From: Acidimicrobiia bacterium
GTDB taxonomy: Bacteria; Actinomycetota; Acidimicrobiia; IMCC26256; PALSA-610
Length of the DNA: 64,000 nucleotides
Reading direction: 5' to 3'
Assembly (NCBI GenBank): GCA_038209365.1
Contig: JBBQXS010000013.1
Span: 28,959-92,958 of the forward strand
Part shown: positions 1-64,000 of the stretch, piece by piece
How the letters are laid out: every line of letters begins with the position of its first letter
How positions within the stretch are numbered: position 1 is the stretch's first letter
Translations under genes and position numbers: made by a program
Notes under the pieces: model-generated
What the model was told of the DNA's origin: nothing
The model's input: the letters and a program-made list of their open reading frames with translations, nothing else
Database searches by the model: none

Positions 1-81
1 AGGAACACGCCGCCGACATCGAGTAGCACGGCTTCGGGTCCCGGCATCCACGGAAAGCTACTGGTGGCCTTCCGCCGCTTC

Positions 82-175
82 GGGCGTGGCAGCCTCGGCG
101 CGGCTCCCCGGCTGCACGCCAAGGCTGCCACCCAACCCGTGTCCTATTGAACGCGCGTCTCACGATCCGTGGCAA
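82..175. repeat. Copy A of a ~90-nt direct repeat inside an ORF-poor ~590-nt region
   Basis: gggcgtggcagcctcggcgcgg...ggctgccacccaaccc...attgaacgcgcgtctcac...tccgtggcaag aligns by eye with 390-483 (offset ~308 nt, first 22 nt 20/22 identical). No credible ORF in any frame. Confidence 0.6.
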
Positions 176-389
176 GCCGCTCGCTCACTTTGCGGGGCGC
201 GCACGAGCACCTGTCCCCGGCCCGACGCGACGACGCCCCCACGGTGGGGCGCAGGGGGCGTCGCCAGAACCGCGTCCACAGCGGGCTGGCGGGACGCGCG
301 TCGCGTACAGTAGCCGAGACATCACGAAAAGTGCAACCCCGACGGGGACACGCATGATGACGCCGGCCCCGCGGAGGTGACCGGTGTTG

Positions 390-483
390 GGGCGGGGCAG
401 CCTCAGCGCGGGCTTGCCCCCGCTTGCGTCGCACCGAGGCCGCCACCCAGCCCTTGCGACGCATTCAACCGCGTCCCACCTTC
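390..483. repeat. Copy B of the ~90-nt direct repeat
   Basis: gggcggggcagcctcagcgcgg...ggccgccacccagccc...attcaaccgcgtcccac...tccatggcgag. Roughly 75-80% identity to copy A by eye, with small indels. Confidence 0.6.
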
Positions 484-617
484 CATGGCGAGGTTCGGTC
501 GTCGCCTGTGACAAGTGACACTTCGCGTGACGTCGAGCTGCAACGACCGAGCGTGCACCGCTCCCCATCGTCATAAGCGAAGGTTCGACAAACCTTCAAG
601 ACCTATCCTTTTGTCGC

Positions 618-1796
618 GTGATCACCTTCAGGCGCCTCGACGCGCTTCCGCCGTATGCGTTCGCACAAATCGACGCATTGAAGGTGCAGCTTCGCCGGGC
701 CGGCGAGGATGTCATCGATCTCGCGTTCGGCAATCCCGATCTGCCGTCACCTCCGGTTGCGGTCGAGAAGCTCGCGGAGGCAGTGCGCAACCCGCGCAAC
801 CACCGGTACTCCACCAGCAAGGGCATCCCCAAGCTCCGCCTCGCGGTCGCCGATCTGTACGAGCGGACCTTCGGGATCACGCTCGACTTCGAGACCGAGA
901 TCTGCTCGACGATCGGCGCCAAGGAAGGCTTCTCGCATCTGATGCTCGCGCTCGTCGGTCCGGGCGACACCGCGCTCGTGCCGTCGCCGTCGTATCCGAT
1001 CCACATCTGGGGCCCGATCCTGGCGGGTGCCGGGGTGCACTACGTGCGGATGGGGCCGGGCCAGAATTTCTTCGAGAACATGCGCGGCGCGTACGACCAG
1101 GCGTGGCCGCGCCCGCGGGTGATCGTCACGTCGTTCCCGCACAATCCCACGACCGCGTGCGTCGACTACTCGTTCATGGAGCAGCTCGTCGAGTTCGCGC
1201 GCGATCGCGAGATCGTCGTCGTGCACGACTTCGCGTACGCGGATCTCGGCTTCGACGGCTACCAGCCGCCCTCGATCCTCCAGGTGCCGGGCGCCAAGGA
1301 CGTCGCGGTCGAGCTGTACACGCTCACGAAGTCGTTCTCGATGGCCGGTTGGCGCATGGGGTTCGTCGTCGGGAACCCGGAGATCGTGGCCGCGCTCGCG
1401 AAGTTGAAGTCGTATCTCGACTACGGCTCGTTCCAACCGATCCAGATCGCGGCGACGGTCGCGATGAACGAGGCCCCCGACCACCCCAAGGAAGTCAACG
1501 CGATCTATCGCGGCCGGCGCGACGCGTTGATCGACGGGCTCGCCCGCATCGGCTGGCAGATCGAACGGCCCAAGGGAACGATGTTCGTGTGGGCCTCGAT
1601 CCCCGAGCCGTACACGGAGATGACGAGCCTCGAGTTCGCGACGATGTGCGTGCAAGAGGCGAAGGTCGCCGTCTCGCCGGGCTCGGGGTTCGGCCCGGGG
1701 GGCGAGAGGTTCATCCGGTTCGCGCTCGTGGAGAACGAACAGCGCATCCAGCAGGCCGTCCGTCAGCTCCGCAAGGGCCTGACCAAGCTCGGCTGA
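618..1796 (+). CDS. Class I/II PLP-dependent aminotransferase (AlaC/AspC-like)
   Basis: 392-aa ORF with GTG start. Hallmarks: FGNPD near the N-terminus, HNPTT, and PLP-lysine motif TLTKSFSMAGWRMG. Confidence 0.85.
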   Translation: MITFRRLDALPPYAFAQIDALKVQLRRAGEDVIDLAFGNPDLPSPPVAVEKLAEAVRNPRNHRYSTSKGIPKLRLAVADLYERTFGITLDFETEICSTIGAKEGFSHLMLALVGPGDTALVPSPSYPIHIWGPILAGAGVHYVRMGPGQNFFENMRGAYDQAWPRPRVIVTSFPHNPTTACVDYSFMEQLVEFARDREIVVVHDFAYADLGFDGYQPPSILQVPGAKDVAVELYTLTKSFSMAGWRMGFVVGNPEIVAALAKLKSYLDYGSFQPIQIAATVAMNEAPDHPKEVNAIYRGRRDALIDGLARIGWQIERPKGTMFVWASIPEPYTEMTSLEFATMCVQEAKVAVSPGSGFGPGGERFIRFALVENEQRIQQAVRQLRKGLTKLG

Positions 1797-1808
1797 CGCG
1801 CGCTCCCG

Positions 1809-2222
1809 CTAGCCGAGCGCGGCGCGCAAGTCGCGCGCGTGCTCCTGGGTCTGCTGCAACAGCGGCGCCAGCGTCTCTGCGACGTCGGGCAGCCCGAGCT
1901 CGTTTGCCTGCTCGACCCGCTCGCGGTAACGCTCGAGCTGCGCCTCTTCGAGCGCCAGGTCGGCATGGAGCGCGGCCTGCGCGCCGGTTGCCTTCTCGAC
2001 CGCCGGCACCGAGGTGGCGGGCACGCCGCCGAGGAAGTCGATCTGTCGTGCCAGCGTGACCGCATGCTCGAGCTCTTGCCTCACGTGGACGCCGAGCTCG
2101 TCGAGCGTCGACTGGTACTCGGCGCCCTTCACCGATGCGATGTGCTGCACGTACTGCACGATCGACTTGTATTCGAGTGCAAGGTCTTCGTTGAGGAGTG
2201 CGACAAGCGCGTTCTGATCCAT
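1809..2222 (-). CDS. Ferritin-like / bacterioferritin-like four-helix-bundle protein
   Basis: 137-aa reading frame from ATG 2222 (the C-terminal part of track ORF 1809..2909). Diiron-type motifs LNEDLALEYKSIVQYVQH and RQELEHAV. Sits downstream of the TetR gene on the same strand. Confidence 0.6.
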   Translation of the reverse strand: MDQNALVALLNEDLALEYKSIVQYVQHIASVKGAEYQSTLDELGVHVRQELEHAVTLARQIDFLGGVPATSVPAVEKATGAQAALHADLALEEAQLERYRERVEQANELGLPDVAETLAPLLQQTQEHARDLRAALG

Positions 2223-2284
2223 TGGAGAGACGTACCCCGCCGCGCCTCCGGCGCAACCTGCACGACCAGGTTGGCAGCGCGGGC

Positions 2285-2869
2285 TCAGGCGTGCAGGCCC
2301 TCGAGGCTGAACGCGACACAGAGCTCGGCGACCTCGGCGATCGGGACGTTGCCCTCGATCAGCGCGTGCCGGGTCAGCTCGGCGACGACCCCGTGGATGG
2401 CGTGGGCGAGCAGCTCGGGATCGCGGTCGGCGATCCGACCGTCGACGATGCCGTCTTTCAGGTGCCGAATCGTGTCGGCGATCGAGATCTCGCGGTTGCG
2501 GGCGAGCACGGGCGCAAAGGTCTCGTCGGTCGCCGCGAACTGGATGATCGCGAAGTACTCCCGGTGCTCGGCGAACCAGGCAAGGGTGGCCCGGATGCCG
2601 AGCTCGATCCGATGGACCGGGTCGTCGACACCCTCGATCGCGTGCTGCTGGCGCTTGCGGAGGTCGTGGTTCGACGCCTTGAGGAGCTCGGTCAGCAGCT
2701 CGTCCTTCGACGCGAAATACCAGTAGAAGACGCCCTTCCCGACGCCCAACGCGGCGACGATGTCGGCCACCGACGTCGGGTGATAGCCGCGCTCTGCGAA
2801 CAGGCGCGCCGCGCAGGTCATCAGCTGCGCACGCCGTTCTCTGCCCCGGGGCGTCAGCTTGCGGCGCAT
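2285..2869 (-). CDS. TetR/AcrR family transcriptional regulator
   Basis: 194 aa. N-terminal HTH: AARLFAERGYHPTSVADIVAALGVGKGVFYWYFASKDELL. Confidence 0.85.
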   Translation of the reverse strand: MRRKLTPRGRERRAQLMTCAARLFAERGYHPTSVADIVAALGVGKGVFYWYFASKDELLTELLKASNHDLRKRQQHAIEGVDDPVHRIELGIRATLAWFAEHREYFAIIQFAATDETFAPVLARNREISIADTIRHLKDGIVDGRIADRDPELLAHAIHGVVAELTRHALIEGNVPIAEVAELCVAFSLEGLHA

Positions 2870-2890
2870 TCACCGAGCGTAGCCGTCGGC

Positions 2891-2906
2891 TTGACCGTTC
2901 GGTCAA
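2891..2906. promoter_or_regulatory. Candidate TetR operator (perfect 7-2-7 palindrome)
   Basis: TTGACCG-TT-CGGTCAA lies 22 nt upstream of the TetR start, in the divergent intergenic region. A second 10-nt palindrome AACAGCTGTT is at 2947-2956. Confidence 0.45.
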
Positions 2907-3031
2907 CAAACCACCCCGCCCCGACGGCGTGCGTCAGCCTTCCGTCAACAGCTGTTCGTCGCGCCGTGACCCGCTGACAATGCGCGCGCCACATCGGGCG
3001 CGGACACTGGGAGCGACGAAGGAGGTCACCC

Positions 3032-3196
3032 ATGGCTCGATGGTTCCTGCGCCTCGTGCACGAGCTCGGCACCGGCCGGGCGGTCGAGAATGCCCGACGC
3101 GAGCGAGAGGAGGACGCGCGAGCGCTCGCGGGCATCGCCGTGCTCGAGGCCCGGCTCGCGGCGCTCCATGCGGCGCCGCGGCGGCTCGCGGCGTGA
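3032..3196 (+). CDS. Small ORF (54 aa), hypothetical
   Basis: ATG preceded by a strong SD (GAAGGAGG, 6-nt spacer). Too short for the ORF track. Its TGA (3194-3196) is in frame with the downstream plsC reading frame. Confidence 0.35.
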   Translation: MARWFLRLVHELGTGRAVENARREREEDARALAGIAVLEARLAALHAAPRRLAA

Positions 3197-3250
3197 TCGC
3201 CGCGTCGTCCGTCGCACCCGCGCCTCCCGGGCCGCGTACGCTTCGGGTCT

Positions 3251-3970
3251 CTGTACTGGGTCCTCAAAGGTGTCCTCACCCCGATCATCCGCGTCTTCGT
3301 GCGCGTGAGGGTGGAAGGTCGCGATCACCTCCCCAAGCGCGGGGCGGTCATCCTGGCCTGCAACCATCGCTCGTTCCTCGACTCGATCTTCATCCCGCTC
3401 GTCGTCAGGCGCCGCGTCACCTTCGTGGCGAAGGCCGAGTACTTCGACGACCCCAAGACCGCATGGTTCTTCCGCAGCTGCGGGCAGATACCGATCCGCC
3501 GCGAAGGTGGAAGCGCAAGTGAGCGCGCGCTTGCAGCGGCGACCGACGTGCTGCGCAAAGGCAAGGTGTTCGGCATCTATCCCGAGGGCACCCGGACGCG
3601 CGACGGCAGGTTGCACCGCGGGCACACGGGCGTCGCCCGCCTCGCAATGCGGTGCAACGCGCCGATCGTGCCGATCGGCATGATCGGCAGTGACGAGGTG
3701 CAGCCCATCGATTCGAAGCTGCCCAAGCTGTTCCGGTACGTCACGATCCGCTTCGGTTCGCCGGTCGAGCCGAGCCGCTACGCAGGCATGGAGAACGATC
3801 GCCTCGCCCTGCGGGAGCTCACCGATGAGGTGATGTACGAGATCGCGCAGCTGTCGGGTTACGAGTACGTCGATACCTATGCAACCAAGCACGCCGAGGA
3901 CATCCCCAGCGAGGTCGCGCACGTGGCTGCGTTCGCCGACGTCCGCGCGCCGGCCGCCGCCGCGTCGTAG
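3251..3970 (+). CDS. plsC: 1-acyl-sn-glycerol-3-phosphate acyltransferase (start uncertain: CTG 3251 proposed, GTG 3299 is the first canonical start)
   Basis: HX4D motif NHRSFLD and YPEGTRTRDG motif. Homolog-like N-terminal helix LYWVLKGVLTPIIRVF is encoded in frame upstream of GTG 3299, with no ATG/GTG/TTG between the TGA at 3194 and 3299. Confidence 0.8.
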   Translation: MYWVLKGVLTPIIRVFVRVRVEGRDHLPKRGAVILACNHRSFLDSIFIPLVVRRRVTFVAKAEYFDDPKTAWFFRSCGQIPIRREGGSASERALAAATDVLRKGKVFGIYPEGTRTRDGRLHRGHTGVARLAMRCNAPIVPIGMIGSDEVQPIDSKLPKLFRYVTIRFGSPVEPSRYAGMENDRLALRELTDEVMYEIAQLSGYEYVDTYATKHAEDIPSEVAHVAAFADVRAPAAAAS

Positions 3971-3979
3971 CTCGCACGC

Positions 3980-5476
3980 CTACTCACGCGCCCAGTCGCG
4001 GGAGCGCTCGATCGCGCGCCGCCACTGCGCGAGCCGGTGGCTGCGGTCGTCGCCGTCCATCGCCGGCACGAACGACGCATCGGCGCTCCACTGCGCGTTG
4101 ACCTCTGCGGGCGATCCCCACACACCTTCTGCGACACCTGCGAGGTACGCGGCGCCGAGCGCGGTGGTCTCCTGGATCGCGGCGCGGCGCACGAGTACGC
4201 CGAGCAGGTCGGCTTGGAACTGGCACAACAGGTCCATCACCGAAGCGCCGCCGTCGACACGCATCTCGGTCAGCGGCGTCCCGGTCGCGCGTGTCACGGC
4301 ATCGACGACGTCCGCGGTCTGGAACGCCATCGCCTCGATGATCGCCCTTGCCAAATGCGCACGCGTCGTGCCACGCGTGATGCCGACGATCGTGCCGCGT
4401 GCGAACGGGTCCCACCACGGCGAGCCGAGGCCGGTGAACGCGGGCACGACGGCGACCCCGCCGTTGTCGGGCACCGACGCGGCGAGCGGCTCGGTCTCGG
4501 CCGCGTCGCCGATGATTCCGAGCCCATCGCGCATCCACTGGATCGCGGCACCGGTGACGAAGATCGCCCCTTCCATCGCGTACGTCACGTCGCCGGGCGA
4601 GAGCGACCACGCGATCGTCGTCAGCAAGCCGTCGACCGGGTCGGGAAGCTTGGGTCCGACGTTGGTCAGCACGAAGGAGCCTGTGCCGTATGTGTTCTTC
4701 GTCATGCCCGGTTCCACGCACGCCTGCCCGAACAGCGCGGCTTGCTGGTCGCCGGCAATGCCGCTCACGGGGACGCGCAATCCGGCCGCGTGTTCGGGCA
4801 CGGTCGTGCCGAACCGACCCGAGGAAGGCATCACGCCGGGTAAGCACGCGTGCGGCACGCCGAAGAGCGCGCACAGCTCATCGGACCAGGTGCCGCGCCC
4901 GATGTCATAGAGCATCGTGCGGCTCGCGTTCGACGGGTCGGTCGCGTGCACTCCTCCCGCCGGCCCGCCCGTGAGCTTCCACAACAGCCAGGTGTCGACG
5001 GTGCCGAAGGCGAGGTTCGGGTCCGACGCGGCAACGCCCCCTTCGTCCAACAGCCACTCGAGCTTGGTTGCCGAGAAGTACGGGTCGAGCACGAGACCGG
5101 TGAGACGGCGCACCGTCGGTTCGTGGCCGGCAGCGCGCAATGCCTCGCACCGCTCGGCGGTGCGGCGGTCCTGCCAGACGATCGCCGGCGCGAGCGGCCT
5201 TCCCGTGGAGCGATCCCACACCACGACGGTCTCGCGCTGGTTGGTGATGCCGATCGCGGCGACCTCCTCGCCCGAATCCTCGAGGCGAGCGGCGACCTCC
5301 CGGACGGTCGCGAGCGTGACGCGCCAGATGTCTTCGGCGTCGTGCTCCACCCAACCCGGCCTCGGGAAGTGCTGCGGAAACTCGCGATACGACCGTGCCC
5401 GGGGACGGCCGTCGGCGCCGACGGCGAACGCGCGGACGCCGGTCGTGCCGGCGTCGATGGCGATGACGCTGCTCAC
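3980..5476 (-). CDS. glpK: Glycerol kinase
   Basis: 498 aa of the FGGY family. AIDAGTTGVRAF, PGWVEHD, and full-length GlpK-like sequence. Confidence 0.95.
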   Translation of the reverse strand: MSSVIAIDAGTTGVRAFAVGADGRPRARSYREFPQHFPRPGWVEHDAEDIWRVTLATVREVAARLEDSGEEVAAIGITNQRETVVVWDRSTGRPLAPAIVWQDRRTAERCEALRAAGHEPTVRRLTGLVLDPYFSATKLEWLLDEGGVAASDPNLAFGTVDTWLLWKLTGGPAGGVHATDPSNASRTMLYDIGRGTWSDELCALFGVPHACLPGVMPSSGRFGTTVPEHAAGLRVPVSGIAGDQQAALFGQACVEPGMTKNTYGTGSFVLTNVGPKLPDPVDGLLTTIAWSLSPGDVTYAMEGAIFVTGAAIQWMRDGLGIIGDAAETEPLAASVPDNGGVAVVPAFTGLGSPWWDPFARGTIVGITRGTTRAHLARAIIEAMAFQTADVVDAVTRATGTPLTEMRVDGGASVMDLLCQFQADLLGVLVRRAAIQETTALGAAYLAGVAEGVWGSPAEVNAQWSADASFVPAMDGDDRSHRLAQWRRAIERSRDWARE

Positions 5477-5883
5477 ACCGTTTCGGCGTCGTCGGGCCGG
5501 GCTCGGGCCACCAGCGCGTCGGCGAATGCCCGGTTGCGGGCGGTGCCGCGCATCTCGAGCATCAGCGGTCGGTGCTCGTGCGCCCTCAGCCGCAGCCGCC
5601 GGCGGCCTTTTGCTGGGTAATCGTCGACCTGCAGCCGATCATGAGTGATGGCGTAGACCCGCCGGCGAGGACGGCGCGTGAAAAAGCCCATGGAGAACAG
5701 AGAGAGGTGGTCCTCGGTGAGCACCGTGAAGTCGAGCGTTCGAGAGGCGAACACCGCGGCGAGGCGGCCTTCGCGCCACACCCACGCACGGCCCCACGCC
5801 ACGATCGGTTCCGACGGCAGCAGCTCCTGCAGCCGTCTCTCGACGTGCGACACGGTGGAGATGTGTGGTGCGGATTGGTCCAT
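5473..5883 (-). CDS. Hypothetical protein (136 aa), translationally coupled to glpK
   Basis: ATG at 5883. Its TGA stop overlaps the glpK GTG start (GTGA). The rest of track ORF 5473..7395 is antisense to pfkA/tesB and rejected. Confidence 0.5.
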   Translation of the reverse strand: MDQSAPHISTVSHVERRLQELLPSEPIVAWGRAWVWREGRLAAVFASRTLDFTVLTEDHLSLFSMGFFTRRPRRRVYAITHDRLQVDDYPAKGRRRLRLRAHEHRPLMLEMRGTARNRAFADALVARARPDDAETV

Positions 5884-5943
5884 GGTCTGTCCGGCGGCCC
5901 GACGCGGGCAGGATAGAGCAGGGGGCTCCTCAGGGGAGGTGCG

Positions 5944-6972
5944 ATGCGAGTCGGCATACTGACGGGCGGCGGCGACTGCCCCGGCCTGAACGCGGTGATC
6001 CGTGGGGTCGTCCGGAGGGGCGAAGGCCAGTACGGGCACACGATCGTGGGGTACCGCCACGGGTGGCGGGGTGTGCTCGAGGGACAGTCGATGGACCTCT
6101 CCGAGAACTCGGTGCGCGGACTCCTGCCGCGCGGCGGCACGATCCTCGGCACGTCTCGCACGAACCCGTACAAGTCCGACGACGGGCCGCGCCGCGTGCT
6201 CTCCACCTTGAAGCGCGATCGCATCGACGCGCTCATCGCGATCGGTGGTGAGGACACCCTCGGCGTCGCGAACAAGTTGTCGCACGACGGCGTGCGCGTG
6301 GTCGGCGTTCCCAAGACCATCGACAACGACCTTTCGGCGACCGACTTCACGTTCGGGTTCCACACCGCCGTGCAGATCGCCACCGACGCGATCGACCGCC
6401 TCCACACGACCGCCGAGAGCCACGACCGCGTCATGGTCGTGGAGGTCATGGGCCGGCACGCGGGATGGATCGCCACCTACTCGGGGCTTGCGGGCGGCGC
6501 GGATCTCATTCTCGTCCCCGAGGAGCCGTTCGACATCGAAGAGGTCTGCGACGCGCTGCGCCACCGCCACCAGCGCGGCGCGAACTTCTCGATCGTCGTC
6601 ACTGCCGAGGGTGCGATGCCCAAGGAAGGCACGATGGAGCTGCAAGCGGGCGAGGCCGACGAGTTCGGGCACGTCCGCCTCGGTGGGATCGGCGCGCGGC
6701 TTGCCTCCGAGGTCGAGCGCCGCACCGGCTACGAGGCGCGGGTGACATCGCTCGGGCATGTGCTGCGCGGCGGCAGCCCCACGGCGTACGACCGGGTGAT
6801 CGCGACGCGTTTCGGCGTGGAGGCCATCGACGCGGTGCACGACGGCGAGTTCGGCGTGATGGTCGCGCTGCACGGCACCGACGTCGTCCGCGTGCCCATC
6901 GAGGACGGCGTTGCCCAGCTGAAGTCCGTCGACGGTCGCCTCTTCGAAACCGCCGCGGTGTTCTTCGCCTGA
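5944..6972 (+). CDS. pfkA: 6-phosphofructokinase (actinobacterial PfkA type; ATP versus PPi specificity not decidable from sequence)
   Basis: 342 aa. GILTGGGDCPGLNAVIRG, IGGEDTLG, PKTIDNDL, MGRHAGW. SD GGAGG upstream. Confidence 0.9.
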   Translation: MRVGILTGGGDCPGLNAVIRGVVRRGEGQYGHTIVGYRHGWRGVLEGQSMDLSENSVRGLLPRGGTILGTSRTNPYKSDDGPRRVLSTLKRDRIDALIAIGGEDTLGVANKLSHDGVRVVGVPKTIDNDLSATDFTFGFHTAVQIATDAIDRLHTTAESHDRVMVVEVMGRHAGWIATYSGLAGGADLILVPEEPFDIEEVCDALRHRHQRGANFSIVVTAEGAMPKEGTMELQAGEADEFGHVRLGGIGARLASEVERRTGYEARVTSLGHVLRGGSPTAYDRVIATRFGVEAIDAVHDGEFGVMVALHGTDVVRVPIEDGVAQLKSVDGRLFETAAVFFA

Positions 6973-6973
6973 G

Positions 6974-7030
6974 ACCGGGGGGCGTGTGGGGTGGGGGGGG
7001 GGCTCAACCCGCCCCCCACACACGCCCGGT
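6974..7030 (+). terminator. Long imperfect G/C hairpin after pfkA (terminator-like, no U tail) containing a G10 run
   Basis: accggggggcgtgtggggtgggggggggg...gccccccacacacgcccggt. About 20 bp can pair. G6, G4 and G10 tracts (G10 = 6993-7002). Confidence 0.35.
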
Positions 7031-7044
7031 AGCCTGCGGCGCGA

Positions 7045-7910
7045 ATGGGGCGTGCGCTCGACGATCTGATCGACATTCTGGAGCTCGAGCAGCTCGAGGT
7101 GAACCTGTTCCGCGGTGTGAGTCCCCACGAGGAGCGCCAGCGCGTCTTCGGCGGGCAGGTCGCGGGGCAGGCATTGGTCGCGGCGGGCCGCACCGTTGAT
7201 CCCGAAAGGCACGTGCACTCGCTGCACGCGTACTTCCTTCGGCCCGGCGACCCGCTCGTCCCGATCGTCTACGAGGTCGACCGCATTCGGGACGGCCGGA
7301 GCTTCACGACCCGCCGCGTGGTCGCGATCCAGCACGGCAAGGCGATTTTCAACCTGCAGTCGTCGTTCCAGGTGACGGAGTCCGGCCCCGAGCACCAGTA
7401 CCCCATGCCCGATGCGCCCGACCCGGATTCACTGCCGACGATCCGGGAGCGACTCGAGCCCTACGCGGATCGGTTCCCGCCCGCGTTCCTCGATTGGATC
7501 CGACGCGACCGTCCGATCGACACGCGCTCCGCGCAGCTGCCGCGCTGGCTCGACCCGGATCCCGGCGTACGGGAACCGGAGCAGCTCGTCTGGATCCGCG
7601 CCGACGGATCGCTTCCGGACGACCCGCTGTTGCACGCGTGCATCGTCGTCTACGCATCCGACTTCACGCTGCTGGACACGGCGGTGATGGCCCACGCACG
7701 TTCGTGGGACGACGATCGGTTCATGATGGCGAGCCTCGACCATGCGATGTGGTTCCATCGGCCCTTTCGCGCGGACGAGTGGCTGCTGTATCACCAGAAG
7801 AGTCCGTCGGCGTACGGCGCCCGCGGCCTCGCCGAAGGCTTCATCTACCGCCGGGACGGCGCGCTGACGACCATGGTGATCCAGGAGGGCCTGATCCGCC
7901 CGGTGCGGCT

Positions 7911-7914
<4 letters not shown>
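7045..7914 (+). CDS. tesB: Acyl-CoA thioesterase II
   Basis: 289 aa. [23 protein letters not shown], and a double hot-dog TesB-like sequence. Confidence 0.85.
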
Positions 7915-8915
<1,001 letters not shown>

Positions 8916-8926
8916 GGTGGCCTGAG

Positions 8927-9640
8927 ATGGCCGACGACGACGTCCCGTCCAAGGCGCTCGCGATCTACGCGCATCCCGACGACGCCGAGATCTCGGCCGG
9001 TGGCACGCTCGCACGCTGGGCGCACGCGGGCTCGGAGGTGCACGTGGCGGTCACGACACGAGGCGACAAGGGTACGGCCGATCCCGACGCAGATCCCGAC
9101 GAGTTGGCGCGACTTCGCGTCCGCGAGACCGATGACGCCGCAGTGGTACTCGGCCTCGCGGGCCATCACCACTTCGATCATCCCGACGGCGAGATCGAGG
9201 ACGACCACGGATTGCGCCGCGAGCTCGTACGGCTCGTCCGTTCGTTGCGGCCCGACATCGTGCTGTGCCCCGATCCCACGTCGGTCTTCTTCGGCGACAG
9301 CTACGTGAACCACCGTGATCACCGCATCACCGGCTGGGCCACGCTCGACGCGGTCTCGCCGGCCGCCGGCAACCCGCACTATTTCCCCGAATTGCGGGCC
9401 GATGGCCTCGAGGTGCACCAGGTACGTGCGGTGTACCTGTCGGGCACGCTCGAGCCGAACATGTGGATCGACATCAGCGACACGCTCGAGCGGAAGATCG
9501 AAGCGCTGTTCTGCCACGGGAGCCAGCTGGTCGAAACGGGCGACTGGTTCCGTGAATTCCTGCGCGAGAGCGCGGTTGCCGCGGGACGCTCGGCAGGAGT
9601 CACCTACGCGGAAGCGTTCCGTCGCATCCAGTTGGGTTGA
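8927..9640 (+). CDS. PIG-L family deacetylase (LmbE/MshB-like)
   Basis: 237 aa. AHPDDAE motif and HxDH (NHRDH) motif typical of LmbE/PIG-L metal-dependent deacetylases. Confidence 0.8.
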   Translation: MADDDVPSKALAIYAHPDDAEISAGGTLARWAHAGSEVHVAVTTRGDKGTADPDADPDELARLRVRETDDAAVVLGLAGHHHFDHPDGEIEDDHGLRRELVRLVRSLRPDIVLCPDPTSVFFGDSYVNHRDHRITGWATLDAVSPAAGNPHYFPELRADGLEVHQVRAVYLSGTLEPNMWIDISDTLERKIEALFCHGSQLVETGDWFREFLRESAVAAGRSAGVTYAEAFRRIQLG

Positions 9641-9665
9641 CGCCTCGCACACACACGCGGCGGCC

Positions 9666-9950
9666 TCATGGGGTGTCCCGCTTCGGGCGTTGCGGTGCGT
9701 GCCCGCGCCATTCCGACTGCGCGCGCATCATGAGTGCGGCCACGATGGCCGCGCCGACCGCGGCGACGACCGTCCCGACGAGTGCCGCGCCGAGCGCCGG
9801 CCCTGCGCACGACGCGACGTCGGCGTGGAAGCCGGGGACCGCTTGGAGGAGGCGCTCGGCGCGAGTCGGTGTATCCGCGCACGACGTCTCGACGAGGCCG
9901 TAGCCGATCAGCCCGCCCAGCATCCCCGAGAGCGCGATACCGAGAAACAT
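9666..9950 (-). CDS. Small membrane protein, hypothetical (94 aa)
   Basis: ATG at 9950. Two hydrophobic segments (MFLGIALSGMLGGLIGYGLV and ALGAALVGTVVAAVGAAIVAALMM). The upstream part of the track ORF overlaps the NUDIX gene antisense. Confidence 0.4.
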   Translation of the reverse strand: MFLGIALSGMLGGLIGYGLVETSCADTPTRAERLLQAVPGFHADVASCAGPALGAALVGTVVAAVGAAIVAALMMRAQSEWRGHAPQRPKRDTP

Positions 9951-10089
9951 GAGTCCCAGCGCACCGCGACGCGGCAGATTGGGATGCTCGGGAGTTTCCG
10001 GAACCACGGCTTCGAATGTACAGACACGCGGCGCCGTCAGCGGAGCCGAGCGCAGCGAACCGGCCAGAAGCACGCGAGACTGTCCGCCG

Positions 10090-10611
10090 ATGACGGTGCG
10101 CGAATGGACGGTCGCCGGCGGTTTGCTGGAAACCCCGCAGGGCGTGCTGCTCGTGCGCAACCAGCGACGTGGCGGTTTCGAGGACTGGAGCACCCCCGGC
10201 GGCGTCATCGACGACGAGGACGCCGACCTGCTCGCGGGGCTCACGCGCGAGGTCGAAGAGGAGACGGGGCTGCGCGTCCACGAGTGGAGCGGGCCGCTGT
10301 ACGAGGTGAGCGCCTACGCACCGGACATGGGTTGGCGCATGCGCTGCGAGGTGCACCTCGCGGTGGCGTTCACGGGCGACGTCACCGTCGATGATCCCGA
10401 CGGGATCGTCGTCGAGGCGGTGTTCGTGCCGCACGACGAATGTCACGACCGTCTCGCGTCGTGCGCACCGTGGGTGCGCGAACCACTTGCCGCATGGCTA
10501 CGAAATCGCTGGGCGCCCGGCGCGGGGATCGGGTTCGACTACGAGGTGCACGGCACGACACGCGACGACATGCGCGTCGTGCGGAGCAGCAACACCCGAA
10601 GTGCCTCCTGA
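10090..10611 (+). CDS. NUDIX hydrolase
   Basis: Nudix box GGVIDDEDADLLAGLTREVEEETGL (GX5EX7REVXEEXGU). ATG at 10090. Confidence 0.8.
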   Translation: MTVREWTVAGGLLETPQGVLLVRNQRRGGFEDWSTPGGVIDDEDADLLAGLTREVEEETGLRVHEWSGPLYEVSAYAPDMGWRMRCEVHLAVAFTGDVTVDDPDGIVVEAVFVPHDECHDRLASCAPWVREPLAAWLRNRWAPGAGIGFDYEVHGTTRDDMRVVRSSNTRSAS

Positions 10612-10612
10612 C

Positions 10613-11821
10613 ATGCGCGCGGACACGCCGATCCTTCATGTCGACCTCGACGCGTTCTTCGCGGCAGTCGAGCAACTCGACGATCCGAGGCTTCGGGGCA
10701 AGCCGGTCGTCGTCGGTGGGCTCGGTCACCGCGGCGTGGTGAGCACCGCCAGCTACGAGGCGCGACCGTACGGAGTGCACTCGGCGATGCCGATGACCCG
10801 TGCCCGAAGCGCGTGTCCGCATGCCGTGTTCCTTTCTCCTCGCATGTCGCGCTACGTCGAAAAGAGTCAGCAGGTCATGGCAATCCTCGGTGATGTCACG
10901 CCGCTCGTCGAGCAGCTCTCGGTAGACGAGGCATTCCTCGACGTCTCGGGCGCGCGCCGTCTCATGGGCGCACCGGTGGACATCGCGGCGCTGGTGCGCC
11001 GGCGCATCCACGAGGGGACAGGACTCACCGCATCGGTCGGTGTCGCGTCGACGAAGTTCCTCGCCAAGCTGGCGAGCGAGCTCGCCAAGCCCGACGGCTT
11101 GCTCGCGGTGCCGGCCGGGGAAGAGCGACCGTTCCTCGCGCCGCTCCCGGTCACACGTCTGTGGGGTGTCGGTCCCGCGACCCTCCGAAAGCTCGATCGA
11201 ATGGCGTTGCGAACGATCGGTGACATCGCCGCGATCGGCGGCGACGTGCTGGAACGGGCACTCGGACCGTCGCTCGGGGCACATCTCCATGCGCTCGCGC
11301 GCAATGAGGATCCGCGCGCGGTCGTCCCCGAGCGTGACGCCAAGTCGATCGGTGCCGAGGAGACGTTCGACGAGGATCTCCGCACTCGGCACGCGTGCGA
11401 GCGTGAGCTCGTGCGGCTCACCGACCGCGTGTGCGCGCGTCTGCGCAGCGCGCACCTGACGACACGGACGATCACGCTGAAGATCCGGTTCGGGGATTTC
11501 GAGACGCGCACACGCGCTCGCACACTGACCGACGCAACGGACGTGAGCACCGTGGTGCTCGAAACCGCGCGGGAGCTGCTCGACGAATTCGACCCGGCGC
11601 GCGGCATCCGTCTGCTCGGTGTGTCCTGTTCGCGTCTCGACGAGGGCGTGTCCGGCGGGCAATCGATGCTCGCGCTCGACGACGACTCGACCATGCAGCA
11701 CGAGCGCACGGAGCGACGCGCTGCCGTCGAGCGGGCCGTCGACGTCGTCCGGGAACGTTTCGGACTGCGCGCCGTCGGACCGGCAACGCTGGTCGAGCCT
11801 GACCGACGGGAGGCCGAATGA
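10613..11821 (+). CDS. dinB: DNA polymerase IV (Y-family)
   Basis: ILHVDLDAFFAAVEQ, SVDEAFLDVS, STKFLAKLAS and other Y-family motifs. ATG at 10613. Confidence 0.9.
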   Translation: MRADTPILHVDLDAFFAAVEQLDDPRLRGKPVVVGGLGHRGVVSTASYEARPYGVHSAMPMTRARSACPHAVFLSPRMSRYVEKSQQVMAILGDVTPLVEQLSVDEAFLDVSGARRLMGAPVDIAALVRRRIHEGTGLTASVGVASTKFLAKLASELAKPDGLLAVPAGEERPFLAPLPVTRLWGVGPATLRKLDRMALRTIGDIAAIGGDVLERALGPSLGAHLHALARNEDPRAVVPERDAKSIGAEETFDEDLRTRHACERELVRLTDRVCARLRSAHLTTRTITLKIRFGDFETRTRARTLTDATDVSTVVLETARELLDEFDPARGIRLLGVSCSRLDEGVSGGQSMLALDDDSTMQHERTERRAAVERAVDVVRERFGLRAVGPATLVEPDRREAE

Positions 11822-12867
11822 TCCGGGTCGGCTTGGTCGGTTGCGGTCATATCGGCACGGTGCATGCGGTGGCGCTCCAGCAGCTCACCGCCGCCGGGCT
11901 CGTCGACGCCGCGCTGACGCAGACTTTCGACGAGGACGGTGCTCGGGCCGCGAAGGTCGCGCACCGCCACGGCGGAGAGCCGGCGCCGACCGTCGAATCG
12001 CTTCTCGATGCCGTCGACGTGGTGTGGGTGTGCACGTGGACCGCGGCGCATCTCGCCACGGTCGAGGCCGCGGCGGTTCGCGGCCTGCCGATCTTCTGCG
12101 AGAAGCCACTGGCGCCCGATCTCGCGTCCGCCGAACGGGTCACGAGCGCGCTCGAACGCGTCCCGCACCAAGTTGGTCTCGTGCTGCGATGGGCGCCCGT
12201 GTTTCGCAACTTCGCGGCGCGCATCGCGTCCGGAGAGTTCGGACGGGTGCTCGCGGCGTCGATGCGAGACGACCAGTACTACCCCATTCAGGGCCTCTAC
12301 GGATCGACCTGGCGCCGCGACGTCGCGTGCGCGGGCGGCGGCACGCTGATCGAGCACTCGATTCACGACATCGATGTGCTGCGCTGGCTGCTCGGCGAGC
12401 CGGCCACGGTGAGTGCGCACACCGCATGTCGGTTCGGGCATCCCGGCATCGAAGACGTGGCCGCCGTCAGATTCTCGTACGCGGACGGCTCCGTTGCGCA
12501 GCTGACGAGCGTCTGGCATCAGGTCCTCTCGCGGGAGTCGAGCCGCCGGCTCGAGGTGTTCTGCGAGAAGGCGTTGCTGTGGACCGACGACGACTACCTC
12601 GGACCGCTCCACGTCCAGACCGACGACGGCACGACGACGGTCGAGGCGCCGGCGCCGGAATGGACTGCGCTGCTCACCGTGCCGGAGGTCTATGCCAAGG
12701 CGCTGGCGCAGTATGCCGAACCGTCGAAGGCGTTTCTCGACGCGCTGGCGGCGGACCGATCACCGGCCGGCTCTCCGCGGGGCGCCGACGCCCTCGCCGC
12801 GCATCGCCTCGTCGATGCCGCGTACCGATCGGCGGCATCGGGCGGCGTGCCGCGACCGGCCTGCTGA
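11818..12867 (+). CDS. Gfo/Idh/MocA family oxidoreductase
   Basis: N-terminal Rossmann motif IRVGLVGCGHIG. The ATGA overlaps the dinB stop. Confidence 0.8.
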   Translation: MIRVGLVGCGHIGTVHAVALQQLTAAGLVDAALTQTFDEDGARAAKVAHRHGGEPAPTVESLLDAVDVVWVCTWTAAHLATVEAAAVRGLPIFCEKPLAPDLASAERVTSALERVPHQVGLVLRWAPVFRNFAARIASGEFGRVLAASMRDDQYYPIQGLYGSTWRRDVACAGGGTLIEHSIHDIDVLRWLLGEPATVSAHTACRFGHPGIEDVAAVRFSYADGSVAQLTSVWHQVLSRESSRRLEVFCEKALLWTDDDYLGPLHVQTDDGTTTVEAPAPEWTALLTVPEVYAKALAQYAEPSKAFLDALAADRSPAGSPRGADALAAHRLVDAAYRSAASGGVPRPAC

Positions 12868-12924
12868 GCGCAAAACGGACCGCCGCGTTGGTTGGCCCCT
12901 CGCGGCTGCGCGAGAATGTCCTCC

Positions 12925-13305
12925 ATGCCGCTCTCGGACGAAGAGCAGAAGATCCTCCGGGAGATCGAGGCGCAGCTCAACGCGACCGATCCCGGTCTCG
13001 TGGAGCAGGTGTCGCGCACGACGCTCTATCGGCATTCGGCCCGCGTGATTCGATGGGCCGCATTCGGTCTGCTCGGCGGCTTGCTGTTGCTCGTGTTCAC
13101 GTTCGCATCGAGCGTGTGGGTCGGTGCAATCGGTTTTGCAGTGATGCTCGCGTGCTCGCTGGTCATCGAGCGGCACGTGCGCAAGCTCGGCCGCGCCGGT
13201 CTCGAAACGCTGACCGGTGGTTGGCGCGCGAGTGGCGGGCTCCGCGGTGTGTTCGGTGAGCGCGGTCGCCAGTGGCGCGAGCGCTTTCGACGCGACGACT
13301 CCTGA
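12925..13305 (+). CDS. DUF3040-like membrane protein
   Basis: MPLSDEEQKILREIEAQL N-terminus followed by two TM helices. Alternative ATG starts at 12916 and 12892. Confidence 0.6.
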   Translation: MPLSDEEQKILREIEAQLNATDPGLVEQVSRTTLYRHSARVIRWAAFGLLGGLLLLVFTFASSVWVGAIGFAVMLACSLVIERHVRKLGRAGLETLTGGWRASGGLRGVFGERGRQWRERFRRDDS

Positions 13306-13308
13306 AAG

Positions 13309-13737
13309 GTGTCGTACACCGTCGCGCAAGCGGCGCGGCTCGCAGGTTGCACCGCCTCGCAGGTGCGTCATTGGTCGCGGTCGGATTTGGTGATCGCGTC
13401 GCTCGACAACGGTCGCTACGGATTCCGTGATCTCGTGTCGTTGCGGGTGGTGCGGTCATTGCTCGATGCCGGTCTGCCCTCGGCGCGTGTGCGCGCGGCG
13501 GTCCTGGCGCTGCGGGAGCTCGGTGACGGCGACCTCGCGGGTCTGCGTCTCATCACCGACGGACGGAACGTGTGGTCGTGCCGGGACGACGGGCAGATCC
13601 TCGATGCGCTACGACACGGGCAGCTCGCGCTGTTCGTCGCGGTGGACCGGGTCGCGGCCGACGTCGACACCGAGATCCGCGCGTTCCAGGCCGAGAAGGC
13701 CGCGTTCGTCGACGGTCTCGTGCGCCCGGCGCCGTAG
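13309..13737 (+). CDS. MerR family transcriptional regulator
   Basis: N-terminal HTH YTVAQAARLAGCTASQVRHW. GTG start 4 nt after the DUF3040 stop. Confidence 0.7.
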   Translation: MSYTVAQAARLAGCTASQVRHWSRSDLVIASLDNGRYGFRDLVSLRVVRSLLDAGLPSARVRAAVLALRELGDGDLAGLRLITDGRNVWSCRDDGQILDALRHGQLALFVAVDRVAADVDTEIRAFQAEKAAFVDGLVRPAP

Positions 13738-16032
13738 TCAGCCGGAGGCGCCGGCGCCGGCCACGCCACGGTTGCGACGGTCGGGACGGTCTCGGCGGCG
13801 GAGCCGTAGTCGCGTGACCCAGCGCTCGCTGCGCGTCACGTTCCGGCGGAGAGCCGCGTCGATCGCGTCGACGTGTCGCCACGCGGCGTCGGCATCTGCT
13901 CCGGAGGGCGGGTCGGCGGCGAACATCGCCGCGGTGTGCAGCCGCGCGAGGTCCATCAACGGCGGGCCGGCACCACCTGCACCATGCGCGGGCGCGTGCC
14001 GCAGCGCGAACTCGATCGACGTCGCGGCGGGACGCGGTTGCACGCCCGCGGCGGCGAGACGTTCGAGCGCTTCGGTCCATGCCCCGAGCACACGACGGCG
14101 GGCATCCACCGCGTCACGCCGTCGTCGTGTTCGCCGCAGCGCCGCGACCAGGAGGGCGAGCAACCCGCCCGCGATGACGAGAAACGCGCCCCCGACGGCC
14201 GCGGTGAACGCGAGAAGCACGCGCGCGCCGGTCTTCCCGCCTCCGGTCGACTTCGACGCGGGCGGGTCCACTTGAATGCGGTCGGGGAGCAACCGTGCCT
14301 GGGTGTTTCCCGTTCGGGGAACGCTCGTTGCACTCGACGGCGTCGAGGTCGGCGTCGTCGCGGTCGGCGTCGTCGTCGAGGTTCGATCATCCCGGCCGCG
14401 CTGCGTCGTCGGATTGAACTGGTTCTTGGTGGGCTCGAACGCGTACCAGCCGACCTCACGGCCAAGCCAGACCTCGGGCCACGCGTGTGCGTCGTCGCCC
14501 ATGACGTGGAACTTGTTGTCGTTGGGATCGAGCGCGCTCGTGTGGTAGCCGACCGCGACACGTGCCGGCAGCCCGACCGCGCGCGCCATCTCCGCGAACG
14601 CGAGCGCGAACTGCTCACAGAAGCCGCGACGCTTCGTGAGGACGAATTCCTGCAGGGCGCGCGGCGAGCTGCCGTAGTCGACTTCCTTGTCGTACCGGAA
14701 AAGGTCACTCTGGAAGAACTGCTCGAGCGCGACGGCCTTGTCGTACGGCGCCGCTGCGTTCTGCGTCAGCACCTTCGCGTATTTGCGAATCTCGTCCGGG
14801 AAGTTGCCCGGAAGCCTCGCCTGGTCGGACTTCGCTGCGAGATCCCCGAACGACACCGCGCGCAACTGCTCGTCCGACGGCGTGCGGACTTCGGACTCGA
14901 CCGTGTACGTCAGGCCTTGAATCGATCGGTTCGTCAAGATCAGGCTCAACGACGCCGGCAGCATCGCGCTGTCGGGGAGATCGATACGGAACGGGCGGTA
15001 CGCCGCGGGCAGCCAATACGGGTCCTCGGCGCCGGTCATGTGGATCGTCTGCGTCACGTGCGTCGGGCCTTCGGGCGTGCTCGGCGGTGGGAGCGAGCCG
15101 GCCGAGCGCTGGTCGCCGTGGTTGCGTTGGTACCCCCAGTTGCCGTCCGCTCCCAGGTCGTCGAGGCCGACGAGCCGCCAGTAGTAGGACTTGTCGTTGC
15201 TTGTCTCGACGACGAACATCTCCTTGTTCGCGTCACGGTTGAGCTTCGAGCGGAGCGTGAGCAATGGTGACGGCGTCGAGAGCACGCTCGATCCCGATCC
15301 CTTGCCCAGATTGCGATAGTTGATCCACGCGGCGCCGCGGGCCCCCGGGAACGTCGGGCCGAGGGCAATCGCGAACGCGATCACCATCGCGCCCGCAGCA
15401 ACGCCTCCCATCGCGGCTTGCGACCGGCGACTGCGCGGCGCTTGGAACCATGTCCGGCGCGCGGTCGCCTCGGCGTGTTGCAGTGCCACGAGGTACGCGA
15501 CGACGACGAGCGCGTAGCACGCCGTGGTCGGTGCCCAGCGGCCCGAACCGAGCGCCGCGATCGCGACGTACAACGCGATGCTCGGGCCGAGCGCGCCGAT
15601 CGGCGCATCGAGTCGGCGCGCGATGACCTCTGTCGCGGCCGCGGCGACGAATACCGCGACGAACGAGAGCAACAGCGCGGCGCCGACCGGGCCGACGGGC
15701 ACCGTTGCCGAGCGCAACGTGTGCGGCGCGCTCGCGAGATCGTGTCCGAAGTGCGAAAGCGCGGCCGCGCTCGGGATCCCGGCAAAGGTCTCCGACGGAT
15801 CATCGACGATCACCGCCAACCATGTGCCGACCGCGACCGACACGGCGGGGGCCGTCAGCAGATGCCAGCGACGATGGTGCGCGAACGCAAAGATCAACGC
15901 CGGAACGACGGCGGCGAGGACCATCGCGCCGACCCAGGACCCGCCCGCCAAGACGCGGGCGAGGCCGAGGGCGGCCGCGAGGGTCAGGCCGGCGCGGCTG
16001 ACTGCGACGAAAGGGGACTGCTGCGCTGCCAT
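13738..16032 (-). CDS. Transglutaminase-like membrane protein (TgpA-like: polytopic N-terminus, TGase core, DUF4129-like tail)
   Basis: Cys-His-Asp core: RRGFCEQFALAFAEMARAVGLPARVAVGY...DDAHAWPEVWL...GWYAFEPT. ATG at 16032. The upstream part of the track ORF is Arg-rich junk. Confidence 0.85.
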   Translation of the reverse strand: MAAQQSPFVAVSRAGLTLAAALGLARVLAGGSWVGAMVLAAVVPALIFAFAHHRRWHLLTAPAVSVAVGTWLAVIVDDPSETFAGIPSAAALSHFGHDLASAPHTLRSATVPVGPVGAALLLSFVAVFVAAAATEVIARRLDAPIGALGPSIALYVAIAALGSGRWAPTTACYALVVVAYLVALQHAEATARRTWFQAPRSRRSQAAMGGVAAGAMVIAFAIALGPTFPGARGAAWINYRNLGKGSGSSVLSTPSPLLTLRSKLNRDANKEMFVVETSNDKSYYWRLVGLDDLGADGNWGYQRNHGDQRSAGSLPPPSTPEGPTHVTQTIHMTGAEDPYWLPAAYRPFRIDLPDSAMLPASLSLILTNRSIQGLTYTVESEVRTPSDEQLRAVSFGDLAAKSDQARLPGNFPDEIRKYAKVLTQNAAAPYDKAVALEQFFQSDLFRYDKEVDYGSSPRALQEFVLTKRRGFCEQFALAFAEMARAVGLPARVAVGYHTSALDPNDNKFHVMGDDAHAWPEVWLGREVGWYAFEPTKNQFNPTTQRGRDDRTSTTTPTATTPTSTPSSATSVPRTGNTQARLLPDRIQVDPPASKSTGGGKTGARVLLAFTAAVGGAFLVIAGGLLALLVAALRRTRRRRDAVDARRRVLGAWTEALERLAAAGVQPRPAATSIEFALRHAPAHGAGGAGPPLMDLARLHTAAMFAADPPSGADADAAWRHVDAIDAALRRNVTRSERWVTRLRLRRRDRPDRRNRGVAGAGASG

Positions 16033-17174
16033 CGCAGCACGGCCTCGTTCCACGATTGGAGGAAGGGACGGTCGGGATCGTCGCGGACGACGAAGAGGCG
16101 GAAGCGCCGCGATCGCGGCACGACCGCCGAGCGCGTGGTGTTCGTGATGACGGTGAGAAGTGTGCCGCCGTCTCGCACCAGCACCCCGAGGGCGCCGGCG
16201 TCGTACGCCTGCAGGCTGCCCGTCACCGCGATCAGGGCGCTGGTGCGACGTCGAGTGGTGACGACGACCATGCGCTCGGGACCGTGGGGTTGCACGATCG
16301 CGAGCTCGTCCATGACGGTCGCGAGATGACGGCGTCCCGGCGTGCCGATCAGTGTGCCGGTGCTCCAGACGACGTCGAACGGCCTGCCCATGTGGTGCAG
16401 CGCCGTCGCGATCGACGCGCACGCCTCGACCGCGCGCTCGAACGTGGCACGGTCGTGCGCGCCGGGCCGCACGTCGAGCATCAACAGCACCGGCGCGCGG
16501 CGCCGGGTCTCGTTCTGGCGCATCATCAGGTGCCCGCGCCGTGCCGTCGACCGCCAGTGCACGTGGCGGAGGTCGTCGCCGGGCGCGTACTCGCGAAGCG
16601 TCATGAACTCACCTGTCGGTTCGACGCGGCTCCGGACGTGGGGATGGTCGCGGTCGAGGTCGAGACCTCCGATCTCGGGTGGTGCGACGATGTCGTGCAC
16701 CCGCGGATAGACGATCACTTCCTCGGCGGCGAGCACGCGTCGCGTGGTGCCGACGAGCCCGAACGGATCGGTCAGCGAGGCCCGGAGCGGCCCCACTTCG
16801 TAGCGTCCCCGACGGTCGGTGGGGAACCGATACGCGGCGCGCGCCTCTTCACCGGCACCGAGCGGCGCGAGGAGGATGCGCGCCGCCCGCCGGCCCCGAT
16901 CGAAGGCGTCGGCAACCGCCAGCGTCGTGGTGCGGTGTGCGCCGGCGCGGACGAGGATGTCGACGCGTCCGTCGACGCCGACCTGCAGGCGCTCCTTGAG
17001 ATCGCGTTGGGCGGTCAACGTCGGGGGGTGCGCGCGGACCCAGATGTACGCGACGACGACGAGCAGCGCGGCCGCGATGCCGAGCACGGCGAGCTGGACG
17101 AGCCCGAGCAGCCGCGAACCGACGTACAAGCCGGCCGCGGCTCCGATCAAAGACCACCCTCGGCGCGTGAGCAT
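15984..17174 (-). CDS. DUF58 domain protein
   Basis: N-terminal TM pair. REYAPGDDLRHVHWRSTAR motif typical of DUF58. ATG at 17174. Overlaps the TGase start by 49 nt. Confidence 0.85.
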   Translation of the reverse strand: MLTRRGWSLIGAAAGLYVGSRLLGLVQLAVLGIAAALLVVVAYIWVRAHPPTLTAQRDLKERLQVGVDGRVDILVRAGAHRTTTLAVADAFDRGRRAARILLAPLGAGEEARAAYRFPTDRRGRYEVGPLRASLTDPFGLVGTTRRVLAAEEVIVYPRVHDIVAPPEIGGLDLDRDHPHVRSRVEPTGEFMTLREYAPGDDLRHVHWRSTARRGHLMMRQNETRRRAPVLLMLDVRPGAHDRATFERAVEACASIATALHHMGRPFDVVWSTGTLIGTPGRRHLATVMDELAIVQPHGPERMVVVTTRRRTSALIAVTGSLQAYDAGALGVLVRDGGTLLTVITNTTRSAVVPRSRRFRLFVVRDDPDRPFLQSWNEAVLRWQRSSPLSSQSAAPA

Positions 17175-17185
17175 GTCCGGCGCGG

Positions 17186-18157
17186 CTACCCGGCGCGGGT
17201 CGCCGGGACCGGAATCGTGTCGAGGATCGACGCGAGCACGTCGGACGGATCGACCCCGCGCATCATCGCCTCGGGCGACAGGATGAGGCGGTGCTCGAGG
17301 ACCGAGGCCGCGAGCACCTTGAGGTCGTCGGGAACGACGTACGCACGGCCGATGCTCGCCGCGAGCGCACGCGATGCGCGCTGCAACGCGAGCGCGCCGC
17401 GCGGGCTGACCCCGAGCATCAGGTCCCGGTGGTGACGGGTCGCCTCGACGATGTCGACGATGTAACCGTGCAGCTCGGGCGAGACGTGAATGCGCCCGAG
17501 CTCGCGTGTCCACCCCGCGATCGTCTCGGCGTCGGTGACTGGATCGAGCTCCTCCGCGGTGGTCGCGTCGACGCCTTGGGAGTCGAGGATCGCGATCTCG
17601 GCGTCACGGTCGGGGTAGCCGATGCGCAGGCGCAACAAGAAGCGGTCCAGCTGCGCTTCGGGCAACGGGTAGGTGCCTTCGAGCTCGACCGGGTTCTGCG
17701 TCGCGATGACCAGGAACGGTCGCGGCAACATGTACGTCTGCGCGTCGACCGTGACCTGCCGTTCTTCCATCGACTCCAGCAGCGCCGACTGGGTCTTCGG
17801 TGAGGCGCGGTTGATCTCGTCGGCGAGCACGACGTTCGCGAACACGCCGCCCGGCCGGAACTCGAAGTCGCCGCGCGCGCGGTCCCATACCGACACACCG
17901 GTCACGTCCGAGGGCAAGAGGTCGGGGGTGAACTGCACCCGCCGCCAGGAGCCGCCGATCGAGCGCGCGATCGCCTTGGCGAGTGACGTCTTGCCGACAC
18001 CGGGAACGTCTTCGATCAGAAGATGACCTTCGGAGAACAGGCACACCAAGGACAGGTGCACGGCGCGGCGCTTGCCGCGCAGGACGCGCTCGAGCTGGGC
18101 CGCGAGCGTGTCGAAGAGGTCCTTGAAGGAATGCTCCGGGCGAGGCGCCGCTTGCAC
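17186..18157 (-). CDS. MoxR-family AAA+ ATPase
   Basis: Walker A EDVPGVGKT, Walker B VVLADEINRA, ATQNPVE, and the DRF motif. Confidence 0.9.
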   Translation of the reverse strand: MQAAPRPEHSFKDLFDTLAAQLERVLRGKRRAVHLSLVCLFSEGHLLIEDVPGVGKTSLAKAIARSIGGSWRRVQFTPDLLPSDVTGVSVWDRARGDFEFRPGGVFANVVLADEINRASPKTQSALLESMEERQVTVDAQTYMLPRPFLVIATQNPVELEGTYPLPEAQLDRFLLRLRIGYPDRDAEIAILDSQGVDATTAEELDPVTDAETIAGWTRELGRIHVSPELHGYIVDIVEATRHHRDLMLGVSPRGALALQRASRALAASIGRAYVVPDDLKVLAASVLEHRLILSPEAMMRGVDPSDVLASILDTIPVPATRAG

Positions 18158-18280
18158 GAGATCGACCTCCGGAGGGGCGCGGCCCTTGCACGTCGAACCG
18201 TCGCCCGCCCCCGGGACAACGGCTCTTCGGGCGCCACGCTACCGTGCTCCGCCGTGGGCGCTCCTCGCGGCGACGGAGCC

Positions 18281-18559
18281 ATGACGTACGGCGCCACCTT
18301 TTGGTTCCACGTCGTCGGCGATCTTGTTCGACGCCCCCGCCTCTGGTGGACCGCAGGCCGCCAGCTCCAGCGCATGGTCGCGCCTCGATGGTGGTCGCGC
18401 CGGCCGTTCCTGCCGCTTCCGGACGCGACCTACGTGCGCTACCGCATGGAGACCGCGTACGGCGCCCACGCCGTGCCGCACGCCGCTGACGTCATCACGT
18501 ATCTCGAATGGTGTCGTGCAGGTGAACACGCGGCGCCGCGCCGTGCCGCCCGGCACTGA
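18281..18559 (+). CDS. Hypothetical protein (92 aa, Trp/Arg-rich)
   Basis: ATG at 18281 within track ORF 18023..18559. No family recognised. Confidence 0.4.
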   Translation: MTYGATFWFHVVGDLVRRPRLWWTAGRQLQRMVAPRWWSRRPFLPLPDATYVRYRMETAYGAHAVPHAADVITYLEWCRAGEHAAPRRAARH

Positions 18560-18601
18560 CGGACGGCGCCGGTACACTGCCCGCACCGGAGGTGATCACG
18601 C

Positions 18602-19111
18602 GTGGCCCGGGCGCTCCTGCTCAATGCCAGCTTTGAGCCGTTGTGTGTCGTGCCGGCCCGGCGCGCCGTCGTGCTCGTCCTCAAGGAGAAGGCCGAGATC
18701 GTCCACCGCAACGGTGCCGAGTTCCGCTCCGAGCGACGCACTGTGCCGGTGCCGGCGGTGATCCGTCTCGTGCACTTCGTACGCGTTCCGTTCCGAGCTA
18801 CCGCGCCGCTGTCCCGGCGCGCGGTCTTCGCGCGTGACGCGCACCGCTGCCAGTACTGCGGGGGATCGGCCGAGAACCTCGACCACGTGCTGCCGCGGTC
18901 GCGCTGCGGACCGCACACGTGGGAGAACGTGGTGGCGTCGTGCCGCGCGTGCAACGCCCGCAAGGAGGACCGCCTGCCGGGGGAGTGCGGGATGACGCTG
19001 CGCCGCACCCCGGTCGCGCCCCACGCGACACGATCCCTGATCGTCTCCGCCGGCCCGATCGACCCGACCTGGCACGAGTATCTCGGCAGCGAGGAAGCGG
19101 TCTCGGCCTGA
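18602..19111 (+). CDS. HNH endonuclease domain protein
   Basis: CQYCGG...LDHVLPRS...WENVVASCRACNARK (HNH with two CxxC pairs). Confidence 0.8.
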   Translation: MARALLLNASFEPLCVVPARRAVVLVLKEKAEIVHRNGAEFRSERRTVPVPAVIRLVHFVRVPFRATAPLSRRAVFARDAHRCQYCGGSAENLDHVLPRSRCGPHTWENVVASCRACNARKEDRLPGECGMTLRRTPVAPHATRSLIVSAGPIDPTWHEYLGSEEAVSA

Positions 19112-19123
19112 AGCGCGCCGCCG

Positions 19124-22100
19124 TCACTCCCCGGCGGCGCTCTCTTCCTCGGCGCTCGGCGCGATCCGTGCGAGCAGCACGGCGAGCTCGTCACGTGCCC
19201 GCTGGCGCTCGCGCCGCGCCGCATCCCGGATCTCCGCAGCATGACGCTCGGCTTCGGCGCGAAGGTCGGCCGCGTGCTGCTCGCCCTCGGCCCGCATGCC
19301 GGCGGCCTCGCGACGGGCGGTGTCGCGTAGCTCCGAGGCATGTTGCTCGGCCGCACGGCGGAGCTCGGCGGCGTCGTGCTCGGCCTCGGCGCGGTGCCCC
19401 GCGGCGAACTGCTCGGCCTCGTCCCGCAGCCTCGCGGCCTGCCGCCCCGCCTTCTCGAGGATCTCCGCTGCGTCGAGACCCGCGAGCTCGGCGTCGCGTG
19501 ATTTCTCGATCCGGTCCGCGGTCCGGGCGAGACGCTTGCGCTGCTTGGTGAGTCGCTGTTCGAGATCGGAGATCCGCTCGAACAGGTTGCCGATCAGATC
19601 GACCCGCTGCGCGTCGGCCAGCGCGGACTCCTGCACCCGCGTGCGGAGCTCCCGGGCATCCTCCTGGGCGAGCTGGCGGATGCCTTCGGCAGTGGTCAGC
19701 GCATCGCGCCGGATCGACTCCGCTTCCTGCAACGCCTGATGCCGGAGCGCTTCGGCCTCCGCTTGGGCCTGCGTGAGGAGCTCATCGGACTCGCGCCGGG
19801 CGTCCTTCGACGGGATTGCGGCGAGTGCCCGGTCGAGCTCGGTCTCCAGCTCCTCGGCGTGCGCGCCGAGCGCGTCGAGCGTGCCCTGGGTGTTCTCGAG
19901 CCGTTCTGCGAGGTCCTCGGCGTCCGCGCGGGCCTCGGTGGCGGCCGCGCGCAGCTCGTCCCGGTCATTCTCGTTGCCGGCCAGCACGCCTTCGAGACGT
20001 GTGATCTCGACGCGGGCCTCGGCCAGGTCGTTGACGGCCTGATCGCGGCCCGCAACCGACTCGACGAGCACGGCCTCGATGCGCACGATCTCCGCTCGTG
20101 CAGTGTCGAGCTGCGCGCGCGTTTCTTCATGGCGGGCGACCTCGGTGGCGAGCGCCTCCTCGAGTCCCGCGATCTCGGACTGCGCGTCTTCGAGCTGCGC
20201 GAGTGCGTCGTCGCGGTCTCCCGTGCGCTCTGCGATTTGGGCGGCAACGGCGAGTTCCAAACGCGAGGTCTCGGCGCGGGCGTGCTCGAGCTGCGCGAGC
20301 GCGTTGTCGCGCTCTTGCGCACGCTCGCCGACCGCCCTCTCGAGACGAGCGACGTCGGCTCGCGTGGCGTCGAGCATGGCTTGCGCAGCCTCACGCTCTG
20401 CCCCGTGGCTCTCGAGCGTCGCTTCGAGACGGGCCAGCCGTTGTTGCGCGTCACCCAGCGAGGCGATTGCCTCGTCGCGCTCGGACGTCCTGCGACCGAG
20501 CATGGCCCGCGCGTCGTTGCGTTCCGCGGTGCGGTCGGCCAGCGAGGCGCGGGCGTCGTCGCGTGCCCGTGCCGCTTCGTCGCGCTCACGTTCGCGCGCG
20601 CCGGTGATCTCGCTGAAGCCGGCAGCCGCTTGCGCAAGCTGCTCCTGCACGGCCGCTTCCTGGCGACGGGAATCGTCGAGCTCGGCGCGCACGTGGTCGC
20701 GGTCGCGGCCGATCTCGGCGAGCGCGCCCTCGAGCTCGCTCACCCGGGCACGTACGGCGTCGAGATCGCGGGTGTCGCTCTCGCGGTCCGCTTCCAGCTC
20801 CCGCAGCTCGGCCGCGCGCCGGCGGGCTTCGTCGAGTTGCGCGGCGAGTCCGTCGTGCTCGGCGTCCCGGTCGGCGACCGCGCGTTCCAACCCCTCAACG
20901 CGGGTCTCGGCGGTGGCCAGCGCCCGATCACGCTCGGCGATGCCGTGTTCGAGCTCGCCCAGCATCGACTCGAGGTCCGCGACGCGCCGGGCCAGGTCCG
21001 ATGCCCGGCGTTCGCCGCGCTCGGCGTCACCGGCACGCTGCGCGAGCGACCGCTCGAGCTCGGCGATCTGCCCGGTCAACTGCGTCCGGGCCCGGTCGTG
21101 CTCGGCGATCCGCGCCTGCGCCTGGGCCAGTTCGCGTTCGATGCCGGCGCGGTCGGCGTCGGCGTCCCGGACTCGCGTCTCGAGGCGGGCGGTGTGCTGC
21201 TGCAACTGCCCCAGCTCGGTACGCGCTTCGTTGCGTTCGGCGCCGTGGAGCTCGACGCTCGCGCGCAACGCCTCGATCTCGTCGCGGGCATGCCCGAGCG
21301 CCACCTCGAGCTCTCCCCGCCGGGCAATGGCGTCGTCGCGCTCCGCCGCGCGCCGGTCGACCTCGGAAGCCGAACCCTGCGCGGCCTCCCGGGCACGCGC
21401 CAGGTCGGCCCGAGCGGCGTCCAGCTGCTCGCGCGCCCGCTCGGCCTCGCGCTCGGCGGTCTCGCGAGCTTCTTTGATCGTGGCCAGCTCCGCACGTACC
21501 TGCTCGAGCTCGGCGTGCCAGCGTTCGGCGCGCGCGTCCGCTCGCTCGCCGGTGAGTTCGTCATCCGCGTCGGTTGTGTCATCCGGCGTGGGCGCTTGGG
21601 CTTCGGGCTCGTCGACCACGTCGACCGGTGGCTTCTCCTCGAACTGGGCTGCGTCCTGTACCGCGTCCACGCGTTCGGGAAACGGTGGCGCTTCTTCAAC
21701 CGACGATGGTGTGGGTGCCGCGTCGTGCATCGATGACGCGGCACGGTGCATCGTAGGTGTGAGGTCGTCGCCTTCCACACGCGACAGAAACTTCTTTGCG
21801 CTGTTGAGCGGGTCGTCGCCGGGCTCGACGCCGAGCTCGCCGAGCAACACGCGGATGCGGTCGACGGTATCGCGCGCGCCGGACGCGGTGGGCGGCGCGT
21901 CGCGTGGAACGGCGCGGTGCGTTGCCGCGAACACCTCGAAGCTCTGATAACCGAGCTTGTGCAGCGCGTCGGCTTCGGCGAGGAGTGCGTCGTTGTGCTC
22001 ACGACGCGCGCCTGCGGTCGCAAGGAACCGGTTCGCCTTCCGTTCACATTCGACGACGCGGCGGTGGAACTCCCATATCTCGAGGGCCGCGGCTTCGGGT

Positions 22101-22279
22101 GGCGGTGTCGTGGTGCCCGCGCGGTTCGCGGCGTCGCGGAGCGCGTCGAGCGGACCCGCGGTCGACGACGCGGGCTGGCGGGTTGCGTCAGGAGGGCCGG
22201 GCGAGGCGTCCTCCACGCCTCCATCATCGGTCACGCGCGGGTCCGCCTGAGATCGGCTCCATCCGAACCAGATCGACAT
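19124..22279 (-). CDS. Giant coiled-coil protein (1051 aa), function unknown
   Basis: ATG at 22279 with SD GGGAGG (6-nt spacer). About 260-aa acidic/Pro-rich head, then about 780 aa of E/R/A/D/L-rich helix with recurring (E/D)RDxA(L/V)xxLExAxxExxxLE modules. C-terminal AExHAAE(L/I)R repeats. Confidence 0.8.
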   Translation of the reverse strand: MSIWFGWSRSQADPRVTDDGGVEDASPGPPDATRQPASSTAGPLDALRDAANRAGTTTPPPEAAALEIWEFHRRVVECERKANRFLATAGARREHNDALLAEADALHKLGYQSFEVFAATHRAVPRDAPPTASGARDTVDRIRVLLGELGVEPGDDPLNSAKKFLSRVEGDDLTPTMHRAASSMHDAAPTPSSVEEAPPFPERVDAVQDAAQFEEKPPVDVVDEPEAQAPTPDDTTDADDELTGERADARAERWHAELEQVRAELATIKEARETAEREAERAREQLDAARADLARAREAAQGSASEVDRRAAERDDAIARRGELEVALGHARDEIEALRASVELHGAERNEARTELGQLQQHTARLETRVRDADADRAGIERELAQAQARIAEHDRARTQLTGQIAELERSLAQRAGDAERGERRASDLARRVADLESMLGELEHGIAERDRALATAETRVEGLERAVADRDAEHDGLAAQLDEARRRAAELRELEADRESDTRDLDAVRARVSELEGALAEIGRDRDHVRAELDDSRRQEAAVQEQLAQAAAGFSEITGARERERDEAARARDDARASLADRTAERNDARAMLGRRTSERDEAIASLGDAQQRLARLEATLESHGAEREAAQAMLDATRADVARLERAVGERAQERDNALAQLEHARAETSRLELAVAAQIAERTGDRDDALAQLEDAQSEIAGLEEALATEVARHEETRAQLDTARAEIVRIEAVLVESVAGRDQAVNDLAEARVEITRLEGVLAGNENDRDELRAAATEARADAEDLAERLENTQGTLDALGAHAEELETELDRALAAIPSKDARRESDELLTQAQAEAEALRHQALQEAESIRRDALTTAEGIRQLAQEDARELRTRVQESALADAQRVDLIGNLFERISDLEQRLTKQRKRLARTADRIEKSRDAELAGLDAAEILEKAGRQAARLRDEAEQFAAGHRAEAEHDAAELRRAAEQHASELRDTARREAAGMRAEGEQHAADLRAEAERHAAEIRDAARRERQRARDELAVLLARIAPSAEEESAAGE

Positions 22280-22330
22280 GGTGAGCCTCCCGGTCGACGG
22301 CGGACGAGCACGCGGGCGTCATGCGTGCCG

Positions 22331-22372
22331 ACTGCAGTGCGGCGAACTGCAGGGGGAACTGCAGGGGGAAAC
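22331..22372. repeat. Three ACTGCAG-containing direct repeats, including a perfect tandem GAACTGCAGGGG x2
   Basis: ACTGCAG at 22331, 22346 and 22358. GAACTGCAGGGG at 22344-22355 and 22356-22367, then GAAAC. Confidence 0.7.
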
Positions 22373-22373
22373 G

Positions 22374-22403
22374 TTGACGCCGTGGAGGATTGTGTCATAG
22401 GGT
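22374..22403 (+). promoter_or_regulatory. Candidate mraZ (dcw) promoter
   Basis: TTGACG (22374-22379), 18-nt spacer, TAGGGT (22398-22403, fits the actinobacterial TANNNT). About 80 nt upstream of the mraZ ATG. Confidence 0.45.
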
Positions 22404-22421
22404 GGTGCCCAGTGGTGGAAA
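22382..22421 (+). promoter_or_regulatory. Candidate MraZ operator: four 10-bp-phased GTG[G/T] boxes
   Basis: GTGGAGGATT GTGTCATAGG GTGGTGCCCA GTGGTGGAAA, with boxes at 22382, 22392, 22402 and 22412. Overlaps the putative -10. Confidence 0.55.
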
Positions 22422-22483
22422 GGGGAGGGCCCCGGAGCGACATCGGGGCGGGCCCCGCAAGACACGAGACAGAGGTGGCGCAG

Positions 22484-22906
22484 ATGTTCCTGGGGGAGTA
22501 CCAGCACTCCCTCGACGCGAAGGGTCGGGTCATCCTGCCGGCCCGCTTTCGTGACCAGCTCGAGGGAGGTGCGGTGATGGCGAGGGGGCTCGACGGCTGC
22601 CTGGACGTATATCCGCCCGCTGAGTTCCAGCGTCGCGCCTCCGAAGTGAGCGAGGCGCGCAAACGCGGTCCTCGCGAACGCCAAGCCGCCCGCTCGTTCT
22701 TCTCGGGAGCCGGCCCCGCCGTGCCGGACGGCCAGGGTCGCGTTGCGATCCCGCCGCACCTGCGCGAGTACGCAGCCCTCGACCGGGAGGTCGTCGTCAC
22801 GGGCGCGTTCGACCACATCGAGATCTGGGACGCGCAGCGATTCCGCGAACGAGACGCCGAAGGCATCGCGTCGATGGCCGCCGGCGAAGGGATCGACGGC
22901 CTCTGA
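22484..22906 (+). CDS. mraZ: Transcriptional regulator MraZ
   Basis: MFLGEYQHSLDAKGRVILPARFR and a second SpoVT/AbrB-like half (DGQGRVAIPPHLR). SD AGAGG 8 nt upstream. Confidence 0.9.
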   Translation: MFLGEYQHSLDAKGRVILPARFRDQLEGGAVMARGLDGCLDVYPPAEFQRRASEVSEARKRGPRERQAARSFFSGAGPAVPDGQGRVAIPPHLREYAALDREVVVTGAFDHIEIWDAQRFRERDAEGIASMAAGEGIDGL

Positions 22907-22976
22907 TCCTGGTTGGTCGTGCCATTTCGTACGGACATGACGTTCAAACATTGACATAGAGACGAAGCCGCATGCT

Positions 22977-23104
22977 CCGGACTCGTCTTCAGCCCCCCGG
23001 CCGGCGCGGTTGTTGGCCCCTACTCCGCCCGCTTTCAGCCGTAGCCGACCCGGGGAGACATCCCGGGCGGTGCCTGTCGACCGGGGGGCTGAAGACGGGA
23101 TCGG
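22977..23104 (+). ncRNA. Structured leader in the mraZ-rsmH spacer; candidate mraW RNA motif
   Basis: Perfect 16-bp long-range helix GTCTTCAGCCCCCCGG (22985-23000) / CCGGGGGGCTGAAGAC (23081-23096), extendable to 22977/23104. It encloses the inner hairpin CCCGGG-N7-CCCGGG (23050-23068). Sits immediately 5' of rsmH (mraW). Confidence 0.4.
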
Positions 23105-23142
23105 TGGCGACACGGTTCCGGCGAATTCGGCGAGGAGACAAC

Positions 23143-24123
23143 GTGGAAGCGGAGTTCTCGCATCTCCCGGTGATGGCACGGGAGGTGGTGGAGCTCCTCT
23201 TGCCCGTGCCCGCCGGGTTGATCGTCGACGGCACGGTCGGTGGCGCAGGCCACGCGGCCCTGCTGCTCGACGCGAGACCCGACGTGCGAGTGCTGGGCCT
23301 CGACCGAGACGCCGACGCCGTTGCCGCTGCTCGTTCTCGGCTGGCGTCCTTCGGGTCGCGGGCACAGGTGGTGCACGGCGGCTTCGAGCGGCTGGGCGAG
23401 CTGGTCGAACGTCACGGCGAGGGAGAACAGGTGATGGGCATCCTCATGGACCTCGGGGTGAGCAGCCCGCAGCTCGACCGTCCCGAGCGAGGCTTCTCCT
23501 ACCGCTTCGACGCGCCGCTCGACATGCGAATGGACGCGAAGCAGTCGCTCACCGCGGCCGACGTCGTGAACGGCTACGACGAGGCGCAGCTCGCCACGGT
23601 GATCTCCCAGTACGGCGAGGAGCGGTTCGCGCGCAGGGTCGCGCACGCGATCGTCGCCGCCCGGCCGCTGCACAGCACGCGAGAGCTGGCCGACGTCGTG
23701 CGCGGGGCGATCCCCGCCGCGACACGACGGCGCGGTCCCCACCCGGCCCGGCGCACGTTCCAGGCCATCCGGATGGAGGTCAACCGGGAGCTGCCCAACC
23801 TCGCCGAGGGGCTCCAGGAGTCGGTGCACGTCGTCGGGCCCGGCGGCCGGGTGCTCGTGCTCGCGTACCACTCGCTCGAAGATCGCATCGTCAAGACGAC
23901 CTTCGCCCGCTGGGCGGGCGAAGACCGCGACGCCTACGAGCCCCCCAAGCTTCCTGTTCCCCCGGCGAAACGGCACGCGCTCATGCGGGTGCTCACTCGG
24001 AGACCGTTGCGCCCGCGCGCAGACGTGGTGGCCGCGAATCCGCGTGCCGAGAGCGCCCGTCTGCGCGCGGTCGAACGGCTCGACGTCCCGGACGGGCCCG
24101 AGTTCCCCGACGCGGTCGCGTGA
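23143..24123 (+). CDS. rsmH: 16S rRNA (cytosine1402-N4)-methyltransferase
   Basis: GTG 23143 with SD GAGGAG (5-nt spacer). HLPVMAREVVELL, DGTVGGAGHA, DLGVSSPQLD, SLEDRIVK. Confidence 0.9.
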   Translation: MEAEFSHLPVMAREVVELLLPVPAGLIVDGTVGGAGHAALLLDARPDVRVLGLDRDADAVAAARSRLASFGSRAQVVHGGFERLGELVERHGEGEQVMGILMDLGVSSPQLDRPERGFSYRFDAPLDMRMDAKQSLTAADVVNGYDEAQLATVISQYGEERFARRVAHAIVAARPLHSTRELADVVRGAIPAATRRRGPHPARRTFQAIRMEVNRELPNLAEGLQESVHVVGPGGRVLVLAYHSLEDRIVKTTFARWAGEDRDAYEPPKLPVPPAKRHALMRVLTRRPLRPRADVVAANPRAESARLRAVERLDVPDGPEFPDAVA

Positions 24124-24131
24124 GCACCCAC

Positions 24132-24593
24132 ATGGGCGCGGCAGCCGGTGCGTTTCCCTCCCGGCGGCTGCAACCGCCCGACACCGTCCCGGCGCGCGAT
24201 CACCTGCGCGTCGCGCCCGACGCTCGAAGGCGGCGACTTCGTGCCCGGCTGTTGATGGTCGGCATCGCGTTCTTGACGGTGGCGTCATTGTTCACACTGG
24301 TCGGGTTCCGTGTGGTTGGCGCCCAGTCTGCGTTCACCTTGGATCGGCTCACGAAGCAGCGCACCAACGAGCAGCTTCGCTACGAACGCCTGCGCGAGGA
24401 CGTCGCGCGCCGGTCGTCGCCGGCCGCGATCATCTCCGCGGCGCGTGGCCTCGGCATGGTCGACGCGCCCCGCCAGGAGTTCATCTGGGCACCGAAGGCC
24501 GCGTCGCAAGGAACGACGCCGAGCGCGACACCGGCGCCGCTGGCGCCGACGAGCTATGAGAACGCGAAGCAGGCCCTTGACCAGAATCCGTGA
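24132..24593 (+). CDS. ftsL: FtsL-like cell division protein
   Basis: 153 aa. One TM helix (LLMVGIAFLTVASLFTLVGFRVV) followed by a short coiled coil. Conserved position between rsmH and ftsI. Confidence 0.6.
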   Translation: MGAAAGAFPSRRLQPPDTVPARDHLRVAPDARRRRLRARLLMVGIAFLTVASLFTLVGFRVVGAQSAFTLDRLTKQRTNEQLRYERLREDVARRSSPAAIISAARGLGMVDAPRQEFIWAPKAASQGTTPSATPAPLAPTSYENAKQALDQNP

Positions 24594-26484
24594 GCCCTTG
24601 ACGCCGCGGAGAGTCGCCCGTCCTCGGCCCCGGCGTCGCCTGGCGTCGTGCAGCGTCATCGTGATCGCCGTGTTCGGTGTGCTTGCGGTCCGCGTCGTGC
24701 ATCTCCAGCTGATGAGCGGGGACTACTACACGCGACAGGCCGTGCTGCAGTCGCTGCACAAGATCCCGATCAACGCGGAACGGGGAAGCGTGTTCGACCG
24801 CGAGGGTCGCGACCTCGCGTTGTCGGTCCGGCGCTCGACGGTCTATGCGGATCCGACGCTCGTGGTGGATCCGGCCGCGACGGCCGTGAAGCTCGCGCCC
24901 GTGGTGCACGTCGACGCGCAGTACCTCCTGAAGCAACTCTCCGCGAAGCCCAGCCGGTTCGCGTACCTCGCCCACACCGTGGACGATGACGTCGCGGCCG
25001 CGGTGAAACGGCTGAACCTCCCCGGCATCGGATTCGTGCCCGAGTCCAAGCGGAGCTATCCCGCGAGCCCCCTCGCGGGCGCGCTGATCGGCCAGGTAGG
25101 CGCCGACGGCGGCGGCCTCGACGGCATCGAATACCTGTACGACTCGATCCTCGCCGGCAAGCCCGGTGAGCTCGTCGTCGAGCAGGACCCGGACGGCCGT
25201 GACATCCCCAACACGCAGCGGACGCATGTCGTCGCCCGGCGCGGCACCGACGTGATGCTCACGATCGATCAGACCCTCCAGTGGGAAGCCGAGTACGCGT
25301 TGCTCGACCAGGTGCAAGCGACACAAGCCAAAGGTGGCATGGCCGCGGTGGTCGACGTGACCACCGGAGACGTGCTCGCCATGGCCACGGTGCACGGAAC
25401 GACGCCGACCGGACCGGCGGGTGTCGCGACGCCGGGGGAGCGCAACGCACCGGTCACCGAGCTGTTCGCGCCGGGTTCCACCACGAAGCTGATCACGCTC
25501 GCGTGGGCGATCGAGCACGGCAAGATCACGCAGGACTCAACCTTCACGGTGCCCTACTCGATCAAGGTCGATCCGGCCGTCAAGCCGTACTACGACGCCG
25601 AGTGGCACCCCAAGCAGCAAATGACGACCGCCGACATCATGCGGCAGTCGTCGAACGTCGGCACGATCGAGATCGCGCAGCTGATGCACAATCAGCAGAT
25701 GGCCGATGCCGTGCGGGCATTCGGGCTCGGCACCCGCACCTCCATCGACTGGCCCGGGCAGCCCGACGGCCTGATGCTGCCTCCGTCGCAGTACTACTGC
25801 TGCGGCAAGTACGCGACGGCCATTGGCTACGGCGTGTCGGTGACCGGGATGCAGATGCTCGGTGCATTCACGACGATCGCGAACGACGGCGTCACGCGGC
25901 CCGCGCACCTTCTCGGCGCGACGATCGACGCCAAGGGCGACCGGCATCCGGCCGCGGTGCCCGCCGGCCGGCGCGTGGTGTCGAGCGCGACGGCGCGGAC
26001 GATGACAAAGATGATGGAAGGCGTCGTCTCAGATGGCACAGGAGCGTGCGCGGCGATTCCCGGCTATCCGGTGGCAGGCAAGACCGGGACGTCCAAGAAG
26101 CAGCTGAACGGGGCGTACTCGCAGAGCGCGACGATGGCGTCGTTCATCGGGTACGCGCCGTCGGACCATCCGAGATTCGCAGCGATGGTCGTGCTCGACC
26201 AGCCCGCGCCCCAGTACCAATTCGGCGGCACGTCGGCGGCGCCGGCCTGGTCCGAGATCATGCAGTTCGCCCTGTTGCAGTACGGCGTCGCGCCGACCGA
26301 TCCCGCCGGCGAGCAGTTCCACAAGGCGCAAGCAGTCGCGAAGAACCAGTCGTGCAGCGTGCCACACGGCGCCGATCTCGCGAACGTACTCGCGCACCAA
26401 CGAGCCGCCGCCGCGAAGGGGTCGACGTCGAATGCGAGCGGCGCGACCGCTAGCCTTCCGGCCAACACGTCCCGAAGGAATTAG
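24556..26484 (+). CDS. ftsI: Class B penicillin-binding protein (FtsI-type peptidoglycan D,D-transpeptidase)
   Basis: N-terminal TM helix. Motifs SxxK = STTK, SxN = SSN, KTG(T) = KTGT. Start uncertain (ATG 24556, TTG 24577 or TTG 24598). Confidence 0.9.
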   Translation: MRTRSRPLTRIREPLTPRRVARPRPRRRLASCSVIVIAVFGVLAVRVVHLQLMSGDYYTRQAVLQSLHKIPINAERGSVFDREGRDLALSVRRSTVYADPTLVVDPAATAVKLAPVVHVDAQYLLKQLSAKPSRFAYLAHTVDDDVAAAVKRLNLPGIGFVPESKRSYPASPLAGALIGQVGADGGGLDGIEYLYDSILAGKPGELVVEQDPDGRDIPNTQRTHVVARRGTDVMLTIDQTLQWEAEYALLDQVQATQAKGGMAAVVDVTTGDVLAMATVHGTTPTGPAGVATPGERNAPVTELFAPGSTTKLITLAWAIEHGKITQDSTFTVPYSIKVDPAVKPYYDAEWHPKQQMTTADIMRQSSNVGTIEIAQLMHNQQMADAVRAFGLGTRTSIDWPGQPDGLMLPPSQYYCCGKYATAIGYGVSVTGMQMLGAFTTIANDGVTRPAHLLGATIDAKGDRHPAAVPAGRRVVSSATARTMTKMMEGVVSDGTGACAAIPGYPVAGKTGTSKKQLNGAYSQSATMASFIGYAPSDHPRFAAMVVLDQPAPQYQFGGTSAAPAWSEIMQFALLQYGVAPTDPAGEQFHKAQAVAKNQSCSVPHGADLANVLAHQRAAAAKGSTSNASGATASLPANTSRRN

Positions 26485-26493
26485 GGGTGGCGC

Positions 26494-27978
26494 GTGCGCT
26501 TGCACGACCTCCTCGACCGCCTCCAGCTCTTCGACGACTCCGTCGACCCGAGCGTCGAGGTTCGAGGTGACGACGGCGCCGTCGTGCGTGCCGTCGTGCA
26601 CGACAGCCGACACGTCGTTCCGGGCGCGCTCTTCTGCGGTATTCCCGGAGCGCACACCGATGGGCACGACCACGCGGCCGCCGCCGTGGCCGCGGGTGCG
26701 ATCGCGTGCCTCGTCGAGCGCTGGCTGGACGTCGACGTGCCCCAAGCGCGCGTCCGGTCGGTTCGTGGCGTGCTGGGGCCGATCTGCGCACGCTTCCATG
26801 GTGAACCTTCTCGCGCGATGCGCGTTCTCGGAGTGACCGGGACGAACGGGAAGACCACCACGACGTACCTGCTCGAGCGCGTCGCCGCGGCCGCGGGCGA
26901 GCGCTCGGGCATCATCGGTACGACCGGCGCACGCATCGACGGGGTCTCGCTTCCCGTACCCCACACGACGCCCGAGGCGACCGAGCTGCAGCCTCTGCTC
27001 GCGCGCATGCGGGATACAGGCGTCGACACGGTCGCGATGGAAGTGTCGTCACACTCGCTCGACCAGCACCGCGTCGACGGAACGCGCTTCGCCGTTGTGT
27101 GCTTCACGAACCTTTCGCACGACCATCTCGACTATCACGGCACGCTCGACGCGTACCTTGCGGCCAAGGAGCGGTTGTTCACTCCCGCGTTCGCCGCCCG
27201 TGCCGCAGTGGGCATCGACGACGAGCATGGTCGGCGGGTCGCGCAGCATGCTCGAACAGGTGGCCTCGAGGTGTCGACGTTCGCCCTCGACGGCGAAGCG
27301 GACATCCGGGTCAGCGACATCGCGCTCGACGCCCACTCGTCGGCGTTCACGATCGTGGACGGCCCGCACCGGCACCGCGTGCACACGCCGCTCGTCGGCA
27401 ACTTCAACGTCGCGAACGCGCTCGCCGCCTACGCGACTGCGCGCGCCGCGGGATTCGACGTCGACGCCATTCTCGCCGCGCTCGCCGATCCGCCCGTGGT
27501 GCCGGGACGCCTGGAACCGGTGGAGACCGGCCAGCCCTTCCTCGTGTTCGTCGACTACGCGCACACTCCCGACGCGCTCGCATCGGTGTTGGGCGCGACG
27601 CGTCCGTTCGTGCAGCCCGGCGGCCGCCTGCTCGTCGTGTTCGGGTGCGGCGGTGATCGCGATCGTACGAAGCGCCCCATCATGGGCTCGGTGGCGGTGG
27701 AGTCGAGCGACGTCGCGTATCTCACCTCCGACAATCCCCGGTCCGAGGAACCCGAAGCGATCGTCCGCGACGTGCTCACCGGCATGCGCACGAGCGACGC
27801 TCCCGTCGTCGAGCTCGACCGGCGGCAGGCAATCCGGCGCGCGCTTCGCGACGCGCGTCCGGGGGATGTCGTGGTCATCGCGGGGAAGGGTCACGAGTCG
27901 GGTCAGACCACCAGCGGCACGACGGTGCCGTTCGACGACCGTGTTGTCGCGAAGGAAGAGCTGGAGGCCCGCGTGTGA
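26494..27978 (+). CDS. murE: UDP-MurNAc-L-Ala-D-Glu:meso-diaminopimelate ligase
   Basis: GVTGTNGKTTT P-loop. The DNPR motif (SDNPRSE) indicates meso-DAP specificity. Confidence 0.95.
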   Translation: MRLHDLLDRLQLFDDSVDPSVEVRGDDGAVVRAVVHDSRHVVPGALFCGIPGAHTDGHDHAAAAVAAGAIACLVERWLDVDVPQARVRSVRGVLGPICARFHGEPSRAMRVLGVTGTNGKTTTTYLLERVAAAAGERSGIIGTTGARIDGVSLPVPHTTPEATELQPLLARMRDTGVDTVAMEVSSHSLDQHRVDGTRFAVVCFTNLSHDHLDYHGTLDAYLAAKERLFTPAFAARAAVGIDDEHGRRVAQHARTGGLEVSTFALDGEADIRVSDIALDAHSSAFTIVDGPHRHRVHTPLVGNFNVANALAAYATARAAGFDVDAILAALADPPVVPGRLEPVETGQPFLVFVDYAHTPDALASVLGATRPFVQPGGRLLVVFGCGGDRDRTKRPIMGSVAVESSDVAYLTSDNPRSEEPEAIVRDVLTGMRTSDAPVVELDRRQAIRRALRDARPGDVVVIAGKGHESGQTTSGTTVPFDDRVVAKEELEARV

Positions 27979-29384
27979 CGGCGATGGTGATGACCGCCGC
28001 CGACATCGCGCTCCGGTGTGGTGGCCGGGTCGATGGTGACGCCGGTGCCCGCGCCGACTCCTGGGCGTTCGATTCGCGCGCGCTCGACGCCGGTGCGTGC
28101 TTCGTCGCGCTGCGCGCCTCCCGCGACGGCCATGACTTCGTGTATTCCGCGTTCGACGCCGGAGCACGCGTTGCACTCGTCGACCGCCCCCTGAGACCGT
28201 CACGGCCGGTGCCGCCGGGTCACGCGCTCGTGCACGTGGCCGACACGCTGCGTGCACTGCAGGACATCGCCCGGTCGGTGCGTGCCGACCGGGCGGATGT
28301 GCGCATCGTCGCGGTGGCCGGATCGACCGGAAAGACGTCGACCAAGGATCTTCTGGCAGCGGCGCTGGCGCCGCTCGGATGTCACGCCAATGCCGAGTCC
28401 CACAACAACGAGTTCGGGCTCCCGTTGACGTTGTGCAACGCACCGACGTCCGCCCGCGTCGTGGTCACGGAGATGGGGGAGCGCTTCCCGGGTGATCTGG
28501 CGCTGTTGTGCGACATCGCCCGCCCGCAGGTTGCGGCGGTCACGAACGTCGGCCTCGCGCACGCCGAGCACCTCGGCGGATTCGAAGGGGTCGCGAACAT
28601 GCTGCGCGCCGAGCTGCTGGGCGCGCTGCCGGCGGACGGGGTCGCGGTGTTGAACGGCGACGACCCGTGGACTGCGCACCTCTCGGCCGGAGCCGGCGCG
28701 AGCGTCGTGACCGTCGGAGTTGGGACGGACACCGACTACCGGATCAGTGACGTCGAGCTCGACGGTCAGCTGCGCCCCTCGTTCCGGCTGCAGGGCGCCC
28801 GGCTCCGCGTGCCCTTGCACGGCGGCCATCACGTGATGAACGCCGCGATGGCCGCCACGGTCGCCCACAAGGTCTTCGGCATGCCATTCGACGACATCGC
28901 CGTCGCGCTCGCCGGTGCTTCGACCGGGAAGTGGCGCATGGAGCTGCTCGAGACCGACGACGCGATCACCATCCTCAACGACGCGTACAACGCGAACCCC
29001 ACCTCGATGGAAGCCGCGCTGGTTGCCCTCGCGCACTTGCCGCTTCCCGGTCGCCGGGTCGCGGTGCTGGGCGACATGCGTGAGCTCGGTCGGCATCACG
29101 GCGAGGCCCACCGTGCCGTCGGCGTCCGCGCCGCCGGTCTCGGACTGGACGTCATCATCGGCGTCGGAGCCGGTGGCGCGCTGATCGCCGAAACGGCGCG
29201 CACGCGGGGTGCATGCGTCGAGATCGTCGAAGACGCGCCGGCGGCTCTCGAATGCGTGGACGCGCTCGTGAATCGCGGCGACGCGGTCTTGTGCAAGGCG
29301 AGCCGCGCGGTCGGCCTCGAGGTCGTCGCCGAGGGGCTGCTCGCACGCCGCCGGAGCGACGCGGACGGGAGCGGTACGGCGTGA
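27975..29384 (+). CDS. murF: UDP-MurNAc-tripeptide:D-Ala-D-Ala ligase
   Basis: GSTGKTSTKD P-loop. GTGA overlap with the murE stop. dcw position. Confidence 0.9.
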   Translation: MTAMVMTAADIALRCGGRVDGDAGARADSWAFDSRALDAGACFVALRASRDGHDFVYSAFDAGARVALVDRPLRPSRPVPPGHALVHVADTLRALQDIARSVRADRADVRIVAVAGSTGKTSTKDLLAAALAPLGCHANAESHNNEFGLPLTLCNAPTSARVVVTEMGERFPGDLALLCDIARPQVAAVTNVGLAHAEHLGGFEGVANMLRAELLGALPADGVAVLNGDDPWTAHLSAGAGASVVTVGVGTDTDYRISDVELDGQLRPSFRLQGARLRVPLHGGHHVMNAAMAATVAHKVFGMPFDDIAVALAGASTGKWRMELLETDDAITILNDAYNANPTSMEAALVALAHLPLPGRRVAVLGDMRELGRHHGEAHRAVGVRAAGLGLDVIIGVGAGGALIAETARTRGACVEIVEDAPAALECVDALVNRGDAVLCKASRAVGLEVVAEGLLARRRSDADGSGTA

Positions 29385-30421
29385 TCGCGATGCTGATGGC
29401 GGCCGGCCTCTCCTTCGCGGTGACGATCTTCGGGACGCCGCTGCTGATCCGGTGGCTGCGCGCTAATGCCATCGGCCAGCAGATACGCGACGACGGCCCG
29501 ATCGAACATCCGCACACGGCGAAGGCCGGGACGCCGACGATGGGTGGCCTCGCGATCGTCGTTGCCACCGTGCTCGGATATCTCTTCGCGCACGTCCGCC
29601 GCGAAACGGTCGCGTTCGCGCGGTCGGGGTGGTCCTTGCTCGCGCTCATCGTGGGGCTCGGGGTGGTCGGATGGGTGGACGACTACCTCGGCGTGCGCGC
29701 CCGCCGGAACCTCGGACTCCGCAAGCGCGGCAAGACGCTCGGGATCGTGGCGGTCGGGTCGGCGTTCGCGTGGCTCGCCGTGAATTTCGTGCACACCGAC
29801 ACGCACCTCTCTTTCACGCGCCCGCTGGACGTCGATCTCGGCACGGTGGGGCTCTTCATCTGGGCCGTGCTCGTGATCTATGCGACGGCGAACGCGATCA
29901 ACCTCACCGACGGCCTCGACGGTCTGGCGAGCGGATCATCGGCCTTCACGTTCGCCGCGTTCATGATCATCGCCTTCACAGAGTTCCGCCACCCCGACAT
30001 CTACAACGTGTCAGCGGCGCAGGCGCTCGATCAGGCGATCGTCGCGGCGGCGATGTTCGGGGCGTGCGCCGGGTTCCTGTGGTGGAACGCGGCGCCCGCG
30101 CGCGTCTTCATGGGCGACACCGGGTCGCTCGCGATCGGTGGTGGGATGGCCGGGCTCGCGCTGATGACGCGGACCCATCTGTTGCTGCCCATCCTCGCCG
30201 GTCTCCCGCTCGTCGAGACGCTCTCGGTGATCGCGCAGGTCGTGTCGTACCGCGGCTTCCGGCGGCGCGTCCTCCGCATGGCGCCCATCCATCACCATTT
30301 CGAGGTGGGGGGCTGGTCGGAGTTCACGGTGATCGTGCGGTTCTGGCTGTTCGCCGGAATCTGCGTCGCGTTGGGCATCGGCATCTTCTACGCCGACTTC
30401 CTCCGGTTCGGGTTGGAGTGA
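29381..30421 (+). CDS. mraY: Phospho-N-acetylmuramoyl-pentapeptide transferase
   Basis: GTG 29381 overlaps the murF stop. NAINLTDGLDGLA, MGDTGSLAIGG, and APIHHHFE motifs. Confidence 0.95.
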   Translation: MIAMLMAAGLSFAVTIFGTPLLIRWLRANAIGQQIRDDGPIEHPHTAKAGTPTMGGLAIVVATVLGYLFAHVRRETVAFARSGWSLLALIVGLGVVGWVDDYLGVRARRNLGLRKRGKTLGIVAVGSAFAWLAVNFVHTDTHLSFTRPLDVDLGTVGLFIWAVLVIYATANAINLTDGLDGLASGSSAFTFAAFMIIAFTEFRHPDIYNVSAAQALDQAIVAAAMFGACAGFLWWNAAPARVFMGDTGSLAIGGGMAGLALMTRTHLLLPILAGLPLVETLSVIAQVVSYRGFRRRVLRMAPIHHHFEVGGWSEFTVIVRFWLFAGICVALGIGIFYADFLRFGLE

Positions 30422-30437
30422 CCGTGAGCGCAGCGCG

Positions 30438-31793
30438 GTGAGAGCACTCGTGATCGGGCTGGCCGAGACCGGAGTATCCGTCACGCGTCGTCTCGGCGCG
30501 GAGGGGTGGGACGTGATCGTGATCGAGGACGCCCCGGCGGCGACCGATCGCTATCGCGAGCGCGTCGACGCACTCCGAGCGGTCGGTGCCGAGCTCGTCG
30601 AGGCGCCGGGCGCCGGCACGACGCGCGCGATCGCCGCGCAGGTCGATCTGGTCGTGCCGAGCCCCCTGGTGCGTGCAGCACACCCCGCGATCGTGGCCGC
30701 GAGAAGCGCCGGCGTGCCGGTTCGGAGCGAGATCGATCTCGCAGCCGACCGCGCGTCGGTTCCGATCGTCGCGGTCACAGGTACGAACGGCAAGACCACG
30801 GTGACGTCAATGACCGCGATGATGTTGAACCGCTCCGGACTGCGCTCGGTCGCGGCCGGCAACATCGGCCGGCCGTTGATCGATGCGATCGAGGACGACG
30901 TCGACGTGATCGTCGCCGAGGTGTCGTCCTTCCAACTCGAGTTCGCGGACACGTTCGCGCCACGAGTCGCGGTGCTGCTCGCGATCACCCCCGATCACCT
31001 CGATTGGCACAGCTCCTTCGATCTGTACGTCGCGTCCAAGGCTCGCGTCGCCGCGCATCAGCGCGGAGACGACCTGCTCGTCTACGACGCGGACGACGAA
31101 CGCGCTCGTGACGTGGCGGCGCGGGCGCCGGCGCGACGTGTCGGGGTGTCTCTTCATACCGAGGCGCTCGGGATGTATCACATCTCCGGCGACCGCCTCA
31201 TTGCCGCGGACGGTCGCGAGATCGCGTCCCTGGGTGACATGCGACGGTCGCTGTCGCACGATCGCACAAACGCGCTCGCATCCGCCGCAGCCGCGCTCGA
31301 CGTCGGTGCCACGCCGGCCGGTGTACGCGATGCACTGGCCTCGTACGCGACCATGGCCCACCGCGTCGCGCTCGTCGGCGAAGCTAATGGGGTGCATTGG
31401 TACGACGATTCGAAGGCGACGAACCCGGACGCGACGTTGCGCGCGGTCAGCTCGTTCGACCACGTCGTGCTCCTCGCGGGTGGTCGGAACAAGGGTCTCG
31501 ATCTGTCCGTGCTGGTCTCGCAGTCTTCCCGCTTGCGAGGAGTCGTCGCGTTCGGCGAAGCCGGACCGCAGATCGCGGACGCGTTCAACGCTGCCACTCG
31601 TATCCCCGTCGTGACCGTGACGTCGATGCACGACGCAGTCGCCGCCGCTCGCGGGCTTGCGCAGCGCGGCGACGTTGTCCTGTTGTCGCCGGCATGCGCG
31701 TCGTTCGACGCGTACACCGGCTACGCGCAGCGTGGTGACGACTTCGCCGCCAATGTCCGCGCGCAGCTCGCACAGGAGGCAACCACCGGATGA
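30438..31793 (+). CDS. murD: UDP-MurNAc-L-alanine:D-glutamate ligase
   Basis: VTGTNGKTTVT P-loop. dcw position. Confidence 0.9.
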   Translation: MRALVIGLAETGVSVTRRLGAEGWDVIVIEDAPAATDRYRERVDALRAVGAELVEAPGAGTTRAIAAQVDLVVPSPLVRAAHPAIVAARSAGVPVRSEIDLAADRASVPIVAVTGTNGKTTVTSMTAMMLNRSGLRSVAAGNIGRPLIDAIEDDVDVIVAEVSSFQLEFADTFAPRVAVLLAITPDHLDWHSSFDLYVASKARVAAHQRGDDLLVYDADDERARDVAARAPARRVGVSLHTEALGMYHISGDRLIAADGREIASLGDMRRSLSHDRTNALASAAAALDVGATPAGVRDALASYATMAHRVALVGEANGVHWYDDSKATNPDATLRAVSSFDHVVLLAGGRNKGLDLSVLVSQSSRLRGVVAFGEAGPQIADAFNAATRIPVVTVTSMHDAVAAARGLAQRGDVVLLSPACASFDAYTGYAQRGDDFAANVRAQLAQEATTG

Positions 31794-32992
31794 CCGCGAT
31801 CTCACCGCGCCTGCCGCTCGCCCGGTTCGCCCGGCGCAATCCGCTCACCCGGCTCGGGATGCGTCTCGTCGCGCAGCACAAGGCCCTGCCACGGACGCCG
31901 GCCTACCTCGTGGTGTGCGCGACGGTCGGCGTGCTGAACATCGTCGGTCTGGTGATGATCCTCTCGGCCTCTTCGGTTCGGGCGCTCTCCGACTACGGAT
32001 CGGCGTGGTACTTCTTCCAGCGGCAGGTGGTGTGGGCCACGATCGGATTGGTCGCGTTCGTGGTCGCGGCTCGCGTCGACTACCGGCGCTGGAAGCGGTT
32101 CGCGCCGGGATCGCTCGGCGTCACCGTCGCACTCCTGCTGGCCGTCCTCGCCATGGGCGACCGGGTCAGCGGCTCGCGCCGCTGGCTGGGGATCGGGTCG
32201 TACGGCGTGCAACCCAGTGAGCTCGCGAAGCTCAGCCTGGTCTTGTGCGCCGCCCTGATCCTGACCGCGCGGGCCGACCGCGTGCATGAGTCGCGCGCGT
32301 GGCGGCCGGTCGTGCTGCTCGTCCTGCTGTTCGCGGTGCTCGTGATGCTCGAACCCGACCTCACCTCGACCCTCGTGCTCGCGATCATCGCGCTGGCGCT
32401 CCTCATCGTCGCGGGCGTGCCCAGCCGGGACCTGCTGAAGCTCTCCGCGTACGGGCTCGCCGGCTCGATGCTGCTCGCCTACGCCGAGCCGTACCGGCGC
32501 TCACGAATGCTCGCGTTCCTCCACCCGTCCCAGGACCCGTCCCGTACGACGTATCAGATCCGCCAGTCGCTGATCGCGTTGGGGAGCGGCGGCCTGAACG
32601 GCGTCGGCCTCGGCGCGGGACGCGCCAAGTGGCTGTTCCTCCCGAACGCGCACACCGACTTCATCTTCGCGATCGTCGGCGAGGAGCTCGGGTTCGTCGG
32701 ATCGTTGCTCGTGCTCGGTCTGTTCGCAGGCTTCGGACTCGTCGGGTTCCACGTCGCGCGCCGTACGCCGGACCGGTTCGGGATGCTCGTCGCCGCCGGC
32801 GTCACTGCATGGATCACCGGTGAGGCGGTCATCAACGTCGGCGCGGTCGTCGGCGTGCTGCCGGTGTCCGGTGTCCCGCTGCCGTTCTTGTCCGTCGGCG
32901 GCTCATCGCTCGTGATCACGATGTTCGGCGCCGGCATACTCGCGAACATCGCCCGGCAGGCGCCCGTACACGTCCCGGCGCAACCGTCGTGA
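31790..32992 (+). CDS. ftsW: SEDS-family peptidoglycan glycosyltransferase FtsW
   Basis: 400 aa, polytopic. TDFIFAIVGEELG motif. ATGA overlap with murD. Confidence 0.9.
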   Translation: MTAISPRLPLARFARRNPLTRLGMRLVAQHKALPRTPAYLVVCATVGVLNIVGLVMILSASSVRALSDYGSAWYFFQRQVVWATIGLVAFVVAARVDYRRWKRFAPGSLGVTVALLLAVLAMGDRVSGSRRWLGIGSYGVQPSELAKLSLVLCAALILTARADRVHESRAWRPVVLLVLLFAVLVMLEPDLTSTLVLAIIALALLIVAGVPSRDLLKLSAYGLAGSMLLAYAEPYRRSRMLAFLHPSQDPSRTTYQIRQSLIALGSGGLNGVGLGAGRAKWLFLPNAHTDFIFAIVGEELGFVGSLLVLGLFAGFGLVGFHVARRTPDRFGMLVAAGVTAWITGEAVINVGAVVGVLPVSGVPLPFLSVGGSSLVITMFGAGILANIARQAPVHVPAQPS

Positions 32993-34086
32993 GCTCGGGG
33001 GCACACGGAGGCCGTGTCTTCGCGCTGCTCGCGGGAGGCGGTACCGGCGGCCACACCTATCCCGCGATCGCGGTCGCCCAGGAGCTGCGCTCGCGCGGCC
33101 ATGACGTCCGGTTCGTCGTCGCTCGTCGGGGCATGGCCGGGGAGGCCGTCGCGGCCGCGGGGTTCGACGTCGACCTCTTGCCCGGACGCGGACTGCAGCG
33201 ACGGCTGACGATCTCGAACCTGGGCGCGCTGTGGGCAACGCTGACCGCGGTCGTCCGCGCGATCGCGATCGTGCACCGCTTCCGCCCGCGGGTCGTCGTC
33301 GGCTTCGGCGGTTACGCGTCGCTTCCCTGCGTCGTGGCCGCCCGGTTCCTGCGCGTCCCGGTCGTCGTCCACGAGCAGGACGCCGCGCCCGGTCTCGCGA
33401 ACCGCATCGGTGTCCGGTTGGGCGCGCGGGCCGCGGTCTCCCTTCCGGGTACGCCGTTGCGTGACGCGACGCTGACCGGGAATCCAGTACGCGCTGGCAT
33501 CGCCGCGATCTCGAGAGATCCCGCACACGACCCCGCGTGTGTCGCGGTATACGGCGGGGCACAGGGAGCGCGAACGATCAACCGGGCGGCGCTCGGCTGC
33601 TACGACCGCTGGCGAGGGCGTCACGACCTGGGGGTCCACCACGTGTGCGGGCCGCGCAACATCGACGAGTGTCGCGCGACGTTGGACGCCCGGCGCCGTC
33701 CCGACGACAAGTTGCAATACGAGCTCGTCGCGTACGACGAGCACATGGACAGGCTGCTCGCCCGGACCACGCTCGCGGTGTGCCGCGCAGGTGCCGGCAC
33801 TATCGCCGAGCTCACCGCCGCGGGGGTGCCCGCGGTGCTGGTGCCGTTGCCGGGCGCACCGAGCGACCATCAGACGCGCAACGCACGGACGCTCGAGCGC
33901 GCGGGCGCCGCCGTCATCGTGCCGGACGCGGAATGCGACGCCCGGCGCCTGGACGCGGTGGTCTCGGGATTGCTGGCCGAACCGCGGCGCCTGATCGAGA
34001 TGGGCGAGGCCGCGCGCGCGCTCGGCCGGCGCGACGCCGCGGCCCGCGTCGCCGACGTCGTCGAGGAGCACGCTCGTGTCGCGTGA
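32989..34086 (+). CDS. murG: UDP-GlcNAc:lipid I GlcNAc transferase
   Basis: GGGTGGHTYPAIAVA N-terminus. GAGTIAELTAAGVPAVLVPLP. Confidence 0.9.
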   Translation: MSSGAHGGRVFALLAGGGTGGHTYPAIAVAQELRSRGHDVRFVVARRGMAGEAVAAAGFDVDLLPGRGLQRRLTISNLGALWATLTAVVRAIAIVHRFRPRVVVGFGGYASLPCVVAARFLRVPVVVHEQDAAPGLANRIGVRLGARAAVSLPGTPLRDATLTGNPVRAGIAAISRDPAHDPACVAVYGGAQGARTINRAALGCYDRWRGRHDLGVHHVCGPRNIDECRATLDARRRPDDKLQYELVAYDEHMDRLLARTTLAVCRAGAGTIAELTAAGVPAVLVPLPGAPSDHQTRNARTLERAGAAVIVPDAECDARRLDAVVSGLLAEPRRLIEMGEAARALGRRDAAARVADVVEEHARVA

Positions 34087-35518
34087 CGCGGATGCGCACC
34101 CCACGGTGCCGGCGCTCGACCTCACGCGGCCCCGGCGCGTGCACATTGTCGGTGTGGGCGGTGCGGGGATGAGCGCGATCGCGCTGCTGCTGGCGCGTAT
34201 GGGACACGACGTCAGCGGCTCCGACATCAAGCACAGTGCCGTGCTCGACCGCCTGTCCGCCGCGGGTATCGACGTGCATCTCGGCAACCGCGCCGAGCAC
34301 GTGCCGGCCGGCGCCGATGCCGTCGTCTACTCGACCGCGGTCCCGCGCACGAACATCGAGCTCCGCGCCGCCGAGGACCTCGGGATGTTGGTCCTCCATC
34401 GGTCGCACGCGCTGGCGGCGATCGCAGCGACGCGCCGTACCGTTGCGGTGGCCGGTTCGCACGGCAAGACGACGAGCGCGTCGATGCTTGCACTGATCCT
34501 GCGCGGCGCGGGCTGGGCACCGAGCTTCGTCATCGGCGGCGAGGTGAACGAGGTCGGCACCAACGCCGCGTTCGGGAGCGGTGAGTGGCTCGTCGTAGAG
34601 GCCGACGAGAGCGACGGCACGTTCCTGCGGCTGCAGCCGGAAGCGGCGCTCGTGACGAACATCGAACCCGACCATCTCGACTACTACGGCGACTTCCGGA
34701 CGCTCGTCGGCGCGTTCGAGCGGTTCATCGACAACGCGCGCGGCCCGGTCGTCTGCTGCGCGGACGACGCGGTTGCCGCGAGGCTGGCGCGGGCGCGTCC
34801 CGGCGTGCGGACCTACGGTGCGTCGCCCGGTGCCGACTACCGGATCGTCGACGAGGTCTCCGGTCCGTACGGCTGCCGCTTCACGCTCGAGGTGGACGGC
34901 GAGCGGCGCGGTGAGCTCGCCGTCCCGATCGGCGTGAAGGCGACGACCAATGCCGCCGGCGCGGCGGCGATCGCGCTGGAGCTGGGCGCCGACATCGAAG
35001 CGGTCGCGCAAGCGCTCGCAGGGTTCGGTGGGGTCGCGCGGCGCTTCCAGTACCGCGGCGAACGCGCGGGGGTCACGTTCATCGACGACTATGCCCATCT
35101 CCCCAGCGAGGTCGCCGCCGCGATCGCGACCGCGCGCGATGGGCCGTGGCAGCGCGTCATCACGGTGTTCCAGCCGCATCGCTACACGCGTACGGCGTCG
35201 ATCGGGCGCGACTTCGCCGACGCCTTCACGGCCGCCGACGCAGTCGTGCTGACCGACGTGTATCCCGCGGGCGAGATGCCGATTCCCGGCATCTCTGGCC
35301 GCGTGGTGCTCCATGCCGTCCTCGACAAGCACCCCTCATTACCGGTGACCTACCTCCCGCGCCGCGCGGATCTCGACGGCGTGCCGGTTCGCATGGCGCG
35401 CCGTGGCGACGTGGTGCTGACGTTGGGGGCGGGCGATCTCACGACGATGCCGGACGTGTGGCTCGGCCGCGCCGACCCCGGTGCGCCGGCGGACGCGACC
35501 CGCGAGGATCGCCCGTGA
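34076..35518 (+). CDS. murC: UDP-N-acetylmuramate:L-alanine ligase
   Basis: VGVGGAGMSAIA, AVAGSHGKTTSASM. Confidence 0.9.
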   Translation: MSRDADAHPTVPALDLTRPRRVHIVGVGGAGMSAIALLLARMGHDVSGSDIKHSAVLDRLSAAGIDVHLGNRAEHVPAGADAVVYSTAVPRTNIELRAAEDLGMLVLHRSHALAAIAATRRTVAVAGSHGKTTSASMLALILRGAGWAPSFVIGGEVNEVGTNAAFGSGEWLVVEADESDGTFLRLQPEAALVTNIEPDHLDYYGDFRTLVGAFERFIDNARGPVVCCADDAVAARLARARPGVRTYGASPGADYRIVDEVSGPYGCRFTLEVDGERRGELAVPIGVKATTNAAGAAAIALELGADIEAVAQALAGFGGVARRFQYRGERAGVTFIDDYAHLPSEVAAAIATARDGPWQRVITVFQPHRYTRTASIGRDFADAFTAADAVVLTDVYPAGEMPIPGISGRVVLHAVLDKHPSLPVTYLPRRADLDGVPVRMARRGDVVLTLGAGDLTTMPDVWLGRADPGAPADATREDRP

Positions 35519-36459
35519 GCGCGCTCGATGCGATCGCGGCGCGACTCGATGCCGAGCTCCGCGGTCAAGTCGTGCGCGACGCTCCGTCGGCACCGCACAC
35601 CACGTATCGATGCGGTGGGCCGATCCGTCTCCTCGTCCACATCGAGCGGGAGTCCGACTTCGCCGTCCTCGCACGCGCGCTCGCGGCTCATCCCGACGTC
35701 GAGGTGCTCGTCATCGGGCGCGGGTCGAACCTGCTCGTCGGCGACGCGGGATTCGAGGGCGTCGGACTCCTCCTCGGCGGCGAGCTCGAGCAGCTTTCGA
35801 TGGACCCGAAAGCGGCGCGCGTCGACGCAGGTGCCGCGGTCGCGCTCCCGGTCCTTGCCCGCCAAGCGGCGAAGTCCGGCATCGGGGCGCTCGAGTTCTT
35901 CGTCGGCATCCCGGGCAGCGTCGGCGGCGCGGTGCGCATGAATGCGGGCGGCCACGGCGCGGAGACCAACGACGTTCTCCGCGCCGCCCATGTCGTCGAT
36001 CTGAACGAAGGCTTCGCCCGTGCGCTGACGCGCGAAGAGCTCGGACTGGGCTATCGCCACTCGGCGCTGGGACCGCGAGCGGTCGTGGTCGCGGCATCGT
36101 TCACCGGCCGGCCGGACGCGCCGGATGCGTGCGGGCAGCGGATCGACGAGATCGTGCGCTGGCGCCGGGAGCACCAGCCCGGCGGCCAGAACGCGGGATC
36201 CGTGTTCACGAACCCCGCGGGCGATGCCGCGGGAAGGCTCATCGAGGCCTCGGGCCTCAAAGGGTTGCGGATCGGCGGCGCGGTCGTGTCGGAGAAGCAC
36301 GCGAACTTCTTCGTCGCCGATCCCGGCGCGCGCGCCGACGACGTATACGCGCTGGTCCGCGCAGTGCAGGAACGGGTGGAGACGGAAACCGGCGTCCGGT
36401 TGGAGCCCGAGCTGCGGCTCGTCGGCTTCGCCCACAGCGACGAGGAGGTCGGTCGATGA
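35515..36459 (+). CDS. murB: UDP-N-acetylenolpyruvoylglucosamine reductase
   Basis: GTG 35515 overlaps the murC stop. FAD-binding GRGSNLLV, GIPGSVGGAVRMNAGG, GSVFTNP. Confidence 0.9.
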   Translation: MSALDAIAARLDAELRGQVVRDAPSAPHTTYRCGGPIRLLVHIERESDFAVLARALAAHPDVEVLVIGRGSNLLVGDAGFEGVGLLLGGELEQLSMDPKAARVDAGAAVALPVLARQAAKSGIGALEFFVGIPGSVGGAVRMNAGGHGAETNDVLRAAHVVDLNEGFARALTREELGLGYRHSALGPRAVVVAASFTGRPDAPDACGQRIDEIVRWRREHQPGGQNAGSVFTNPAGDAAGRLIEASGLKGLRIGGAVVSEKHANFFVADPGARADDVYALVRAVQERVETETGVRLEPELRLVGFAHSDEEVGR

Positions 36460-37241
36460 CCACGACCACGCCTACACCTACACCCACATCACCGGCGCCG
36501 GCGCCCATGGACCCGCGCATACGCGAACGGCGCATCGAAGTGAAGCGCGCCGTCGGGCGCCGCCGGCTCCGTGCGCTGCTCGTCGTCGGCAGCGTGATCG
36601 TGACGCTGGGGGTCGCCTTCCTCACCGTCAACTCACCGTTCCTCGACGTCGACCGCGTGCAGGTCGTCGGTGCGCATCACCTCACGCCCGGGGAGGTGCG
36701 TGCATCGTCGCGCGTCCACCGGCACGACGCGCTGCTGTTCGTGGATGCTGGTGCCGCGGCGCGTCGCGTCGAAGGGCTGCCGTGGGTCGAGCACGCGACG
36801 GTCCGTCGTGAGTACCCGGGGACCGTGCGCATCACGATCAAGGAATACGCGCCGGTTGCGTACGTGCGCGACGGCCGCGCGGTTGTGCTGGTCGCCGAGA
36901 ACGGCCGCGCGATCGCGCGCGTGCCGGCGCCACCGGCAGGTGCGACAGAGATCATCGGCGTGCGTCGCGCACCAACCGTCGGGGAGCTGCTCTCTCCGCC
37001 GGAAGCCGCGCGCATCGTCCTGCAACTGCCGCGCAAGCTCGCGCAACGGGTCGCGTCGGTCGACGTCGCCGGGAGCGGTATCGCGTTGCGCCTCGTCGGA
37101 CACGGTGCGATCCGGCTCGGGACCGCGAACGATCTGGGCGCCAAGGCCGCGGCCGCGCTCGCGGTGCTCGCCGTGCGCGGCGCGTCGCCGTTCTCGTATC
37201 TCGACGTCTCCACGCCGGACATGTCCACGCTGCACGACTGA
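36456..37241 (+). CDS. ftsQ: Cell division protein FtsQ/DivIB (POTRA)
   Basis: ATGA overlap with murB. Basic tail, one TM helix, and a POTRA-like VDRVQVVGAHHLTPGEV. Confidence 0.8.
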   Translation: MTTTTPTPTPTSPAPAPMDPRIRERRIEVKRAVGRRRLRALLVVGSVIVTLGVAFLTVNSPFLDVDRVQVVGAHHLTPGEVRASSRVHRHDALLFVDAGAAARRVEGLPWVEHATVRREYPGTVRITIKEYAPVAYVRDGRAVVLVAENGRAIARVPAPPAGATEIIGVRRAPTVGELLSPPEAARIVLQLPRKLAQRVASVDVAGSGIALRLVGHGAIRLGTANDLGAKAAAALAVLAVRGASPFSYLDVSTPDMSTLHD

Positions 37242-37286
37242 TTGCAACCTCGCCGCGCGGTTCGGTAAGGTCTCGACGCCCAGCAC

Positions 37287-37308
37287 AGGTTGACATAATC
37301 ATCAACCT
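37287..37308 (+). promoter_or_regulatory. Palindrome overlapping an extended -10-like element upstream of ftsZ
   Basis: AGGTTGA-cataatca-TCAACCT (7-bp arms). TGaCATAAT at 37291-37299 resembles an extended -10. Lies in a locally AT-rich spacer 117-138 nt upstream of the ftsZ ATG. Confidence 0.3.
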
Positions 37309-37424
37309 GAAGTTGAGCTTCACGGTTTGAGGATTTTGGCCGGCCAGGAGCCGGCGGAGACGGTCACGACGTGTGCGTAGGCGCTCGTGTCTCGCGGCGA
37401 AGTCAAAAGGGAAAGGTCGCGCAA

Positions 37425-38495
37425 ATGCTCGGCGCTCCGCAGCACTACTTGGCAGTCATCAAGGTCGTCGGCGTCGGGGGCGGCGGCTGTAACGCCGTCA
37501 ACCGGATGATCGACGCCGGGTTGAAGGGCGTCGAGTTCATCGCGATCAACACCGACGCGCAGTCGCTGCTGCTCTCCGACGCGGACGTCAAGCTCGACAT
37601 CGGCCGCCAGCTGACGCGCGGTCTCGGCGCCGGCTCCGATCCCGAGATCGGCCGCCAAGCGGCCGAGGAGCACCGTCAAGAGATCGAGGAGGTGCTGAAG
37701 GGCGCCGACATGGTGTTCATCACCGCCGGCAAGGGTGGTGGCACCGGTACCGGTGGTGCGCCGCTCGTCGCCGAGATCGCCAAGCAGATCGGCGCGCTGA
37801 CCGTCGGTGTCGTGACGCGGCCGTTCAGCTTCGAAGGACGCCGGCGCTCGGTGCAGGCCGACACCGGTATCCAGAAGCTGAAGGAGAAGGTCGACACGAT
37901 CATCATCATCCCGAACGAGCGCCTGCTCCAGGTGAGCGACGAGCGCACGTCGATGTTGAACGCGTTCAAGATGGCGGACGAGGTCCTGCTGCAGGGCGTC
38001 CAGGGCATCACCGACCTCATCACGACACCCGGCCTCATCAACACCGACTTCGCGGACGTGAAGATGATCCTCAGCAACGCCGGCTCGGCGCTCATGGGGG
38101 TGGGCTATGCATCCGGCGACGGCCGCGCCGTCGCGGCGGCGCGTGCGGCGATCTCGAGCCCGTTGCTCGAGGCGAGCATCGAAGGCGCGCGGGGGATCCT
38201 GCTCAACGTCAGCGGCCCGTCGGATCTCGGCTTGTTCGAGTTGCACGAGGCCGCCCAGATCATCGGCGAAGCCGGGCATGCCGATGCCAACGTGATCTTC
38301 GGCGCGGTGATCGACGATGCCCTCGGAGACGAGGTGCGCATCACCGTGATCGCCGCGGGCTTCGACCGCTTCGAAGGTGAGTCCCGCACCCAGCGCAGCG
38401 CCTCGCTCGGTCTCGACGACGAGGACTCGCTCGCCGGCGACGACGCGCTCGACCTCGGCGACGACGACTTCGACGTTCCTGAATTCCTGCGGTGA
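37425..38495 (+). CDS. ftsZ: Cell division GTPase FtsZ
   Basis: [27 protein letters not shown] tubulin signature, NTDAQ. ATG at 37425. Confidence 0.95.
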
Positions 38496-39184
38496 TCCTG
38501 ACGCGCAGGGTCGGGCCGGCTGCGGTCTGGTGCACCGGCCGCGCGCAGGGAAACGTCGGAGACCATGTCGGCGACGACCCTGATGCGGTGGCGCGTCATC
38601 GTGCCGAGGTCGCGGTCGCAGCCGGCCTGCCAACGCCGAGGGACTGGGTCTGGCTCCGCCAGGTGCACGGCGCCGGTGTCCACGAGGCGGCCGGGCCGAC
38701 CGCCACGAAGGAGCTGCCCGAAGCCGACGCCGCGGTCACCGCCACGCGCGGCCTGCCGCTCGCGATCGTCACCGCGGACTGCGCGCCGGTCGTCCTCGCG
38801 AATGACGACGCGATCGGTGTCGTGCACGCGGGACATCGAGGCCTTGCTGCCGGTGTGATCGAGGCCGCCGTCGCTCGCCTACGCGCGCACGGCGACGGCG
38901 AGGTGCGCGCGTTCCTCGGGCCGTGCATTCGACCCGCGCACTACGAGTTCGGTGCGCGCGACCTCGACGGGTTGGCGGCGCGCCTTGGAGACGAGGTGAA
39001 GGGTCGCACGGTCGATGGACGGCCCGCGCTCGACATTCCGACCGGGGTCGGTGTCACGCTCGCGCGTGCGGGAGTCACCCAGTTCGAGGATTGTGGCGTG
39101 TGTACCGCGGACTCAGCGGCATATTTCTCGCACCGGCGTGACGGTGCCACCGGGCGTCAGGTGACGGTTGCGGTCTTGCCATGA
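38492..39184 (+). CDS. pgeF: Peptidoglycan editing factor PgeF (YfiH/DUF152, laccase-domain protein)
   Basis: GTGA overlap with the ftsZ stop. [21 protein letters not shown] motifs. Confidence 0.85.
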
Positions 39185-39855
39185 CCGTCGGCGAGTCGCT
39201 TGTCGCGGTTCGGGCGCGTATCGACGCAGCGGCCCAAGATGCCGGCCGTGAGCCGCGGGATGTCACGCTGGTCGTCGTGACGAAATCGGTTGCCGTCGAC
39301 GCGATTCGCGAGGTACTCACGGCGGGCGTGACCGATGTCGGTGAGAACCGCGCGCAGGACCTCGTTGCGAAAGCGCGCGCGCTGGGTGCCGACGGTACAG
39401 GTGCGCCGTGCTGGCACTTCATCGGTCGGCTGCAACGCAACAAGGTGCGCACCGTCGCGCCCTATGTCGCGCTCTGGCAGTCGGTCGACCGCGACGAGCT
39501 CGCGACCGAGATCGCGCGGCGCGCGCCGGGCGCGCGGGTTCTCGTGCAGGTGAACGTGGCAGGCGAGGAGCAGAAGGGGGGCTGCGCGCCGGCCGATACC
39601 GCCGGGCTCGTCGCTCGATGCCGGGCGGCGCACGGGCTGGACGTCGAGGGCCTCATGACCGTGCCGCCTGACGGGGCCGATCCCACCCCAATTTTTGCAA
39701 CACTCCGCCGCCTCTCGGATGAGCTCGGCCTCGCGACCTGCTCAATGGGCATGAGCGGCGACTACGAGCGCGCGATCCGGGCCGGGGCCACGATGGTGCG
39801 AGTCGGGAGTGCCATCTTCGGTCCGCGTCCGGCCGATTCGGACGCGCGACGATAA
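39181..39855 (+). CDS. yggS: YggS/YlmE family PLP-binding protein
   Basis: ATGA overlap with pgeF. VVVTKSV (PLP lysine), GENRAQD, HFIGRLQRNK, SMGMSGDYE. Confidence 0.85.
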   Translation: MTVGESLVAVRARIDAAAQDAGREPRDVTLVVVTKSVAVDAIREVLTAGVTDVGENRAQDLVAKARALGADGTGAPCWHFIGRLQRNKVRTVAPYVALWQSVDRDELATEIARRAPGARVLVQVNVAGEEQKGGCAPADTAGLVARCRAAHGLDVEGLMTVPPDGADPTPIFATLRRLSDELGLATCSMGMSGDYERAIRAGATMVRVGSAIFGPRPADSDARR

Positions 39856-39955
39856 TCTCTCGCAGGAGTTCGACCCTCCGACGCACCACTCCCTGCGACC
39901 CAAATCGCTGCGACCGAGACCAAGGTGACTGGGACACATCAGAAGGGACTCCGGC

Positions 39956-40513
39956 ATGTCGGTCTTCCACAAGACGATGGTCTGGCTGGGCCTCGTCGAT
40001 GACGAAGAGTATTACGGCGACGACGAGTACTACGTCGACGAGTACGGCGAACCGGTTGCCGCACCCGCGCGCCAGCCTTCACGCGGGACAGCGACGGTCG
40101 CTGCGCCCGCGCCGCCCGAGTCCAGTCCGCTGACGGTGATACGCAGCCGTCGCGAACGCGACGATGCGAGTCCCGCCGGCGCGCCGGCCGTGGCGCGCCC
40201 GCCCACGGTGAAGCCGATCCCGATGCCCGCCACGCGCGTGCACGTCATGGAGCCGAAGGGCTTCAACGACGCACAGGAGGTCGGCGATCGCCTCAAGGCC
40301 GGGCAGCCGGTCATCCTCAACCTGCAAGGCGTCGATCGCGACCTGCAGCGGCGCCTGATCGACTTCTCGAGCGGACTCGCATACGCACTCAACGGCACGA
40401 TGTCGAAGGCCGCCGACCAAGTCTTCCTCCTGACGCCGTCCAACGTGGAAGTCTCCGAAGAGGAGAAGGAGCGCCTGCAGGCTCGCGGCCTGTATCGCGC
40501 GTCGCGCTCGTGA
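39956..40513 (+). CDS. sepF: Cell division protein SepF
   Basis: Amphipathic N-terminus MSVFHKTMVWLGL. C-terminal DAQEVGDRLKAGQPVILNL...DFSSGLAYALNG. Confidence 0.85.
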   Translation: MSVFHKTMVWLGLVDDEEYYGDDEYYVDEYGEPVAAPARQPSRGTATVAAPAPPESSPLTVIRSRRERDDASPAGAPAVARPPTVKPIPMPATRVHVMEPKGFNDAQEVGDRLKAGQPVILNLQGVDRDLQRRLIDFSSGLAYALNGTMSKAADQVFLLTPSNVEVSEEEKERLQARGLYRASRS

Positions 40514-40752
40514 CGATCCTCTGCGCAATCGTCACGGCCTACATGGTCGTGTTGTTCGCCCGCGCCATCATGTCGTGGTTCCCGATCCGCCCCGGCACGC
40601 CTTGGGCATCGGTGTACGGCGTGTTGCTCGATTTGACGGAGCCGGTGTTGGCGCCGTTGCGGCGCATCATTCCGGCCGCGGGAATGTTCGACCTGTCGTT
40701 CCTCGTGTTGTTCGTGGCGCTCGGAATCCTGCGCGCGGCGGTCTGCAGCTGA
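40510..40752 (+). CDS. yggT: YggT/YlmG family membrane protein
   Basis: 80 aa, two TM helices. LDLTEPVLAPLRRIIP motif. GTGA overlap with sepF. Confidence 0.8.
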   Translation: MTILCAIVTAYMVVLFARAIMSWFPIRPGTPWASVYGVLLDLTEPVLAPLRRIIPAAGMFDLSFLVLFVALGILRAAVCS

Positions 40753-40801
40753 ATCGCGTCGGGTACCCAACACCGGGAGTGGGCGGGTCTACAGTGGTGT
40801 G

Positions 40802-41932
40802 ATGGAAATCAGCCCCCGTGAGCTTCGTGACGTAGAGATCCGGGAATCGCTCCGCGGCTACAACCGCGACGAGGTGAACGACCTCCTCGAGCGGGCGGCG
40901 GGCACCATCGAGGCCACCACCGACCGGCTCCAGCAGCTGACCGAACGACTCGCGTCGGCCCAGAGCGAGGCGGGCCGGACCCGCGAGACCGAAGACGTGT
41001 TGCACCGGACCCTCTTGCTGGCCCAACGGGCCGCCGACGAGGCGGTCGCCGAGGCGACTGCCAAAGCCCGGCAGCTGCTCGATGATGCCGACATCCAGTC
41101 GCGCCGTCTGGTCGCGGAAAGCGAGTCGGACGCCCGGCGCAAGGGTGAGGCCGAGCGCCGGCGGCTCGAAGAGGAGATCCTCGACCTCGCGGGACGCCGC
41201 GAGTCGTTGCTCGCCGATGTCGAGGCGCTCACGCGGTTCGAGACCGAGTATCGCGAGCGCATGGCGCGCGCCCTGGAAGCCGATCTCTCTGCGCTGCGCT
41301 CGCGCCCGACGACCGCGCCGGGAACGCGTCCGGAGGCATCGGACGTCGCGGTACCGAGCGGCGGGCAACCGCACGCCCCGCAGGGCGCACCGTCAGCCCC
41401 GTCCGCGCCGAAGGAGGCGTCGGCGCAAGCGCAAGCGCCCGCACCGGCGTCGCGCGCAGTACCGCCCGCGCCCGCGCCCGCCGCACCTTCGGCAATGCCC
41501 GACAAGAACGTGACCGCGGGCGAGACCCCACCCGCGCGCGGGGGCGCCAACATGGGCACGCACGAGGTCGATGTGCGCACGCTGTTCGAACAGTCGAAGA
41601 ACGCGGCGTCCCCGGCGCCCAACGCGGGCCCATCCAGCTCGGCCCCACCGAATGCAGGCATGCCGGCCCCGCCCGAGCAATCGTCCGCGAGGCAGATGCC
41701 GAAGCCGCCGCAACAGGGCGGCGCGCCCGGTCCGGCCGAGTTGCTCGGCAACGACGGTCGCGACGCGGACGTCCTCGACGACGACGCGTTCTTCGCGACG
41801 CTGCGCGACGCGGTGCACGACGAAGCGCCGCTCGGGCCGCGCGATGACGACGACCCCACCGGCGATCAGCGCTTCTTCGACCAGGACGCCGATCGGGGCA
41901 CCTTCCGCGACGTCTTCCGCCGCCGCCGCTGA
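40802..41932 (+). CDS. divIVA: DivIVA/Wag31 family protein with long Pro/Ala-rich C-terminal tail
   Basis: N-terminal DivIVA domain (EISPRELRDVEIRESLRGYNRDEVNDLLE) followed by a coiled coil. The track starts at GTG 40799, one codon upstream. Confidence 0.85.
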   Translation: MEISPRELRDVEIRESLRGYNRDEVNDLLERAAGTIEATTDRLQQLTERLASAQSEAGRTRETEDVLHRTLLLAQRAADEAVAEATAKARQLLDDADIQSRRLVAESESDARRKGEAERRRLEEEILDLAGRRESLLADVEALTRFETEYRERMARALEADLSALRSRPTTAPGTRPEASDVAVPSGGQPHAPQGAPSAPSAPKEASAQAQAPAPASRAVPPAPAPAAPSAMPDKNVTAGETPPARGGANMGTHEVDVRTLFEQSKNAASPAPNAGPSSSAPPNAGMPAPPEQSSARQMPKPPQQGGAPGPAELLGNDGRDADVLDDDAFFATLRDAVHDEAPLGPRDDDDPTGDQRFFDQDADRGTFRDVFRRRR

Positions 41933-41948
41933 GGGGGATCGTCGCCGG

Positions 41949-44900
41949 TCAGGCGCGTTGGAGCTCGGCGTGCACGGCTTCCCCGTCGACGACGGCGTTG
42001 CTCGTGCCCGCCGGCACCTCGCCCTCGTCGATCCCGAAGTCGGTCGCCAACACCTCGGCCATGATCCAGGCACGGTGCGCGTCGGCAGTGGCCGCGATCC
42101 GTGCGGGCGCCCGGAGCTTCACGGTGATCCGGTCGGCGAGCGCGAATCCGCTGGTCTTGCGCAGATCGTTGAGGGCGCGGATCAGCTCCCGTGCCAATCC
42201 CTCGGCGCGCAGGGCGTCGTCCAGCGTGAGGTCGAGCGCGACCGCGTGGGGGCCGTCCTGCGCGAGCGTCAGATCCTGGTGTTGCTCGGCGCGTATCTCG
42301 ACGTCGTCGGGCGCGAGCGTGACCGGCGCGCCGTCGACGTCGAGTGTGTAGCTCCCGTCCTCGTCGAACGCGCGGCGCACGACCGATCCATCGACGTGCT
42401 CGAGGAGCTCCTTCACGCGCGGCATGCTCTTGCCGAGTCGCGGTCCCAGCCTGCTGAAGTTCGGCACGACGCGATACGACAGCAGGCCTTCGAGCGACGC
42501 CACGACTTCGAAGCGTTTCACGTTCAGCTCGTCGGCGATCTCGCGCACGACCTCATCACGTAGCTGCTCACCGGCGGTCATCAGCGCGATGGCGCGCGGC
42601 AACGGTTGGCGCACGCCCAGCCGCGCGTCGGCGCGCGCGGCGCGTCCCAGCGACACCAGCGTGCGCGCCAGCGTGATCTCCGCTTCGAGCGCATCGTCGA
42701 TCGCGTGCTCGTCGTACGCCGGCCAGTCGGTCAGGTGCACGGAATCGTCGCTTCCGGCAAGGTTGCGGTACATCTCGTCGGCGACGAACGGGCAGAACGG
42801 CGCAAGCATCTGGGAGACCACGCTGAGGACATGGTGCAGGGTCGTGTGGGCGTCGGGGTCGGACGACTTCCAAAACCGTGGCCGCGAGCGCCGCACATAC
42901 CAATTGGAGAGGTCGTCGACGAGGCCGGCGAGCGCCTGGGCGCCCCCCAGCGCGTCGAAGTCCTCCAGCGAGTCCGTCACCGTGCGCACGGTGCGGTGGA
43001 GCCGGGAGGTGATCCAGCGATCGAGCACGTGATCCTGGTCGCGCTCGGTCCCGTGCGCTCCGCTCGCCGCATCATGATCCGGGCGCCAGCCGTCGATGTT
43101 CGCATACGTGACGAAGAAGGAGTACGTGTTCCACAGCGTCAGCAGGAACTGCCGAGTCGACTCGTCGATGCCCTCGAGCGAGACCCGCTTCGGTGTCCAG
43201 GGCGAACCCGACGAGAACATGTACCAGCGCAGCGCGTCGGCGCCCCGCGAGGCGAGCACGGGCACGGGATCGATGTCGTTGCCGCGCGACTTCGACATCT
43301 TGGCGCCGTGCTTGTCGACGAGCAGCGCCAGGCATACGACGTTGCGGTACGGCGTTTTGCCGAACACGAGCGTGTTGACCGCGAGCAAGGAGTAGAACCA
43401 CCCGCGCGTCTGGTCGATCGCCTCGCAGATGAAGTCGGCGGGGAACCGCGACGGGAACAGGGACTCGTTCTCGAACGGATAGTGGAATTGCGCGGCCGGC
43501 ATCGAGCCCGAGTCGAACCACGCGTCGAGCACCGGCTCCACGCGGTACGCGATGCCGGATCCGCAGGCCGGGCAGCTGATCGCGACGTCGTCGACGAACG
43601 GCCGGTGCAGGTCCATGCCCGTGAGATCGCGATCCGAGAGCTCGGAGAGCTCGGAGACCGATCCGACACATGTGTCGTGCCCGCAGTCGTGACACCGCCA
43701 CACGGGGATCGGTGTGCCCCAGTAGCGATCACGGGAAAGCGCCCAGTCGACGTTGTTCTCGAGCCAGTCGCCGAAGCGGCCGTGCTTGATGTGGTCCGGG
43801 TACCAGTTGATCGTCTCGTTCTCGCGGAGGAGTTCTTGCTTGTGCGCAGACGTCGCCGCGAACCAGGTGGGCTTGGCCCAGTAGATCAGCGGTGTGTCGC
43901 AGCGCCAGCAGTGCGGATAGGAGTGTGTGTAGTCGACGGCCTTCACGAGCCTGCCGGTCGTGATCAGTGCGTCGATCAGTGCCGGGTCGGCGTCCTTCAC
44001 GAATTTGCGCGCGTACGGAGGCCCGACCTCGTCGACGAACCGGGCCGCGTCGTTCACCGGGTTGACGAACGGCAGCCCCTCGCGCTCACCGATCTCCCGG
44101 TCGACCTCACCGAATGCCGGCGCGAGGTGCACGACGCCCGACCCGTCCTCGATGGTGACGAAGTCGTCGGCGACGACCGTGAACGCTCGTTCGCCCTCGA
44201 CCGCAACGAGCGAGAACGGCGGCTCGTACCGGGCGCCGACCAATTCGGAGACCGGGACGGGCGCGATCACGGAAGCGTCGCCCAGCACGGCGTCGACGCG
44301 GTCGCGCGCCATCACGAGGTCGCGCCCGCCGTCGGGTGCCTTCACGCGCACGTACTCGATGCGGGGGCCGACTGCAGCGCCCGTGTTCGACGGCAGTGTC
44401 CACGGCGTCGTCGTCCACACCAGCACATCGACGTCGCGCCCGACCAACGGGAACCGCACGTAGATCGACGGCTCGGTGATGTCGCGATACGCGCCGGGCT
44501 GGCCGAGCTCGTGCGACGAGAGCGCGGTGCCGCAGCGGCCGCAGTACGGCACCACCTTGAAGCCTTCGTAGATCGCGTTCGCGTCCCACATCTGGCGGAA
44601 CAACCACCAGACGGTCTCGATGTACTCGTCGGACATGGTCCAGTACGCACCGGCGGTGTCGAGCCACATCCCGATGCGCGACGTGAGCGACTGCCAGTCC
44701 TCGACGTAGCGCTGCACGGACGCTCGGCACTGCGCGTTGAATCGCTCGATGCCGTAGTCCTCGATCTCGTGCTTGCCCGAGAAGCCGAGCTCCTTCTCGA
44801 CCTCGACCTCGACCGGCAGCCCGTGACAATCCCAGCCGCCCTTGCGCCCGACGTGCTTGCCGCGCATCGTGTGGAAGCGCGGGTAGATGTCCTTGAAGAG

Positions 44901-45098
44901 GCGAGCCCACACGTGGTGGATGGCGGGTCTGCCGTTGGCCGTCGGCGGCCCCTCGTAGAAGACCCACTCCGGTGCCCCGTGCCGCCGGCGCAATGACTCG
45001 CCGAAGACGTCGTGCTCACGCCAGCGGGCGAGGACCTCGTGCTCGAGCGCGACGAGGTCGAACGAGGAGTCCACCGGACGGAACATCGGCGCGGGCAT
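41949..45098 (-). CDS. ileS: Isoleucine--tRNA ligase (long, actinobacterial type)
   Basis: 1049 aa. PPTANGRPAIHHV (HIGH region), KMSKSRGN, and CP1 editing domain sequence. Confidence 0.95.
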   Translation of the reverse strand: MPAPMFRPVDSSFDLVALEHEVLARWREHDVFGESLRRRHGAPEWVFYEGPPTANGRPAIHHVWARLFKDIYPRFHTMRGKHVGRKGGWDCHGLPVEVEVEKELGFSGKHEIEDYGIERFNAQCRASVQRYVEDWQSLTSRIGMWLDTAGAYWTMSDEYIETVWWLFRQMWDANAIYEGFKVVPYCGRCGTALSSHELGQPGAYRDITEPSIYVRFPLVGRDVDVLVWTTTPWTLPSNTGAAVGPRIEYVRVKAPDGGRDLVMARDRVDAVLGDASVIAPVPVSELVGARYEPPFSLVAVEGERAFTVVADDFVTIEDGSGVVHLAPAFGEVDREIGEREGLPFVNPVNDAARFVDEVGPPYARKFVKDADPALIDALITTGRLVKAVDYTHSYPHCWRCDTPLIYWAKPTWFAATSAHKQELLRENETINWYPDHIKHGRFGDWLENNVDWALSRDRYWGTPIPVWRCHDCGHDTCVGSVSELSELSDRDLTGMDLHRPFVDDVAISCPACGSGIAYRVEPVLDAWFDSGSMPAAQFHYPFENESLFPSRFPADFICEAIDQTRGWFYSLLAVNTLVFGKTPYRNVVCLALLVDKHGAKMSKSRGNDIDPVPVLASRGADALRWYMFSSGSPWTPKRVSLEGIDESTRQFLLTLWNTYSFFVTYANIDGWRPDHDAASGAHGTERDQDHVLDRWITSRLHRTVRTVTDSLEDFDALGGAQALAGLVDDLSNWYVRRSRPRFWKSSDPDAHTTLHHVLSVVSQMLAPFCPFVADEMYRNLAGSDDSVHLTDWPAYDEHAIDDALEAEITLARTLVSLGRAARADARLGVRQPLPRAIALMTAGEQLRDEVVREIADELNVKRFEVVASLEGLLSYRVVPNFSRLGPRLGKSMPRVKELLEHVDGSVVRRAFDEDGSYTLDVDGAPVTLAPDDVEIRAEQHQDLTLAQDGPHAVALDLTLDDALRAEGLARELIRALNDLRKTSGFALADRITVKLRAPARIAATADAHRAWIMAEVLATDFGIDEGEVPAGTSNAVVDGEAVHAELQRA

Positions 45099-45161
45099 TG
45101 GACGGCCACGATACCGGTGGCCCCGGAAGAGACGTGGCCCATTGCGACTAGTGTCGGCCAG

Positions 45162-46652
45162 ATGCTCCGACGTCAGGCGCGGGCGCGCGCGGCCCTCTCC
45201 ACGCTTCTCGTCGCGGCAGCCACCTGCGTCGGCGTCGCGGCCTCCACCACGACGGCCGCAGCTGCCGCGTCACACGACGACACCGTGTACGCGTTCGGCG
45301 CGGCGAGCTTCCGCGGCTCCACCCAGGGCATACCGCTCGTGCGTCCGGTCGTCGCGATGGCCAGCACGGCCAGCGGCAACGGCTACTGGCTCGTCGCCGA
45401 TGACGGCGGCGTGTTCTCCTTCGGTGACGCGGAGTTCCACGGCAGTCTCGGCGGCCGGCCACTGAACGCCCCCATCGTCGGCATGACCGGGACGTCGACC
45501 GGCCACGGCTACTGGCTCGTGGCCGCGGACGGCGGTGTGTTCTCCTTCGGTGACGCGCACTTCCACGGCAGCATGGGCGGCATCCCGTTGACCGCGCCGG
45601 TGAGGTCGATCATCCGAGGTCCCGGGAGCGGTGGCTACTGGCTGTACGCGGCCGACGGCGGCGTGTTCACGTTCGGCTCCGCTCGATTCCACGGCTCGAC
45701 GGGCGGGATGCAGCTGTTCGCGCCGGTCGTCGGCATGGCCTCGACACGCGGCGGTCGCGGGTACTGGCTCGTGGCGTCCGACGGCGGTGTGTTCACGTTC
45801 GGCGCCGCCCGCTTCAAGGGGTCGATGGGCGGGCGGCCGCTGTACGCGCCGGTCATCGGCATGGCACGCGAGGGCAGCGGCAACGGGTACTGGCTCGCCG
45901 GATCCGACGGTGGGGTGTTCTCGTTCGGCTCGGCGCAGTTCGAAGGCAGCGCGTACGGCCTCGTGCCACCGGGTCGCCACATCGGCCAGCTCGTCGGCAT
46001 GCCGCACGGCAACGGCTATCGCATGCTCGCGGTGGACGACATCCCTGTGGTCGAGCAGGTCGGGCCGGGCGCATCCGGTCCGGCCGTGAGCAATCTCCAG
46101 AGCCGGCTCCTCTCGCTCGGTTACTGGCTCCCCGGAGTGAATGCCGTCTACGACGACCTCACCCAGCAGGCCGTGTACGCGTTCCAGAAGTGGCAGGGGC
46201 TCCCTCGAACGGGAACGGTCGACGGCCCGACGCAAGCCGCGTTCGTGAACGCGCAACGCCCGCGTCCGAGGTCTGCGAGCGGCTACGTCGTCGAGATCGA
46301 CAAGACCCGTCAGGTGATGATGGTCACCACCAACGGCATCGCGACTTGGACGTTCAACATCTCCTCCGGTTCGGACCATCCGTACGTCGAGGGCAGCAAC
46401 AGCGGCGATGCGCACACGCCCGAGGGCGTCTTCACGCTCATCCGCCAAGTCGACGGACCTGACCACGGCCCGCTCGGCACGCTCTGGCGGCCCAAGTACT
46501 TCACGTGGCAGGGCCACGCGATCCACGGCTATACGAGCGTGCCGCCGTATCCCGCGTCACACGGGTGCGTGCGCGTGTCGAACACCGCGATGAACTGGTT
46601 GTGGGCCACGAACACGCTGCCGCTCGGCACGACCGTCTGGGTCTATCTGTAA
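45162..46652 (+). CDS. Secreted L,D-transpeptidase (YkuD) with PG-binding domain and N-terminal 42-aa repeat (propeller-like) domain
   Basis: Signal peptide MLRRQARARAALSTLLVAAATCVGVAAS. PG_binding_1-like SNLQSRLLSLGYW...TGTVDGPTQ. Catalytic HG...SHGCVRV. Confidence 0.85.
   Translation: MLRRQARARAALSTLLVAAATCVGVAASTTTAAAAASHDDTVYAFGAASFRGSTQGIPLVRPVVAMASTASGNGYWLVADDGGVFSFGDAEFHGSLGGRPLNAPIVGMTGTSTGHGYWLVAADGGVFSFGDAHFHGSMGGIPLTAPVRSIIRGPGSGGYWLYAADGGVFTFGSARFHGSTGGMQLFAPVVGMASTRGGRGYWLVASDGGVFTFGAARFKGSMGGRPLYAPVIGMAREGSGNGYWLAGSDGGVFSFGSAQFEGSAYGLVPPGRHIGQLVGMPHGNGYRMLAVDDIPVVEQVGPGASGPAVSNLQSRLLSLGYWLPGVNAVYDDLTQQAVYAFQKWQGLPRTGTVDGPTQAAFVNAQRPRPRSASGYVVEIDKTRQVMMVTTNGIATWTFNISSGSDHPYVEGSNSGDAHTPEGVFTLIRQVDGPDHGPLGTLWRPKYFTWQGHAIHGYTSVPPYPASHGCVRVSNTAMNWLWATNTLPLGTTVWVYL
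45282..46040 (+). repeat. Six tandem ~126-nt (42-aa) coding repeats inside the L,D-transpeptidase gene
   Basis: Repeated GYWLVAxDGGVF(S/T)FGxAxFxGSxGGxPLxAP(V/I)VGMxxxxxGx. Full copies start at aa 74, 116, 158, 200 and 242, plus a partial first blade. Confidence 0.8.
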
Positions 46653-46775
46653 TCCTGGTCGCGCTTGCCGATCGCGGGTCGGACCGCGGTCGACGCGGTC
46701 GCGCGCGTCGGCAAGCTGGTGAGGCCGCGAGCCGGCCGGCATGACCGAAGCCCCTCAGGCCTGGGGCTACACTCC

Positions 46776-46807
46776 GGCGCCTTCCGGGCACCGTGCCCGG
46801 AAGCGCC
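46776..46807. promoter_or_regulatory. Near-perfect 32-nt palindrome upstream of the DksA/TraR-like gene
   Basis: GGCGCCTTCCGGGCAC-c-GTGCCCGGAAG-CGCC, preceded by the hairpin GCCCC-tcaggcct-GGGGC (46750-46767). Could be the terminator of the upstream gene or an operator. Confidence 0.3.
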
Positions 46808-46879
46808 CCCGGGGCGGCGATCTCGCCGACCGGGCAGCGTCCGCAGATCGAGCCCGGCGGCACCGGGCCGGAGAGAAGC

Positions 46880-47695
46880 ATGGCCAGTACCAAGAAGGCC
46901 AAGGGGAAGCCGCCCACCAAGAAGGTGGCGCCGGCCAAGAAGGTCGCGAAATCGACCTCCAAGCACGCGACACCCGCGAAGAAGGCCGTCGGGGCGAAGA
47001 AGAAGGCCGCGTCGCCGAAAGCCGCCTCCCGGGCGAAGTCCGTGCCCGTGAAGAAGCCCGCGGCCAGGCCGAACGCGGCCAAGAGGCCGAACGGGGCCAA
47101 GAAAAAGGCCGCGCCGGCAGCGACGCCGAAGAAGGCGGCGCCGGCCAAGGTCTCGGTGGCGAAGAAGGCCGTGCCCCCGAAGAAGGCGACCGCCAAGAAG
47201 TCCCCTCCGAAGCCGGTGGCGCCGAAGCCCGCCCAGGCCGCCAAGGTCACCGCCAAGCCCGCCAAGGCCGTCAAGCCGGCGCCGCCGCCGAAGCCGCCGC
47301 CGCCGAAGAAGCTGCCGCCGCCGCTCGCGCCGAGCACGTTGGCGAAGCTGAAGGAGCGACTCGTCGAGGAGCGCGATCGGCACCTCCGGCAGGCCGAAGA
47401 GCTGCAAGCCGAGGCCGAGCAGCTCGCCAGCGAGCGCGAGCAGGGCGACACCCAGTTCGACGAGGAATCGGGCGAAGGCGACACCGTCAGCGTCGAGCGC
47501 GAGCGCGACCTCGCCTTGTCGGCGAGTGCGCGCCAAACCGTCGACGACATCGAGCGCGCGCTGCAACGGATGCCCAAGGGCACCTACGGACTGTGCGTGA
47601 CGTGCGGTGACCGGATCCCGGTCGCGCGTCTCGAGGTCATCCCGTGGGCTGAGCAGTGCGTGAAGTGCAAGGCCCGTGGCGAACGGCGGCGCTAG
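46880..47695 (+). CDS. DksA/TraR C4 zinc-finger protein with N-terminal Lys/Ala/Pro-rich histone-H1-like domain
   Basis: ATG 46880 with SD GGAGAG. About 150 aa of AKKA/PKK repeats, then a coiled coil, then CVTC-N17-CVKC. Confidence 0.8.
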   Translation: MASTKKAKGKPPTKKVAPAKKVAKSTSKHATPAKKAVGAKKKAASPKAASRAKSVPVKKPAARPNAAKRPNGAKKKAAPAATPKKAAPAKVSVAKKAVPPKKATAKKSPPKPVAPKPAQAAKVTAKPAKAVKPAPPPKPPPPKKLPPPLAPSTLAKLKERLVEERDRHLRQAEELQAEAEQLASEREQGDTQFDEESGEGDTVSVERERDLALSASARQTVDDIERALQRMPKGTYGLCVTCGDRIPVARLEVIPWAEQCVKCKARGERRR

Positions 47696-48173
47696 CGCGA
47701 CCAAATCGCAGGTACGCGCGCGTCCCGTATGGGTCGTCGTCGCGATCGGCACGCTCGTCGCGGTCGACCAGCTGACCAAGGCGTGGGCGGTGGCGGCACT
47801 GGCCGACGGTCCCACACGGGTGTTCGGCGACACGGTGAAGCTCGAGCTCGCGCGCAACTCCGGGAGCGCGTTCAGTCGCTTCCAGGGATACACACCCGTC
47901 CTCGCCATCCTCGCGATCGTGATCACGACGCTGATCGCGCGCGCGGTACGCCATGCGTCCGACCGCTGGATGATCATCGGGCTCGTGCTCGTACTCGGGG
48001 GCGCGCTGGGCAACCTCACGGATCGATTGGCGCGGTCACCGGGCTTCCTCCGCGGATACGTGGTCGACTTCATCGCGGTCGGATGGTGGCCGCTGTTCAA
48101 CGTCGCCGACTCCTGTGTGACCGTCGGCGCGATCGTGCTCGTCGTACGGACGATGTTCGCCCGCGACCCGTGA
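47676..48173 (+). CDS. lspA: Lipoprotein signal peptidase II
   Basis: VAVDQLTK, NSGSAFS, GGALGNLTDR, VVDFI, FNVAD motifs. Confidence 0.9.
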   Translation: MANGGASATKSQVRARPVWVVVAIGTLVAVDQLTKAWAVAALADGPTRVFGDTVKLELARNSGSAFSRFQGYTPVLAILAIVITTLIARAVRHASDRWMIIGLVLVLGGALGNLTDRLARSPGFLRGYVVDFIAVGWWPLFNVADSCVTVGAIVLVVRTMFARDP

Positions 48174-49096
48174 CCGAGTCCTTCGTCGTGCCGGCCGCGC
48201 TCGAGGGTGAGCGCCTCGACCGGGCGGTGGCGCTGCTCACGGGCTGGCCGCGAGCCGCGGTCCAGACGCTGCTCGACGACGGAAGCGTGCTCGTCGACGG
48301 GCGCGCAATCGCGAAGAGTCACCGGCTGCACGAGGGCGCGGTCATCGAGTTGCTCGCGGAGCCGGAGGCCGACGCGCCACCCGTTGCCGATCCGGCCGTC
48401 GAGCTCGACGTGCGCTACGCCGACGACGATGTGGTGGTCGTCCACAAGCCGGCCGACCTCGTCGTGCATCCGGGTGCAGGCCACGCGCGCGGCACGCTGG
48501 TCAACGGGTTGCTCGCCCGGTTCCCCGACATCGCGGCCGTCGGTGATCCGATGCGGCCGGGCATCGTGCACCGGCTCGACCGCGATACCAGCGGGCTGCT
48601 CGTCGCGGCCCGGTCTGCCCGGGCGTACGACGCGCTGGTGACCGCGCTCGCCGCGCACGAGATCGAGCGCAGGTATCTCGCGCTCGTGTGGGGCCGGCTC
48701 GCGTCGCCGCGTGGGCTCATCGACGCGCCGATCGGAAGGTCGGAGTCACGGCGCACCCGCATGGCCGTGCGCGAGGCCGGCAAACCCGCGCGCACGGAGT
48801 ACGAGGTACGTGCCGTGTACGACGATCCCGTCTGCTCCCTGCTCGCGTGCAGGCTCGAGACCGGGCGCACACATCAGATTCGCGTGCATCTCGCAGCGAT
48901 CGGACACCCGGTTGCGGGCGACGGGACCTACGGCGGCGCGCGGGACCAGCTCCCATTGGACCGCCCGTTCCTCCACGCGGCCGTCCTTGCGTTCACGCAC
49001 CCGGTGACCGCCGAGCAGCTGCGATTCGACGAGGCACTCCCCATCGAGCTGCAGACGGTGCTCGATCGCCTGGGCGCGCGCGACGCGCCGGGCTGA
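48170..49096 (+). CDS. rluD: RluA-family 23S rRNA pseudouridine synthase (RluD-like)
   Basis: GTGA overlap with lspA. S4-like N-terminus, HRLDRDTSGLL, GRTHQIRVH. Confidence 0.9.
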   Translation: MTESFVVPAALEGERLDRAVALLTGWPRAAVQTLLDDGSVLVDGRAIAKSHRLHEGAVIELLAEPEADAPPVADPAVELDVRYADDDVVVVHKPADLVVHPGAGHARGTLVNGLLARFPDIAAVGDPMRPGIVHRLDRDTSGLLVAARSARAYDALVTALAAHEIERRYLALVWGRLASPRGLIDAPIGRSESRRTRMAVREAGKPARTEYEVRAVYDDPVCSLLACRLETGRTHQIRVHLAAIGHPVAGDGTYGGARDQLPLDRPFLHAAVLAFTHPVTAEQLRFDEALPIELQTVLDRLGARDAPG

Positions 49097-49099
49097 CGA

Positions 49100-49531
49100 T
49101 CAGCGCACGCCGGGCGGCACTGCTTCGGGGTGCCCGACGCGTGTGCGTTCGACGAGGTCTCGAAGCGTCACCCGGTCGAGGACATGGCGCGTCTCTTCGT
49201 CGACGCCGACCCAGACCTCTTGCAGCACGCAGTGCCCTTCGCAATGGTCCGGGTGCTCTTGCATCGGCAACTGCGGACCTTCGACGGCAGCAACGATCTG
49301 GGCCAGCGTGATCTCCTCGGGCGCGCGGGCCAGCACGTAGCCGCCACCGACACCACGCTTGGAATGCACGAGGCCGGCGCCCTTCACGGAGAGCAGGATC
49401 TGCTCGAGATACGGCTGCGGCAGGTGTGTCCGCTCGGCGATCTCCTTCACCGATGTCGGCCGGTTGCTCCCGTGCAGCGCCAGGGACAGCAGCGCACGAG
49501 CCGCGTAGTCGCCGCGCGTCGAGACCTTCAT
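49100..49531 (-). CDS. Rrf2 family transcriptional regulator
   Basis: MKVSTRGDYAARALLSLA, winged HTH, SKRGVGGGYVLA. Only two Cys (HCEGHC). ATG at 49531. Confidence 0.85.
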   Translation of the reverse strand: MKVSTRGDYAARALLSLALHGSNRPTSVKEIAERTHLPQPYLEQILLSVKGAGLVHSKRGVGGGYVLARAPEEITLAQIVAAVEGPQLPMQEHPDHCEGHCVLQEVWVGVDEETRHVLDRVTLRDLVERTRVGHPEAVPPGVR

Positions 49532-49652
49532 GTGTCCATCGTCGCGCACGATCGGATCGAGTGACGTCCGACGACGCGTTTCTCCCCTTCCTGCCTGCCC
49601 GCCTGCGCGTGGCTCCGTGGCGCTTCCCGGCCCAAGACCTACGCTTGCGCGG

Positions 49653-50762
49653 ATGACTTCCGGTCTCGCGGGTGCGGTCGTCCCGGCGCTCGACGGTGCG
49701 TCCGTGGCGGGCCTGGTCCCCGCACTGCTCGGTGCCCGCGACGCATCCTGGCTCCCCGCCGTCGTACAAGATGCAGACCAGGTCGTGCTCTTGGTCCTCG
49801 ACGGTCTCGGGTGGCGCGCCATCGAGGAGCACCGAGCGCGCATGCCGACGCTCGCGGCCATGGAGGGAGGACCGATCACCACGGTCCTGCCTGCGACCAC
49901 CGCGACCGCGCTCACGTCGATCGCCACCGGCCTCGCGCCCGCCCAGCACGGCATCGTGGGTTACCGGATGCTCGTCGGGCAGCACGTGCTGAACGTGCTG
50001 CGTTGGTCGGTGGACGCCGGTGGCCGCCCGCCCGATCCGTTCGACGTGCAGCGACATACCGCGTTCCTCGGGCGGTCCGTTCCGGTCGTCACGCGCGCCG
50101 AGTTCCGCAACAGTGGCTTCACCCAAGCCCACTTGCGCGGGTCGCGGTTCGTCGGCTGGCACACGAACGCCACGCTGATCGAACACACCGTGCGCTGCGT
50201 CGAAGAAGGCGAGCGACTGGTCTACGCGTACTACCCCGGCGTCGACACCGTGGCGCACGAGTTCGGTCTGCACGATCGTGTGTACCGCCGGGAGCTCGCG
50301 GACGCCGACCGGATCGTCGCCGACCTTCGCGAGGCACTTCCCTCCCATACGGCGTTGCTCGTCACCTCGGATCACGGGCAAGTCCATCTCGCACGAGATG
50401 CATGGTTGACGCTGCCCGAGGTGGCGTCGCGCTGCGCGGCAATGGCCGGCGACGGCCGCTTTCGGTACTGCTACGCGCACAAGGGCGCGGCGCGCGAGCT
50501 GCTCGCCGTCGCGCGCGAAGCGGTCGGCGAGCGGGCGTGGGTCTGGTCACGCGCCGAGCTGCTCGACCAGCAACTGCTCGGCGAGGGTGCGACCGGAACC
50601 GTCCCCAGTCGTATCGGTGACGTGGTGCTCGCGGCACGAGACGACGTGGCCTTCGTCGACCCCGCGCTCCCGAACGAGCCGCAGCTGCGCTCCGGCCACG
50701 GGTCGCTAACTGCCGACGAGATGCTCGTGCCGATGCTCGCGGCGCGCGGCGGCTCGCGGTGA
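49653..50762 (+). CDS. Alkaline-phosphatase-superfamily protein (nucleotide pyrophosphatase/phosphodiesterase-like)
   Basis: VLLVLDGLGW, PATTATALTSIATG, and VTSDHGQ metal-site motifs. ATG at 49653. Confidence 0.7.
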   Translation: MTSGLAGAVVPALDGASVAGLVPALLGARDASWLPAVVQDADQVVLLVLDGLGWRAIEEHRARMPTLAAMEGGPITTVLPATTATALTSIATGLAPAQHGIVGYRMLVGQHVLNVLRWSVDAGGRPPDPFDVQRHTAFLGRSVPVVTRAEFRNSGFTQAHLRGSRFVGWHTNATLIEHTVRCVEEGERLVYAYYPGVDTVAHEFGLHDRVYRRELADADRIVADLREALPSHTALLVTSDHGQVHLARDAWLTLPEVASRCAAMAGDGRFRYCYAHKGAARELLAVAREAVGERAWVWSRAELLDQQLLGEGATGTVPSRIGDVVLAARDDVAFVDPALPNEPQLRSGHGSLTADEMLVPMLAARGGSR

Positions 50763-51244
50763 GCGATCTCGGCGCTCGCGCCGATGAGCGCGCCATGCTC
50801 AACGGCTTCCTCGACTGGCACCGTGCCGTCGTCGCGCGCAAGGTCGAAGACCTCACGCTCGACGACGCGACGCGCGTCATGACGCCCACGGGACTCAGTC
50901 CGCTGAGCGTCGTCGCGCACCTGGCCGCCGTCGAGCACGGGTGGTTCGACGAGACGTTCCTCGGCAACCCGGTACGTCAGGATCTCGACGATCACGGTGA
51001 GTTCCGGTTGCACGACGGCGACACCGTAGCGTCGGTCGTCGACGAGTATGCCGAAGCGTGCGCGCACTCCCGGAACGTCGTCGCCGGAGCCGCGACCCTC
51101 GAAGACCTGAGCGCGCTCGACACCCCGCTCCGCGGCCGCGTCAAGCTGCGCTGGATCCTGGTGCACATGATCGAGGAAACCGCGCGGCACGCAGGGCACC
51201 TCGACCTGATGCGCGAGCAGATCGACGGCCGCACGGGGGACTGA
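50759..51244 (+). CDS. DinB-family (DUF664 / mycothiol-transferase-like) protein
   Basis: 161 aa. Four-helix DinB fold signature, with HMIEETARHAGHLDLMRE near the C-terminus. Confidence 0.75.
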   Translation: MSDLGARADERAMLNGFLDWHRAVVARKVEDLTLDDATRVMTPTGLSPLSVVAHLAAVEHGWFDETFLGNPVRQDLDDHGEFRLHDGDTVASVVDEYAEACAHSRNVVAGAATLEDLSALDTPLRGRVKLRWILVHMIEETARHAGHLDLMREQIDGRTGD

Positions 51245-51261
51245 GCCCCCGAGCTGGTCGC

Positions 51262-51290
51262 TTGCCGCGACCTCCTCCGCGGCATATCCT
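51262..51290 (+). promoter_or_regulatory. Candidate dnaE promoter
   Basis: TTGCCG (51262-51267), 17-nt spacer, TATCCT (51285-51290; TANNNT). Confidence 0.3.
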
Positions 51291-51291
51291 C

Positions 51292-51344
51292 GAATCACAG
51301 GCGTGTGATTCTCCACAGGTTCACCCACAGGTTCATCCACAGGG
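51292..51344 (+). promoter_or_regulatory. Palindrome plus 12-bp-phased CCACAGG (DnaA-box-like) repeat array upstream of dnaE
   Basis: GAATCACA-ggcg-TGTGATTC (51292-51311), then tCCACAGGTTCA cCCACAGGTTCA tCCACAGGG. TTCTCCACA is at 51309-51317. Confidence 0.4.
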
Positions 51345-51362
51345 CCCGGGGACGTAGGCGGA

Positions 51363-54300
51363 GTGAGCGTGGGCGATTCGTTCGTACATCTGCATCTGCA
51401 CACCGAGTACTCGATGCTCGACGGTGCGTCGCGGATCGGGGAGGTCGTCGCGGCGGCGGCGGCCGACGGCCAGCCCGCAGTGGGGATCACGGACCACGGC
51501 AACATGTACGGCGCGCTGCCCATGTACGAGGCCGCGCACAAGGCCGGCGTCAAGCCCGTCCTCGGCATGGAGGGCTACTTCACGAACACGTCGCGCTTCG
51601 ACCGCCCGAAGCGCAGCGAGCACGAGATCTTCCATCTCACGATGCTCGCCGAGACCAACGAGGGTTACCGCAATCTCATCAAGATCGCGAGCAGCGCCTA
51701 CCTCGACGGCTACTACTACAAGCCGCGCAGCGACTGGGAGCTGCTCGAGCGGCATCACGCCGGCGTCACCGCGACGACCGGCTGCCTCGGCGGGCTGGTC
51801 TCGCAGCTGATCCTGAAGGGCGAAGCGGAGGCCGCGCTCGAAGCCGCGGGGCGTTTCCAGGACATCTTCGGCCGCGAGCACTTCTTCGTCGAGCTGCAGG
51901 ATCACGGCCAGGACGACGACGCCACGGTGCTGCGCCCCCTGCTCGACATCGCGCGCAAGTTGTCGGCGCCGCTGCTCGCGACGAACGACAGCCACTACAC
52001 GCACAAGGAAGATGCAGAGGCGCACGACGCGCTGCTCTGCGTGCAGACCGGAGCGCTGCAGAGCGAGCCCAACCGCCTCAAGTTCGACGGGAACGACTTC
52101 TACATCAAGAGCGCGGCCGAGATGCGCCACGTGTTCCGCGAAGCACCCGAGGCGTGTGACAACACATTGCTGATCGCCGAACGAGCGGAGGTCGAGCTCG
52201 AGTTCAACCAGGCGGTGTTGCCGGCGTTCCCGGTGCCCGAGGGCTACGACGAGAACTCTTATCTGCGCGAGCTCACGATCCACGGCGCGAAGGAGCGTTA
52301 CGACGGTTCGCCCCCGCAGCATGTGCTCGAGCGCATCGAGTACGAGCTCGGCGTCATCACGTCGATGGGCTTCCCTGCGTACTTCCTCGTCGTCTGGGAT
52401 CTCGTGCGGTATGCCAAATCCCGTGGCATCCGCGTCGGGCCCGGCCGGGGGAGCGCCGCCGGGTCGTGTGTTGCGTACTGCCTGCGCATCGTCGACATCG
52501 ATCCGATCAAGTACGACCTGCTGTTCGAGCGGTTCCTCAACCCGGGCCGCAAGCAGATGCCCGACATCGACATGGACTTCGACTCGCGTTACCGGGGCGA
52601 GATGATTCGCTACGCGGCGCAGAAATACGGGCACGACCACGTCGCGCAGGTGATCACGTTCTCGACGATCAAGGCCCGGGCCGCGGTTCGCGATGCGGCT
52701 CGCGTGCTCGGCTATCCGTACCTCATGGGCGACAAGATCGCGAAGCTGATGCCACCGCTGATCATGGGCCGCGACACGCCATTGCACGCGTGCCTCGAGA
52801 AGAACGAGAAGTACGGGGACGGCTACAAGATGGCGACCGAGCTCCGCCAGCTCTACGAGGTCGATCCCGACGCGCGGCGCGTCATCGACGTCGCTCGTGG
52901 TCTCGAGGGCTTGCGCCGCCAGGACGGGATCCACGCGGCCGCCGTGGTCATCGCGCGCGAGCCGCTCACCGAGTACCTGCCGATCCAGCGCAAGCCCGAG
53001 CCGGGCACCGCCAAAGAGGACGCACCGATCGTCACGCAGTACGAGATGCACGGGGTCGAGGATCTCGGGCTGCTGAAGATGGACTTCCTCGGCCTCCGCA
53101 ACCTCGACGCCATGGAGATCGCGCTCAACCTCATCGAGGCGTCGACGGGTGTCCGGCCCGACATCGACGACCTGCCGCTCGACGACGTCAAGACCTTCGA
53201 GCTCCTCCGGCACGCCGACACGATCGGTGTCTTCCAACTCGAAGGCGGGCCGATGCGCGCGCTGCTGCGCGCGATGGCACCCACGACCTTCGAGCACGTC
53301 TCCGCCGTCCTCGCGCTGTATCGCCCGGGCCCGATGGCGCAGAACTGGCACACGGAGTACGCCGAGCGCAAGAACGGGCGCCGGCCGGTCAGCTTCGACC
53401 ACCCCGATCTCGAGGAGATCCTCGGACCCACCTACGGGCTGATGATCTACCAAGAGCAGCTGATGCGCGTGGCGCAGAAGCTCGCCGGCTACACGCTCGA
53501 AGAGGCCGACAACCTCCGCAAGGCAACCGGCAAGAAGATCCGCGCGCTGATCAAGAAGGAACGCGCGAAGTTCGTCGACGGGTGCGTGCGAAACGGCCAC
53601 TCCAAGGAGTTCGCCGAGAGCTACTTCGACAAGATCGAGCCGTTCGCCGACTACTCGTTCAACAAGTCGCACACCGTCGGCTACGGCTACATCACGTACC
53701 AGACCGCGTGGCTCAAGGCCAACTACCCGGTGCAGTACCTCGCGGCGCTGCTGACGAGCGTGAAGACGAACCTCGACCGCGCCGCCGTGTACTTGAACGA
53801 ATGCCGCCAGCTCGAGATCCCTGTGCTCGTACCCGACGTCAACGCGTCGCAGAGCGACTTCGCGTGTGAGTCTCGTTCCATCCGCTTCGGGCTGTCCGCG
53901 GTGCGGAACGTCGGCGAGGGCGTCGCGACATTGTTGATCGAAGAGCGCAATGCCGGCGGGCCATACACCGACTTCCACGACTTCTGCGGGCGCGTCGAGC
54001 CTTCCGTCCTCAACAAGCGCACGATCGAGTCGCTGATCAACGGGGGCGCCTTCGATTCCCTCGGCCACCCGCGTAAAGGCCTGCTGATGGTGTTCGAGCA
54101 GATCGTCGACACCGCGCTGCGGCGCCGGCGCGAACGTGACGCGGGCACGATGAGCCTCTTCGAGAGTGCCGGTGTCGACGATGCCACCGACGCGCTCGTG
54201 TTCGACGACCGTCTTCCGATCCCCGACGTCGAGTTCGACAAGAACGAGCGACTGCGCGCCGAGAAGGAGATGCTCGGGCTCTACGTGAGTGACCACCCGC

Positions 54301-54860
54301 TGATGGGTGCGGAGCGGGCTCTGCGCCGCCTCGTCGACTGCTCGGTCGCCGAGCTGGCAGACCTCGACGACGGCGCGATGCGAACGGTCGCGGGCGTCGT
54401 CACCGCGTTGCAACGCAAGTACACCAAGCGCGGTGACCTGATGGCGACGTTCGTGCTCGAGGATCTCGCGGCCGCGATCGAGGTCATGGTGTTCCCGAAG
54501 TCGATGTTGCAGTACGGCGACCTTCTCGGCCCCGACGCAATCGTCACCGTCAAGGGCCGGGTCGACGGGCGCGAGGACTCGCCGAAGCTCATCGCGATGG
54601 AGGTGACCAGGCCCGAGGTGCATGTGGACAGCGGACCGCCCGTTCGGGTGCGGGTGAAGGTCGGCGCGCTCGACGGCGAACGGGTCGCCAAGCTGAAGGC
54701 GATCCTCGCCGCGCACCAGGGCGACAGTCCCGTGCTGGTGCACCTGGCCGGTCCCGACAAGGAGACCGTGCTTCGCCTGGGTGACGAGTTCCGCTGCGAC
54801 GCCCGCAACGGCCTCTTCGCCGAACTCCGCATCCTCTTCGGCGCCGACTGCATCGGATAA
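51363..54860 (+). CDS. dnaE: DNA polymerase III alpha subunit (DnaE1)
   Basis: PHP domain FVHLHLHTEYSMLDG, full-length pol IIIa core, and OB fold. GTG 51369 has the better SD spacing (alternative start). Confidence 0.95.
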   Translation: MSVGDSFVHLHLHTEYSMLDGASRIGEVVAAAAADGQPAVGITDHGNMYGALPMYEAAHKAGVKPVLGMEGYFTNTSRFDRPKRSEHEIFHLTMLAETNEGYRNLIKIASSAYLDGYYYKPRSDWELLERHHAGVTATTGCLGGLVSQLILKGEAEAALEAAGRFQDIFGREHFFVELQDHGQDDDATVLRPLLDIARKLSAPLLATNDSHYTHKEDAEAHDALLCVQTGALQSEPNRLKFDGNDFYIKSAAEMRHVFREAPEACDNTLLIAERAEVELEFNQAVLPAFPVPEGYDENSYLRELTIHGAKERYDGSPPQHVLERIEYELGVITSMGFPAYFLVVWDLVRYAKSRGIRVGPGRGSAAGSCVAYCLRIVDIDPIKYDLLFERFLNPGRKQMPDIDMDFDSRYRGEMIRYAAQKYGHDHVAQVITFSTIKARAAVRDAARVLGYPYLMGDKIAKLMPPLIMGRDTPLHACLEKNEKYGDGYKMATELRQLYEVDPDARRVIDVARGLEGLRRQDGIHAAAVVIAREPLTEYLPIQRKPEPGTAKEDAPIVTQYEMHGVEDLGLLKMDFLGLRNLDAMEIALNLIEASTGVRPDIDDLPLDDVKTFELLRHADTIGVFQLEGGPMRALLRAMAPTTFEHVSAVLALYRPGPMAQNWHTEYAERKNGRRPVSFDHPDLEEILGPTYGLMIYQEQLMRVAQKLAGYTLEEADNLRKATGKKIRALIKKERAKFVDGCVRNGHSKEFAESYFDKIEPFADYSFNKSHTVGYGYITYQTAWLKANYPVQYLAALLTSVKTNLDRAAVYLNECRQLEIPVLVPDVNASQSDFACESRSIRFGLSAVRNVGEGVATLLIEERNAGGPYTDFHDFCGRVEPSVLNKRTIESLINGGAFDSLGHPRKGLLMVFEQIVDTALRRRRERDAGTMSLFESAGVDDATDALVFDDRLPIPDVEFDKNERLRAEKEMLGLYVSDHPLMGAERALRRLVDCSVAELADLDDGAMRTVAGVVTALQRKYTKRGDLMATFVLEDLAAAIEVMVFPKSMLQYGDLLGPDAIVTVKGRVDGREDSPKLIAMEVTRPEVHVDSGPPVRVRVKVGALDGERVAKLKAILAAHQGDSPVLVHLAGPDKETVLRLGDEFRCDARNGLFAELRILFGADCIG

Positions 54861-54861
54861 C

Positions 54862-54966
54862 CGTCCAACATGTTTGGACGCTCAGCCCGCCTGTGGCGGG
54901 CTACGCGTCCAATCTGATTGGAGCACCAGCCCGCCTGTGGCGGGCGACGCGTCCAATCTGATCGGT
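54862..54966. repeat. About 2.4 tandem copies of a 44-nt hairpin-forming unit between convergent genes (probable bidirectional terminators)
   Basis: CGTCCAA-N5-TTGGA...CAGCCCGCC-tgt-GGCGGGC unit. The 39-nt cores at 54883-54921 and 54927-54965 differ at 2 positions. TTGGACGC...GCGTCCAA (54874-54912) forms an 18-bp stem with a 2-nt internal mismatch. Confidence 0.6.
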
Positions 54967-54969
54967 CAT

Positions 54970-55827
54970 CTACGCGTGCGCCATGACGGTCTCGGCGAAT
55001 TTGCCGAGGTTCGTGCGCAAGGTCCCGAGGTCGAAGCCGAGCGGCGGGACGATGTAGCGCGCCACACCCAAGTCCGCGGCTTTCTTCACGGCATCGAGAT
55101 CGAGGGCGCCCCCGGACGTGATCTCGATCGCGTCGGGGCTGCGACCCGCGTCGGCCGCGGCGCTGCGCATCTCGTCGAGCAGTGCGGCGAGCTCGTTGCC
55201 GGCGCGGCCGGGGAAGAAGCCATCGCCGATGCGGCCGGCGCGGCGTGCCGCGGCATTGGTGTGCCCACCGATGTGGATCGGCGGTCCGTCTGCGGACGAC
55301 GGCTTCGGGAACGATTTCAACGCGGCGAAGTGCGTGAACGCGCCGTCGTACGCGGTCTCGGGCTCCCGCCACAAGCGACGCAGCACGTCGATGTACTCAT
55401 CGGTGCGTGCGCCGCGACGTTCGAACGGCACACCGAGCGCGTCGAATTCTTCTCGGAGCCAACCGACGCCCACGCCGAGATCGAGCCGGCCGCCTGTGAG
55501 GCGGTCGAGCGTCGCGAGCTCCTTGGCGAGGATCACCGGATTGCGCTGCGGCAGGATCAGGATGCCGGTCGCCAAGCGCAGACGTGTCGTCGCGGCGCCG
55601 ACGTACGCGAGCCAGATCAATGGATCGGGGATCGGTACGTCCTCGCCCCCGGGCATCCGTCCGTCGGCGGAGTACGGATATGCCGACTCGTAACCAGAGG
55701 GGACGGCCACGTGCTCGACCGTCCATACCGATTCGAAGTCGAGCTCTTCGGCGAGTTTCGCGAGCCCGACCGCGTTCTCGGGTTCGGAGAACGGGCCCGC
55801 GTTGGCGAACATGAGACCGAATTTCAT
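54970..55827 (-). CDS. LLM-class F420-dependent oxidoreductase (luciferase-like)
   Basis: MKFGLMF..., ESVWTVEH, and a TIM-barrel LLM sequence. ATG 55827 with SD GGAGGA. Confidence 0.8.
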   Translation of the reverse strand: MKFGLMFANAGPFSEPENAVGLAKLAEELDFESVWTVEHVAVPSGYESAYPYSADGRMPGGEDVPIPDPLIWLAYVGAATTRLRLATGILILPQRNPVILAKELATLDRLTGGRLDLGVGVGWLREEFDALGVPFERRGARTDEYIDVLRRLWREPETAYDGAFTHFAALKSFPKPSSADGPPIHIGGHTNAAARRAGRIGDGFFPGRAGNELAALLDEMRSAAADAGRSPDAIEITSGGALDLDAVKKAADLGVARYIVPPLGFDLGTLRTNLGKFAETVMAHA

Positions 55828-55847
55828 AGATGAGTATCCTCCCACGA

Positions 55848-56501
55848 ATGCGCATCGGGATCTTGGGGGCGACGGGACCAGCCGGCAGAGGGCTTGCCGC
55901 GCGTCTCGCCAGCGTCGGGCACGAGGTGTTGTTCGGGTCACGCGCGGTGGACAAGGCGCGGGCGTCTGTCGACGAGCTCGAGAAGGAGTGGGGCGACCGC
56001 GTGGCGGGTCGTCTCATCGCGTGCGACAACGCGTGGGCCTGCGACGCGCCGGTGGTGCTCCTCGCCGTTCATGCGGAGTCCGCCATCCCGACCGTGCAGG
56101 AGCACGCCGAGCGGCTCCCCGGCAAGATCGTGGTGTCGATGGCGAACAACCTCGTGAAGAACGGCAACGAGTTCAATGCGGTGCTGCCGCCGCACGGGTC
56201 GGTCGCGGCAGAGATCCAGGCGCTGTTGTGGCGCTCGCGTGTGTGCACCGCGTTCCACCTCGTGCCGGCCGCCGAGTTTGCGGCGCTCGACCGTGAGATG
56301 GAGAGCGATGTCGTCGTGCTCGGCGACGAGGACGAGGCCAAGGTGACGCTGATGGAGATCACCCGGTCCATCCCGAACCTCCGGCCGCTCGACGGCGGAT
56401 CGTTGCGCAACGCGGTCGGTATGGAGACCTTCGCGGCGGTGCTCCTGACGATCAACGTCCGCCACAAGATGCGCGCGAGCTTGCGGCTGACGACGGTCTG
56501 A
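55848..56501 (+). CDS. npdG: NADPH-dependent F420 reductase
   Basis: MRIGILGATGPAGRGLAARLASVGHEVLFGSR Rossmann N-terminus typical of NpdG/Fno. Alternative ATG at 55830. Confidence 0.8.
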   Translation: MRIGILGATGPAGRGLAARLASVGHEVLFGSRAVDKARASVDELEKEWGDRVAGRLIACDNAWACDAPVVLLAVHAESAIPTVQEHAERLPGKIVVSMANNLVKNGNEFNAVLPPHGSVAAEIQALLWRSRVCTAFHLVPAAEFAALDREMESDVVVLGDEDEAKVTLMEITRSIPNLRPLDGGSLRNAVGMETFAAVLLTINVRHKMRASLRLTTV

Positions 56502-56504
56502 CGC

Positions 56505-57281
56505 ATGGAGGACCTGCGCGGCCGGGTGATCATCGTCACCGGCGCGTCGCGCGGTATCGGGAAGGGTCTCGCTCTCGGTCTGGCCCGGCTCGGCGCCGAC
56601 ATCGTCTGCGCGGCACGCACGCGAGCGTCGGGCACCGGACCCGACGCGTTACCGGGCAGCATCGTCGAGACGGCCGACGCGATCCGCGCGGCAGGCGGCA
56701 CGGCGCTCGCGATCCGGTGCGACATCGGCGAACCTCGCGACATCGAGGATCTCGTCGAGACCACCGTCCGAGAGCTCGGACGCGTCGACGTCCTCGTCAA
56801 CAACGCGATGGCCGGCACACGCGTGTCGTTCGGCGAATCAACAGTCGACCAGTGGGACACGTCGATGCGCATCAACGTGCGGAGCCTCTATCTTCTGTGC
56901 CGCGCCGTCGTCCCGCACATGACCAAGCACGGCGGCGGGAGCATCGTGAACATCTCCTCGGGCGGCGCCGACCACGCGAGCACGCCGTTCATGCCGCCGG
57001 GCTTCCTGTTCTACGCGGTCGCCAAGGCCGCGATGGAGCGCTTCACGAGCGCGATCGCGCCGGAACTGCGCCCGTTCGGCATCACGGTCAACGCGCTTCG
57101 GCCCGGTGCGGTCAAGACCGAGATGTCGACGCGTGAACTCGGAGAGGACTTCGACTGGTCGACCTGGACCACTCCCGACGCGGTGGTTGCGCCCGTCGCG
57201 GCGCTTGCTGCGCAGATCGACACCGATTTCACCGGTCGCGTCGTCGACGTGTCGAGCTTCGGCAAGACGTGGCCCGAGTAG
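56505..57281 (+). CDS. SDR family oxidoreductase
   Basis: TGASRGIGKG, NNAM/G, and catalytic YAVAKAA (YxxxK). Confidence 0.85.
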   Translation: MEDLRGRVIIVTGASRGIGKGLALGLARLGADIVCAARTRASGTGPDALPGSIVETADAIRAAGGTALAIRCDIGEPRDIEDLVETTVRELGRVDVLVNNAMAGTRVSFGESTVDQWDTSMRINVRSLYLLCRAVVPHMTKHGGGSIVNISSGGADHASTPFMPPGFLFYAVAKAAMERFTSAIAPELRPFGITVNALRPGAVKTEMSTRELGEDFDWSTWTTPDAVVAPVAALAAQIDTDFTGRVVDVSSFGKTWPE

Positions 57282-57290
57282 TGTGACTTC

Positions 57291-58487
57291 GTGGTGATGC
57301 GGCTGTACGAGACTGCCCGTCGGGCCGTCGTGCCGTTCGAGCCCCCGCCCACGGTGCGCATGTACGTGTGCGGCATCACGCCGTACGACTCCACGCATCT
57401 CGGTCACGCCGCGACCTACCTGACCTACGACGTCCTCATCCGACGGCTCGAGGAGCTCGGCCACGACGTGCGGATGGTGCGCAACATCACCGACGTCGAC
57501 GACTCGATACTGCCCAAGGCCCGCGAGCTCGGCATCCCGTACCTCGAGCTCGCGGATGCCGAAATGGCTCGTTTCCACAACGACATGGCCGCGCTGGAGA
57601 TGCGGCCGCCGATCGCCGAGCCGCGCGCCACCGAAGCCATCGACCAGATCATCGAGCTCGTCGCGAAGTTGCTGGAATCGGGACACGCGTATCTCACGCA
57701 CGGCACCGCGTACTTCGACGTCTCGACGTTTCCCTCCTACGGCCAGCTGTCGCACTACTCCGAGCACCAGATGGTGCGCCTGGCACGCGAGCGCGGCGGG
57801 AACCCCGACGACCCACACCGACGCGCGCCGCTCGACTTCGTGCTGTGGCAGCCGTCGCTCGCCGACGAACCCGCGTGGCGCGCACCGTTCGGGGTCGGCC
57901 GGCCGGGTTGGCACATCGAGTGCTCGGCGATGTCGATGTACGAGAACGGTCCCACGCTCGACCTGCACGGCGGCGGCACTGATCTCATCTTCCCCCACCA
58001 CGAGAGCGAGATCGCGCAGAGCGAGTCGATCACCGGCAAGCCGTTCGTCAAGCACTGGCTGCACTCCGCGATGGTGAACTACGAGGGCGAGAAGATGTCG
58101 AAGTCGCTCGGCAACCTCGTATTCGTCAGCGACCTGTTGAAAGCCGCCGACTCGCGCGCCATCCGACTCGCATTGCTCCGTCATCACTACCGCCACGGGT
58201 TCGACTGGTACGACACCGACCTGGACGAAGGCACCGCAATGCTCCGTCGATTGCTGGCCGCAGCCGAACGAGATCGCGGTCCCGATCCCGCGCCGTTCGC
58301 CCAACGGGTGCGCGACGCGATCGACAACGATCTCGACACACCGCGCGCCCTCGACGCGCTCGACGACCTCGCCAGCGCGATCCTCTCCGGCGGCGACGAC
58401 CCCAACGCGCATGCCGTGTTGTGCGAGCTCGGACGGTTGCTCGGTATCGACCTCGAACGCCCGATCGGCGTCGGCGCCGCGCACTGA
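57291..58487 (+). CDS. mshC: Cysteine:1D-myo-inosityl 2-amino-2-deoxy-alpha-D-glucopyranoside ligase (MshC); CysRS paralog lacking the anticodon domain
   Basis: 398 aa. HLGHAATY, GWHIECS, KMSKSLGN, and ERGGNPDDPHRRAPLDFVLWQ typical of MshC. Too short for CysRS. Confidence 0.75.
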   Translation: MVMRLYETARRAVVPFEPPPTVRMYVCGITPYDSTHLGHAATYLTYDVLIRRLEELGHDVRMVRNITDVDDSILPKARELGIPYLELADAEMARFHNDMAALEMRPPIAEPRATEAIDQIIELVAKLLESGHAYLTHGTAYFDVSTFPSYGQLSHYSEHQMVRLARERGGNPDDPHRRAPLDFVLWQPSLADEPAWRAPFGVGRPGWHIECSAMSMYENGPTLDLHGGGTDLIFPHHESEIAQSESITGKPFVKHWLHSAMVNYEGEKMSKSLGNLVFVSDLLKAADSRAIRLALLRHHYRHGFDWYDTDLDEGTAMLRRLLAAAERDRGPDPAPFAQRVRDAIDNDLDTPRALDALDDLASAILSGGDDPNAHAVLCELGRLLGIDLERPIGVGAAH

Positions 58488-58512
58488 TATCCAGCATCAG
58501 CCAAACGACAGC

Positions 58513-58531
58513 GGTCCCGCGGATCTTTTTT
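58513..58531 (+). terminator. Weak intrinsic terminator after mshC
   Basis: GGTCC-cgc-GGATC hairpin followed by T6 (58526-58531), a rare T-run in this GC-rich sequence. Confidence 0.35.
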
Positions 58532-58611
58532 CGCGCCGTCTCGTTCTCACCGTCCCATATGCCGGGTCGGCGCGTTGGCGGCGCGACGCGCGGCGCGGGT
58601 AGTTCGGGAGC

Positions 58612-58704
58612 ATGTTCGCAGCGGATCGACGAACGCACCTCCTCGAGTGGTTCGTGTTCGCGGTCGTGATCATCTGGTGCGTCGTCGCGCTGGTAGTGGT
58701 CTGA
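58612..58704 (+). CDS. Possible small hydrophobic peptide (30 aa)
   Basis: MFAADRRTHLLEWFVFAVVIIWCVVALVVV. GGGAG lies only 1 nt before the ATG. Followed by the hairpin GCGGGG-aaac-CTCCGC. Not in the ORF track (below the length cut-off). Confidence 0.2.
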   Translation: MFAADRRTHLLEWFVFAVVIIWCVVALVVV

Positions 58705-58795
58705 GCGGGGAAACCTCCGCGTTCGTGCATTGACGCATTGGTAGCCTCGACCAGATATCCATCCGGCCGACCGAGATCCCCCGACTGAGATCCTG

Positions 58796-60049
58796 ATGAG
58801 CGAGCAGATCAGCGTCACGCTTCCCGACGGTTCCAGCCGGGAGTATCCACGGGGGACGACGCCCGCCGACGTGGCGGCCGCGATCGGCGCTCGGCTCGCC
58901 AAGGCGGCGGTCGCCGCCAAGGCCGACGGCGAATGGGTCGACCTGTCGGTGCCGCTCGTGCGGGATACGCGGCTCCAGATCGTCGTCGCCGACTCGGACG
59001 ACGGCCGCGAAGTCCTCCGCCACTCCAGCGCGCACGTCCTGGCCGAAGCGGTGACGCGCCTCTTTCCCGGCGCCAAGTACGCGATCGGTCCAGCAATCGC
59101 CGACGGCTTTTACTACGACTTCGAGCTCCCGGGCGGTGCGACGTTCTCCGACGACGACCTCGCGCGCATCGAGGACGAGATGCGCAAGATCGTGAAGGCC
59201 GACGAGCGGTTCGTACGCGAGGAGTTGAGCTACGACGACGCGCTGGCGCTGTTCCCCGATCAGCCGTACAAGCGCGAGATCATCGAGAAGGTGCGCACGG
59301 GTGATGCGTCGGCGGAGGACGCGGGCGAGGTCGCCATCGGAGAACGTCGCGTCTCGGTGTACCGCAACATGGACGATGGGCAGGTGAGCTTCGTCGACCT
59401 GTGCCGCGGCCCGCACGTCCCGTCGACCGGCCGGATCGGCGTCTTCAAGCTCACGAAGGTCGCCGGCGCGTACTGGCGCGGCAATGAGAAGGGCCCGATG
59501 CTCCAGCGCGTCTACGGCACCGCGTGGGAGTCGAATGCGGCGCTCGAAGAGCACTTGCTTCGCCTCGTCGAAGCCGAAAAGCGCGACCACCGCAAGCTCG
59601 GGGTCGAGCTCGATCTGTTCTCGTTCCCGGAGGAGATCGGGTCGGGGCTGGCGGTGTTCCACCCGAAGGGCGCACTCGTGCGACGCATCATGGAGGAGTA
59701 CTCCCGACAGCGTCACGAGGCGTCGGGGTACTCGTTCGTGAACACGCCGCACATCTCGAAGGAAGGCCTGTTCCAGACGTCGGGTCACCTGGAGTGGTTC
59801 GCGGACGGCATGTTCCCGCCGATGCACCTCGAAGAGGGCGGGCAGGGCGGTGAGGGCACGAACTACTACCTCAAGCCGATGAACTGCCCGTTCCACGTGC
59901 TGATCTACCGGCACGGCACGCGTTCATATCGAGAGTTGCCGTTGCGCTTGTTCGAGTTCGGTTCGGTGTACCGGTACGAGAAGTCGGGTGTCGTGCACGG
60001 CCTCACGCGTGTCCGCGGCATGACCCAGGACGACGCGCACATCTTCTGA
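58796..60049 (+). CDS. thrS: Threonine--tRNA ligase, N-terminal 417 codons, ending at an in-frame TGA that replaces the conserved Zn-ligand Cys codon
   Basis: TGS domain, editing-domain HSSAH, class II motif 2 FRYEKSG...[16 protein letters not shown] then TGA (60047-60049). Confidence 0.9.
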
Positions 60050-60061
60050 ACCAAGGATCAG

Positions 60062-60805
60062 ATGGCGGGCGAGCTCGCGTCGCTGCTCGACTTCGTGCTC
60101 GACCTTCTCCGCGACTACGGCCTCGACGACTTCTACCTCGAGCTCTCCACCAAGCCGCCCGGCAAGGCCGCCGGGTCCGACGACGACTGGGACGAGGCGA
60201 CCGAGGCGTTGCGCGCAGTGGCGTCGGGAAAAGACCTCGACCTCGTGCTCGACGAAGGCGGCGGCGCGTTCTACGGGCCGAAGATCAGCGTGCAGGCGCG
60301 CGACGCGATCGGACGCACCTGGCAGATGTCGACGATCCAGCTCGACTTCCAGACGCCGAAACGCTTCGACATCAACTACGTCGGCGCCGACAACGAGCGG
60401 CACACGCCGATCATGATCCACCGGGCGCTGTTCGGCTCGATCGAGCGGTTCTTCGCAGTGCTCGTCGAGCACTACGCCGGCGCGTTCCCGGCGTGGCTGG
60501 CACCGGTGCAGGCGGTCGTGCTCCCGGTGAGCGACCGGCACGACGCGTACGCGTTCCGCATCGTCGACCGGCTGAAAGCCGAGGGGTTCCGCGCCGAGAT
60601 CGTCGACGGCTCGGCCGGCGCACTCGGTGCGCGCATCCGCCGGTCGAAGGTCGAGAAGGTGCCGTACATCCTCGTCGTCGGAGACGACGACGTCGAGGCG
60701 GGCACCGTCGGTGTGAACAGGCGGGGGAGCGAGCGACCCGACAAGGGCGTCAGCGTCGACGTGTTCGTCGAGCAGCTCGCCGCCGAGGTCGCCGAGCACA
60801 AGTGA
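60062..60805 (+). CDS. thrS: Threonine--tRNA ligase, C-terminal 247 codons (same frame as 58796..60049, 4 sense codons after the TGA)
   Basis: DFYLELSTKP, PIMIHRALFGSIERF, motif 3, and an anticodon-binding domain. Continuous with the upstream ORF if the TGA is read through. Confidence 0.9.
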   Translation: MAGELASLLDFVLDLLRDYGLDDFYLELSTKPPGKAAGSDDDWDEATEALRAVASGKDLDLVLDEGGGAFYGPKISVQARDAIGRTWQMSTIQLDFQTPKRFDINYVGADNERHTPIMIHRALFGSIERFFAVLVEHYAGAFPAWLAPVQAVVLPVSDRHDAYAFRIVDRLKAEGFRAEIVDGSAGALGARIRRSKVEKVPYILVVGDDDVEAGTVGVNRRGSERPDKGVSVDVFVEQLAAEVAEHK

Positions 60806-61317
60806 GTCTCGAGCGCTTGTGGGCGGACTGGCGTGCAGAGTACGTGGCGAACGCCGACGGGCTGCTGGACACACGCGGATGCGTGATGTGCAACCTCGTG
60901 CACGCGACCGACGACGCGGAGGCGCTGGTGCTGGAGCGCACCGACGAGACGATCACGGTGATGAACCTGTTCCCGTACGGGTCGGGGCACCTGATGGTTG
61001 CTCCGGTGCGTCACGTCGCGAGCTATGTCGACCTCACCGACGACGAGAACACCGCGCTCGCACGTGCACAGGCGCGCGCGCTGCGAGCGATCCACGCGGC
61101 ATACACGCCGGACGGCGCCAACGTCGGCGCCAACCTCGGACGGGCCGCGGGCGCCGGAGTGCCCGGGCACCTGCACGTGCACGTGCTGCCGCGCTGGAAC
61201 GGCGACACGAATTTCATGACCGCGATCGCGGGAACCCGGGTCCTGCCGGAGAGCCTTCGCGCGGGTTACGACAAGGTGAAAGCAGCATGGAGCGGCTACG
61301 GTCCGACGCGTGAGTGA
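60802..61317 (+). CDS. HIT family protein
   Basis: GTG 60802 overlaps the thrS stop (GTGA). Histidine triad GHLHVHVLPRW. The longer track ORF 60493..61317 extends into thrS out of frame. Confidence 0.85.
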   Translation: MSLERLWADWRAEYVANADGLLDTRGCVMCNLVHATDDAEALVLERTDETITVMNLFPYGSGHLMVAPVRHVASYVDLTDDENTALARAQARALRAIHAAYTPDGANVGANLGRAAGAGVPGHLHVHVLPRWNGDTNFMTAIAGTRVLPESLRAGYDKVKAAWSGYGPTRE

Positions 61318-61774
61318 CCGCGACGACCTCCCGGAGGATCTCGACGTCACTGCATACGTCGGACCGTACGTCTTCCCGGACATCCGCCGCCGCCGAATTG
61401 CCGGGGCGCTGTACGCCGTGCTCGGCCTCGGCGTGCTCTGGGCGGCGCTGGCCAGCGGCAATCGCGGCCTGCTGTTCGGCGCGATCCTGCTGCTCGCGAT
61501 CGCGGCGTATCACTTCGTCGCGGGCTGGCCGCTCGAGATCGATCAGACGGAGGCGCTCGCCGTCGCCAGTCGTACGGTCGGGTTCCCTGTCGGGCACGCA
61601 TCCGCGCAGCTGGGATGGCGGGGCCTGCGCTCGCGGCCGACGTGGCGCATCTTGCTCTACAGCGCCGAGGATCCGCCGGCGACGCGCGGCCTCGTCGAGC
61701 TCGACGCAGTCGACGCGCACGTCATCGGTGAATACACCGAACGCAACCCCGAGGACTGGTCGCAATACCGCTGA
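61310..61774 (+). CDS. Hypothetical membrane protein (154 aa, two TM helices)
   Basis: The GTG start overlaps the HIT gene end. Hydrophobic pair AGALYAVLGLGVLWAAL / LLFGAILLLAIAAYHFVAG. Confidence 0.5.
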   Translation: MSDRDDLPEDLDVTAYVGPYVFPDIRRRRIAGALYAVLGLGVLWAALASGNRGLLFGAILLLAIAAYHFVAGWPLEIDQTEALAVASRTVGFPVGHASAQLGWRGLRSRPTWRILLYSAEDPPATRGLVELDAVDAHVIGEYTERNPEDWSQYR

Positions 61775-61818
61775 GTCTTGTCTACGCTCCGCCGGTTTCG
61801 ACCGAACGAGGGGGACAC

Positions 61819-62205
61819 ATGAAGAGGCTCTGGCAGGAGTTCGTGAAGTTCATCATGACCGGCAATGTGTTGATGCTGGCCGTGGCGTTCATCCTCGGTT
61901 TGGCGATCAAGCAGGTCGTGACGTCGTTCACTGATGACATCATTCAGCCGATCATCGGCGCGATCGTCGGCAAGCCGGAGTTCACGAACACGCTCAAGAT
62001 CGGCAAGGGCGTCCTACAGTACGGAGCGTTCATCACCGCGGTGATCGATCTCTTCGTCACCGGCGCGGCCCTGTTCGCGATCGTGAAGGCGTACGACGCC
62101 TATCGCGCGCGCCGGCATCCCGGGGCCGAGGAGCCCGAGGCGCCGAGCGAGGACATCGCGGTCCTGCGCGAGATCCGCGATCTGCTGCGAGCGCAGGCGC
62201 GGTGA
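61819..62205 (+). CDS. mscL: Large-conductance mechanosensitive channel
   Basis: 128 aa. EFVKFIMTGNVLMLAVAFILG, FTDDIIQPIIG, YGAFITAVIDLF. Confidence 0.9.
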   Translation: MKRLWQEFVKFIMTGNVLMLAVAFILGLAIKQVVTSFTDDIIQPIIGAIVGKPEFTNTLKIGKGVLQYGAFITAVIDLFVTGAALFAIVKAYDAYRARRHPGAEEPEAPSEDIAVLREIRDLLRAQAR

Positions 62206-62206
62206 G

Positions 62207-64000
62207 CTAGGCCTTGGCCTCCTTCGCCGCGGCGACGATCTTGTCGGTGAGGTGGGTTGGCACCGGGTCGTAATGAGCGTGCTCCCGCGTGAACCGTCCG
62301 CGCCCGCCGGTCATCGATCGGAGGTCGATCGCGTATCGGAGCACCTCTGATGTCGGCACGTGCGCGACGATCTCGACCTCACCGCCGCCGACCGCCGCCG
62401 AACCCTGGATGCGGCCCCGCTTGCTGTTGAGGTCACCCATGACGTCGCCCTGGTACGACTCGGGAACCGTCACGACGAGCTCGCTCACCGGCTCGAGCAG
62501 TATCGGGTTCGCCTTGCCGAGCGCGTCGCGCAAGCCGATCGCCGATGCGGTCTTGAATGCCATCTCGGAGCTGTCGACCGGGTGGTGCTTGCCGTCGAAG
62601 CACGTGACCTTCACATCGACGACCGGGAAGCCGAACGCTCCGCCGGTTTCCTCGGTGTCGTGCACGCCTTTCTCCACCGCGGGGATGAAGTTGCGTGGGA
62701 TCACGCCGCCGACGATGGCGTCGACGAACTCGTTCCCCTCGCCGCGGTCCTTCGGTTCGACCCGCAGCCACGCCACCGCGAACTGGCCGTGACCGCCGCT
62801 CTGCTTCTTCACCTTGCCCTCGGCCTCCGACGTCCCGGCGATCGTCTCGCGGTATGCGACGCGCACCTCTTCGGTCTCGACTTCGACACCAAACTTGCGG
62901 GCGAGCTTCTCGGTCGCGATCGACAGGTGCGTCTCGCCCATGCCGCGCAGCACGGTCTGATGCGTCTCGGCGTTGCGTTCGATACGCAGCACCGGGTCTT
63001 CTTCTTGGAGTCGGTGCAACGCGTTGGCGAGCTTGTCCTCATCGCCCTTGCTCTTGGCGCGGATCGCGACCGAGAGCAGAGGCTCGGGCGCGGGGAGCAG
63101 ATCGACGACCACCATCTCCGAACCCTTCGCGCTGAGCACGTCGCCGGTCGCGGTATGACTGAGCTTGGCAACGGCCGCGATGTCGCCCGCCGAAACCGCG
63201 TCGACGGTGTCCTGCTCCTTGCCGCGCATGGAGAAGAGCTGGTGCATGCGCTCGTCGGCCTTCGAGCGCGCGTTCGTGAGAACGTCGTCGTGCTTGACCG
63301 TGCCCTGCAGCACCTTGAACAGATTCACGTGACCGACGTAAGGGTCGACGATCGTCTTGAAGACAAGAGCGCCGGATTGACCACCGTCGAGCGCGGGTGG
63401 CGGTGCCTCCTCGACAAGGAACTTCGCCAGCCGGTCGATGCCCACGAGCTTCGTCGCGCTTCCGCACAGCACCGGGAAGACCGTCGCCGACGCCACTCCT
63501 GCGGCGAGCGCGCGGGCGAGCTCGGACGTTTCGATGTGCTCGTCGCCGAGGTAGCGCTCCATGAGGTCGTCGTCACCGACGACGATGCCCTCGACGAGCG
63601 CGTCGTGCACCGCGTGCTCCTCGGCCTGCATGTCGTCGGGCACCGCGCCCTCGATGCCCTTCGGCGCACCGCCCGCGTAATTGACGGCGACGTCGTTCAG
63701 GAGATCGATCACGCCCGCCAAGCTCGCTTCCTCGCCGATCGGCAACTGCAGCGGGGCGACGCCCGCGCCGAACTTCGCCTTCAGCTGGTCGAGCGTGCGC
63801 GAGAACGATGCGCGTTCGCGGTCGAGCTTGTTCACGAAGATCGCGCGTGGCAGGCCGCGCTGCTCGGCGAGCTTCCATGCGATCTCGGTCTGGACCTCGA
63901 TCCCCTCGACGGCCGACACGACGAACAGCGCGAGGTCGGCGGCCTGTATCGCGGCGGCGACGTCGCCCACGAAGTCGGCGTAGCCCGGTGCATCGAGAAC
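62207..64000 (-). CDS. Elongation factor G-like GTPase (EF-G paralog), 5' end beyond the window
   Basis: The frame stays open to the window edge (LDAPGYADFVGDV = G3 DxxG region). NKLDRE (G4). EF-G domains II-V follow. Confidence 0.9.
   Translation of the reverse strand, partial: VLDAPGYADFVGDVAAAIQAADLALFVVSAVEGIEVQTEIAWKLAEQRGLPRAIFVNKLDRERASFSRTLDQLKAKFGAGVAPLQLPIGEEASLAGVIDLLNDVAVNYAGGAPKGIEGAVPDDMQAEEHAVHDALVEGIVVGDDDLMERYLGDEHIETSELARALAAGVASATVFPVLCGSATKLVGIDRLAKFLVEEAPPPALDGGQSGALVFKTIVDPYVGHVNLFKVLQGTVKHDDVLTNARSKADERMHQLFSMRGKEQDTVDAVSAGDIAAVAKLSHTATGDVLSAKGSEMVVVDLLPAPEPLLSVAIRAKSKGDEDKLANALHRLQEEDPVLRIERNAETHQTVLRGMGETHLSIATEKLARKFGVEVETEEVRVAYRETIAGTSEAEGKVKKQSGGHGQFAVAWLRVEPKDRGEGNEFVDAIVGGVIPRNFIPAVEKGVHDTEETGGAFGFPVVDVKVTCFDGKHHPVDSSEMAFKTASAIGLRDALGKANPILLEPVSELVVTVPESYQGDVMGDLNSKRGRIQGSAAVGGGEVEIVAHVPTSEVLRYAIDLRSMTGGRGRFTREHAHYDPVPTHLTDKIVAAAKEAKA

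Follow-up and report, generated by a model that had tools for sequence, protein, structure and literature searches.

Several described bacterial coiled-coil proteins can be set beside the gene reported here. Crescentin and RsmP are intermediate-filament-like, coiled-coil-rich proteins laid out as head, heptad rod and tail. In Streptomyces, Scy and FilP belong to polar growth and an intermediate-filament-like cytoskeleton, and their main coiled coil is built from a 51-residue repeat unit. MraZ is among the most conserved of bacterial regulators, and to our knowledge few of its direct targets have been established outside its own operon. Acidimicrobiia are abundant in soils, waters and wastewater, and we know of almost no work on their cell biology. 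The DivIVA-like group (DivIVA, GpsB, FilP and Scy) is defined by an N-terminal RGYDxxEVD motif that stands directly before a dimerising heptad coiled coil, and Scy and FilP contain hendecads (PMC9858780).

Our gene (19124-22279, minus strand) lies in a 64-kb window, the term used here for the whole stretch of DNA analysed. It encodes 1051 aa from an ATG at 22277-22279 to a stop codon at 19124-19126, and a Shine-Dalgarno sequence GGGAGG (22286-22291, minus strand) precedes the start with a 6-nt spacer. Comparison with related sequences establishes it as a real gene under selection and its product as a member of a previously undescribed protein family, confined, within the sampling, to uncultured Actinomycetota of the Acidimicrobiia type. 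From sequence and structural model the product is a cytoplasmic, elongated, non-enzymatic coiled coil with a head-linker-rod-tail architecture. We propose tentatively, with slightly less than even confidence, that it is a new lineage-specific scaffold with a probable role in division or envelope growth and possible control by MraZ, synteny being the one source of the link to division and to MraZ. The family would then be a first lineage-specific structural candidate in the Acidimicrobiia.

Codon composition is not decisive for the reading frame, because an antisense ORF at 19739-21736 shows a GC1/GC3 bias equal to that of the coiled-coil ORF. The sense frame is settled instead by homologue alignments and dN/dS. 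Over its whole length the 1051-aa protein can be aligned with orthologues of 81%, 72% and 47% identity, all indels being in frame, and for two orthologues the overall dN/dS is 0.29 and 0.26, with values of 0.16-0.45 across all segments. A purine tract resembling a Shine-Dalgarno sequence is present at the matching position in all eight aligned orthologous loci. The protein is dominated by A (20.8%), E (13.8%), R (13.7%), L (9.2%) and D (8.8%) and is strongly acidic, with a net charge of -82.

The family is very small: in a set of 1.84 billion proteins it accounts for 83 cluster representatives, every one from a metagenome assembly of uncultured Actinomycetota/Acidimicrobiia. A full-length homology search was swamped by low-complexity candidates and gave a single hit, while separate searches with the head and with a C-terminal module worked. 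Searches of Pfam, NCBIfam and PADLOC with the whole protein, its parts and its relatives returned nothing beyond sub-threshold coiled-coil matches, neither the head profile nor the last 248 residues found a meaningful match among PDB sequences, and the only name that any family member bears in the sources is 'hypothetical protein'. Neither a Walker A (GxxxxGK[ST]) nor a Walker B (hhhhD[DE]) motif was found in the 1051-aa protein. A secreted or surface protein of the M-protein kind was rejected, the N-terminus having no signal peptide-like character; so were a membrane protein (no transmembrane segment; maximum 19-residue hydropathy 0.81) and membership of a defence system (PADLOC matches sub-threshold).

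A preliminary description of this DNA had read from the letters a 1051-aa coiled-coil protein divergent from mraZ, with the ATG and GGGAGG given above, no recognisable enzymatic motif, no assignable named family and a control region of ~200 bp in common with mraZ. These points all hold, on the evidence of the orthologues and the heptad and hendecad periodicity, the sub-threshold Pfam and NCBIfam results, the absence of Walker motifs and of PDB matches, and a 204-bp region that carries an MraZ-type operator. The same description suggested a repeat-register analysis, a synteny survey and HMM and structure searches with the N-terminal part, and named an SMC/RecN-type ATPase head as a finding that would speak against it; the analyses have been run, with results given below, and no such head was found.

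In what follows all segments of the protein are given with coordinates on the minus strand. The N-terminal ~260 residues had been described as an acidic, Pro-rich head, which is apt for a linker at their end but not for the whole, which is a composite of four parts. Residues 1-12 (22244-22279) form a conserved motif, MSIWFGWSRSQA, aromatic and basic and predicted to be unstructured; it contains MSIWFGWSRSQ, for which a second subgroup has MWFGRSRVQDR. Residues 13-60 (22100-22243) are a Pro-rich stretch of low model confidence, or disorder, with a short conserved helix LDALRDA at 43-53. Residues 61-172 (21764-22099) are predicted to fold as a family-specific head domain of five helices (62-82, 89-109, 114-120, 135-148 and 157-172; AlphaFold pLDDT >90). 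Pfam, NCBIfam and the PDB provided no family or fold match for the domain. Residues 173-244 (21548-21763) are the linker, which is disordered, has a net charge of -15 and 15% Pro, and varies in length among relatives.

The heptad coiled-coil rod occupies residues 245-822 (19814-21547) between the anchor motifs ADARAERWHAE and LDALGAHAEE. Its ~575 residues of canonical heptads, interrupted by stutter-like register shifts, would span ~85 nm if helical throughout. The recurring module noted earlier is real, although its length, put at 27-32 residues, is a strict 28 residues or four heptads: the autocorrelation reaches z = 12 at lag 28, with further peaks at 56 and 84. The pattern [ED]R[DN]xA occurs eight times in the protein, against 0.28 expected in shuffles. 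Among relatives the rod between the conserved anchors ranges four-fold, from 192 to 759 residues, and even orthologues 72-81% identical differ by uncompensated rod indels of 33 and 42 residues. As the alignments indicate, rod length evolves through gain or loss of whole repeat blocks between fixed anchors while both ends of the protein are conserved. The result is a natural series with the same termini and a rod of 0 to ~760 residues, in which the role of rod length in a bacterial scaffold can be asked. In the layout of head, long heptad rod and tail, in the stutter-like shifts and in having no nucleotide-binding site, the sequence resembles crescentin and RsmP; it differs from them in lacking detectable homology, in a folded head domain of its own and in a long tail of hendecads.

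[quoted passage not shown] The synteny survey found this arrangement in each of the 15 distinct lineages whose upstream DNA was readable (the window and L001-L007, L010, L012, L014, L016, L018, L024 and L026), and it extends to members with just 33-46% identity in the head domain. On the other side a convergent HNH endonuclease gene (18602-19111, plus strand), its stop 12 nt from that of the coiled-coil gene, is a frequent but not universal neighbour; that flank changes among relatives, with HNH in most and a glyoxalase gene in L015.

The intergenic region contains an MraZ-type operator of four perfect boxes, GTGG-N6-GTGT-N6-GTGG-N6-GTGG (22382-22415, plus strand), matching the published MraZ box consensus (PMC12957436; bioRxiv 10.1101/2022.02.09.479790), and a fifth, degenerate box GGGG at 22422-22425. 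A four-box array of GTG(G/T) at 10-bp spacing matches once in the 64-kb window, with none expected, and was found once each in 19 of 20 loci examined. Its distance upstream of the start codon is 72-102 nt in long forms (102 nt in the window) and 165 nt in the short form, and in an alignment of orthologous loci the array is the sole deeply conserved element of the region. A probable mraZ promoter, TTGACG-N18-TAGGGT (22374-22403, plus strand), was read from the sequence; its -35 box is invariant in the alignment, and the operator overlaps it. For the coiled-coil gene no promoter was identified, a sigma-70 scan of 18900-22600 giving no sites, and phylogenetic footprinting from the operator to its start codon revealed no conserved element. 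A GTG(G/T) array in the promoter region, the sequence mark of a direct MraZ target, is thus present for the coiled-coil gene, with mraZ served by the same array; since the operator is expected for mraZ anyway, its presence is not independent evidence that MraZ controls the coiled-coil gene.

The scaffold proposal would work as follows. The protein would be a structural spacer or scaffold that binds partners or surfaces through its conserved ends and whose rod sets a distance or drives self-assembly, as in intermediate-filament-like or polar coiled-coil proteins. It would act in cell division or in envelope growth, and its transcription, like that of the dcw operon, may be influenced by MraZ bound to the four boxes. 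The preliminary description had likewise suggested co-regulation with the dcw operon, for which the gene is a candidate. A gene kept divergent from mraZ across the class, with the operator region in common, is a concrete candidate for an MraZ target; were direct control true, it would be a synteny-conserved target outside the dcw operon.

Adjacency conserved within one class could also be historical rather than functional, and the reading that best survives beside our own, though we think it somewhat unlikely, is that a structural coiled coil sits beside mraZ by conserved accident and has a role unrelated to division, such as organisation of the nucleoid or cytoplasm or protection in stress or dormancy. 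No feature of the sequence suggests a partner in division, the protein has a strongly acidic character, its hendecad part is weakly like apolipoprotein-type 11/22-mer repeats, and the sampled family is taxonomically narrow, so that synteny may reflect shared ancestry. Such an accident must nevertheless accommodate an adjacency that persists across the subgroups with 33-46% head identity while the other flank changes, that survives replacement of the long form by a short form of ~100 aa, and that comes with an operator spacing held within the 72-102 nt of the long forms. If the synteny were merely historical, the family would be one more of uncharacterised coiled-coil proteins. At the other extreme, the scaffold proposal can be put in its strongest form: Acidimicrobiia would own an unrecognised division or morphogenesis scaffold, directly MraZ-controlled through overlapping divergent promoters, with the C-terminal module docking onto the division or envelope machinery and the repeat-built rod (192-759 residues) fixing some distance within the cell as an evolvable spacer. 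In so specific a form we consider it unlikely.

The C-terminal part obeys a different period from the rod. A single proline break leads into a helix with hendecad periodicity, ~215 residues or ~32 nm in length, which holds the most conserved sequence of the protein: ~20 uninterrupted hendecads in a single register cover residues 823-1042 (11-residue period, z = 8.3), and AlphaFold models residues 826-1051 as essentially one helix (pLDDT 92). The conserved C-terminal module, residues 826-935 (19475-19804), begins after the sole Pro break (AIPSKD) and is composed of helix A, LLxQAxAEAExLRxQAxxEAExIRRDALTTAEGIRQLAQEDAR, and a basic helix B, LxxRIxxLExRLxKQRKRLxR; it is the most constrained segment, with a dN/dS of 0.16-0.21, and has a net charge of about -2. 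Residues 936-1020 (19220-19474) are a variable block of 11-residue repeats of the AEQHAAELRRA type, with indels of 11 and 22 residues between orthologues. This is the AExHAAE(L/I)R block of the preliminary description, present as stated and now placed as part of the longer hendecad region. Orthologue alignments define a conserved tail at residues 1021-1051 (19127-19219), RRERQRARDELAVLLARIAP followed by an acidic end. Neither the head nor the C-terminal module was found a second time in the 64-kb window.

The AxxEAxxIRxx pattern of residues 823-1042 draws weak matches to the F-type ATPase b and V-type ATPase E subunits, FliH and the 11/22-mers of apolipoprotein A-IV, but with scores far under the cut-offs and from unrelated genomic contexts; the likeness is one of shared periodicity and is not evidence of homology.

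In one clade the gene is reduced to this module. These short forms, P0088-P0091, are 100-109 aa long, contain nothing but the C-terminal module and lie between mraZ and HNH, in the slot of the long gene; the match of P0088 to window residues ~845-919 has E = 2e-10. Because one clade keeps solely the module, we propose that its ~100 residues may be the functional core conserved in this slot. The short forms demonstrate that a gene can be retained at this position with neither head nor rod, so that the role as scaffold or spacer may have been added in a lineage-specific way. Taken further, the module might itself be the functional unit, acting on MraZ or the dcw leader, for example by partnering or modulating the MraZ oligomer or by way of its basic KQRKRL helix, with head and rod as later additions. 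That module-only forms fill the slot, that the module is under the tightest constraint and that divergent pairs of regulator and partner genes are common would all fit. The module, though, has no homology to DNA-binding or regulator families in Pfam or NCBIfam, is predicted to be a piece of one long helix, is nearly neutral in charge and is tied physically to MraZ by none of the observations, and we regard this reading as quite improbable.

The preliminary description had also likened the protein to scaffolds of the Scy/FilP/DivIVA type, and here general resemblance and kinship part company. Like Scy and FilP, the protein is actinobacterial, very long, non-enzymatic, nearly all helical and a plausible scaffold, with hendecad segments and a length that varies in relatives; like DivIVA/Wag31, it is a coiled coil encoded in or beside an actinobacterial dcw cluster. 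Its origin, great length and hendecad-rich C-terminal part could suggest a divergent DivIVA-like polar-growth scaffold, and its C-terminal 218 residues give weak matches to the NCBIfam equivalog Scy NF041483 (26.8 bits, cut-off 1040; not listed for the full protein) and to Pfam DivIVA PF05103 (17.5 bits, cut-off 28; no match for the full protein at E <= 1). Yet RGYDxxEVD, sought with strict and relaxed patterns, occurs in 0 of 95 family sequences. The string that comes nearest, LGYQSFEVF, lacks conservation among family members and in the model lies between two helices of the head domain, not before a coiled coil. The rod is built of canonical heptads in a 28-residue repeat, and in ten members of the family a 51-residue period is absent from rod and C-terminal segments alike (z at lag 51 of -1.7 to +1.3); in these members lag 28 and further multiples of 7 dominate the rod, and lag 11 dominates the C-terminal part. 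The window moreover has its canonical DivIVA at 40799-41932, with the motif RGYNRDEVN, to which our protein, three times longer and without a DivIVA domain, shows no sequence or profile similarity (hhalign probability 0.1-0.2%). Membership of the DivIVA-like group is largely refuted and, in our judgement, very improbable.

Least credible of all is the reading as a protein of the SMC/Rad50/RecN kind, in which the coiled coil would fold back and bring together ATPase halves at the two termini: composition and heptad pattern do make SMC, Rad50, LmuB and JetC models the best, sub-threshold NCBIfam/PADLOC matches, but these are confined to coiled-coil arms (58.9 bits against a cut-off of 567), and the identity is refuted by the lack of any nucleotide-binding motif; the protein has no ATPase head and no hinge. 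An intramolecular antiparallel arm is likewise excluded, because the single 33- and 42-residue indels, which two paired arms would have to share, have no counterpart elsewhere in the rod.

The coiled-coil gene (19124-22279, minus strand) starts with ATG, preceded after a 6-nt gap by the Shine-Dalgarno sequence GGGAGG (22286-22291, minus strand), and encodes 1051 amino acids, as the preliminary description had it. Since mraZ (22484-22906; PF02381, 117 bits) lies on the plus strand, the two form a divergent pair, with a 204-bp spacer. The window has 69% G+C, and codon-position G+C does not distinguish the ORF from its antisense frame. The reading frame is settled because relatives align in frame and dN/dS is low. 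Alignments to three full-length orthologues (81%, 72% and 47% identity) run from first to last residue with all indels in frame; overall dN/dS is 0.29 and 0.26, no segment reaches 0.45, and the minima are in the head core (0.20-0.24) and the C-terminal part (0.16-0.21). These comparisons show a real gene that purifying selection maintains.

The protein begins with a conserved motif of aromatic and basic residues, MSIWFGWSRSQA (residues 1-12), present in every complete member and reading MWFGRSRVQDR in a second subgroup. An AlphaFold2 model of the head (input alignment of 26 sequences; mean pLDDT 74.9, pTM 0.44) gives low confidence to residues 13-60 and five helices with pLDDT >90 at 61-172, followed by a proline-rich, acidic linker (173-244, net charge -15). 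The acidic, proline-rich head proposed earlier for residues ~1-260 is composite, with the acidic, proline-rich linker at 173-244 and the predicted folded helices at 61-172. A heptad coiled coil of long unbroken registers, with a few stutter-like shifts, spans residues 245-822 (Fourier power maximum at period 3.5); the suspected module of ~27-32 residues is a true repeat, its exact unit being 28 residues (autocorrelation z = 12 at lag 28, further peaks at 56 and 84). The only proline break, AIPSKD (821-826), is followed at 823-1042 by one 11-residue register (lag-11 z = 8.3) that runs through ~20 hendecads and is modelled as an essentially single unbroken helix (pLDDT 91.9). The 1051-residue protein has a net charge of -82 and neither a Walker motif nor a hydrophobic segment, in keeping with the earlier failure to see any enzymatic motif.

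It matches no annotated family and has no name in any source. When 1.84 billion proteins were searched exhaustively by HMMER, the head profile picked out 83 cluster representatives; the genome records that hold the protein are MAGs labelled Acidimicrobiia, Actinomycetes or Actinomycetota. The family is new and narrow in distribution, and its members are elongated helical proteins with conserved ends, a repeat-built rod of variable length, and a fixed position beside mraZ and its operator. The two subgroups share one order: N-terminal motif, head, linker, rod-start (ADARAERWHAE in one, AEARAERMHAE in the other), rod, rod-end (LDAL.AHAE..E.EL), helix A (LL..A.AEA..L...A...AE.IR..A), basic helix B (LE.KL.KQR.RL.R) and tail (A.EIR.AAR..R...R.EL..LL.RL.P plus an acidic end). 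Between identical anchors the rod measures 192, 199, 266, 542, 574, 616 or 759 residues, with heptad-multiple periodicity in every measured member. Length differences between close orthologues come as single blocks, 33 and 42 residues long in the rod, 11 and 22 residues long in the hendecad part. Frameshifts in the metagenome loci L002, L003/L008, L004/L009, L010, L016 and L023 split the gene as well as neighbouring housekeeping genes (RsmH, Mur ligases); several short matches (147-303 aa) from long-read assemblies are therefore fragments of long genes, not short homologues.

Wherever upstream DNA is readable, in the window and in 14 other distinct lineages, the gene and mraZ are divergent; the arrangement noted at the single locus holds in relatives. 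Downstream usually come a 169-aa HNH endonuclease gene, then MoxR, DUF58 and TgpA (locus L015 has a glyoxalase instead). The HNH gene (18602-19111, plus strand) and the coiled-coil gene are convergent, their stop codons 12 nt apart with no terminator-like site in between; the pair recurs in most loci, with gaps of 1-17 nt in L002, L003 and L013, 13 nt in L023 and 87 nt in L018. Deep conservation in the intergenic DNA is limited to the block GTGGAG-GATT-GTGTCA-TAGG-GTGGTG-CCCA-GTGGTG (22382-22415, plus strand) with TTGACG at 22374-22379. The pattern of four boxes is met once in the window (0 expected) and once per locus in 19 of 20 loci, and this MraZ-type operator lies 72-102 nt upstream of the start codon in long forms and 165 nt in the short form. 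TTGACG-N18-TAGGGT reads as an mraZ promoter overlapped by the boxes. A scan found no sigma-70-type promoter for the coiled-coil gene, and the DNA from operator to its start codon is unconserved among aligned loci, so that this gene's promoter may lie partly within the operator block; TGACACAAT, on the minus strand, is a candidate extended -10 element. We favour the reading that the protein would serve cell division or envelope growth as a scaffold or spacer, with MraZ possibly influencing expression of the gene. The main alternative is that adjacency to mraZ is functionally meaningless.

A second alternative has MraZ, or dcw expression itself, as the target of the C-terminal module (residues 826-935). 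A search with this module found proteins of 100-109 aa (P0088-P0091) consisting of helix A, helix B and tail only, and ending in a basic RRKK tail; P0088 aligns to window residues ~845-919 (E = 2e-10). Their genes (L018 1994-2317, L019 953-1276, L020 1891-2214, L016 7001-7303) belong to one clade and occupy the mraZ-HNH slot. In L018, L019 and L020 their position is exactly that of the long form, facing away from mraZ and towards the HNH gene, with no head remnant upstream. The module therefore appears to be the conserved core of the slot's product, whatever that may be; only some lineages have head and rod as well.

The scaffold role proposed here would be like that of bacterial coiled-coil-rich scaffolds, though the protein belongs to no named family. 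Scy and FilP have a 51-residue period, which is absent from the coiled-coil protein. The DivIVA-like group (DivIVA, GpsB, FilP, Scy) has as its defining motif RGYDxxEVD, placed ahead of a heptad coiled coil (PMC9858780), and none of 95 family sequences carries it. The window has a bona fide DivIVA of the dcw cluster (40799-41932, plus strand; PF05103, 67.9 bits; variant motif RGYNRDEVN), downstream of FtsZ (37371-38495) and SepF (39956-40513), to which the protein shows no similarity by BLASTP or hhalign; the NCBIfam Scy model gives 26.8 bits, where its cut-off is 1040. The kinship that the resemblance first noted to Scy/FilP/DivIVA might suggest is therefore not supported. An SMC/Rad50-type protein is likewise rejected: matches to SMC, Rad50, LmuB and JetC cover arms only, far below cut-offs, without an ATPase motif, and the uncompensated rod indels rule out an arm that folds back on itself.

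The 5′ region of the coiled-coil gene carries a tandem duplication, AACTGCAGGGGG twice (22345-22368, plus strand), with a third CTGCAG at 22332-22337; the duplication lies inside a 27-nt insertion absent from all seven aligned orthologous loci. Between operator and mraZ start, the mraZ leader has a G+C-rich inverted repeat, GGGCCCCG ... CGGGGC (22428-22460, plus strand), overlapping GGGGCGGGCCCC and partly conserved in close relatives. Across the whole 64-kb window (1-64000) there is neither a tRNA gene nor an Rfam family that reaches the gathering score. A structured element of ~130 nt (22977-23104, plus strand) lies between mraZ (end 22906) and rsmH (probable GTG start near 23147). Rfam gave no family for it at gathering score or E <= 10; in Corynebacterium glutamicum the corresponding place, upstream of mraW, is held by the mraW RNA motif (RF01746; PMC3890552), which gives no match to the element. 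It is a candidate leader RNA of rsmH/dcw, either new or highly divergent: two inner hairpins sit within an outer inverted repeat of 27 nt, eight of 61 predicted pairs show compensatory changes, and the element is near-invariant across the divergent loci L002, L004, L012, L014 and L018, with unconserved flanks. A conserved TTGACA lies upstream of it, at 22944-22949.

Follow-up and report, generated by a model that had tools for sequence, protein, structure and literature searches.

The internal TGA codon that interrupts the threonyl-tRNA synthetase gene (thrS) in the 64-kb stretch of DNA analysed here (hereafter, the window; 69% G+C, part of a 103.5-kb contig) is most likely a private one-base consensus or sequencing error, or else a null allele that is rare or of very recent origin, a reading to which we assign a probability of about 0.9. 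The lesion is unique, the relatives carry TGC at the same position, selection on the gene is unrelaxed, and no recoding signal accompanies the stop. Our verdict is that the lone stop in thrS is not a real biological feature. The original prediction had likewise put a sequencing or assembly error, or a nonsense mutation of very recent origin, first among its three explanations, and the evidence gathered here supports that ranking. The biological importance of this outcome is small. It removes a tempting false lead, i.e., a supposed first selenocysteine (Sec)-containing aminoacyl-tRNA synthetase, and it corrects the assignment of the interrupted residue, which is the equivalent of Cys388 instead of Cys334 of Escherichia coli threonyl-tRNA synthetase (ThrRS). 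In practice, a single in-frame TGA facing a conserved Cys says little in favor of Sec when the assembly derives from a metagenome.

The thrS gene encodes a class II ThrRS and occupies positions 58796..60805 of the forward strand (669 codons plus a stop). The single internal TGA at 60047..60049 deprives it of an uninterrupted reading frame. As described originally, the record contains two ORFs in the same frame (58796..60049 and 60062..60805), and the gap between them consists of this TGA and the codons ACC AAG GAT CAG. Pfam agrees that the joined ORFs make up a ThrRS with the expected order of domains, i.e., TGS, the second additional (editing) domain, the tRNA-synt_2b core and the HGTP anticodon-binding domain. 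The first fragment carries TGS, tRNA_SAD and profile positions 8-70 of tRNA-synt_2b, and the second resumes at profile positions 81-179 and continues into HGTP_anticodon; the TGA thus breaks the tRNA-synt_2b profile in two. Against ThrRS entries in the PDB, the product matched with E = 1e-165 across residues 3-665. A tblastn search of the window with the closest full-length homologue (P0001) returned a single HSP, spanning residues 1-668 in one frame at 93% identity, which indicates that thrS has no further lesion, again as first reported, and that the window holds no second thrS.

The neighbors of thrS are a class I CysRS/MshC-like ligase gene upstream (57291..58487, + strand) and a HIT-family gene downstream (60802..61317, + strand), the GTG start of which (60802) overlaps the thrS stop, itself a TGA. 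The ligase, thrS and HIT genes follow one another in this order in the five nearest relatives with DNA (L001-L005), and the HIT gene is syntenic in all relatives. The best explanation of the locus is that thrS is here an ordinary, single-copy, syntenic gene of the organism.

We aligned the window protein without gaps to E. coli ThrRS from residue 322, which corresponds to query position 13, up to the stop, using 1evk_A (residues 242-642) and 1qf6_A (full length) as references. The stop codon lies opposite residue 388 (F379-T-Q-D-D-A-H385-I-F-C388-T). The zinc pocket of the E. coli enzyme consists of Cys334, His385 and His511 (PMC7337905, which in its passage on these ligands cites Sankaranarayanan et al. 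1999). The equivalents of all three are intact in the window protein, i.e., Cys334 in KPMNCPFH (TGC, 59885..59887, + strand), His385 in DDAHIF (CAC, 60038..60040, + strand) and His511 in MIHRA (CAC, 60419..60421, + strand). The window protein therefore resembles the E. coli enzyme in every aligned ligand, and its stop falls at a non-ligand. This does not agree with the original prediction, in which the TGA had been placed at the zinc-ligand Cys334. The Cys388 equivalent lies three residues past His385, on the motif-2 strand directly after that ligand. The stop interrupts the catalytic core of the class II enzyme at a point between motif 2 and motif 3.

The Cys at the interrupted position had also been described as universally conserved, which does not hold across the family. 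We aligned 150 sequences, each representing a 50%-identity cluster and sharing 37-76% identity with P0001. At the stop column, the residues of 145 diverse ThrRS were C (n = 100), V (n = 17), L (n = 8), A (n = 7), I (n = 6), M (n = 3), T (n = 3) and D (n = 1), and thus V, L, A, I, M or T occupied the column in about 30% of the enzymes. Thr was found there in three close Acidimicrobiia homologues. The columns of the zinc ligands were far more uniform, with C in 142 of 146 representatives at Cys334 and H in 145 of 145 at His385. On the basis of these alignments, the Cys388-equivalent position appears to be a commonly Cys, replaceable position beside the zinc site, and no invariant metal ligand.

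The five nearest relatives with DNA, which share up to 93% amino acid identity with the window protein, all read TGC at the position of the stop. This indicates that the change in the window is a single C-to-A substitution at 60049, in line with the earlier remark that TGA is one base away from a Cys codon. None of the best 120 homologues, which were from Acidimicrobiia/Actinomycetota metagenome-assembled genomes (MAGs) and metagenomes and were 78-93% identical, was interrupted; all 120 had both the catalytic core and the anticodon domain, and 118 were 665-685 aa long. This list of 120 is blind to relatives split by a TGA, because fragments score below full-length proteins, and the case for non-conservation therefore rests on a cluster lookup and on DNA scans. 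In the cluster lookup, the 417-aa N-terminal fragment of thrS was a singleton at 90% clustering, found in one NCBI contig (103,513 bp), and the C-terminal fragment had five cluster-mates that span the site, all with DDAHIFC. Degenerate scans for T-Q-D-D-x-H-I-F followed by TGA in 185,579 species-representative genomes, and followed by TGR in JGI metagenomes, revealed no TGA-bearing close relative, the nearest TGA-bearing match being only 48% identical to the window thrS. The UGA is thus not conserved in orthologues of related species, given the TGC codons of the five relatives, the singleton fragment and the lack of a TGA-bearing relative in the scans.

Two of these five relatives (L003 and L005; ENA ERZ25039533) have several genes that are truncated relative to those of L001 and L002. 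For example, dnaE encodes 966 aa instead of 1165 aa and the F420 oxidoreductase 64 aa instead of 217 aa in L003, and thrS was called at 602 aa in L005. Such truncations suggest an assembly of long-read style that is prone to frameshifts, and they illustrate how frequent assembly lesions are among the close relatives.

Selection on thrS was profiled by the Nei-Gojobori method. For the part of the gene before the stop, dN/dS between the window and its relatives was 0.12-0.13, and for the part after it 0.11-0.20, as compared with 0.09-0.14 among the intact relatives themselves. The low values on both sides indicate that the lesion is either very recent or not real. The number of private residues in the window thrS (n = 10) was similar to those in L001 (n = 11) and L002 (n = 8). 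The gene has one lesion, with no frameshift and no indels, and it shows neither the relaxed selection nor the multiple lesions of a pseudogene. No other gene was split in the same way among about 40 other ORFs of the window with Pfam matches, including the dcw cluster, ileS and dnaE. Elsewhere in the window, two overlapping ORFs on opposite strands, of 1064 aa (-) and 744 aa (+), occupy 19127-22318 and have no Pfam match.

The sequence downstream of the TGA was inspected for signals of recoding. The small hairpin previously noted at about 60063..60085 (+ strand) as a possible, though not a claimed, SECIS does exist; it is, however, no more stable than expected by chance. When segments 60047-60110 and 60058-90 were folded and compared with dinucleotide shuffles and with the TGC-bearing relatives, the z scores were +0.54 and +0.57, and 136-139 of 200 shuffles were at least as stable. 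As the hairpin bases code for the conserved MAGELASLL, they are also present in the TGC-bearing relatives, and the local folds there are more stable than that of the window. No stem-loop is thus above chance or particular to the TGA allele. With Rfam, the window had no match that passed the gathering score, and a permissive scan of 59900-60300 returned only a chance match to Ocean-V (E = 4.9). ARAGORN detected no tRNA gene of any kind in the window, tRNA-Sec included, and Pfam annotation of about 50 ORFs revealed no SelA, SelB or SelD domain there. More ORFs of the window end in TGA than in any other stop, i.e., 27 of 42 high-GC3 stop-to-stop ORFs, thrS among them (the set is crude, with some shadow frames from the antisense strand), and the original statement that UGA is a normal stop here is borne out. 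Given these observations, nothing at the thrS locus supports Sec.

The same TGC-to-TGA lesion at the Cys388-equivalent codon of thrS was detected by the collection scans in 8-9 other contigs from at least seven unrelated lineages. These include, each with a genuine and otherwise open thrS, a Nitrosospira MAG with 4x coverage (L006), a Rhodobacteraceae MAG (L007), an Acidobacteria MAG (L008) and four metagenome contigs (L014, L015, L018 and L019). Two further contigs (L010 538-1657 and L013 1-300; 99% identical) hold one truncated thrS remnant with the same TGA. Apart from this pair, the TGA-bearing thrS sequences are mutually 35-74% identical. Three more scan matches (L009, L011 and L020) arose by chance and were rejected as cases of thrS with the TGA. 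In the remnant, homology stops about 83 codons past the TGA, and the opposite strand carries an unrelated ORF for a membrane protein; the remnant has the appearance of a true, decayed piece of thrS.

The Rhodobacteraceae case was examined in more depth than the others. Its best 120 homologues (79-91% identical) were all full length and its relatives L021 and L022 read TGC, which indicates that its change was also C-to-A, and the lesion was private to a single contig. We therefore rejected a clade of Sec-containing ThrRS, given that the TGA cases are unrelated (the closest independent pair being 74% identical) and that the relatives of L007 are full length with TGC. Such a clade would seem not to exist, at least judging by L007, the sole lineage checked in depth.

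The lesion recurs at about 1e-5 per genome (3 in 185,579 species genomes), a rate that we judge, on our own uncalibrated estimate, to be compatible with consensus errors or rare alleles. Clean substitutions to TGA at this codon numbered about 8 independent cases in the scans, vs none to TGG. TGG served as the control for random change at this codon. The TGG matches that were recovered are an intron boundary (L016), two frameshifts (L012 and L017) and a gene other than thrS (L011), and none is a clean substitution. G:C-to-T:A changes exceed G:C-to-C:G changes, and we attribute the asymmetry to this bias, which fits, although the counts are too small for proof.

Among the known phenomena with which the window can be compared, nothing sets it apart from the sporadic single-base nonsense lesions of MAGs, which are consensus errors or rare alleles. 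Here, as there, an isolated base change hits an essential gene and is private to one assembly, selection is unrelaxed, and the lesion recurs in scattered MAGs and contigs that are unrelated, including one with 4x coverage. The sole oddity is that C-to-A (TGA) was seen and C-to-G (TGG) was not, which agrees with the usual bias among transversions. Bacterial selenoprotein genes with Sec/Cys pairs, such as SelD and FdhA, share with thrS an in-frame UGA opposite the Cys of homologues. The thrS gene differs from them in having no clade-level conservation of the UGA and no SECIS-like hairpin above chance, in the nature of the residue, which is non-catalytic, non-redox and non-metal-binding, and in that no Sec machinery was seen in the window.

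If the preferred reading holds, a C-to-A change at 60049 would have turned the non-liganding, Cys388-equivalent TGC into a stop. That change would stem either from a mistake in sequencing or consensus calling or from a null allele, rare or of very recent origin, that entered an assembly of probable metagenomic origin. In the living population, the functional enzyme most likely has Cys at this codon.

Among the other readings, it is very unlikely that the TGA is genuine and fixed and that the cell survives by near-cognate readthrough of UGA, or by reinitiation that yields a two-piece ThrRS able to reassemble. A Shine-Dalgarno-like motif with an in-frame ATG directly past the stop (AAGGAT-CAG-ATG, 60053..60064, + strand; the ATG lies 12 nt past the TGA) could, if the allele is real, serve as a site of reinitiation. 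The lost residue is non-liganding at a column that tolerates V, L, A, I, M and T, and the three zinc ligands are intact, which also favors such survival. However, the motif and ATG are present in the intact relatives as plain coding sequence for the conserved K-(E/D)-Q-M (K-E-Q-M in these relatives), with AAGGAG or AAGGAA in four of the five, which indicates that the motif is older than the stop and did not evolve for reinitiation. Moreover, the break cuts through the catalytic core (between motifs 2 and 3), the split is found in no relative, and the substitutions expected to accumulate in a long-lived split are lacking. Some bacteria carry two thrS genes, and the remainder of the genome beyond the 64-kb window could hold a second, intact copy that does the work of a newly dead one. 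We regard this too as very unlikely, as the relatives have their sole thrS seen at the locus in the conserved ligase-thrS-HIT context, the window contains no second copy, and the gene has a single lesion, no indels and dN/dS of 0.11-0.20 on either side of the stop. The same lines of evidence (one lesion, low dN/dS on both sides and conserved synteny) do not support the decaying pseudogene proposed as one of the original explanations.

That the UGA encodes Sec is less likely still. The reading draws on the alignment of the in-frame UGA with the Cys of homologues and on the presence of selA, selB, selC and selD in some Acidimicrobiia (Actinomarina; bioRxiv 10.64898/2026.04.03.716425), so that membership of this class does not exclude Sec a priori. 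Against it, the TGA is private to this record with TGC in all close relatives, an observation that the original prediction had itself named as one that would speak against Sec. The stability of the hairpin does not exceed that of shuffled sequence (z = +0.57) and TGC-bearing relatives share its bases, the only Rfam match is the chance one to Ocean-V, and tRNA-Sec, SelA, SelB and SelD are absent from the window. A Sec would be expected to replace a catalytic, redox or metal-ligand Cys, and the residue at issue is neither metal ligand nor redox Cys and is aliphatic in about 30% of ThrRS. The low-GC cases with the same TGA (L007, L015 and L019) are almost unstructured downstream (-4.5 to -8.8 kcal/mol over 70 nt), and a literature search found no report of a Sec-containing ThrRS. 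Taking together the possibilities in which the TGA is true, fixed and decoded, i.e., as Sec beside the zinc site or through reinitiation 12 nt downstream to give a functional two-piece ThrRS, we consider them improbable, about as much so as a newly dead gene with a second copy. Reassignment of UGA to sense (genetic code 4 or 25) has a negligible probability, as TGA terminates the majority of the high-GC3 ORFs (27/42), including thrS itself.

The MshC/CysS-like gene and thrS are 308 nt apart, and two conserved elements were observed in this spacer. One is a hydrophobic small ORF of 30 aa (MFAADRRTHLLEWFVFAVVIIWCVVALVVV) at 58612-58704 (+ strand), which in L001 was annotated as a gene of the same 30 aa and is conserved in sequence in L001-L005. 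The other is an invariant block (TTGGTAGCCTCGACCAGAT) at about 58744-58775 (+ strand) with, after it, a small hairpin (CCAGAU-AUCC-AUCYGG), 25-50 nt before the start of thrS. No Rfam family matched the block and hairpin. Both are conserved even in L004, the most distant relative, and the hairpin has one compensatory pair in L003 and an A.C mismatch in the window. The block and hairpin may together represent a leader or operator element of thrS.
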